In this document: piece after piece, positions 1 to 12,420 of the stretch
How the letters are laid out: each line of letters begins with the position of its first letter
Position numbering within the stretch: position 1 is the first letter of the stretch
IMG/VR virus record: IMGVR_UViG_2585427758_000001
Coordinates: 1-12,420 of that record
DNA length: 12,420 nucleotides
DNA from: a virus
Lineage: Duplodnaviria > Heunggongvirae > Uroviricota > Caudoviricetes
Direction: 5' to 3' (one strand)
Notes under the pieces: model-generated
Told to the model about the DNA's origin: nothing
What the model saw: only the letters and a program-made list of their open reading frames with translations
Database searches by the model: none
Translations under genes and position numbers: made by a program

Positions 1-1
1 G

Positions 2-565
2 ACCATCACCGGCGGCAGTGTTGCGCTGGAAGATGGTGTGTTTAAGGTTACCAAGCAGAGCAATAAAACCTGGTCCCTGATGCATCCGGTGGATGACGCA
101 GTCTCCCTGCTGACACGGGGTGGCAGACTGAGCTGTAAGTTTCGACTGTCAGGCGCACTGACCAACAACCAGTTCGGTCTGGGAATTTATCTGTATACCG
201 ATGTAGCGTTACCTGACGTCGTGGCGATGACCGGGACTGGTAACCCGTTCCTGATGTCGTTCTTCACCCAGACCACAGACGGCAAACTGAATCTGATGCA
301 TCACAGGAAAGCAGGAAACACAAAGTTGGGCGAGTTCGGGAATTACAGTAACGACTGGCAGACGCTGGAGCTGGTGTTCACCGCCGGCAGTGCCACGGTT
401 ACTCCGAAACTGAATGGAGTGGCTGGCCCGGCATTCCAGGTCATAAAAGACAGTCTGACACTGGGGCTGAATGCGCTGACGCTGACGGATATTACCAAAA
501 ATGCAGCGTATGGCGTTGAGATAGAAAGTCTGGTGCTGGAGATAAATGCACCAGCATCATCATAA
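2..565 (+). CDS. 3' portion of a gene starting upstream of the window; hypothetical, Thr/Gly/Asn/Ser-rich, possibly a carbohydrate-binding or beta-rich C-terminal domain of a late-region moron (NanS-p-like esterase C-terminus is only a guess)
   Basis: Reading frame is open from position 2 to stop at 563-565 (no stop upstream in frame, checked by hand). The GTG at 38 in the ORF track is probably internal. Product guess rests on composition and genomic position only. Confidence 0.55.
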   Translation, partial: TITGGSVALEDGVFKVTKQSNKTWSLMHPVDDAVSLLTRGGRLSCKFRLSGALTNNQFGLGIYLYTDVALPDVVAMTGTGNPFLMSFFTQTTDGKLNLMHHRKAGNTKLGEFGNYSNDWQTLELVFTAGSATVTPKLNGVAGPAFQVIKDSLTLGLNALTLTDITKNAAYGVEIESLVLEINAPASS

Positions 566-649
566 AAAGTGAGCCAGTCAAATGGAAGGTATCGTTAAAC
601 TCACCGGTAGTGTCAGTGGGTCGTCTGAGATGCCTGCATGAGTTATCAG

Positions 650-681
650 AGCCATCAGTACTTAACTGGTGGCTTTTTTTA
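650..681 (+). terminator. Rho-independent terminator-like hairpin plus T-tract upstream of the holin gene
   Basis: Stem AGCCATCAG (650-658) pairs with CTGGTGGCT (666-674) with one G-U pair, 7-nt loop, followed by TTTTTTT (675-681). Confidence 0.6.
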
Positions 682-715
682 TTGTTGTCAGCTTCCGGAT
701 AACGGGAGACGGGGT

Positions 716-931
716 ATGTACCAGATGGAAAAAATCACAACAGGTGTGTCATACACCACGTCAGCGGTGGGAACGGGCTACTGGTTCCTGCAGTTGCTGG
801 ACAGGGTTTCCCCGTCTCAGTGGGCGGCAATAGGCGTGCTGGGGAGTCTGCTGTTTGGGCTGCTGACATATCTGACTAACCTGTATTTCAAAATCAGAGA
901 GGACCGTCGTAAGGCTGCACGGGGAGAGTAA
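716..931 (+). CDS. S: Class II holin (pinholin, phage 21 S-like), 71 aa, with dual-start motif
   Basis: Starts MYQMEK (Met1/Met4 dual start typical of holin/antiholin pairs). Two hydrophobic segments ([20 protein letters not shown] and [23 protein letters not shown]) and a charged C-terminus [21 protein letters not shown] about 7 nt upstream of ATG 716. The ORF-track start at 638 lacks an RBS and adds a non-hydrophobic leader. Confidence 0.85.
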
Positions 932-935
932 TTCA

Positions 936-1280
936 ATGACTCAAAACTATGAACTGATTGTGAAAGGGATCCGCAATTTTGAGAATAAAGTTACGGTAAC
1001 TTTAGCGTTACGGGACAAAAAACGCTTTGACGGTGAAATTTTTGACCTGGACATCTCGCTGGACCGTGTTGAAGGTGCCGCGCTGGAGTTTTATGAGGCA
1101 GCAGCCAGAAGGAGCATCAGACAGGTCTTCCTGGATGTTGCTGCCGGGTTATGTGAAGGGGATGAGCAGTCGCCGGAAAAGCGCCCCGTAATTTTAGAGG
1201 CGCAGGATGTGTTGATAACCTACAGAGGAAAACTACCGGGAATAATTACGGGTTCTCTGAAGAGTCCGCCGAAATGGTAA
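936..1280 (+). CDS. Hypothetical 114-aa protein, possibly DUF1327/YdfR-like (a family found between holin and endolysin in E. coli lambdoid prophages)
   Basis: Intact ORF with SD-like GGGGAGAG upstream, sitting 4 nt after the holin stop. Family assignment is from memory of the Qin prophage essQ-ydfR-rrrQ order, not a computed match. Region is AT-richer than the head genes. Confidence 0.65.
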   Translation: MTQNYELIVKGIRNFENKVTVTLALRDKKRFDGEIFDLDISLDRVEGAALEFYEAAARRSIRQVFLDVAAGLCEGDEQSPEKRPVILEAQDVLITYRGKLPGIITGSLKSPPKW

Positions 1281-1518
1281 TTTTACCAGCATATTTTTCA
1301 TCCAGTAATACAGCAAGCCGCCTGAAAGAGTCTTGTTGTTCCTGAGACCATTTGGGATTGCATGATTCAAACTGGATTGATGCCAGCGTTGATTGCATCT
1401 GTTCCCTTGGAATTGAGAATGCCAGATATGAGAAGGCGACGGTAAGGGTATTCACGTCTTCCCGAAGCCTGGAAATGCTGTCGAGCAACTCCTGTAGAGA
1501 AATGGTGTTATTGTCCAT
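1246..1518 (-). CDS. Hypothetical 90-aa acidic protein on the opposite strand, convergent with the 936..1280 gene
   Basis: ATG at minus-strand 1518 is preceded by GAGGA with a 6-nt spacer (good SD). Balanced, non-repetitive composition. 3' end overlaps the 936..1280 ORF by 35 nt. The competing + ORF 1352..1558 has no RBS and is Cys/Ser-rich. Confidence 0.45.
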   Translation of the reverse strand: MDNNTISLQELLDSISRLREDVNTLTVAFSYLAFSIPREQMQSTLASIQFESCNPKWSQEQQDSFRRLAVLLDEKYAGKITISADSSENP

Positions 1519-1573
1519 AAATAATCCTCATGATTGTATTGACCTGTTAGCAGCCTGAGGCAACAGGCTGGAA

Positions 1574-1623
1574 CTGATAAACATATCCAGGGCTCAGAAA
1601 CCGATAAATCCTGATAAATATCC
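1574..1623 (+). repeat. Direct repeats CTGATAAA(C)ATATCC immediately upstream of the endolysin start codon
   Basis: CTGATAAACATATCC at 1574-1588 and CTGATAAATATCC at 1611-1623, with a third GATAAAT at 1603-1609. Seen directly in sequence. Confidence 0.5.
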
Positions 1624-2157
1624 ATGAACGCAAAAATCAGATACGGCCTGTCGGCTGCCGTTCTGGCGCTGATTGCCGCTGGTGCGCCTGCGCCTGACAT
1701 TCTCGACCAGTTTCTGGATGAAAAGGAAGGTAACCACACCACGGCATACCGTGATGGCGCGGGTATCTGGACCATCTGCCGCGGTGCCATCCTGGTGGAT
1801 GGCAAACCTGTCGTTCCGGGCATGAAGTTGTCGAAGGAAAAATGCGACCGGGTTAACGCCATTGAGCGTGATAAGGCGCTGGCATGGGTGGAGAAAAACA
1901 TCAGAGTGCCATTGAGTGAACCCCAGAAAGCGGGGATCGCGTCATTCTGTCCGTACAACATTGGCCCCGGTAAGTGTTTTCCGTCGACGTTTTATAAACG
2001 AATTAATGCAGGTGATCGCAGGGGAGCGTGTGAGGCGATTCGCTGGTGGATTAAGGACGGTGGCAGAGACTGCCGTATTCGCTCAAATAACTGTTACGGT
2101 CAGGTATCCCGTCGTGACCAGGAGAGCGCGCTGGCGTGCTGGGGAATCGACAGATAA
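1624..2157 (+). CDS. R: SAR endolysin, T4-lysozyme family (GH24) phage lysozyme, 177 aa
   Basis: N-terminal weakly hydrophobic Gly/Ala-rich segment YGLSAAVLALIAAGAPA (SAR-like). Catalytic motif E-x8-D-x5-T in EKEGNHTTAYRDGAGIWT. Follows the pinholin as expected for pinholin/SAR-endolysin pairs. Confidence 0.9.
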   Translation: MNAKIRYGLSAAVLALIAAGAPAPDILDQFLDEKEGNHTTAYRDGAGIWTICRGAILVDGKPVVPGMKLSKEKCDRVNAIERDKALAWVEKNIRVPLSEPQKAGIASFCPYNIGPGKCFPSTFYKRINAGDRRGACEAIRWWIKDGGRDCRIRSNNCYGQVSRRDQESALACWGIDR

Positions 2158-2247
2158 GCAGAATATTTTGCTAATCAATGACGTTGGCCAAGGCGGACGG
2201 ATAACACGAAATCCTGCGAACTGGCAAAATGTAAGTGAATAAAAGTA

Positions 2248-2286
2248 AAAACCCCGTTTGTTGGCAGCAAGCGGGGTTTTGTTTTT
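2248..2286 (+). terminator. Strong rho-independent terminator downstream of the endolysin
   Basis: A-tract, then stem CCCCGTTTGT (2252-2261) pairing with GCAAGCGGGG (2267-2276) including two G-U pairs, 5-nt loop, then TTTTGTTTTT (2277-2286). Confidence 0.7.
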
Positions 2287-2351
2287 ATGGCAGTAAGCTA
2301 TGGGAGGCTGCCTTGATTGATTTTAGCAAACTGATTAGGGAGTTGCGACTC

Positions 2352-2447
2352 ATGATTAGTCAATTACCAAACTGGAAATTTTTGCTGGTCTGGAGCATCC
2401 CTTTTTTATGGGTAGTATCCCAGTTAATTGTGGCAATTAAGGGGTAG
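2352..2447 (+). CDS. Candidate small hydrophobic peptide, 31 aa (MISQLPNWKFLLVWSIPFLWVVSQLIVAIKG)
   Basis: ATG 2352 with GGGAG 9 nt upstream; single predicted TM helix; stop TAG lies 2 nt before the next ATG. Not in the ORF track (below its size cutoff). Could be a T-rich artefact. Confidence 0.3.
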   Translation: MISQLPNWKFLLVWSIPFLWVVSQLIVAIKG

Positions 2448-2449
2448 CT

Positions 2450-2581
2450 ATGTCAGACAAACTCATAACGCCGGCAAAGGTCCTGTGTGTGATTGTCGGT
2501 ATTTCATTTTCACTAATGCTGGTTGCTCTTTTTCTGTCCCTCGCCTGGGTGATGTTGTCTTCGTCGGGGCTGCTGGGGTGA
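2450..2581 (+). CDS. Candidate small membrane peptide, 43 aa (MSDKLITPAKVLCVIVGISFSLMLVALFLSLAWVMLSSSGLLG)
   Basis: ATG 2450 with SD AAGGGG and a 5-nt spacer; one strongly hydrophobic helix; stop TGA overlaps the GTG of the next small ORF (GTGA). Confidence 0.4.
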   Translation: MSDKLITPAKVLCVIVGISFSLMLVALFLSLAWVMLSSSGLLG

Positions 2582-2700
2582 CAGTGACTGATGACATCAG
2601 CAGAGCGCTGGCTTTTGCTATTAAGTGGGTGGCTGTTGGTATTGCTGTGTCTCCGATGCTGTATGGGCTGGCAAAACTGGTCATTGCGCTGAAATCGTGA
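2578..2700 (+). CDS. Candidate small membrane peptide, ~40 aa (VTVTDDISRALAFAIKWVAVGIAVSPMLYGLAKLVIALKS), paralogous to the next peptide
   Basis: GTG start overlapping the previous stop; hydrophobic helix. Shares the RA(L/M)AFAI(K/R)xVA motif with the 2712..2798 peptide, encoded with different synonymous codons (AGA/CGG Arg, GCG/GCA, GCT/GCC Ala). Confidence 0.4.
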   Translation: MTVTDDISRALAFAIKWVAVGIAVSPMLYGLAKLVIALKS

Positions 2701-2711
2701 ACTTTAAAAAG

Positions 2712-2798
2712 ATGAGTGCTGAACTTATTCGGGCAATGGCATTTGCCATTCGTATTGTGGCCATTGCTGTTCTGGTCTGGGCAATCCGTTGGTGGTGA
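2712..2798 (+). CDS. Candidate small membrane peptide, 28 aa ([28 protein letters not shown]), paralogous to the previous peptide
   Basis: ATG 2712; stop TGA 2796-2798 sits 1 nt before the Rz ATG at 2800. Sequence similarity to the 2578..2700 peptide is preserved at protein level despite synonymous differences. Confidence 0.4.
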
Positions 2799-2799
2799 T

Positions 2800-3267
2800 A
2801 TGAACCGTGTTCTGTGTGTGGTGATTATTGTCATGCTGGTGGCCTGTGGTGCGCTTAGTCTGGGGCTGAATCATTACCGTGATAACGCCATTACCTACAA
2901 AGCCCAGCGCGACAAAAATGTCAGAGAACTGAAGCTGGCGAACGCGGCAATTACTGACATGCAGATGCGTCAGCGTGATGTTGCTGCGCTCGATGCAAAA
3001 TACTCGAGGGAATTAGCCGATGCGAGAGCTGAAAATGAAACTCTTCGCGCTGACGTTGCCGCTGGTCGTAAGCGCCTGCGTATCAACGCCACCTGTCCAG
3101 GTCCCGTGCGTGAAGCCACCGGCACCGCCCGCGTGGATAATGCAACCGGCCCCCGACTGGCAGACACCGCTGAACGGGATTATTTCACCCTCAGAGAGCG
3201 GCTGATGACGATGCACAAGCAACTGGAAGGGGCGCAGGAATATATCCGCACTCAGTGCCTGAAATAA
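2800..3267 (+). CDS. Rz: Inner-membrane spanin Rz (i-spanin), 155 aa
   Basis: N-terminal TM anchor ([20 protein letters not shown]), then [17 protein letters not shown]...[16 protein letters not shown], closely matching lambda Rz as recalled. ATG 2800 preceded by GGTGGTGA. The ORF-track GTG at 2716 would add an unsupported leader. Confidence 0.9.
3020..3205 (+). CDS. Rz1: Outer-membrane lipoprotein spanin Rz1 (o-spanin), embedded in the +1 frame of Rz
   Basis: Signal peptide with lipobox LVVSAC, Pro-rich mature part [32 protein letters not shown] matching lambda Rz1 as recalled; wholly inside Rz in another frame. True start may be Met1 (3020) or Met6 (3035). Confidence 0.85.
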
Positions 3268-3484
3268 GTTTTGCTGATGCGCGGTATTGTCGCCGTATCC
3301 CCGCATTAACAGAGACCGCAGCCCGACCGGGAGACTCCTCTGCGCGAGTGTGCGGGGATAATCAAAAACGATACACACCGGGGTTTACCGCGTTAACGGA
3401 GCGCGGCGTTGTCCCCTCATAGTCGCCTGTCCGGTGCGATGGTGGAAGAAACCGGACTACATTGAAAATGATAACCATTATCAT

Positions 3485-3535
3485 TTTTGCGGGTCCTTTC
3501 CGGCGATCCGGGCCGTTACGGGGCGGCGACCTCGC
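3485..3535 (+). other. cos: cos site: cosQ-like region and cosN with the 12-nt cohesive-end sequence GGGCGGCGACCT (3521-3532)
   Basis: Exact lambda cohesive-end sequence at 3521-3532, preceded by GCGGGTCCTTTCCGGCGATCCG...GTTACG resembling the lambda right end and followed by CGCGGGTTTTCGCTATTTATGAAAATTTTCCGG as at the lambda left end (from memory). Confidence 0.85.
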
Positions 3536-3567
3536 GGGTTTTCGCTATTTATGAAAATTTTCCGGGG

Positions 3568-3685
3568 AAAATCATGTCGGTACTTCTCGAACATAACTAT
3601 TTGTTTTTTCTAATATCGAATCCGTAAAAGGTCCGACATGAAAACGCCTAAAAAAGTCATTTTCGGGCACTTTCATGTCGGCCCC
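3568..3685 (+). repeat. cosB: cosB-like terminase small-subunit binding region: three copies of TCATGTCGG (direct 3572-3580, inverted 3633-3641, direct 3673-3681) flanking an AT-rich segment
   Basis: Repeats seen directly. Arrangement direct-inverted-direct at about +52, +113 and +153 from the cohesive-end start mirrors lambda R3-I1-R2-R1, but the repeat sequence differs from the lambda R consensus (CGTTTCC...). AT-rich spacer 3590-3625 is a plausible IHF/bend site (weak match only). Confidence 0.6.
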
Positions 3686-3708
3686 TGTATTTATTGTGAG
3701 ACTGTTTC

Positions 3709-4228
3709 ATGAAGGTTAATAAAAAGAAACTTGCCGAAATTTTCAACGTGGATCCGCGAACGATTGAACGCTGGCAGTCTCAGGGACTCCCTTGTGTCTC
3801 CGGAGGTGGTAAGGGCGTTGAATCTGTATTTGATACCGCCATGGCAATTCAGTGGTATGCGCAGAGGGAAGCTGATATCGAAAATGAAAAACTCCGTAAA
3901 GAGGTTGAGGATTACAGGGCTGCCAGTGAGGCAGATCTCCAGCCTGGGACTATTGAGTACGAACGCCATCGACTTACGCGTGCGCAGGCCGACGCACAGG
4001 AGCTGAAGAATGCCAGAGACTCCGCAGAGGTGGTGGAAACCGCATTCTGTACTTTCGTGCTGTCACGGATCGCAGGTGAAATTGCCAGTATTCTTGACGG
4101 GATCCCTCTCTCGGTACAGCGGCGTTTTCCGGAACTGGAAAACCGACATGTTGATTTCCTGAAACGGGATATCATCAAAGCCATGAACAAAGCAGCCGCG
4201 CTGGATGAACTGATACCGGGGTTGCTGA

Positions 4229-4254
<26 letters not shown>
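3709..4254 (+). CDS. nu1: Terminase small subunit (Nu1-type), 181 aa; N-terminal DNA-binding domain non-lambda (phage 21-like by recollection), C-terminal part lambda-identical
   Basis: Same length and 26-nt overlap with A as lambda Nu1. From about residue 73 ([32 protein letters not shown]...) it matches lambda Nu1 as recalled; residues 1-70 ([29 protein letters not shown]...) are divergent. Confidence 0.9.
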
Positions 4255-7935
<3,681 letters not shown>

Positions 7936-7955
<20 letters not shown>

Positions 7956-9255
7956 TCTCCCGCATATTGCCAGCATGGCTTTTAATGAGCCGCTGATGCT
8001 TGAACCCGCCTATGCGCGGGTTTTCTTTTGTGCGCTTGCAGGCCAGCTTGGGATCAGCCGCCTGACGGATGCGGTGTCCGGCGACAGCCTGACTGCCCAG
8101 GAGGCACTCGCGACGCTGGCATTATTCGGTGATGATGACGGACCACGACAGGCCCGCAGTTATCAGGTCATGAACGGCATCGCCGTGCTGCCGGTGTCCG
8201 GCACGCTGGTCAGCCGGACGCGGGCGCTGCAGCCGTACTCGGGGATGACCGGTTACAACGGCATTATCGCCCGTCTGCAACAGGCTGCCAGCGACCCGAT
8301 GGTGGACGGCATTCTGCTCGATATGGACACGCCAGGCGGAATGGTGGCGGGGGCATTTGACTGCGCTGACATCATTGCCCGTGTGCGTGACATAAAACCG
8401 GTATGGGCGCTGGCCAACGACATGAACTGTAGTGCAGGTCAGCTGCTTGCCAGTGCCGCCTCCCGGCGTCTGGTCACGCAGACCGCCCGGACAGGCTCCA
8501 TCGGCGTCATGATGGCTCACAGTAATTACGGTGCTGCCCTGGAGAAACAGGGTGTGGAAATCACGCTGATTTACAGCGGCAGCCATAAGGTGGATGGCAA
8601 TCCCTACAGCCATCTTCCGGATGACGTCCGGGAGACACTGCAGTCCCGGATGGACGCAACCCGCCAGATGTTTGCGCAGAAGGTGTCGGCATATACCGGC
8701 CTGTCTGTGCAGGCTGTGCTGGATACCGAGGCTGCAGTGTACAGCGGTCAGGAGGCCATTGATGCCGGACTGGCTGATGAACTTGTTAACAGCACCGATG
8801 CGATCACCGTCATGCGTGATGCACTGGATGCGCGTAAATCCCGTCTCTCAGGAGGGCGAATGACCAAAGAGACTCAATCAACAACTGTTTCAGCCACTGC
8901 TTCGCAGGCTGACGTTACTGACGTGGTGCCAGCGACGGAGGGCGAAAACGCCAGCGCGGCGCAGCCGGACGTGAACGCGCAGATCACCGCAGCGGTTGCG
9001 GCAGAAAACAGCCGCATTATGGGGATCCTCAACTGTGAGGAGGCTCACGGACGCGAAGAACAGGCCCGCGTGCTGGCAGAACCCCCCGGTATGACCGTGG
9101 AAACGGCCCGCCGCATTCTGGCAGCTGCACCACAGAGTGCACAGGCGCGCAGTGACACTGCGCTGGATCGTCTGATGCAGGGGGCACCGGCACCGCTGGC
9201 TGCAGGTAACCCGGCATCTGATGCCGTTAACGATTTGCTGAACACACCAGTGTAA
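7936..9255 (+). CDS. C: Head maturation protease / scaffold gpC (S49-family serine protease), 439 aa, GTG start
   Basis: Begins VTAELRNLPHIASMAFNEPLMLEP... as lambda C; GTG 7936 preceded by GAGGAGGAGAAG; overlaps the B 3' end. The ORF-track ATG at 7801 is an in-frame upstream extension inside B and is not the start. Confidence 0.9.
8860..9255 (+). CDS. nu3: Scaffolding protein Nu3, translated from an in-frame internal start within C
   Basis: Internal ATG 8860 (MTKETQSTTVSA...) preceded by strong SD AGGAGGG; co-terminal with C. An alternative in-frame ATG at 8650 (MDATRQMF...) cannot be excluded from sequence alone. Confidence 0.5.
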   Translation: MTKETQSTTVSATASQADVTDVVPATEGENASAAQPDVNAQITAAVAAENSRIMGILNCEEAHGREEQARVLAEPPGMTVETARRILAAAPQSAQARSDTALDRLMQGAPAPLAAGNPASDAVNDLLNTPV

Positions 9256-9264
9256 GGGATGTTT

Positions 9265-9597
9265 ATGACGAGCAAAGAAACCTTTACCCATTACCAGCCG
9301 CTGGGCAACAGTGACCCGGCACATACGGCAACCGCGCCCGGCGGATTGAGTGCGAAAGCGCCTGCAATGACCCCGCTGATGCTGGATACCTCCACCCGTA
9401 AGCTGGTTGCGTGGGATGGCACCACCGACGGTGCTGCCGTTGGCATTCTGGCGGTTGATGCTGACCAGACCAGCACCACGCTGACGTTCTACAAGTCCGG
9501 CACGTTCCGTTATGAGGATGTGCTCTGGCCGGAGGCTGCCAGCGACGAGACGAAAAAACGGACCGCGTTTGCCGGAACGGCAATCAGCATCGTTTAA
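9265..9597 (+). CDS. D: Head decoration protein gpD, 110 aa
   Basis: [43 protein letters not shown]... matches lambda D as recalled; ATG 9259 two codons upstream is less likely. Confidence 0.95.
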
Positions 9598-9614
9598 CTT
9601 TACCCTTCATCACT

Positions 9615-9640
9615 AAAGGCCGCCTGTGCGGCTTTTTTTA
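9615..9640 (+). terminator. Hairpin plus U-tract between D and E (terminator or attenuator-like)
   Basis: GGCCGC (9618-9623), loop CTGT, GCGGCT (9628-9633), then TTTTTTT; sits in the D-E intergenic spacer. Confidence 0.4.
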
Positions 9641-9652
9641 CGGGATTTTTTT

Positions 9653-10678
9653 ATGTCGATGTACACAACCGCCCAGCTGCTGGCGGCAAATGAGCAGAAA
9701 TTTAAGTTTGATCCGCTGTTTCTGCGTCTCTTTTTCCGTGAGAGCTATCCCTTCACCACGGAGAAAGTCTATCTCTCACAAATTCCGGGACTGGTAAACA
9801 TGGCGCTGTACGTTTCGCCGATTGTTTCCGGTGAGGTTATCCGTTCCCGTGGCGGCTCCACCTCTGAATTTACGCCGGGATATGTCAAGCCGAAGCATGA
9901 GGTGAATCCGCAGATGACCCTGCGTCGCCTGCCGGATGAAGATCCGCAGAATCTGGCGGACCCGGCTTACCGCCGCCGTCGCATCATCATGCAGAACATG
10001 CGTGACGAAGAGCTGGCCATTGCTCAGGTCGAAGAGATGCAGGCAGTTTCTGCCGTGCTTAAGGGCAAATACACCATGACCGGTGAAGCCTTTGATCCGG
10101 TTGAGGTGGATATGGGCCGCAGTGCGGCGAACAACATCACACAGTCCGGCGGCACGGAGTGGAGCAAGCGTGACAAGTCCACGTATGACCCGACCGACGA
10201 TATCGAAGCCTACGCGCTGAACGCCAGCGGCGTGGTGAATATCATTGTGTTTGACCCGAAAGGCTGGGCGCTGTTCCGTTCCTTCAAAGCCGTCAGGGAG
10301 AAGCTGGATACCCGTCGCGGCTCTCATTCCGAACTGGAGACAGCGGTAAAAGACCTGGGCAAAGCGGTGTCTTATAAGGGAATGTATGGCGATGTGGCCA
10401 TCGTCGTGTATTCCGGACAGTACGTGGAAAACGGCGTCAAAAAGAACTTCCTGCCGGACAACACGATGGTGCTGGGTAACACTCATGCACGCGGTCTGCG
10501 CACCTATGGCTGCATTCAGGATGCGGATGCACAGCGCGAAGGCATTAACGCCTCTGCCCGTTACCCGAAAAACTGGGTGACCACCGGCGATCCGGCGCGT
10601 GAGTTCACCATGATTCAGTCAGCACCGCTGATGCTGCTGGCTGACCCTGATGAGTTCGTTTCCGTACAACTGGCGTAA
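9653..10678 (+). CDS. E: Major capsid protein gpE, 341 aa
   Basis: MSMYTTAQLLAANEQKFKFDPLFLRLFFRESYPFTTEKVYLSQIPGLVNMALYVSPIVSGEVIRSRGG... matches lambda E as recalled; the ORF-track start at 9626 lies inside the upstream hairpin. Confidence 0.95.
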   Translation: MSMYTTAQLLAANEQKFKFDPLFLRLFFRESYPFTTEKVYLSQIPGLVNMALYVSPIVSGEVIRSRGGSTSEFTPGYVKPKHEVNPQMTLRRLPDEDPQNLADPAYRRRRIIMQNMRDEELAIAQVEEMQAVSAVLKGKYTMTGEAFDPVEVDMGRSAANNITQSGGTEWSKRDKSTYDPTDDIEAYALNASGVVNIIVFDPKGWALFRSFKAVREKLDTRRGSHSELETAVKDLGKAVSYKGMYGDVAIVVYSGQYVENGVKKNFLPDNTMVLGNTHARGLRTYGCIQDADAQREGINASARYPKNWVTTGDPAREFTMIQSAPLMLLADPDEFVSVQLA

Positions 10679-10680
10679 TC

Positions 10681-10706
10681 GTGGCCCTTCGGGGCCATTT
10701 TCTCTC
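10681..10706 (+). terminator. Stable UUCG-tetraloop hairpin followed by a U/C-rich tract between E and FI
   Basis: GTGGCCC (10681-10687), loop TTCG, GGGCCAT (10692-10698), then TTTCTCTCT; the pyrimidine tract is not a clean U-run, so terminator function is uncertain. Confidence 0.35.
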
Positions 10707-10719
10707 TGTGGAGGAGTTC

Positions 10720-11106
10720 ATGACGAAAGATGAACTGATTGCCCGTCTTCAGGAGCTGGGTGAGCAACTGAACCGTGATGTCAGCCTGACGGGAACGAAA
10801 GAAGAACTGGCGCTCCGTGTGGCAGAGCTGGAAGAGGAGCTTGATGACACTGCCGATCAGGATACCCCTATCAGCCCGGAAAATGCGCTGACCGGACATG
10901 AAAATGAGGTTGTATCAGCGCAGCCGGATACCGTGACTGATACGGCTGATCTGGTCACGGTTGTGGCACTGGTGACGCTGCATACTGATGCACTTCACGC
11001 CACGCGGGATGACACTGTGGCATTTGTGCTGCCGGGAACGGCGTTCCGTGTCTCTGCCGGTGTGGCAGCCGAAATGACAGAACGCGGCCTGGCCAGAATG
11101 CAATAA
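10720..11106 (+). CDS. FI: DNA packaging protein gpFI
   Basis: MTKDELIARLQELGEQLNRDVSLTGTKEELALRVAELEEELDD...GTAFRVSAGVAAEMTERGLARMQ matches lambda FI as recalled; SD GGAGGAG before ATG 10720. Confidence 0.9.
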   Translation: MTKDELIARLQELGEQLNRDVSLTGTKEELALRVAELEEELDDTADQDTPISPENALTGHENEVVSAQPDTVTDTADLVTVVALVTLHTDALHATRDDTVAFVLPGTAFRVSAGVAAEMTERGLARMQ

Positions 11107-11117
11107 CGGGAGGCGCT

Positions 11118-11471
11118 GTGGCTGATTTCGATAACCTGTTCGATGCTGCCATTGCCCGCGCCGATGAAACGATACGCGGGTACATGGGAACGTCAGCCAC
11201 CATGACATCCGGTGAGCAGTCCGGCGCAGTAATACGTGGTGTTTTTGATGACCCTGAAAATATCAGCTATGCCGGACAGGGCGTGCGCGTTGAAGGCTCC
11301 AGCCCGTCCCTGTTTGTCCGGACTGATGATGTGCGGCAACTGCGGCGTGGAGACACGCTGACCATCGGTGAGGAAAACTTCTGGATAGACCGGGTTTCGC
11401 CGGATGATGGTGGAAGCTGTCATCTCTGGCTCAACCGTGGGCAACCACCCGCTGTTAACCGGCGACGATAA
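11118..11471 (+). CDS. FII: Head-tail connector protein gpFII, 117 aa, GTG start
   Basis: MADFDNLFDAAIARADETIRGYMGTSATMTSGEQSGAVIRGVFDDPENISYAGQGVRVEG... matches lambda FII as recalled; SD GGGAGG upstream. Confidence 0.9.
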   Translation: MADFDNLFDAAIARADETIRGYMGTSATMTSGEQSGAVIRGVFDDPENISYAGQGVRVEGSSPSLFVRTDDVRQLRRGDTLTIGEENFWIDRVSPDDGGSCHLWLNRGQPPAVNRRR

Positions 11472-11486
11472 ACGCAGGGTGAAATT

Positions 11487-12062
11487 ATGGCGATAAAAGG
11501 GCTTGATCAGGCGATTGATAATCTGAGCCGGGTTCGTAAAAACGCCATTCCGGCGGCTTCAGCAATGACGATTAACCGCGTGGCCACAACGGCGATTAAT
11601 CAGTCTTCGTCACAGGTTGCCCGGGAAACCAGGGTGAGACGGAAACTGGTAAAGGAACGGTCCAGACTGAAACGGGCGACGGTCAGAAATCCGAATGCCA
11701 GAATTATCGTTAACCGCGGTGATCTCCCTGTGATTAAGCTGGGGATCAGAATGCTGGGACGTCGTCCGAACAGCATACTCAAAGCCGGTCAGCATCGTTA
11801 TCAGCGGGCATTTATCCAGCGATTAAATAATGGGCGCTGGCATGTTATGCAACGTCTTCCCCAGGCCAGATATGAGGAGGGCAATGACGACAAGGGAAGG
11901 AAAAAGCGTAATCGCCTTCCCATTCAGGTGGTGAAAATCCCGATGGCGGCCCCACTGAAACAGGCATTTGATGAGAATGTTGACCGTATCCGGCGTGAAC
12001 GCCTGCCTAAAGAACTGGCATACGCGCTGAAACAACAACTGAGGATTGCAATAAAACGATGA
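11487..12062 (+). CDS. Z: Tail assembly / tail completion protein gpZ, 191 aa
   Basis: MAIKGLDQAIDNLSRVRKNAIPAASAMTINRVA...; position after FII and ATGA overlap with U as in lambda. Confidence 0.9.
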   Translation: MAIKGLDQAIDNLSRVRKNAIPAASAMTINRVATTAINQSSSQVARETRVRRKLVKERSRLKRATVRNPNARIIVNRGDLPVIKLGIRMLGRRPNSILKAGQHRYQRAFIQRLNNGRWHVMQRLPQARYEEGNDDKGRKKRNRLPIQVVKIPMAAPLKQAFDENVDRIRRERLPKELAYALKQQLRIAIKR

Positions 12063-12420
12063 AACACACTGACATTCGTGCCGCAGTGCTGGATGCACTC
12101 GAGCAGCATGAACACGGGGCGACGCTGTTTGATGGTCGCCCCGTTGTTTTTGACGAAGAGGATTTTCCTGCGATCGCGGTTTATCTGACGGATGCAGAGT
12201 ATACCGGTGAAGAGCTGGATGCAGATACCTGGCGGGCCACGCTGCATATTGAGGTGTTTTTACCGGCACAGGTACCGGATTCAGAGCTTGATCAGTGGAT
12301 GGAAAGCCGGATTTACCCGGCGATGACCGCGATCCCGGCACTGGCAGGACTGATTACCACGATGGTTACGCAGGGCTATGAGTATCGTCGTGATGACGAT
12401 ATGGCGTTATGGAGTTCTGC
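12059..12420 (+). CDS. U: Tail terminator protein gpU, 5' portion (continues beyond window end)
   Basis: MKHTDIRAAVLDALEQHEHGATLFDGRPVVFDEEDFPAIAVYLTDAEYTGEELDADTWRATLHIEVFLPAQ... matches lambda U as recalled; no stop before the window end. Confidence 0.9.
   Translation, partial: MKHTDIRAAVLDALEQHEHGATLFDGRPVVFDEEDFPAIAVYLTDAEYTGEELDADTWRATLHIEVFLPAQVPDSELDQWMESRIYPAMTAIPALAGLITTMVTQGYEYRRDDDMALWSS

Follow-up and report, generated by a model that had tools for sequence, protein, structure and literature searches.

The question raised by this locus is what occupies the space between the holin and lysozyme genes of a phage 21-type lysis cassette, where the two would be expected side by side, and how the occupant is expressed. 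The sequence analysed (the window) is a 12,420-nucleotide stretch of a Caudoviricetes virus record, an E. coli prophage. By Pfam, its lysis genes follow the phage 21-type order, with PF04971 and PF00959 preceding Rz/Rz1 (PF03245 and PF06085). The left late-operon neighbour of the insert is the pinholin gene S (716..931, + strand), a P21-type class II holin (PF04971, E 2.3e-32), the 71-aa form of which is annotated by PGAP in an identical genome region. The right neighbour is the phage lysozyme gene R (1624..2157, +; PF00959, E 1.3e-23; RefSeq name 'rrrQ lysozyme'). Its N-terminal segment, MNAKIRYGLSAAVLALIAAGAPAP, appears SAR-like when read by eye. The spacer, from the holin end at 931 to the lysozyme start at 1624, measures 692 bp.

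Two genes converge in this spacer. The late-strand partner, ydfR (936..1280, +), starts with ATG and encodes the 114-aa, long-tail form of a DUF1327/YdfR protein. The antisense cargo gene, orf90 (1246..1518, −), also starts with ATG and encodes 90 aa. The 3' ends overlap by 35 nt (1246..1280), the geometry described in the initial annotation. Its by-eye impression that the region is AT-richer than its flanks is upheld by computation. GC content is 47.8% in ydfR, 45.1% in orf90, 44.3% in the variable cassette (1276–1575) and 41.0% upstream of orf90, against 53.2% in the holin gene, 55.1% in R and 54.5% in the whole window; the insert, at 44–48% against 52–55% in its neighbours, thus shows the deviating base composition of a moron. 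The moron concept of Hendrix is said to be set out, with lambda bor, in Juhala et al. 2000. With a small late-strand ORF converging on a small antisense ORF inside the late operon, the pair belongs to a class of convergent two-gene morons that is known, from phages ES18 and HK022, but uncharacterised. On balance, we favour the view that the S-R spacer is a recurrent lambdoid moron of this kind, with ydfR facing an antisense orf90 that is expressed independently.

The DUF1327 assignment, initially put forward as a possibility, is confirmed by HMM search: the ydfR product matches Pfam PF07041 over residues 1–111 (E 7.3e-43, 145.2 bits, gathering cutoff 25). It is also assigned to PHROG 406, and the RefSeq product name is 'YdfR family protein'. 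The N-domain (about aa 1–75) is common to the window protein and YdfR of E. coli K-12, while the tail (about aa 76–114) differs. The K-12 protein is reported to bind the catalytic (N-terminal) half of RNase E through residues 1–72 and to co-purify with RNA (PMC13232886).

Purifying selection acts on the minus-strand ORF, which is a genuine gene. It matches PHROG 2411 over its full length (E 1e-58), is called as a CDS by PGAP in RefSeq genomes (WP_000369850.1), and has 62–125 homolog clusters. Homologs at 58–99% identity are all about 90 aa long; distant relatives at 27–45% identity, retrieved by an exhaustive profile search with a second iteration, span 81–106 aa and share invariant Y31, L32 and E51. 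The reading frame is intact in 36 of 37 unique DNA alleles, with a stop in one, and two diverged allele groups (at least 99% and 80–90% DNA identity) both retain the 90-aa ORF. The dN/dS ratio of 0.27 fails as a strand discriminator because the antiparallel frame shares wobble positions and itself gives 0.20. The strand question is settled by the stop-codon patterns, the shadow frame having stops at varying places, together with the distant homologs. The Shine-Dalgarno (SD) sequence, (A/G)AGGA(T), and the ATG are invariant across homologs. In the window, GAGGA (1525..1529, −) lies 6 nt ahead of the ATG, so that the good SD noted initially stands as well.

The orf90 product is predicted to be a small, acidic (pI 4.5), soluble protein with three helices (residues 8–35, 38–52 and 59–76; AF2 model, pLDDT 82). 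The predicted fold gave no informative match, and the protein belongs to no Pfam, NCBIfam or PADLOC family. A PDB sequence search returned only YibL (E 0.27), which was rejected. Nothing relevant was found in the literature for the orf90 accessions, 'ybl58' or the leader sequences described below.

A search of 5426 complete E. coli genomes finds the gene in 1123, CFT073, BL21 and ST131 included. Among 50,697 deposited phage genomes only 3 have it, so that its importance may lie chiefly in resident or defective prophages. Genes of the family also stand alone in Serratia and related chromosomes, in an E. coli island and at other loci. On Serratia chromosomes, a standalone homolog occupies an apparently fixed position at dinI-X-bssS (six Serratia species genomes examined); no LexA box was seen ahead of this homolog adjoining dinI. 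Because homologs stand alone in chromosomes, the role of orf90 needs neither YdfR nor the lysis genes. The combination of a DUF1327 gene with a convergent antisense gene recurs in ES18; orf90 itself is not bound to YdfR.

The idea that the insert was horizontally acquired is supported for orf90. The arrangement S-ydfR-R is common, for example in the K-12 Qin prophage, and ydfR is therefore not special to the window. The antisense gene orf90 lies in an exchanged cassette with clear junctions, and the genes on either side of it adjoin each other in related phages; K-12 Qin and the variant L002 have nothing in this slot. The replaceable cassette, defined from BLAST breakpoints and alignment, is the segment in which otherwise collinear prophages differ, and comprises orf90 with its SD and 5' UTR (1276..1575, about 300 bp). 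Its left breakpoint falls at about 1273–1276 and its right breakpoint at 1563–1580 in comparisons with L002–L005 and L091. The cassette is swapped between prophages by recombination, and the breakpoints are consistent with ordinary homologous recombination between conserved flanks. Other antisense occupants of the slot belong to PHROGs 2572, 21218, 18136 and 1853 (314, 103, 58 and 90 genomes, respectively). Homology among the five occupants was considered and rejected, hhalign probabilities being below 1%. As to the whole pair, other phages have the same gene class at the M/L and I/J junctions of their tail genes.

All five slot cargoes follow one antisense leader that adjoins R and contains a −10-like element and a hairpin. 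The antisense flank beside R is a conserved leader common to unrelated cargo genes. In the window, the platform that abuts the R start, TATCAGGATTTATCGG...CCCTGGA (1571..1623, −), aligns with that of every cargo type in the ydfR-R slot and includes the −10-like sequence TATGTT (1585..1580, −), a putative promoter element. A sigma-70 consensus scan upstream of orf90 found no site, and no conserved −35 was identified for the antisense cargoes. The element CCCTGG(A/T)TA(T/A)GNT also precedes cargoes in other genomic contexts. That the −10-like element, a covarying hairpin and the SD travel with such genes from one context to another lends indirect support to independent antisense transcription.

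The canonical leader consists of hairpin 1 (TCAGCCCGYCAGYGGT..GGRCRCTGGYG), followed by hairpin 2 (GAGGG-AUGGCUGAUUA-CCUCU) and the SD. A scan with the canonical hairpin matched at least 120 IMG/VR stretches, and a cargo ORF was called in 119, falling into 25 cargo families. The cargo ATG lies 42–57 nt, mostly 46–51 nt, after hairpin 1. A convergent late-strand ORF is found within 120 nt in 111 of the 119 cassettes and overlaps the cargo in 67 of those 111. Hairpin 1 covaries (U-A 64, C-G 9, U.G 6, C.A 2; Fisher p 9e-7). An Rfam search at gathering score of the window and eight canonical-leader loci gave no match apart from one tRNA, and the shared structured leader appears to be undescribed. 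The 3' arm of hairpin 2, GAUUACCUCU, resembles the 3' end of 16S rRNA. An upstream ORF starting from the conserved ATGGCUG in hairpin 2 was rejected, its length and stop position varying freely.

The window itself departs from this canonical form. Its leader has no match to the canonical leader within 3 mismatches; of the canonical elements it retains the platform and the 5' portion of hairpin 1, continues into a different 7-bp hairpin, and reaches the ATG 32 nt on. Centroid folding and alignment to canonical leaders place this hairpin, CAGCCUG-6 nt-CAGGCUG, in the putative orf90 5' UTR (1551..1570, −), where it represents a remodelled hairpin 1, and hairpin 2 is missing. Relatives of orf90 in Citrobacter and Atlantibacter have hairpin 1 in its canonical form and retain the convergent overlap. 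Within the shared-leader class, the window is best regarded as a derived form. As its leader is remodelled, shortened and without hairpin 2, the properties of canonical leaders may not transfer to it.

Taken alone, an annotated YdfR gene next to an annotated hypothetical protein is an ordinary moron. The shared leader suggests a wider reading, which we propose tentatively, as quite possible even if we lean slightly against it: the antisense leader of about 150 nt would be an undescribed structured promoter/5'-UTR platform that expresses a large and rapidly exchanged repertoire of small proteins within lambdoid late operons of Enterobacterales. Its parts would be the −10-like element, the covarying hairpin 1, hairpin 2 and the SD. 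It would serve at least 25–30 unrelated families at the S/R, M/L, I/J and other junctions, with orf90, behind its derived leader, as the commonest E. coli member. If so, the cargoes would form a coherent functional class, for example of proteins made in the lysogen that modulate host physiology or competing phages.

A related proposal is that orf90 and the other cargoes act in anti-phage defence, superinfection exclusion or anti-defence, and that the slot is a diversifying 'hotspot'. Several features are in keeping with it: the 25 families in 119 cassettes and the five in the ydfR-R slot share one conserved platform; the proteins are small and mostly acidic; the genes are oriented against the late operon, as expected of lysogen-expressed genes; and orf90 is abundant in resident prophages. 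However, no tested cargo matches PADLOC (2023): ten other cargo families, YdfR and orf90 were searched against PADLOC-DB 2.0, and most cargoes belong to no family in Pfam, NCBIfam or PADLOC. The dinI-X-bssS position in the six Serratia species genomes also looks more like housekeeping or stress physiology, and we consider a defence role unlikely.

Rather less probable still is a functional pair, toxin-antitoxin-like or mutually antisense-regulated, in which orf90 made in the lysogen neutralises or gates YdfR or its C-terminal tail. The frequent convergence and overlap in the leader cassettes speak for such a pair, as does ES18, where a DUF1327 gene is joined to an antisense gene at a different genomic site. 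One prophage that has lost the YdfR N-domain retains a tail remnant together with orf90, and the orf90 relatives in Citrobacter and Atlantibacter phages face a late-strand ORF with a YdfR-tail-like C-terminus (...ITGSL[KR]xPxx*). This similarity is suggestive by eye but not significant, BLASTP finding nothing and an HMM search of 2112 ORFs giving E about 0.5; it is not seen in other cassettes, across which the C-termini of the partners are not conserved, and the tail motif was rejected as a link between orf90 partners. Against a pair also stand the standalone members of the orf90 family and the long-tail YdfR found without orf90 in L002. Overproduction of K-12 YdfR caused no growth defect (PMC13232886), although the K-12 tail differs. 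A type II toxin-antitoxin module was rejected, as the genes converge instead of forming an operon and no such families are matched in Pfam, NCBIfam or PADLOC. The toxin-antitoxin, lysis-control and defence roles offered initially thus found no backing: these databases gave no hits, and the class also occurs among tail genes.

Also very unlikely is a role of the conserved element beside R in the late mRNA, for example as a hairpin for processing or stability or as a translation-initiation region, with the antisense ORFs as tolerated passengers. In its favour, the next late gene (R, gpL or holin) always follows the element when read along the late strand, R has no obvious SD, and in a few leaders (L005, L091) there are mismatches for which the late strand would have G.U pairs. 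However, unrelated cargoes have their ATG at almost the same distance from hairpin 1 (46–51 nt), while the spacing between hairpin 1 and the next late gene ranges from about 55 to about 115 nt. R is retained both in the cargo-less L002, where the element has decayed, and in K-12 Qin, which lacks it. Wobble pairs are ambiguous when few sequences are compared, and the strand was resolved by counting unique leaders: 60 of 81 carry a U.G pair in hairpin 1, for which the late strand would have a C.A mismatch, and the stem predicted by RNAalifold is 8 bp long on the antisense-sense RNA but 5 bp on the late strand. The predicted leader hairpin fits only the antisense-sense RNA.

That orf90 is a decaying relic, no longer functional in E. 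coli prophages, is highly improbable, since its remodelled leader, its truncated or frameshifted variants ('ybl58', a pseudogene in L088) and its frequent residence in defective prophages (for instance, the Rac remnant of BL21) are set against 36 of 37 intact alleles, low dN/dS, the 90-aa ORF in both diverged allele groups and an invariant SD and ATG.

Returning to an independently expressed two-gene moron, a working model can be outlined from the signals in the window. The antisense gene would be transcribed leftwards from its own weak sigma-70-type promoter (TATGTT, 1585..1580), independently of Q and pR'. Its mRNA would start with a protective or regulatory hairpin (1570..1551), be translated from the strong SD, and probably end inside the ydfR coding sequence at a candidate intrinsic terminator, GCGCCUC-9 nt-GGGGCGC followed by UUUU (1177..1203, −), suggested by folding. 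A simple terminator scan, which needs at least five T, did not call this site, which has only four U. Given its own SD and a putative promoter and terminator, orf90 could be expressed in the lysogen at a time when the late operon is off. Its transcript would be antisense to the 3' end of ydfR. Once Q-modified polymerase crosses S-ydfR-R, head-on transcription and the fully complementary late mRNA should switch orf90 off. The protein most likely binds and modulates a host or phage protein, like other small prophage 'connector' proteins.

These results bear on genes that are widespread. About one in five complete E. coli genomes, ST131, CFT073 and BL21 among them, carry orf90, and Serratia and related genera have standalone chromosomal homologs, yet the gene is uncharacterised. 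The leader tags uncharacterised small prophage genes at whatever site they occupy, and as a single signature of sequence and structure it could be used to enumerate the whole class. DUF1327 is the late-strand partner in such cassettes at two different genomic sites, which sharpens the question of the role of YdfR in phage development, given its reported binding to RNase E.

The window can be compared with several known systems. The YdfR of K-12 Qin (P76160) belongs to the same Pfam family, occupies the same place after a class II holin and is 81% identical over the N-terminal ~74 residues. Unlike in the window, its gene overlaps rrrQ directly, without an antisense gene, and its tail is different, at 29 aa. 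Integron gene cassettes offer a functional analogy only: unrelated small cargoes are exchanged behind a conserved expression platform, but no integrase, attC or attI is seen here, and each site holds one cargo instead of an array.

Lambda bor, a lone lipoprotein gene located downstream of Rz, has a known serum-resistance phenotype. Like orf90 with its putative promoter and terminator, it is an additional gene that has expression signals of its own and is placed within or next to the late operon, in opposed orientation; bor is expressed from the prophage, as proposed for orf90, and its base composition is unlike that of its neighbours, as in the window insert. The window differs from bor in having two convergent genes, a soluble cargo and a leader common to many cargo families.

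In HK022, gp22 and gp23, annotated as 'moron gene products', are small late-strand and antisense ORFs that converge and overlap as in the window, and a canonical leader lies ahead of gp23, also labelled srb. This pair is found between tail genes I and J, its cargo family differs, and its late-strand partner is not DUF1327 by Pfam. No functional literature was found for gp22/gp23, including 'srb'. The pair of ES18, annotated as 'possible moron; function unknown', is inserted between tail genes M and L instead of S and R. Its cargo protein is unrelated to orf90, its genes abut where those of the window overlap by 35 nt, and its leader is of the canonical kind and includes both hairpins and a late-strand terminator, the window leader being a shortened one. 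As in the window, a late-strand DUF1327 gene (gene 24, Pfam 30.7 bits) faces a convergent antisense gene (gene 25) that follows the same leader family, and the pair separates two late genes that are direct neighbours in other lambdoid phages.

The window comes from an E. coli lambdoid prophage and covers its late region. The C-terminus of a NanS-type esterase is followed by the P21-type class II holin (pinholin) gene S (716-931), ydfR (936-1280, plus strand, 114 aa), orf90 (1246-1518, minus strand, 90 aa), the phage lysozyme gene R (1624-2157), a second spacer, and Rz with Rz1. The 900-1650 region is 100% identical to E. coli strain CFSAN061761 at the DNA level. The initial annotation described two convergent ORFs with a 35-nt overlap between S and R, and both are present as claimed. 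The S-R distance, estimated at about 690 bp, is 692 bp, and the good Shine-Dalgarno sequence (SD) attributed to the minus-strand ORF is GAGGA, located 6 nt 5' of its ATG. The insert is indeed AT-richer by computation, with a GC content of 44-48% vs 52-55% in the flanking lysis genes.

The plus-strand ORF was correctly guessed to belong to DUF1327/YdfR (PHROG 406; Pfam score 145 bits, E 7e-43). The S-ydfR-R layout is common, and therefore adjacency of S and R, presented initially as the norm for phage 21-type cassettes, is not a general rule. In K-12 Qin, which has this layout, ydfR overlaps rrrQ and R is translationally coupled to ydfR through overlap, unlike in the window. The window R gene has no recognisable SD (1590-1626, ...GATAAATCCTGATAAATATCCATG). 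The N-domain of ~75 residues is common to the family, and the tails vary from one YdfR protein to another. Functional data were found in the literature for K-12 YdfR only: its residues 1-72 bind the N-terminal half of RNase E, RNA co-purifies with the protein, and its overproduction is not toxic (PMC13232886).

The minus-strand ORF, proposed initially to be a gene, is conserved and under selection as a real gene. PHROG 2411 matches it end to end and PGAP calls it as a CDS. Word-seeded and exhaustive profile searches returned 62, 20 and 125 clusters of homologs. Relatives at 58-99% identity retain the length of 90 aa, and those at 27-45% identity span 81-106 aa, with Y31, L32 and E51 invariant; the motif common to distant relatives is ELL..I..L+..vN.L.vAFSYLAFs....ti.sL.fEs.N......F..LA.eLe. 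The orf90 frame has a dN/dS of 0.27, and an internal stop occurs in 1 of 37 unique DNA alleles. The antiparallel frame that shares its wobble positions has a similar score (0.20), contains stops at varying positions and lacks a conserved start. Across the same 37 alleles, pairwise dN/dS of ydfR (936-1245) is ~0.60 compared to 0.27 for orf90, a much weaker signal of purifying selection, although mosaic recombination may inflate the ydfR figure; variable sites of ydfR cluster in its first ~120 nt.

The orf90 product is acidic (calculated pI 4.5) and predicted to be soluble. A confident AlphaFold2 model (pLDDT 82, 44-sequence alignment) predicts helices at residues 8-35, 38-52 and 59-76 and a disordered C-terminus. 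No informative fold, Pfam, NCBIfam, PADLOC or PDB match was obtained. The gene is carried by 1123 of 5426 complete E. coli genomes (21%) in two allele groups, including CFT073, BL21 (Rac remnant) and ST131, and by only 3 of 50,697 deposited phage genomes; it appears to be concentrated in prophages that are resident or defective. In contrast to these 3 records, the surrounding S/ydfR/R DNA matches 370 phage records.

Homology between otherwise collinear prophages stops at ~1273-1276 and restarts at ~1563-1580. The ydfR-R interval, or slot, is empty in K-12 Qin, nearly empty in the comparison locus L002, and occupied in other prophages by four different minus-strand genes of 79-104 aa: PHROG 2572 (314 genomes), PHROG 21218 (103 genomes), PHROG 18136 (58 genomes) and PHROG 1853, which is orf6 of Stx2 phage 86 (90 genomes). 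The four have no detectable homology to orf90, and the calculated pI of each is below 7 (4.6-6.2). The orf90 cassette is exchanged between prophages. Much of the initial annotation was right (DUF1327, a real antisense gene, AT-richness, moron-like character); the functions offered for the pair (lysis control, a toxin-antitoxin-like pair, defence or anti-defence) gained no support.

Alignment of the minus strand upstream of R places all five types of antisense gene (cargo) behind one common leader, ...TATCAGGATTTATCGG...CCCTGGATATGTT-N6-TTCAGCCCGYCAGYGGT(N)GGRCACTGGCG, followed in each case by the cargo's own SD and ATG. Relatives of orf90 carry the same leader in three further contexts: in Citrobacter, with a lambda-type holin downstream of the pair; on the metagenomic contig L093; and at the M/L tail-gene junction in Atlantibacter. 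The leader copy is decayed in the cargo-less L002 and absent from K-12 Qin. In the window it is remodelled: the platform and a -10-like TATGTT (1585..1580) are retained, CAGCCUG-6-CAGGCUG (1570..1551) replaces hairpin 1, and hairpin 2 is missing.

The leader covaries on the cargo strand. Among 81 unique leaders, pair 7 of hairpin 1 is U-A in 64, C-G in 9, U.G in 6 and C.A in 2 (Fisher p 9e-7, phylogeny ignored). Pair 3 is U.G in 60 of the 81, which the late strand would turn into a C.A mismatch, and the RNAalifold stem has 8 bp on the cargo strand vs 5 bp on the late strand. Both this strand difference in pairing and the nearly constant spacing to the cargo ATG point to a structure that belongs to the cargo mRNA. 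Hairpin 2 is also conserved (GAGGG-AUGGCUGAUUA-CCUCU; variants GGGGG/CCUCC and GCGAG/CUCGC). Its 3' arm and loop (GAUGGCUGAUUACCUCU) resemble the 16S rRNA 3' end (GAUCACCUCCU) and pair with the SD-like GAGGG. A uORF at the hairpin 2 AUG was rejected, as it is not conserved across leaders. In tail-gene contexts, an A5 and GCCGC/GCGGC hairpin element precedes the leader and reads as an intrinsic terminator on the late strand; in ES18 it is annotated as a terminator. No Rfam family matched the leader in the window or in eight loci with the canonical form (hairpins 1 and 2).

A consensus scan upstream of orf90 found no promoter. The gene is nevertheless inferred to be transcribed from a weak promoter at ~1580-1620, placing the hairpin at the mRNA 5' end, with the transcript probably ending within ydfR at a hairpin and U4 (1203..1177). 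The gene would be expressed in the lysogen and silenced by head-on late transcription and by duplex formation with the late mRNA; its product would most likely act through binding another protein.

An obligate functional pairing of ydfR and orf90 is unlikely. The convergent arrangement of cargo and late-strand ORF recurs across cassettes, and partners of orf90 relatives carry a tail-like C-terminus (...ITGSL[KR]xPxx*), but this similarity is neither significant nor general. In L002, a long-tail YdfR is present without orf90. One prophage has lost the YdfR N-domain and retained orf90. Moreover, solitary relatives are found in three kinds of locus. In six Serratia species and an Enterobacterales MAG the locus is pyrC-dinI-X-bssS-solA (~3974-4276 in each of L101-L107), in Sodalis-like contigs the neighbour is an HxlR regulator, and in E. 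coli the gene follows an AIDA autotransporter. The Serratia/MAG homologs (~35% identity, 92-98 aa) are chromosomal and lie 3' of the dinI terminator with their own SD; no LexA box was seen at these loci. In four Sodalis-like metagenomic contigs, a DUF1883 gene lies ~540-575 bp upstream of the orf90-family gene, and a 57-aa ORF separates the two. DUF1883 is also a cargo family behind the phage leader (L176, L181, L191).

Other accessory genes occur in lysis regions. A second insert, between R and Rz (2158-2799, GC 45.8%), contains a strong hairpin that, with its T-run, resembles a terminator (2248-2290), and three short ORFs on the plus strand, for the most part hydrophobic (2235-2447, 2450-2581, 2428/2545-2700), matching PHROGs 6632, 4906 and 3246/1115 (function unknown); PGAP annotates three tiny hypothetical proteins here. 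Another lysis-region moron occurs in a prophage whose orf90 is 72% identical (L094-L096): a ParD-like/ParE-like toxin-antitoxin pair downstream of the lysozyme gene (L094 1589-2123), followed by a Rha-family gene. In phage phiSTEC1575-Stx2k (locus L114, 1285-3303), the S(class II holin)-ydfR-orf90 block is followed by two more holin genes and an M15 metallopeptidase instead of a SAR lysozyme; this phage therefore has two holin systems around the cassette.

A scan of IMG/VR for the hairpin 1 pattern returned at least 120 stretches. Among the matches listed, a cargo ORF was called in 119; its ATG lies 42-57 nt, and usually 46-51 nt, past hairpin 1. They represent at least 71 unique cargo proteins in at least 25 BLAST families, mostly of 65-105 aa. 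Two of ten scanned families have Pfam matches (DUF1883 and an aspartyl-protease fold) and none of the ten matches PADLOC. Identified flanking genes among the matches listed are always on the strand opposite to the cargo, for example gpL/gpM in at least 22, R/YdfR in at least 14, and also gpK, with 53 cassettes having no named flank on either side. In 111 of the 119 listed, a convergent late-strand ORF ends no more than 120 nt from where the cargo ORF stops. Of these partners, 67 overlap their cargo gene and 93 are no longer than 180 aa; recurring types are the MTLEQRVE-type coiled coil (39), the TLEGY type (27) and the DUF1327-like type (13). This conserved structured leader, common to many unrelated small prophage genes, is a by-product of the analysis and the more interesting lead.

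The canonical leader is found in HK022, ES18, HK633, mEp043, mEp213 and several Salmonella phages. In HK022 it lies 5' of gp23. The convergent, overlapping genes gp22 and gp23 sit at the I/J junction of the tail genes, and both are annotated as 'moron gene product'. In ES18 it precedes gene 25. Genes 24 and 25 are convergent and lie between gpM and gpL; both are annotated as 'possible moron; function unknown', and putative terminators are marked. The gene 24 product, gp24, belongs to DUF1327 (30.7 bits), the family of the window ydfR. Given this recurrence in HK022, ES18 and the IMG/VR cassettes, the ydfR-orf90 pair is one case of a recurrent convergent two-gene moron. Here the antisense cargo can be exchanged, and its partner ydfR has become an almost fixed component of E. 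coli lysis cassettes of the P21 type. The pair is a derived member of the known, uncharacterised kind of moron represented in HK022 and ES18.

Follow-up and report, generated by a model that had tools for sequence, protein, structure and literature searches.

From established lambda biology, terminators inside a Q-dependent late operon are expected to be transparent to the Q-modified polymerase. In the absence of Q, transcripts from PR' end at intrinsic terminators (PMC7547250). The same paper cites Term-seq data for EHEC Sakai in GEO, with the accession given as GSE143631/GSE14363. The closest described relatives of the site considered here are lambda tR' with its 6S RNA and, likened by description only, StxS (PMC7547250), which may be missing from Rfam. 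These are intrinsic terminators within a lambdoid late unit under Q control, where transcription stops without Q and reads through with Q, and where the terminated RNA has a hairpin and a U tail; here this behavior is predicted. However, tR' lies immediately past PR' and its short RNA is constitutive, whereas our site is located several kb further on, behind the genes for the holin and the endolysin, and has no adjacent promoter.

A second group of possible relatives is formed by small RNAs of prophage late regions. HnrS, PasA/PasC/PasD, AgvB and AsxR share with the present element the prophage location, the presence in multiple copies, the end at an intrinsic terminator, and the position within a few kb around the lysis cassette. 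They are enriched in strains with many lambdoid prophages, and PasA and PasC are placed by the same literature between the esterase and holin genes, in antisense orientation (PMC13502914, PMC8550237, bioRxiv 10.64898/2026.05.13.724894, PMC4104026). HnrS (EcOnc10-12) is a 66-nt RNA from the 3' end of a ynfO-like gene situated between Rz and terminase, on the opposite strand. AgvB and AsxR occupy the moron site after PR' (PMC4104026).

Moron-associated terminators of lambdoid phages were described by Juhala et al. (2000), as cited in PMC4104026. As far as that citation goes, the likeness is that they coincide with a mosaic junction beside small accessory genes in the late operon. However, a moron as described there has its own promoter upstream and a terminator downstream of the inserted gene, whereas here the terminator precedes the variable genes. 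The site does not qualify as a moron: the scan gave no promoter-like site, and the terminator travels together with the endolysin, not with the cargo. Finally, Hfq-dependent small RNAs derived from 3'UTRs share the terminator of the parent mRNA (Chao et al. 2012, cited in PMC4104026). To the extent that they are described in the citing paper, the region studied here is similar in extending from a stop codon as far as a terminator, in carrying an A-rich/U-rich Hfq-like signature, and in containing a conserved loop predicted to be unpaired. The A-R-N motif is described as a site for the distal face of Hfq (PMC4104026).

The terminator between R and Rz

The window, that is, the whole analyzed stretch of 12,420 nucleotides, covers the late region of an E. 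coli prophage that is lambdoid and resembles Stx phages. Many E. coli strains have chromosomal prophages with 100% identity to positions 2158-2450, and in an identical copy R is annotated as 'lysozyme rrrQ'. The features of the region are as follows.

38-565: C-terminus of a NanS-p-type esterase
716-931: class II holin of the phage-21 type
936-1280: DUF1327/YdfR protein
1246-1518, reverse strand: open reading frame
1624-2157, + strand: R, SAR-type endolysin of 177 aa (Pfam Phage_lysozyme, 1.3e-23; phrog_7 endolysin, 2.5e-61)
2155-2157: stop codon of R
2158-2286, + strand: untranslated module of 129 bases, reaching from the R stop codon through the T-run
2158-2247, + strand: conserved untranslated stretch of 90 bases, the 5' part of the module (alignments)
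2199-2214, + strand: small hairpin GGAU-AACACGAA-AUCC (RNAalifold)
2238-2252, + strand: A-rich leader AAUAAAAGUAAAAAC (read from the sequence)
2248-2286, + strand: intrinsic terminator (structure, strength, covariation)
2313-2447, + strand: first gene past the terminator, TTG start, for a small membrane protein of 44 aa (phrog_6632, E 1.4e-13)
2450-2581, 2584-2700 and 2712-2798, + strand: three small hydrophobic ORFs (phrog_4906, phrog_1115/3246/4493)
2800-3267, + strand: Rz i-spanin (Pfam Phage_lysis, 2.1e-51; phrog_13, 2e-76)
3035-3205: Rz1, embedded in Rz, with lipobox VSAC (ORF list)
3521-3532: lambda cos, with Nu1, A and the head genes (portal, capsid) beyond

The sequence at 2248-2286 is AAAACCCCGTTTGTTGGCAGCAAGCGGGGTTTTGTTTTT. 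The core stem is formed by pairing of CCCCGTTTG (2252-2260) with CAAGCGGGG (2268-2276), which gives nine base pairs, one of them G.U; two further pairs could lengthen it and leave a 3-nt loop. The base of the stem is lengthened by four A-U pairs (2248-2251 with 2277-2280). The full stem is formed by 2248-2260 and 2268-2280, with the loop at 2261-2267, and the U-run occupies 2277-2286. This tail, TTTTGTTTTT / UUUUGUUUUU (U4GU5), has a tail score of 4.67. In the consensus scan the stem has 15 pairs, six of them G-C, and is the longest in the window.

The minimum free energy of the hairpin is -22.6 kcal/mol, compared to -11.4 +/- 2.6 for 200 dinucleotide shuffles, none of which was as stable (z -4.38). 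In our own implementation of the d'Aubenton-Carafa score, where values above 0 predict a terminator, the site scores +28.2. Strict criteria (at least 9 bp, at least five G-C pairs and at least eight T within the next ten bases) select two sites in the window, starting at 650 and 2252, and none in 60 dinucleotide-shuffled windows. The structure at 2248-2286 is a real intrinsic-terminator structure, far beyond chance. An earlier note on this DNA had claimed a GC-rich hairpin with a T-run at this place and proposed terminator prediction with a free-energy calculation as a check, and both the claim and the check came out positive.

The same note placed the hairpin directly after the endolysin gene, which is incorrect: 90 conserved untranslated bases separate the R stop codon from the stem. 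The terminator is co-directional with the genes and noncoding, being 90 nt past the R stop codon and 26 nt ahead of the next start codon. It does lie between R and Rz/Rz1, as had been noted, and in that sense splits the lysis cassette. However, such an arrangement is normal for this endolysin family and is no peculiarity of this prophage.

Two open reading frames cross the terminator, a 70-aa GTG extension running through the stem and a 31-aa ORF on the minus strand (2175-2270). Both are unlikely to be genes. The 70-aa extension is given as a CDS in ON470597 and is not called by PGAP in the identical copy. A bidirectional terminator was considered and rejected, as the hairpin formed on the minus strand has a weak fold of -14.2 kcal/mol with a score of 0.2, and there is no convergent gene here.

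Another + strand terminator, equally strong, is situated just 5' of the holin gene (648-676, score +31.7). A similar hairpin was found 3' of the ORF in the capsid position (10681-10698).

The 129-base module and its conservation

A BLAST search with 2158-2300 as the query yielded matches in 2,071 of 5,426 complete E. coli genomes, and at least 80% of the query is present in 2,022 of the 5,426 (37%). The number of copies per genome has a median of 2 and a maximum of 12, and nearly all copies are chromosomal. The module is also found in Stx phages and, in a diverged form, in Salmonella phages. One copy resides in prophage Sp4 of strain Sakai (NC_002695.2, 1184948-1184820, minus strand). Nothing is annotated at the copies except occasional hypothetical proteins. 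The module is a widespread, multi-copy, unannotated noncoding element.

A set of 90 homologous loci was compiled from a pattern scan of viral contigs and from the BLAST loci. A homologous R gene with 67-100% amino acid identity precedes the module in 89 of them, and one locus has no R match. Loci of the E. coli type show constant spacing, with the module beginning immediately past the R stop codon. Salmonella phage SPN3UB has an additional ORF for a 36-aa membrane protein behind the endolysin and ahead of the module, which here starts at the stop codon of that ORF. As the start of the module is tied to a stop codon across loci, the unit is taken to extend from the R stop codon through the T-run, a length of 129 nt in the window. 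The Qin prophage of K-12 and three prophages of EPEC E2348/69 do not have the module, and in all of them the endolysin gene overlaps Rz.

The 5' part of the module (2158-2247) contains conserved blocks AGAATATTTTGCT, AAAAATG, CGGATAACACGAAATCC and AAGTGAATAAAAGTAAAAA with variable patches between them. The 3' ends vary: in the 90 loci a shared 5' part of about 88 nt is followed by one of three types of hairpins. Type A (66 loci) has the hairpin of the window with a canonical and conserved T-run. Type B (20 loci), the type of 933W and VT2-Sakai where an antirepressor gene comes next, has a non-homologous hairpin GGCACC-GUAAU-GGUGCC, then UUUGUCAUUU. Type C (four loci) has CCCCGG...CCGGGG, then UUGCAUUUU. 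All three hairpins fold at about -22 to -25 kcal/mol, with z from -3.3 to -4.7. However, the terminator scores differ, with +28.2 for type A in the window, +10.4 for SPN3UB and negative values for types B (-0.8) and C (-12.2). As 24 of the 90 loci have other hairpins and poorer T-runs, it may be the stable 3' hairpin, rather than efficient termination, that is always kept.

When 30 distinct variants of types A and C are aligned, RNAalifold recovers the terminator stem. A direct count over the 13 stem pairs gives 96.9% of cells paired. When the 3' partner is slid by one to three columns, a control that tests the structure as a whole, the fraction falls to 39-58%. Two stem pairs show changes on both sides. 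At the pair 103/117, 20 sequences have UG, six AU, two UA and one GC; at the pair 105/115, 28 have UA and one CG. The commonest form of the pair 103/117 is G.U, which becomes a C-A mismatch on the minus strand, and the stem is therefore much weaker there (-14.2 vs. -22.6 kcal/mol). This asymmetry means that selection acts on the + strand RNA.

Conservation was measured as mean column identity in 54 unique type A loci, with the 5' part scored without the 15-mer used to collect the loci. It equals 0.90 in the terminator, the same as in the first and second codon positions of R, and 0.72 in the third codon positions of R; the 5' part of the module has 0.81. In comparison with the diverged loci of the Salmonella type, the values are about 0.73 for the terminator part and about 0.64 for the whole module vs. 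0.47 for R third positions; the 5' part has about 0.60, or about 0.53 without the anchored 15-mer. By these alignments, the terminator is clearly under constraint, and the constraint on the 5' part lies in blocks and is, overall, only modest.

Within the 5' part, the small hairpin at 2199-2214 (columns 45-48/57-60) is 100% paired in the RNAalifold analysis, with changes only from G-C to G-U. Its AACACGAA loop, with a predicted unpaired probability of about 0.9, is conserved in variants from E. coli as well as from Salmonella; the loop is a candidate site for interactions in single-stranded form. Independently anchored copies have the exact 15-mer in 82 of 119 cases; the others carry single-base changes, including an A-to-G change that retains a U.G pair. 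The A-rich leader AAUAAAAGUAAAAAC contains five consecutive A-R-N triplets immediately 5' of the stem, and its last bases take part in the A-U extension of the stem. Columns 85-96, corresponding to this leader, are invariant in the 30 variants.

Three further candidates in this region were discarded. An 8-codon mini-ORF (ATG 2178 to TAA 2204) was rejected as a leader peptide, as several variants have no ATG. A palindromic helix in a variable patch (2182-2193) was rejected, being only 65% paired. The overlapping 108-aa ORF 1916-2242 is unsupported as a frameshift product: one variant has a 1-nt deletion, and by our own estimate the open 28-codon tail is expected by chance with a probability of about a quarter.

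Search against Rfam 15 at gathering thresholds produced no match in the window, including models of AgvB, AsxR, STnc100, Esr41 and sok. In five related loci none of the matches fell on the element, and STnc100, sok and tRNAs were found elsewhere in these loci. The best sub-threshold candidates (PyrR, OhsC and the rnk leader) have at most 22 bits against thresholds of 50-54, and align to the terminator only. Among them, OhsC RNA (RF02495) has a nearly identical AAAGUAAAA(A)CCCCGUU with a G+C-rich terminator stem, and there are small hydrophobic ORFs nearby in both cases. However, the score is 21.6 bits vs. the gathering threshold of 50 (E 0.58), the similarity is confined to the terminator, and the orientation relative to the hydrophobic ORFs is different.

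The element is also distinct from the described RNAs of the same region. PasA and PasC were rejected: both northern probes are absent from the window at up to three mismatches, and the position and strand differ. HnrS was rejected because the Sakai Sp12 coordinates map to ECs_2255, and the corresponding interval of the window contains cos and Nu1 and no ynfO-like gene. AgvB, AsxR, STnc100 and Esr41 are dismissed by the lack of matches of the respective Rfam models in the window. No prior description of the site was found in Rfam 15, the prophage sRNA literature, reviews, or a survey of Stx-phage lysis cassettes, which is weak evidence.

The junction behind the T-run and access to the downstream genes

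Conservation falls sharply at the end of the module. The mean column identity drops from 0.90 in the terminator to 0.68 just past the T-run and then to 0.2-0.5 further on. Among the BLAST matches listed, most stop at query base 129-132 (2286-2289), and those of the closest relatives run through base 143. The distance from the T-run to Rz falls into discrete classes of about 174, 210, 314, 363, 518 (the window) and 1300 nt, and is never zero. Taken together, the drop in identity, the ends of the matches and the discrete distances indicate that the end of the T-run is a mosaic junction before an exchangeable cargo of small genes. By this comparison of sequences it is a recombination junction, or hot spot, for the exchange of genes encoding small membrane proteins.

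The cargo between the T-run and Rz consists of one to several small membrane ORFs, four in the window. ORFs 2584-2700 and 2712-2798 are paralogous, and the three small ORFs in 2450-2798 have no Pfam match. The first ORF, 2313-2447, has its own Shine-Dalgarno box GGGAGG (2302-2307), and its relatives in an Stx1 phage and in SPN3UB start with GTG. PGAP annotates nothing at 2313-2447 in the identical RefSeq copy. The suggestion that the terminator marks a module boundary where the peptide cluster was inserted is thus correct with regard to the boundary. However, the terminator itself belongs to the R side and not to the inserted cluster: it is the 3' end of a module that is conserved together with R across the 90 loci.

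Essential late genes on the same strand lie beyond the terminator: Rz/Rz1, cos, Nu1, A, and the portal and capsid genes. The earlier note left two routes to their expression, antitermination read-through or a separate promoter in 2287-2350. The promoter scan revealed no sigma-70-like site on the + strand across the window, and neither inspection by eye nor the scan produced a credible -35/-10 pair in the 3' end of R, in the module or in 2287-2350. Moreover, the spacer between the T-run and the TTG start at 2313 has only 26 nt and is too short to hold a promoter and a leader. The separate promoter is thus not supported, whereas Rz/Rz1 and the packaging genes would need read-through, which is left as the sole plausible route.

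The read-through polymerase is most plausibly Q-modified, as judged from the gene order in relatives. One genome that contains 2158-2450 in identical form has a gene of the Q-type antitermination protein 6.3 kb upstream on the same strand; the window itself ends short of Q. A methyltransferase gene, tRNAs, and the esterase, holin and R genes lie between this Q gene and the module. In SPN3UB, Q is just 5' of the lysis genes, about 1.4 kb upstream of the element. As terminators of this kind are expected to be transparent to the Q-modified polymerase, the presence of the terminator does not imply any unusual regulation.

Probable termination overridden by Q and alternative explanations

The best explanation, to which we assign a probability of about 0.6, is that 2248-2286 is a genuine intrinsic terminator, forming the 3' end of a module of about 130 bases that abuts the stop codon of the SAR endolysin across a large family of lambdoid prophages of the Stx-phage-like kind, and that it is overridden by Q. 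It is a conserved terminator of a known kind and, most likely, a conditional one. We infer actual termination at this site, read-through in the presence of Q, and silencing and stabilizing roles of the hairpin. A polymerase not modified by Q, which would have leaked past tR' or started at promoters of 'moron' genes inserted upstream, would allow formation of the G+C-rich hairpin followed by UUUUGUUUUU, and the transcript would be released at about 2284-2286. The small membrane proteins, spanins, and packaging and head genes would then stay silent in the lysogen. After induction, the Q-modified polymerase from PR' would ignore the signal and proceed into the downstream genes. The hairpin would still form in the read-through RNA and could shield the processed S-R message at its 3' end. 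In addition, the T-run ends at the recombination junction behind which different small-gene cargos were swapped. The two terminators, 648-676 and 2248-2286, fit a layout that would stop un-antiterminated transcripts both before and after the lysis genes. On the other hand, termination alone does not explain the 90 conserved nucleotides upstream.

The module might be an undescribed RNA regulator of the prophage, either a 3'UTR-derived small RNA binding Hfq or an element acting in cis on the next gene of a small membrane protein, but the probability of this reading is low. In its trans-acting form, for which the odds seem equally low, the module 2158-2286 would be released from the endolysin 3'UTR by termination and RNase E processing, bind Hfq with its A-R-N run and U tail, and pair with mRNAs of the host or phage through the AACACGAA loop. 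It would be analogous to the prophage late-region RNAs StxS, HnrS and PasA-D. Like the HnrS and Pas RNAs, the module is multi-copy, and 37% of complete E. coli genomes contain it. The extent from the stop codon to the terminator, the Hfq-like signature suggested by the five A-R-N triplets and the U-rich tail, and the loop that is conserved and predicted to be unpaired agree with this reading. The 141-nt region 2150-2290 has a strong overall fold of -47.1 kcal/mol (z -5.3), and the 5' part persists alongside each of the three kinds of 3' hairpin. However, there is no promoter-like site in the + strand scan, R is expected to be barely transcribed in the lysogen, and at large divergence the 5' part outside the 15-mer is only slightly above R third positions (about 0.53 vs. 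0.47). Single-base changes around the loop occur in 31% of the independently anchored copies.

The published RNA data and the target scan are also negative. The Sp4 copy matches none of 63 EcOnc Hfq-bound orphan RNAs of EHEC Sakai, where sites less than 100 nt from a same-strand CDS were excluded. The neighbors ECs1096, ECs1094, ECs1095 and ECs2259 are all missing from the RNase E-CLASH supplements. Because of these filters and of multi-copy mapping, both negatives are weak. In a duplex scan of the module against 12 translation-initiation regions of the window, only ORF 2313 stood out (1 of 40 shuffles), with bases 2167-2179 able to pair with 2316-2330. However, this duplex loses significance on correction for multiple testing and is not kept in the Salmonella variants; the target scan within the window as a whole is not significant.

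It is improbable that the hairpin serves mainly as an intercistronic stabilizer, blocking 3'-to-5' exonucleases after downstream cleavage and thus prolonging the half-life of the holin-endolysin message. A hairpin about 90-110 nt past R is indeed kept in all three types, with T-run scores from +28 to -12, and an RNA-level role is the only one left in lytic growth, as the Q-modified polymerase would not stop there. The similar hairpin after the ORF in the capsid position (10681-10698) points in the same direction. However, a pure stabilizer does not need the canonical T-run conserved in 66 of the 90 loci, and a stabilizing role is compatible with termination.

The arrangement into two transcription units, in which a promoter at 2287-2350 or a regulated attenuator drives the small ORFs, Rz/Rz1 and possibly the packaging genes, is very unlikely. 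The strong Shine-Dalgarno box of the first downstream ORF (2302-2307) and the mosaic junction past the T-run could be cited in its favor. However, a promoter is contradicted by the lack of sigma-70-like matches on the + strand and by the 26-nt spacer. As for an attenuator, no anti-terminator pairing has support: the upstream helix (columns 28-39) is only 65% paired, long-range pairing to the U-run is mostly G.U, and the mini-ORF 2178-2204 loses its ATG in several variants.

Finally, the module could hardly be a functionless 'linker' that hitch-hikes with the endolysin and provides a patch of homology for recombination of mosaic phages: the mosaic junctions on both sides of the variable cargo and the 5' part near the third-codon level at large divergence would agree with it, but compensatory changes keep the stem paired, the G.U asymmetry favors one strand, non-homologous hairpins of types B and C take the same position, and the terminator is conserved as strongly as non-synonymous positions.

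As a terminator, the site is ordinary: extra terminators help to silence lethal lysis genes and structural genes in the lysogen. The residual interest is in the unannotated 129-nt module of the endolysin 3'UTR and in the small membrane-protein cargo behind it. Annotation pipelines ignore the module or lay spurious ORFs across it. If it is made as a stable RNA, it would join the small RNAs of prophage late regions that rewire host regulation in pathogenic E. coli. Such a regulator, if true, would be present, in multiple copies, in more than one third of sequenced E. coli, and thus would be a widespread addition to StxS, HnrS, Pas and AgvB/AsxR.

Sequences behind the main terminator

The terminator at 2248-2286 (+), which closes the module 2158-2286, is followed by short genes preceding Rz:

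2313-2447, + strand: gene of a 44-aa membrane protein (phrog_6632); it starts at a TTG codon preceded by a good Shine-Dalgarno box
2450-2798, + strand: three more small hydrophobic ORFs within the lysis cassette, from PHROG families of unknown function

The 44-aa gene is conserved in Stx1 phages and in Salmonella phage SPN3UB. It has no PGAP annotation in an identical copy, and in one phage record it is mis-annotated as a 70-aa ORF crossing the terminator. None of the three ORFs in 2450-2798 has a Pfam match; the second (2584-2700) is a paralogue of the third (2712-2798). The number of small ORFs between the terminator and Rz ranges from one to several among the relatives.

The start of the module (2167-2179, UUUGCUAAUCAAU) can base-pair with 2316-2330 (AUUGAUUUUAGCAAA), the first codons of the 44-aa ORF, forming 13 base pairs with a two-nucleotide bulge. 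A 10-bp version exists in the common E. coli variant. The pairing is not kept in the Salmonella variants, and it may be due to chance.

Stx2 phages of the 933W/VT2-Sakai type share the 5' module, but the hairpin behind it is a different one (GGCACCGTAATGGTGCC, then TTTGTCATTT); an antirepressor gene and Rz come next, in this order.

L003 (the VT2-Sakai locus) 2590-2650: region of the different hairpin, also found in 20 other loci

Other hairpins and genes of the window

Two further G+C-rich or strong hairpins and two genic features, one of them a reverse-strand ORF, were listed:

648-683, + strand: second strong intrinsic terminator (predicted), hairpin AGAGCCATCAGTACTTAACTGGTGGCTTT, then TTTTATTG; d'Aubenton-Carafa-type score +31.7
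716-727: dual start of the holin gene, with ATG codons at 716 and 725 (M-Y-Q-M)
1246-1518, - strand: 90-aa ORF matching phrog_2411, with no Pfam match
10681-10698, + strand: G+C-rich hairpin GTGGCCCTTCGGGGCCAT, then TTTCTCTCTG; score +9.3

The predicted terminator 648-683 occupies the gap between the esterase gene, which ends at 565, and the holin gene, which starts at 716. The antisense sRNAs PasA and PasC of EPEC are encoded in this esterase-holin interval; probes for these gave no match at this position in the window. The dual start of the holin resembles the arrangement in holin/antiholin pairs of lambdoid phages.

The reverse-strand ORF lies between the holin and YdfR genes on one side and the endolysin gene on the other. 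It overlaps the DUF1327/YdfR gene by 35 nt, at that gene's 3' end, and its direction is convergent with late transcription.

The hairpin 10681-10698 directly follows a 350-aa ORF (9626-10678) in the major-capsid position, and is likely an RNA-stabilising or weak terminator element.

The junction after Rz

3521-3532: lambda-type cosN, GGGCGGCGACCT, with lambda-like flanks, followed by Nu1 and A

The lysis region of E. coli CFSAN061761 is otherwise identical to that of the window, but other genes are joined after it: a TonB-like gene, a ynfO-like gene, and genes for an HNH endonuclease and for a small terminase that differs from the window's. Thus there is a mosaic junction after Rz.

Follow-up and report, generated by a model that had tools for sequence, protein, structure and literature searches.

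About 500 bases separate the endolysin gene of an E. coli prophage from its spanin genes; four tandem ORFs fill this interval, and they are very probably real, selected genes for late-operon membrane proteins. The window analyzed here is the whole stretch of 12,420 nucleotides. The ORFs occupy the gap between R and Rz at 2290–2800 on the + strand and are chained into Rz, which starts at 2800. They were assigned to three families: A (ORF1), B (ORF2), and C/D (the paralogs ORF3 and ORF4).

Gene models and junctions of the small-gene array

The holin gene of the cassette (716–931, + strand) is of the S21-type class II (pin)holin kind (Pfam PF04971, E = 2.3e-32). It contains the dual-start motif MYQMEK, and RefSeq labels the product a 71-aa class II holin. 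The endolysin gene R (1624–2157, + strand) encodes an R21-type lysozyme (Pfam PF00959, E = 1.3e-23), whose N-terminus, MNAKIRYGLSAAVLALIAAGAPAP, has a hydrophobic, SAR-like segment. An untranslated stretch follows R on the + strand (2158–2247); it contains a small hairpin, GGATAACACGAAATCC, and is kept in 53 sequence variants, including Salmonella. The small-gene array is headed by an intrinsic-terminator-like hairpin (2248–2290, no strand assigned) with a 15-bp stem and then a T-run. On the other side of the array, Rz (2800–3267, + strand) encodes the i-spanin (Pfam PF03245, E = 2.1e-51). The o-spanin gene Rz1 (3020–3205, + strand) lies inside Rz in the +1 frame; it was taken from the ORF list, and its translation has a lipobox-like LVVSAC.

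An earlier sequence-only reading placed three to four ORFs of 28–43 aa at 2352–2447, 2450–2581, 2578–2700, and 2712–2798. It described one TM helix per peptide, tight or overlapping stop and start codons, and a last ORF ending 1 nt before Rz. These coordinates were borne out, with lengths of 31, 43, 40 (GTG start), and 28 aa; the joins were read directly from the sequence, and each peptide has one hydrophobic 17-mer with a mean Kyte-Doolittle value of 1.9–2.8.

For ORF1 (family A; phrog_6632, E = 6e-5), the frame was kept and the start was changed. The most likely start is TTG 2313, which gives 44 aa (2313–2447, + strand) and has the Shine-Dalgarno (SD) sequence GGGAGG at 2302–2307; the internal ATG 2352 is less likely. 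The 13 extra upstream codons (IDFSKLIRELRL) are conserved at the protein level from E. coli to a Pseudomonas phage. The resulting protein has an N-terminal amphipathic segment followed by one TM helix. ORF1 ends with TAG at 2445–2447, and after a gap of 2 nt ORF2 starts with ATG 2450, which has AAGGGG 5 nt upstream. ORF2 (family B; 2450–2581, + strand; phrog_4906, E = 4.5e-21) encodes 43 aa with a single TM helix. Its TGA (2579–2581) overlaps the GTG at 2578 of ORF3 as GTGA, and a further in-frame GTG is located at 2584. ORF3 (2578–2700, + strand; phrog_1115, E = 8e-25) is the core of family C, with 40 aa from GTG 2578 or 38 aa from GTG 2584. Its TGA (2698–2700) overlaps a GTG at 2697, again as GTGA. 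ORF4 (family D; 2697–2798, + strand; phrog_4493, E = 3.8e-6) encodes 33 aa from this GTG or 28 aa from ATG 2712. It has no good SD of its own, and its TGA (2796–2798) is separated by 1 nt from the Rz ATG at 2800. Annotation pipelines differ in the start codons chosen for these ORFs.

The frames of ORF3 and ORF4 stood as first read, and both lack an N-terminal leader that is present in full-length relatives of 50–60 aa. ORF3 derives from a 60-aa protein by loss of its N-terminal part, and ORF4 is a truncated derivative of a 50-aa protein with an RWW end. The 60-aa family C form matched its PHROG profile with E = 1.4e-42. Its AF2 model has a helix at residues 2–18, a loop, and a helix at 23–59, with pLDDT of about 90 over residues 31–60. 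The four peptides of the window end in ...AIKG, ...SSSGLLG, ...ALKS, and ...IRWW, with zero or one charged residue beyond the TM segment.

Conservation, selection, and spread of the three families

Family C had a dN/dS of about 0.10, indicating strong purifying selection, and its variable sites were distributed 8/5/25 over the three codon positions. The other sense frames gave dN/dS values of 1.1 or more, and the lowest antisense value was 0.19. For family B, dN/dS against the window copy was 0.2–0.5, and the homology edges found by BLAST match the ORF ends. Family A keeps its full 44–45 aa across genera, with changes that include synonymous ones. The selection on protein sequence proposed from the sequence alone was upheld: it is strong for C and moderate for B, and A and D show cross-genus conservation. 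The same reading had looked to loss of the frames in relatives as evidence against genes; instead, lengths are fixed, selection is frame-specific, and the proteins are conserved across genera. Chained + strand ORFs cover 0.96 of 2290–2800, versus 0.68 ± 0.14 in 1000 dinucleotide shuffles, 5 of which reached the real coverage. Conservation is stronger evidence for coding than this comparison with shuffles. Frameshifted copies of family B were found at about 8 loci.

A long minus-strand ORF at 2463–2834 was also considered as coding and was rejected; it spans modules that are found separately elsewhere. In family C the sense frame had the lowest dN/dS (0.10 vs 0.19 for the best antisense frame); in family B the best antisense frame (0.54) was close to the sense frame (0.46).

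The motif shared by ORF3 and ORF4, pointed out in the sequence-only reading, reflects true paralogy. Both ORFs match phrog_4493, phrog_3246, and phrog_1115, and their long forms aligned with a score of 108, compared with 23 ± 4.5 in shuffles. The N-termini of families A and C share a likeness (K.I..LRL.M) that is suggestive in a shuffle test (p = 0.011). An origin of family B from the N-terminal TMD of Rz, with the common VLCV...MLVA, was rejected; shuffle p values ranged from 0.008 to 0.9 among the pairs compared, and control TMDs gave similar scores. An Rz search of genome contigs returned mostly phage lambda DNA within assemblies of unrelated taxa.

The peptides had been described as belonging to no recognized family. 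This is right in that no characterized family matches them, but they are already catalogued, without function, as PHROGs 6632, 4906, and 1115/3246/4493 and as RefSeq WP_ entries, in which the matching proteins are named "hypothetical proteins". Profile searches matched all four ORFs to PHROG families with no assigned function. Those five PHROGs (phrog_6632, phrog_4906, phrog_1115, phrog_3246, and phrog_4493) hold the same proteins as automatic clusters, with no function, name, or genomic logic attached. Pfam and NCBIfam scans of all peptides gave no match, and a PADLOC scan of all peptides gave 0 defence families at E ≤ 1. A family C profile search of 1.84 billion representatives retrieved 17 clusters only, all of tiny proteins, with no link to a known family. 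In the literature, we found no paper on these peptides and no expression or phenotype data.

Family B occurs in 276 phage records, all full length at a fixed 43 aa and including most Stx phages, and its 103 protein clusters are all from E. coli. Family C was found in E. coli, Salmonella, and Yersinia, with relatives of 60 aa and 48 aa in E. coli, E. marmotae, and Salmonella. The 44–45 aa form of family A is present in Salmonella, Enterobacter, Citrobacter, Klebsiella, Providencia, and a Pseudomonas phage. The full-length form of family D is present in phage GER2, and a Yersinia relative has the RWW end followed, after 1 nt, by Rz. Such genes are also carried by H-19B, BP-4795, Min27, and the O104:H4 outbreak phage P13374. 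In many phage records the small genes are left unannotated.

A mosaic slot between endolysin and spanin genes

The sequence-only reading started from the premise that the R–Rz junction of lambdoid phages is normally empty. This did not hold: the junction is a routinely filled mosaic slot in Stx phages and many E. coli prophages. The interval was matched in 1750 of 5426 complete E. coli genomes, about a third. The slot contains an antirepressor gene (ant) and/or one to five of the small genes, in the architectures R-C-B-Rz, R-A-B-C-D-Rz, R-ant-A-B-Rz, R-ant-B-Rz, R-C-D-Rz, R-C-Rz, and R-A2-Rz. The small genes thus move between prophages as whole-ORF modules. In E. ruysiae and E. albertii, near-identical R and Rz genes abut directly, so the array is accessory. 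At loci L205 and L209 an R21-type R overlaps Rz directly, and the array-free R/Rz overlap is ATGA. The cassette can thus keep a working layout without the array.

The peptides occur at the endolysin–spanin junction of five unrelated cassettes: an R21-type endolysin with Rz; HP1-type holin and lysozyme with Rz, in Salmonella; an M15 peptidase with Rz; a GH19 endolysin with a non-Rz spanin pair, in Enterobacter; and a PG_binding_1 protein with two lipoproteins. A Yersinia prophage remnant has retained C/D and Rz together. Families A and C/D are also located away from lysis genes, between baseplate genes in SEN34 and Rac-SA53, between the lambda-type I and J genes in Citrobacter, among the tail genes of a Pseudomonas phage, and downstream of tail-fibre assembly genes. 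Because of these tail and baseplate sites, position alone is no proof of a lysis role.

The hairpin at 2248–2290 has an A-run and a T-run on either side, making it potentially bidirectional. A like hairpin precedes the family A and C/D genes of 13 modules found in several genera, and compensatory changes were seen in 5 pairs. A scan for the sigma-70 consensus only, which an unusual promoter could escape, gave no + strand promoter-like site in 500–3800. As expected of a moron, the array is extra DNA between genes that are adjacent in relatives, and the content of the slot varies between prophages; the array has neither a detected promoter of its own nor a downstream terminator, as the sole strong hairpin is upstream and the last ORF runs into Rz. 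Rfam searches of 2100–2900 at gathering and permissive thresholds gave nothing credible; a weak resemblance to ohsC over the hairpin (E = 1.2) scored 21.6 bits, where the gathering score is 50. The element after R was also compared with the Pas prophage sRNA, an identity that was rejected, as Pas sRNAs lie upstream of the holin gene and not after R.

Proposed role and alternative explanations

We propose that the peptides are putative late-expressed inner-membrane accessory proteins that modulate lysis, and we put the probability of this reading at roughly 35–40%. The conserved untranslated stretch, the terminator hairpin, and the four genes would together represent an insertion into the R–Rz junction of an S21/R21/Rz-type cassette. 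With a terminator upstream and no promoter found from the hairpin to ORF1, the Q-antiterminated late transcript would be the only source of the peptides, and they would be synthesized along with holin, endolysin, and spanins. Ribosomes would load at the strong SD of ORF1 and reach Rz by termination–reinitiation down the chain. The peptides are predicted to insert with the N-terminus in the cytoplasm, and full-length A and C/D proteins would start with a basic amphipathic helix, after which comes a single long one. Acting late and in the inner membrane, they may serve as accessory modulators of envelope disruption and not as core lysis proteins. They could, for example, influence when the holin triggers, the endolysin is released, or the spanins act.

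As small proteins with at least one TMD the peptides resemble holins, yet they lack a highly charged hydrophilic C-terminal domain. None of them matched the holin, antiholin, or spanin models of Pfam and NCBIfam, and the cassette already has its S21-type holin at 716–931. The peptides end within about 5 residues of the TM segment and have no lipobox, which sets them apart from spanins, and Rz and Rz1 are separate genes.

P2 LysA, P1 LydB, the T4 RI antiholin, and the Mu gp25 "releasin" are accessory membrane proteins of lysis cassettes; they are co-expressed late and tune when or how the envelope is breached. The peptides resemble them as products of small or TMD-containing non-core genes in or beside the lysis genes. 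Going by their descriptions, they differ in that the peptides are much smaller (28–60 aa), lack any periplasmic or cytoplasmic domain apart from a short helix, and are found in tail gene clusters as well. Several observations were counted against a lysis role: an antirepressor gene, which has no lysis role, occupies the same R–Rz slot; neither copy number nor gene order is fixed; frameshifts occur in some B copies; and some sites are far from lysis genes.

A somewhat unlikely alternative is that the genes are moron-type cargo unrelated to lysis, acting in superinfection exclusion or a change of the host envelope, and that the R–Rz junction merely tolerates insertions. HK97 gp15, T4 Imm, and P22 SieA are proteins that exclude superinfecting phages or alter the host envelope. 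By description, the peptides are like the HK97 gp15-type exclusion morons in being tiny inner-membrane proteins encoded by extra late or tail genes of temperate phages and spread horizontally. Cargo would agree with the mobility of whole-ORF modules across unrelated late-operon positions and genera, and with the sharing of the slot by an antirepressor gene. Distant C/D relatives after tail-fibre genes point the same way, including a copy at locus L235 between tail-fibre assembly and sheath genes. The L235 site corresponds to the Z/fun moron position of P2. The "ant moron" slot of P22-like phages, a variable late-operon region before the tailspike gene, likewise mixes an antirepressor, sieA, and small uncharacterized genes (PMC2629481). 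Both slots are hypervariable and lie in the Q-dependent late operon of phages that are otherwise syntenic. They differ in place, the P22 slot preceding the tailspike gene and the R–Rz slot lying at the endolysin–spanin junction; the P22 slot also has its own promoters and repressors (mnt, arc, and sar), whereas the R–Rz slot has no promoter found and a translational chain into Rz. A classical moron is transcribed in the prophage from a promoter of its own and has a terminator downstream. Here, in contrast, the terminator is upstream and no promoter was detected, so the expression from a repressed prophage that exclusion normally needs is not expected. The empty PADLOC result and the repeated, exact endolysin–spanin placement in cassettes without common flanking homology both speak against cargo.

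It is quite improbable that the array serves mainly as a translational relay, in which ORFs with a strong SD bring ribosomes to a weakly initiated Rz and the peptides are secondary. In this reading, insertion of the hairpin would have broken an ancestral R–Rz stop/start overlap. The ATGA overlap of array-free R and Rz agrees with this, as do the junctions leading to Rz in cassettes with an array (each 1–11 nt or a GTGA overlap), the lack of a good SD in ORF4, and an 8-codon mini-ORF coupled to the C/D start at loci L010 and L225. However, any peptide would do for a relay, and still family C shows a dN/dS of 0.10 and A, B, and C/D sequences are kept across genera. The C-terminal RWW is retained with no Rz downstream in SEN34, Rac-SA53, Citrobacter, and Klebsiella. 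One ORF would also be enough, yet arrays reach five.

Type I toxin-like peptides controlled by an antisense RNA, in prophage addiction or abortive infection, are a very unlikely identity. Their small size and hydrophobicity would suit this role, as would a minus-strand promoter-like site (2456–2427) facing ORF1, a hairpin that could terminate such an RNA, and the weak likeness of that hairpin to ohsC. Yet the supposed toxin genes have no promoter, the antisense site is within chance (2 found, 3.9 expected) and absent from locus L008, no Rfam match reached threshold, and the genes are co-oriented and chained inside the late operon.

That the ORFs are chance frames in a T-rich spacer or pieces of a decayed longer gene is scarcely credible and is already contradicted by the comparative data. 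In favor of this reading, the ORFs are short, 5 in 1000 shuffles reach their coverage, some B copies are frameshifted, and pipelines differ on starts. Against it, purifying selection is frame-specific, lengths are fixed, conservation crosses genera, homology edges coincide with ORF ends, and the modules occur singly and reordered, unlike a split single gene.

Within the proposed role in lysis, a broader version is doubtful. Families A, B, and C/D with the upstream hairpin would form a class of mobile "hairpin plus micro-membrane-protein" modules that home to the endolysin–spanin junctions of unrelated cassettes and add a fourth layer of function to Gram-negative phage lysis. They may, for example, gate pinholin triggering, SAR-endolysin release, or spanin activation. 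If this broader version is true, the modules would affect lysis timing and Shiga toxin release, because most Stx phages carry at least family B.

Lysis by lambdoid and Stx phages is among the best-studied phage processes and is taught as holin, endolysin, Rz, and Rz1. The small genes have gone unnoticed within this textbook cassette, though they are common in Shiga-toxin and related phages. The corrected models (the ORF1 start and the truncated versus full-length C/D forms) and the natural architectures provide ready-made genetic controls. If the peptides tune lysis timing, they would affect burst size, the fitness of the prophage, and how quickly Shiga toxin is released. If their role is otherwise, they are still abundant, strongly conserved phage micro-proteins with a testable position rule.

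Lysis cassette and the endolysin–spanin interval

The window covers late genes of a lambdoid E. coli prophage. It opens with a DUF6645 protein gene (38-565), followed by genes for an S21-type class II holin with a MYQMEK dual start (716-931), a YdfR/DUF1327 protein (936-1280), and an R21-type lysozyme (R) with a hydrophobic N-terminus (1624-2157). Rz is located at 2800-3267, with Rz1 embedded at 3020-3205. Nu1, terminase, portal, and head genes come after Rz. An uncharacterised 90-aa ORF on the minus strand (1246-1518) sits in the cassette between the holin and endolysin genes. It is convergent with YdfR, overlaps the YdfR 3' end, and aligns along its whole length to phrog_2411 (E = 1e-58; RefSeq WP_000369850).

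The sequence-only reading had placed four small ORFs between R and Rz (2290-2800), and their sizes and junctions were all exact when the sequence was re-read. The ATG of ORF2 (2450-2581) is 2 nt past the end of ORF1 (2447), with AAGGGG 5 nt upstream of it. The GTG opening ORF3 (2578-2700) overlaps the ORF2 stop (GTGA). The ORF3 stop overlaps a second GTG (GTGA), which is in the ORF4 frame and 15 nt before the ORF4 ATG (2712-2798). One nucleotide separates the ORF4 end from the Rz ATG. A single strongly hydrophobic segment was found in each peptide, in agreement with the one transmembrane (TM) helix assigned to each.

Chained plus-strand ORFs covered 96% of the interval, versus 68 ± 14% in dinucleotide shuffles, and the real coverage was reached in 5 of 1000 shuffles. 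By themselves these statistics are a modest signal. The case was built on cross-genome comparison, by which the ORFs are judged to be real genes in three families. Many complete E. coli genomes, ST131 strains among them, carry the 511-nt interval at 100% identity, and RefSeq labels these copies as three or four "hypothetical proteins".

Families of small membrane protein genes

ORF1 (family A) weakly matched phrog_6632. The 13 codons before ATG 2352 (IDFSKLIRELRL) show synonymous changes and encode a conserved peptide in H-19B and many Stx phages, in Salmonella phages SPN3UB, FSL SP-016, and SEN34, and in Enterobacter, Citrobacter, Klebsiella, Providencia, and Pseudomonas phage YMC11/02/R656. 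All compared extended family A genes start at GTG or TTG behind a strong Shine-Dalgarno (SD) site. On this comparison, the ORF1 start should be revised to a predicted TTG at 2313, which lies 5 nt past GGGAGG and lengthens the product to 44 aa. As the internal Met is invariant, a shorter second product may also be made. In YMC11/02/R656 (locus L229, 2671-2787), a 38-aa TM ORF (MNAKDAGIVGKRLANAALILATGVAIASIIAAIGVVLG) follows the family A homologue, so clustering of micro-membrane-protein genes extends past enterobacterial phages.

ORF2 (family B) matched phrog_4906 (E = 4.5e-21). A translated search found family B in 276 phage records, with all 43 residues always covered at 63-100% identity. Carriers included most Stx1 and Stx2 phages, BP-4795, Min27, phi191, and the O104:H4 phage P13374; the gene was often unannotated. 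The protein database contained 103 family B clusters, E. coli throughout and nearly all 43-44 aa. With the window copy as reference, dN/dS was 0.2-0.5. Family B was frameshifted in about eight loci (L115 and about seven others; protein entry P0078), which indicates decay in some prophages. The frameshift falls after residue 27 (…LVALRLDDVVFVG…), and the shifted frame runs on to a stop codon close to the usual end.

ORF3 (family C) matched phrog_1115, phrog_3246, and phrog_4493, and ORF4 (family D) matched the latter two. The 18 distinct nucleotide haplotypes of family C encode only eight proteins, with 8, 5, and 25 variable sites at the first, second, and third codon positions. Its sense-frame dN/dS was 0.10; the best of the antisense frames had 0.19, and each remaining sense frame gave 1.1 or more. 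Family D is a paralog of family C. Full-length C (60 aa, M.KYKRILLRLTMKNGLELKAPVTDDISRA.AFAIKWVAVGIAVSP.LYGLAKL.IALKS) and full-length D (50 aa, from phage GER2) aligned with a score of 108, and shuffles scored 23 ± 4.5. ORF3 and ORF4 of the window are therefore N-terminally truncated derivatives. At the B|C and C|D junctions other sequence took the place of their leaders, and they have new GTG or ATG starts.

Relatives of C and D were found in E. coli, E. marmotae, Salmonella, Yersinia enterocolitica, and Klebsiella aerogenes. Only 17 C/D clusters came back when 1.84 billion representatives were scanned in full with HMMER, so the family is narrow and without large relatives. The AlphaFold 2 model of a 60-aa family C protein has a helix at 2-18, a short loop, and a single long helix at 23-59 (pLDDT about 90 over residues 31-60). 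Met13 of family C is likewise invariant, so a shorter second product may start there. In two loci, an 8-codon mini-ORF lies behind a conserved SD site (MCREVYSL or MGREVLSL; L010, about 3975-4003; L225, about 1405-1434), and its TGA and the GTG that opens the C/D gene overlap as GTGA. In O157 (L006), the mini-ORF ATG is fused directly to the C frame.

Hairpin module and mosaic slot

A 15-bp intrinsic-terminator-like hairpin (2248-2290) is flanked by A and T runs, so it may terminate in both directions. It ends an untranslated element behind the R stop (2158-2290), which also contains a GGATAACACGAAATCC mini-hairpin and variable flanks. Conservation of the element reaches from E. coli to Salmonella, and its stem carries compensatory changes; no Rfam family matched it. 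The same hairpin type (AAAACCCCG...CGGGGTTTT) precedes the first small ORF in 13 modules from E. coli, Salmonella, Enterobacter, Citrobacter, Pseudomonas, and P2-like prophages. A strong SD site, often GGCAAGGGAGAA, is 20-45 nt past the hairpin, and no sigma-70-like promoter was seen between hairpin and ORF. RNAalifold kept 13 pairs across the 13 modules, 5 with compensatory changes. Common descent of the hairpins is likely but short of proof, as many terminators have stems of such composition.

The order hairpin, strong SD, small TM ORF (GTG/TTG start) was observed in L006, L010, L222, L223, L229-L233, L235, L239, L240, and the window (2248-2315); L233 carries it twice in tandem. The unit looks like a mobile module with the hairpin upstream of the gene, not downstream. 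A minus-strand promoter-like site (2456..2427; CTGACA, 18-nt spacer, CACAAT, upstream TG) points antisense into ORF1 and faces the hairpin. It is within chance expectation, and its -10 element is not retained in L008.

BLAST homology to other prophages begins and ends exactly on ORF boundaries (query 161-292 is ORF2; query 295-412 is ORF3 from GTG 2584). Among about 180 fetched loci, the R-Rz junction read R-C-B-Rz in 74 and R-A-B-C-D-Rz in 71. Other contents were ant-A-B-C-D (ant, antirepressor gene), ant-B, ant-A-B, C-D, C-B-C-D, and A-B-C-B, with C alone in Salmonella and a single A-type gene in H-19B. The interval was matched by 1750 of 5426 complete E. coli genomes. For this group of phages, then, the premise that R and Rz normally have no intervening genes is incorrect. 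Prophages of E. ruysiae and E. albertii (L205 and L209, both 1971-2504) have a closely similar R21-type R in direct overlap with Rz, and the hairpin and small ORFs are absent between them. The array is nevertheless accessory, and these two loci are natural "empty-site" controls for the insertion.

The distribution outside the window is the most informative and the most ambiguous result. The families recur between endolysin and spanin genes in cassettes without common flanking homology. Family C follows an HP1-type holin and lysozyme before Rz in Salmonella; family B accompanies an M15 peptidase, then ant, then Rz. Family A occurs with Holin_8, holin_3_7, and a GH19 endolysin before an unrelated overlapped spanin pair in Enterobacter. 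A C/D gene ends 1 nt before Rz in a Yersinia prophage remnant, and a C-like gene lies between a PG_binding_1 protein gene and two small lipoprotein genes in a P2-like prophage. This last locus (L235, 2030-3565) has tail-fibre assembly genes on one side and sheath genes on the other. The PG_binding_1 protein there is 280 aa long, and its gene comes before the hairpin, a 50-aa C-like ORF, and a pair of small lipoprotein ORFs that overlap and have the lipoboxes LLAGC and AVAC. The unit could be a second, cargo lysis-like module.

Family A was also found between baseplate genes (SEN34, Rac-SA53), between lambda-type I and J (Citrobacter), and among minor tail genes of the Pseudomonas phage, adjoining the 38-aa TM ORF mentioned above. 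Distant C/D relatives lie downstream of tail-fibre assembly genes. A and D proteins retain their C-terminal RWW where Rz does not follow; the motif is thus a feature of the protein and more than the ribosome-binding site of Rz. In an Rz-based scan of genome contigs (L179-L204 and others), most 71%-identity matches were phage lambda sequence in assemblies of unrelated taxa (among them Kitasatospora, Bacillus relatives, Bacteroidetes MAGs, Shewanella; some contigs about 48.5 kb), most likely contamination or spike-in of lambda DNA.

Possible roles of the peptides

The ORFs are real, selected, modular single-pass micro-protein genes chained stop-to-start into Rz. The array is placed behind a terminator-like hairpin and is dispensable for the cassette layout. 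Expression would come solely from the Q-antiterminated late transcript, with ribosomes loading at the ORF1 SD site and relaying along the chain into Rz. The full-length forms have basic residues N-terminal of the TM segment; the peptides would insert with the N-terminus cytoplasmic and act in the inner membrane at lysis time.

We tentatively read the peptides as accessory modulators of envelope disruption (probability roughly 0.35-0.4), because the placement between endolysin and spanin genes repeats in unrelated cassettes. The confidence is low since the tail-cluster sites and the co-resident antirepressor fit a function-agnostic moron slot equally well. Among holin, antiholin, spanin, defence, and toxin models, none matched the peptides, and they lack the charged C-terminal domain of holins. 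Their nearest candidate analogues by function would be accessory lysis-cassette membrane proteins (P2 LysA, P1 LydB, T4 RI, Mu gp25) and small exclusion proteins (HK97 gp15). In genome logic, the P22-like "ant moron" slot (PMC2629481) comes closest among described systems.

Exclusion or host-modulating moron cargo is a possible but rather unlikely alternative. A classical moron has its own promoter and a downstream terminator, whereas here no sigma-70-like promoter was seen and the terminator is upstream. It is improbable that the ORFs are relays serving Rz translation, as the peptide conservation is strong. Type I toxin-like modules are very improbable, and least credible is that the ORFs are not genes.

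The observations of the sequence-only reading held, and its interpretation did so in part. The sequences themselves are not new, since PHROGs and RefSeq already list them, in RefSeq as hypothetical proteins. The novelty is in the gene models, family relationships, position rule, and hairpin association. The array is an uncharacterised variant of accessory or moron genes within the lysis cassette, in a heavily studied system where it is directly testable.

Follow-up and report, generated by a model that had tools for sequence, protein, structure and literature searches.

The cos region of this Escherichia coli prophage raises the question of whether its DNA-packaging module descends from a single phage type or joins the DNA-recognition part of one lineage to the packaging motor of another. 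From the letters of the window (the whole 12.4-kb stretch of DNA analyzed here), a recombinational swap of the cosB repeats together with the DNA-binding domain of the small terminase (TerS, Nu1 in lambda) had been proposed. This proposal was supported by a cassette of the phage 21 type, a lambda-type right flank, the phage Stx1_9793, and a reciprocal chimera. In our reading, to which we assign a probability of about 0.86, a cassette of ~350 bp (3566 to ~3915) comprising cosB (R3, I1, inverted R2, and R1) and codons 1 to ~69 of the small terminase gene came from a phage-21-type lineage; cosQ, the cosN-I2 segment, the rest of TerS, the large terminase gpA, and the head genes belong to the lambda type, and the packaging specificity of phage 21 is predicted to be carried on the lambda motor.

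Layout of the window and its cos region

The window corresponds to the late part of a lambda-like prophage of E. coli, whose features run in the order holin, YdfR-like protein, lysozyme, Rz spanin, cos, small terminase, gpA, W, portal, C/Nu3 protease, D, E, FI, FII, Z, and U. Its head genes resemble those of lambda, all of them being intact open reading frames (ORFs) of lambda length. MINF_9A, the best E. coli match (three pieces, 94% coverage), is shorter than the window by ~640 bp, and we infer that part of this difference lies at 2160–2720. Two small ORFs are found between the lysozyme and spanin genes (2235–2447, phrog_6632; 2428–2700, phrog_3246).

The cos region has the layout of a lambda-like module, with the 12-nt cohesive end GGGCGGCGACCT at cosN (3521–3532, plus strand; bp 1–12 of the mature left end) and cosQ, the packaging-termination subsite (GGGTCCT, 3491–3497, plus strand), ~30 bp upstream. 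The cohesive end had been described as lambda-like and was located at these positions; it is identical to those of lambda and 21. cosQ had likewise been attributed to lambda. Its sequence does match that of lambda, but a lambda origin does not follow, since the same heptamer is present in 21 (where the annotation of M81255 labels it 'R4'), the Stx1 phage, IdasGreatGrand, and PhiR5_1. The 7-bp cosQ is known to be highly conserved (PMC4669245), and because it is shared by lambda, 21, and other relatives, it is no marker of lambda origin. The cosN-I2 block (3515–3565, plus strand), which forms the left junction zone of the cassette, is more informative: it agrees with lambda and with the Stx1 phage at 51/51 positions, and at the four sites within 3538–3564 where 21 differs from lambda, the window is lambda-type at all four.

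Two features of the DNA around cosQ were noted in passing. The tetranucleotide at 3511–3514, in the interval separating cosQ from cosN, is ACAG in lambda, 21, the Stx1 phage, and IdasGreatGrand but GGCC in the window; one other E. coli prophage, JNE151685, also has GGCC. At 3464–3482, 9 bp upstream of cosQ, lies the palindrome GAAAATGATAACCATTATC, which matches the E. coli Fur-box consensus (GATAATGATAATCATTATC) at 17/19 positions; no match as good was obtained in 200 shuffles. Lambda has GTAGATGATAATCATTATC at this position, and 21 has a weaker version of the Fur-box-like sequence. A literature search found no publication connecting Fur with cosQ.

Mosaic structure and breakpoints

The window was aligned with lambda (PV340536) and with the head operon record of phage 21 (M81255). 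The alignments mapped the breakpoints of a mosaic, and the region is not uniformly similar to one phage. From 3566 to ~3900, the identity profile ranges over 46–74% to lambda and 73–94% to 21, and the cassette (3566 to ~3900–3920) is 87–95% identical to 21 and ~55–60% identical to lambda, its overall DNA identity to 21 being ~87%. From ~3946 through the end of gpA, the relation is reversed (92–100% to lambda and 36–86% to 21), and the right flank from ~3922 onward (TerS residues 69–181 and gpA) is 94–100% lambda. Lambda-like sequence had been proposed for the first ~45 bp past the cohesive end, followed by divergence, which fits the lambda identity of 3515–3565 and the departure from 3566 onward.

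A two-breakpoint fit on the sites at which lambda and 21 differ yielded a 21-type block at 3566–3900. Within it, 115 of the 130 sites are 21-type, and outside it, 725/752 are lambda-type (Fisher p ~1e-99). At the right edge, the final 21-type run stops at 3900, the sites at 3903–3920 are mixed, and the lambda-type run is unbroken from 3924. Using PhiR5_1, a close match to the window up to ~3927, the right junction was placed within ~28 bp (3900–3927, plus strand; codons 65–73), just past the DNA-binding domain. It follows the domain boundary, because the domain structures cover residues 1–68 (PDB 1J9I) and 1–54 (PDB 7LWR). The junctions had been anticipated at about 3565 and about 3925, and both estimates were close to the fitted positions (3566 on the left and 3900–3927 on the right).

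With the cassette being 21-type, a uniform relative of lambda was rejected by the alignments. A uniform relative of 21 (Jouyvirus) was rejected as well, given the C-terminal part of TerS (57/114), gpA (419/647 to gp2 of 21), and the lambda-like head region.

The cosB sites

The exact 9-mer TCATGTCGG occurs at 3572–3580 (plus strand), 3633–3641 (minus strand), and 3673–3681 (plus strand), with no other copy in the 12.4-kb window. Three copies within 110 bp are far beyond chance, because only ~0.1 exact matches would be expected in the whole window. These are the direct, inverted, and direct repeats that had been seen to take the place of the lambda R sites.

The 21 reference record M81255 annotates three binding sites for gp1, the small terminase of 21 (R3 at 216–231, R2 at 273–288, and R1 at 316–331), and the IHF site I1 at 238–252. 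The repeats of the window coincide with R3, R2, and R1, i.e., they stand at the R-site positions of 21. The correspondence to the cosB of 21 holds site for site: putative R3 (AATCATGTCGGTACTT, 3570–3585, plus strand) matches its counterpart at 15/16 positions, putative R2 (3628–3643, minus strand; AAGGTCCGACATGAAA when read on the plus strand) at 16/16, and putative R1 (TTTCATGTCGGCCCCT, 3671–3686, plus strand) at 14/16. The putative IHF site I1 lies between R3 and R2 (3592–3606, minus strand) and matches the I1 of 21 at 13/15 positions. An inverted R2 flanked by two direct R sequences, together with an I1 homologue between R3 and R2, makes this a complex cosB.

The IHF consensus WATCAANNNNTTR is matched at 12/13 positions at 3594–3606 on the minus strand. 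As the window contains six matches to this consensus and 6.9 are expected, there is no enrichment; a consensus match alone is not above chance, and the assignment of I1 thus rests on its position and its homology to 21. The interval between I1 and R2 is one base longer than in 21, and this base is missing from some of the O157:H7 copies.

A one-mismatch copy of the R core, ACATGTCGG, is found on the minus strand at 4143–4151, within the lambda-type part of the small terminase gene, and the region 4143–4156 overlaps a one-mismatch match to the IHF consensus. It was considered as a remote 'rR2' of the N15 style and was rejected, as the sequence is lambda-type and lambda has the same one, so that the resemblance is probably due to chance.

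Small and large terminase subunits

The small terminase ORF (3709–4254, plus strand) belongs to the Nu1 family over the whole protein (Pfam Phage_Nu1, 302.6 bits). Its 5′ part (3709–3915, plus strand; residues 1–69) encodes a winged-HTH DNA-binding domain of the 21 type. Residues 1–68 are identical to 21 gp1 at 60/68 positions and to lambda Nu1 at 41/68, and no differences from 21 gp1 occur within residues 8–29, a segment that contains the proposed recognition helix. Among known structures, the domain matches PDB 7LWR (21-type, residues 1–54) and PDB 1J9I (lambda Nu1, residues 1–68); PDB 6HN7 shows residues 1–98 of lambda TerS bound to RppC. No literature on PDB 7LWR was found. The 3′ part (3922–4254, plus strand) encodes the oligomerization and TerL-binding part and is lambda-type, with residues 69–181 matching lambda Nu1 at 109/113 positions and 21 gp1 at 57/114. 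The switch from a non-lambda N-terminus of ~70 residues to a lambda-like protein from about residue 73, which the sequence-only reading had described, is thus seen as a fall and rise in lambda identity (41/68, then 109/113).

The large terminase gpA (4229–6154, plus strand; Pfam GpA_ATPase and GpA_nuclease) is lambda-type, at 631/641 identical residues to lambda gpA and 419/647 to 21 gp2, in agreement with its earlier description as lambda-like. The Nu1-family small subunit gene and the gpA-family large subunit gene overlap at 4229–4254, as expected for a lambda-like module. With 60/68 residues shared with 21, then 109/113 with lambda, and a gpA identical to lambda at 631/641 positions, the small terminase is a chimera of the type known from the laboratory hybrid hy51.

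The lambda-type sequence is interrupted by a divergent patch at the start of gpA (4249–4295, plus strand), where identity to lambda falls to 77–88%, in comparison to at least 97% in the flanks. It changes V8I, N9D, R10I, H13R, F14D, and S21A of gpA (ungapped gpA numbering), along with G181D of Nu1. The patch is common to IdasGreatGrand and 473 E. coli genomes, and IdasGreatGrand is the only one among the phage records that carries it. In the search for a donor, the DNA query matched only IdasGreatGrand, and tblastn returned no protein closer than lambda-type ones at 82–84%. Because the N-terminus of gpA is the TerS-binding region (PMC9026076), it is conceivable that the patch is co-adapted with TerS.

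Predicted packaging specificity

According to Feiss and colleagues (PMC4669245), discrimination between lambda and 21 is set by residues 20 and 24 of TerS, together with bp 56 and 59 of R3, and Glu24 of lambda clashes with the G:C pair at bp 56 of 21. The window has G at bp 56 (3576) and G at bp 59 (3579), as in 21, and its TerS has E20 and S24, also as in 21, in place of the Q20 and E24 of lambda. The sequence determinants of 21 specificity are therefore found together in the window: R sites at the positions of 21, both base pairs, and the recognition helix with both residues. They predict the packaging specificity of phage 21 on a lambda packaging motor and, with it, binding of the TerS domain to these R sites.

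To judge from the homologous lambda and 21 systems (PMC9026076), packaging might proceed as follows. IHF would bend the DNA at I1, and a dimer of the 21-type domains would dock on both sides of the bend, at R3 and R2, assisted by R1. Lambda-type gpA would be held by the C-terminal, lambda-type part of the chimeric TerS and would nick cosN to generate the 12-nt GGGCGGCGACCT ends, and the DNA would be translocated into lambda-type proheads. Termination at the next cos would depend on cosQ, cosN, and I2, and the type of cosB would be irrelevant to it.

Prevalence and viability of the chimera

The cassette (3560–3930) was found at an identity of at least 95% in 568 E. coli records, and the whole chimera (3560–4300) was found at a coverage of at least 80% in 540 of 5,426 complete E. 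coli genomes. The whole chimera accounted for 544 records, compared with the 568 having the cassette, and the remaining ~24 may be truncated. O157:H7 and O103:H2 strains are among the hosts, and the upstream neighbors vary among the loci. Modules that are lambda-type throughout, and others that are 21-type throughout, are abundant as well. In RefSeq, WP_000867489.1 and WP_000867498.1 are annotated just as 'terminase small subunit'; the former is the TerS annotated at a locus 100% identical to the window (L009), and the translation at that locus is identical to the TerS of the window.

The isolated phage IdasGreatGrand (PP925829) shares the chimeric module, with a nucleotide identity of 98.8%, and encodes a TerS protein identical to that of the window, although the upstream context in its late region differs. 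Its existence argues that the chimera supports a viable phage. No literature on IdasGreatGrand was found.

Natural relatives and the reciprocal chimera

The Stx1a-converting phage Stx1_9793 shares both flanks with the window, broadly at 90–97%. Upstream, the identity is 86–97% at 3090–3444 and then 72–97% up to cosN; downstream of 3941, it is 93–100%, except in the gpA patch (4221–4300). Between these shared flanks, Stx1_9793 has lambda-type R sites and a lambda-type TerS N-terminus.

The opposite combination was searched for with a synthetic query in which lambda cosB and codons 1–70 were joined to codons 71 to the end of 21. Full-length matches were present in 2 of the 5,426 complete E. coli genomes. 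In E. coli ECCNB12-2 (NZ_CP033635.1, 601–1293), the small terminase is identical to lambda at 68/68 positions over the domain and then matches 21 at 96/114; lambda-type R sites accompany it, and its cosQ is preceded by 21-like DNA. The junction, QASE|TDLQPGTIDYERY, lies at approximately codons 74–75, a few codons 3′ of that in the window and in the same conserved stretch. The cosN of ECCNB12-2 is a variant (GGGCGTCGACCT).

At all the loci examined, the R-site type agrees with the type of the DNA-binding domain, and the type of the TerS C-terminal part varies independently. Phage PhiR5_1 (PV340545, ~1500–2200) has R-like cores CATGTCA or CATGTCG and the helix IRTIDRWQTQG (D20 and T24), and its TerS C-terminus is neither lambda- nor 21-type (68/114 and 66/114, respectively); by these features, its TerS and cosB may represent another packaging specificity. 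Phage YDC107_1 (CP025712, ~1620) combines lambda-type R sites with a different cohesive end (GGGCGGAAGGCG), which suggests that cosN and cosB types also assort independently.

Alternative explanations and origin of the mosaic

Many E. coli prophages are defective, and the mosaic could in principle be an assembly artefact or a dead remnant with a non-functional cos module. The same junctions recur in 540 independent complete genomes, however, as well as in the plaque-forming IdasGreatGrand, and the head genes of the window are intact ORFs of lambda length. An assembly artefact was rejected on account of the 540 genomes, and we regard this explanation as a whole as very improbable. Specificity determinants are expected targets of diversifying selection, so that the cassette might also have diverged in place from lambda with no recombination. 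Such divergence was refuted by the alignments and has practically no chance of being correct: coding and non-coding DNA alike are ~55–60% identical to lambda yet 87–95% identical to 21, both edges are sharp against flanks of 97–100% lambda identity, and the sister phage Stx1_9793 has the same flanks with a lambda cassette. The module might also have a third packaging specificity that is related to, but not cross-compatible with, that of 21, arising through substitutions in the wing and differences in the R-site flanks. The domain differs from 21 gp1 at 8/68 residues, four of which are in or near the wing (V30, G32, G34, and V37); the wing residues G32 and G34 are those of lambda. In addition, bp 54 of R3 is A in the window and G in 21, R1 has two flank changes relative to 21, and PhiR5_1 shows that further variants of the CATGTC type exist. 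Against this, residues 8–29 are identical to those of 21, the genetically defined determinants (TerS residues 20 and 24; R3 bp 56 and 59) are 21-type, R2 matches at 16/16 positions, and the 9-bp core is the core of 21. We consider a third specificity improbable, and a sub-specificity shifted relative to 21 would be possible, though unlikely. The non-lambda part represents no new type but a variant of the specificity module of phage 21, which is well studied.

Homologous or relaxed-homologous recombination is the most likely source of the 21-type cassette on a lambda-type motor. On the left, the crossover would have occurred in the identical 51-bp cosN-I2 block, which adjoins the cos double-strand break that stimulates recombination, and on the right, in the conserved coding stretch just past the DNA-binding domain. 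Experiments of De Paepe et al. (PMC3945230) demonstrated exchanges, both cos-proximal and relaxed homologous ones, between lambda and the Nu1 homologues of prophages. Three-taxon comparisons cannot be rooted, and the polarity could be the reverse, with the 21-type cassette and lambda motor as the older combination and with Stx1_9793-like lambda types or 21 itself as the recombinants. The chimera is very common (540 genomes), and no non-recombinant parent combining this exact 21-like variant (identity of at least 95% over 3560–3930) with a C-terminus of the 21 type was found among the phage records, in which only IdasGreatGrand, the same chimera, exceeded 90%. The pure lambda-type and 21-type modules are also abundant, which speaks against the reverse order, although not decisively, and we regard it as a serious alternative that is on the unlikely side. 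If it were true, the history alone would change, and the identity and working of the module would stay the same. A broader scenario is offered only tentatively and seems to us rather unlikely as a whole: the cassette of cosB and domain would be exchanged recurrently in both directions within the same short stretch past the domain and would be kept polymorphic by selection, either against sharing a packaging specificity with co-resident lambda-like prophages or for escape from PICI Rpp proteins that bind this domain, and the gpA patch (4249–4295) would then have co-adapted at the TerS-TerL interface instead of being a hitch-hiker.

Comparison with known systems

The co-variation of domain and sites had been likened to that of lambda/21 hybrids, and the architecture is indeed that of hy51, which was built in the laboratory decades ago (PMC4669245, PMC9026076). 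The lambda-21 hybrid hy51 of Frackman, Siegele and Feiss (1985), which served as the 21-specific helper in PMC4669245, has the cosB of 21, a TerS with the N-terminus (HTH) of 21 and the C-terminus of lambda Nu1, and the gpA of lambda (PMC4669245, PMC9026076); it is viable and 21-specific (PMC4669245; PMC9026076). The window differs from it in several respects. The 21 segment of hy51 is described as ~600 bp or the 5′ half of the gene, whereas that of the window stops ~395–405 bp from the left end at codons 65–73; the cosN-I2 segment of the window is lambda-type at 4/4 differing sites in 3538–3564; the donor was a ~87%-identical relative of 21 and not 21 itself; and the chimera of the window is natural and widespread.

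Phage 21 (M81255, X02501; Jouyvirus) shares the R3-I1-R2-R1 layout, the CATGTCGG core, spacing within 1 bp, and the recognition helix. Unlike 21, the window is lambda-type past codon ~70 (50% identity in the Nu1 C-terminus, and 65% between gpA and gp2), and its DNA upstream of cosQ is unrelated. With lambda, the window shares identical cosQ, cosN, and I2 sequences, Nu1 residues 69–181 (96%), gpA (98%), and similar head genes; it differs in having R sites of the CATGTCGG type where lambda has CGTTTCC, and in a DNA-binding domain that is 60% identical. The lambda N15 hybrid hy4 and the TerS chimeras of the P22 family follow the same principle, in which the N-terminal recognition domain and its site are exchangeable and the TerL-binding C-terminus is constant, but they differ from the window in their donor specificities and cosB architectures. 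A literature search found no paper with an explicit description of this natural lambda/21 chimera.

Significance

The principle of a modular small terminase whose domain co-varies with cosB, as well as this particular architecture, is long established, and the sequence is abundant in the databases. The lambda/21 chimera opens no new mechanism and is real but ordinary. It is a natural example of terminase modularity, in which the recognition domain and its sites travel together and the motor-binding part stays with the motor, and the population data (540 genomes with the chimera and two with the reciprocal combination) back the genetics of the lambda/21 hybrids. The packaging specificity of cos-type prophages in pathogenic E. 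coli, including O157:H7, is consequently not assignable from the large terminase or head genes alone, and this assignment matters for predicting cross-packaging, transduction, and the mobilization of PICIs.
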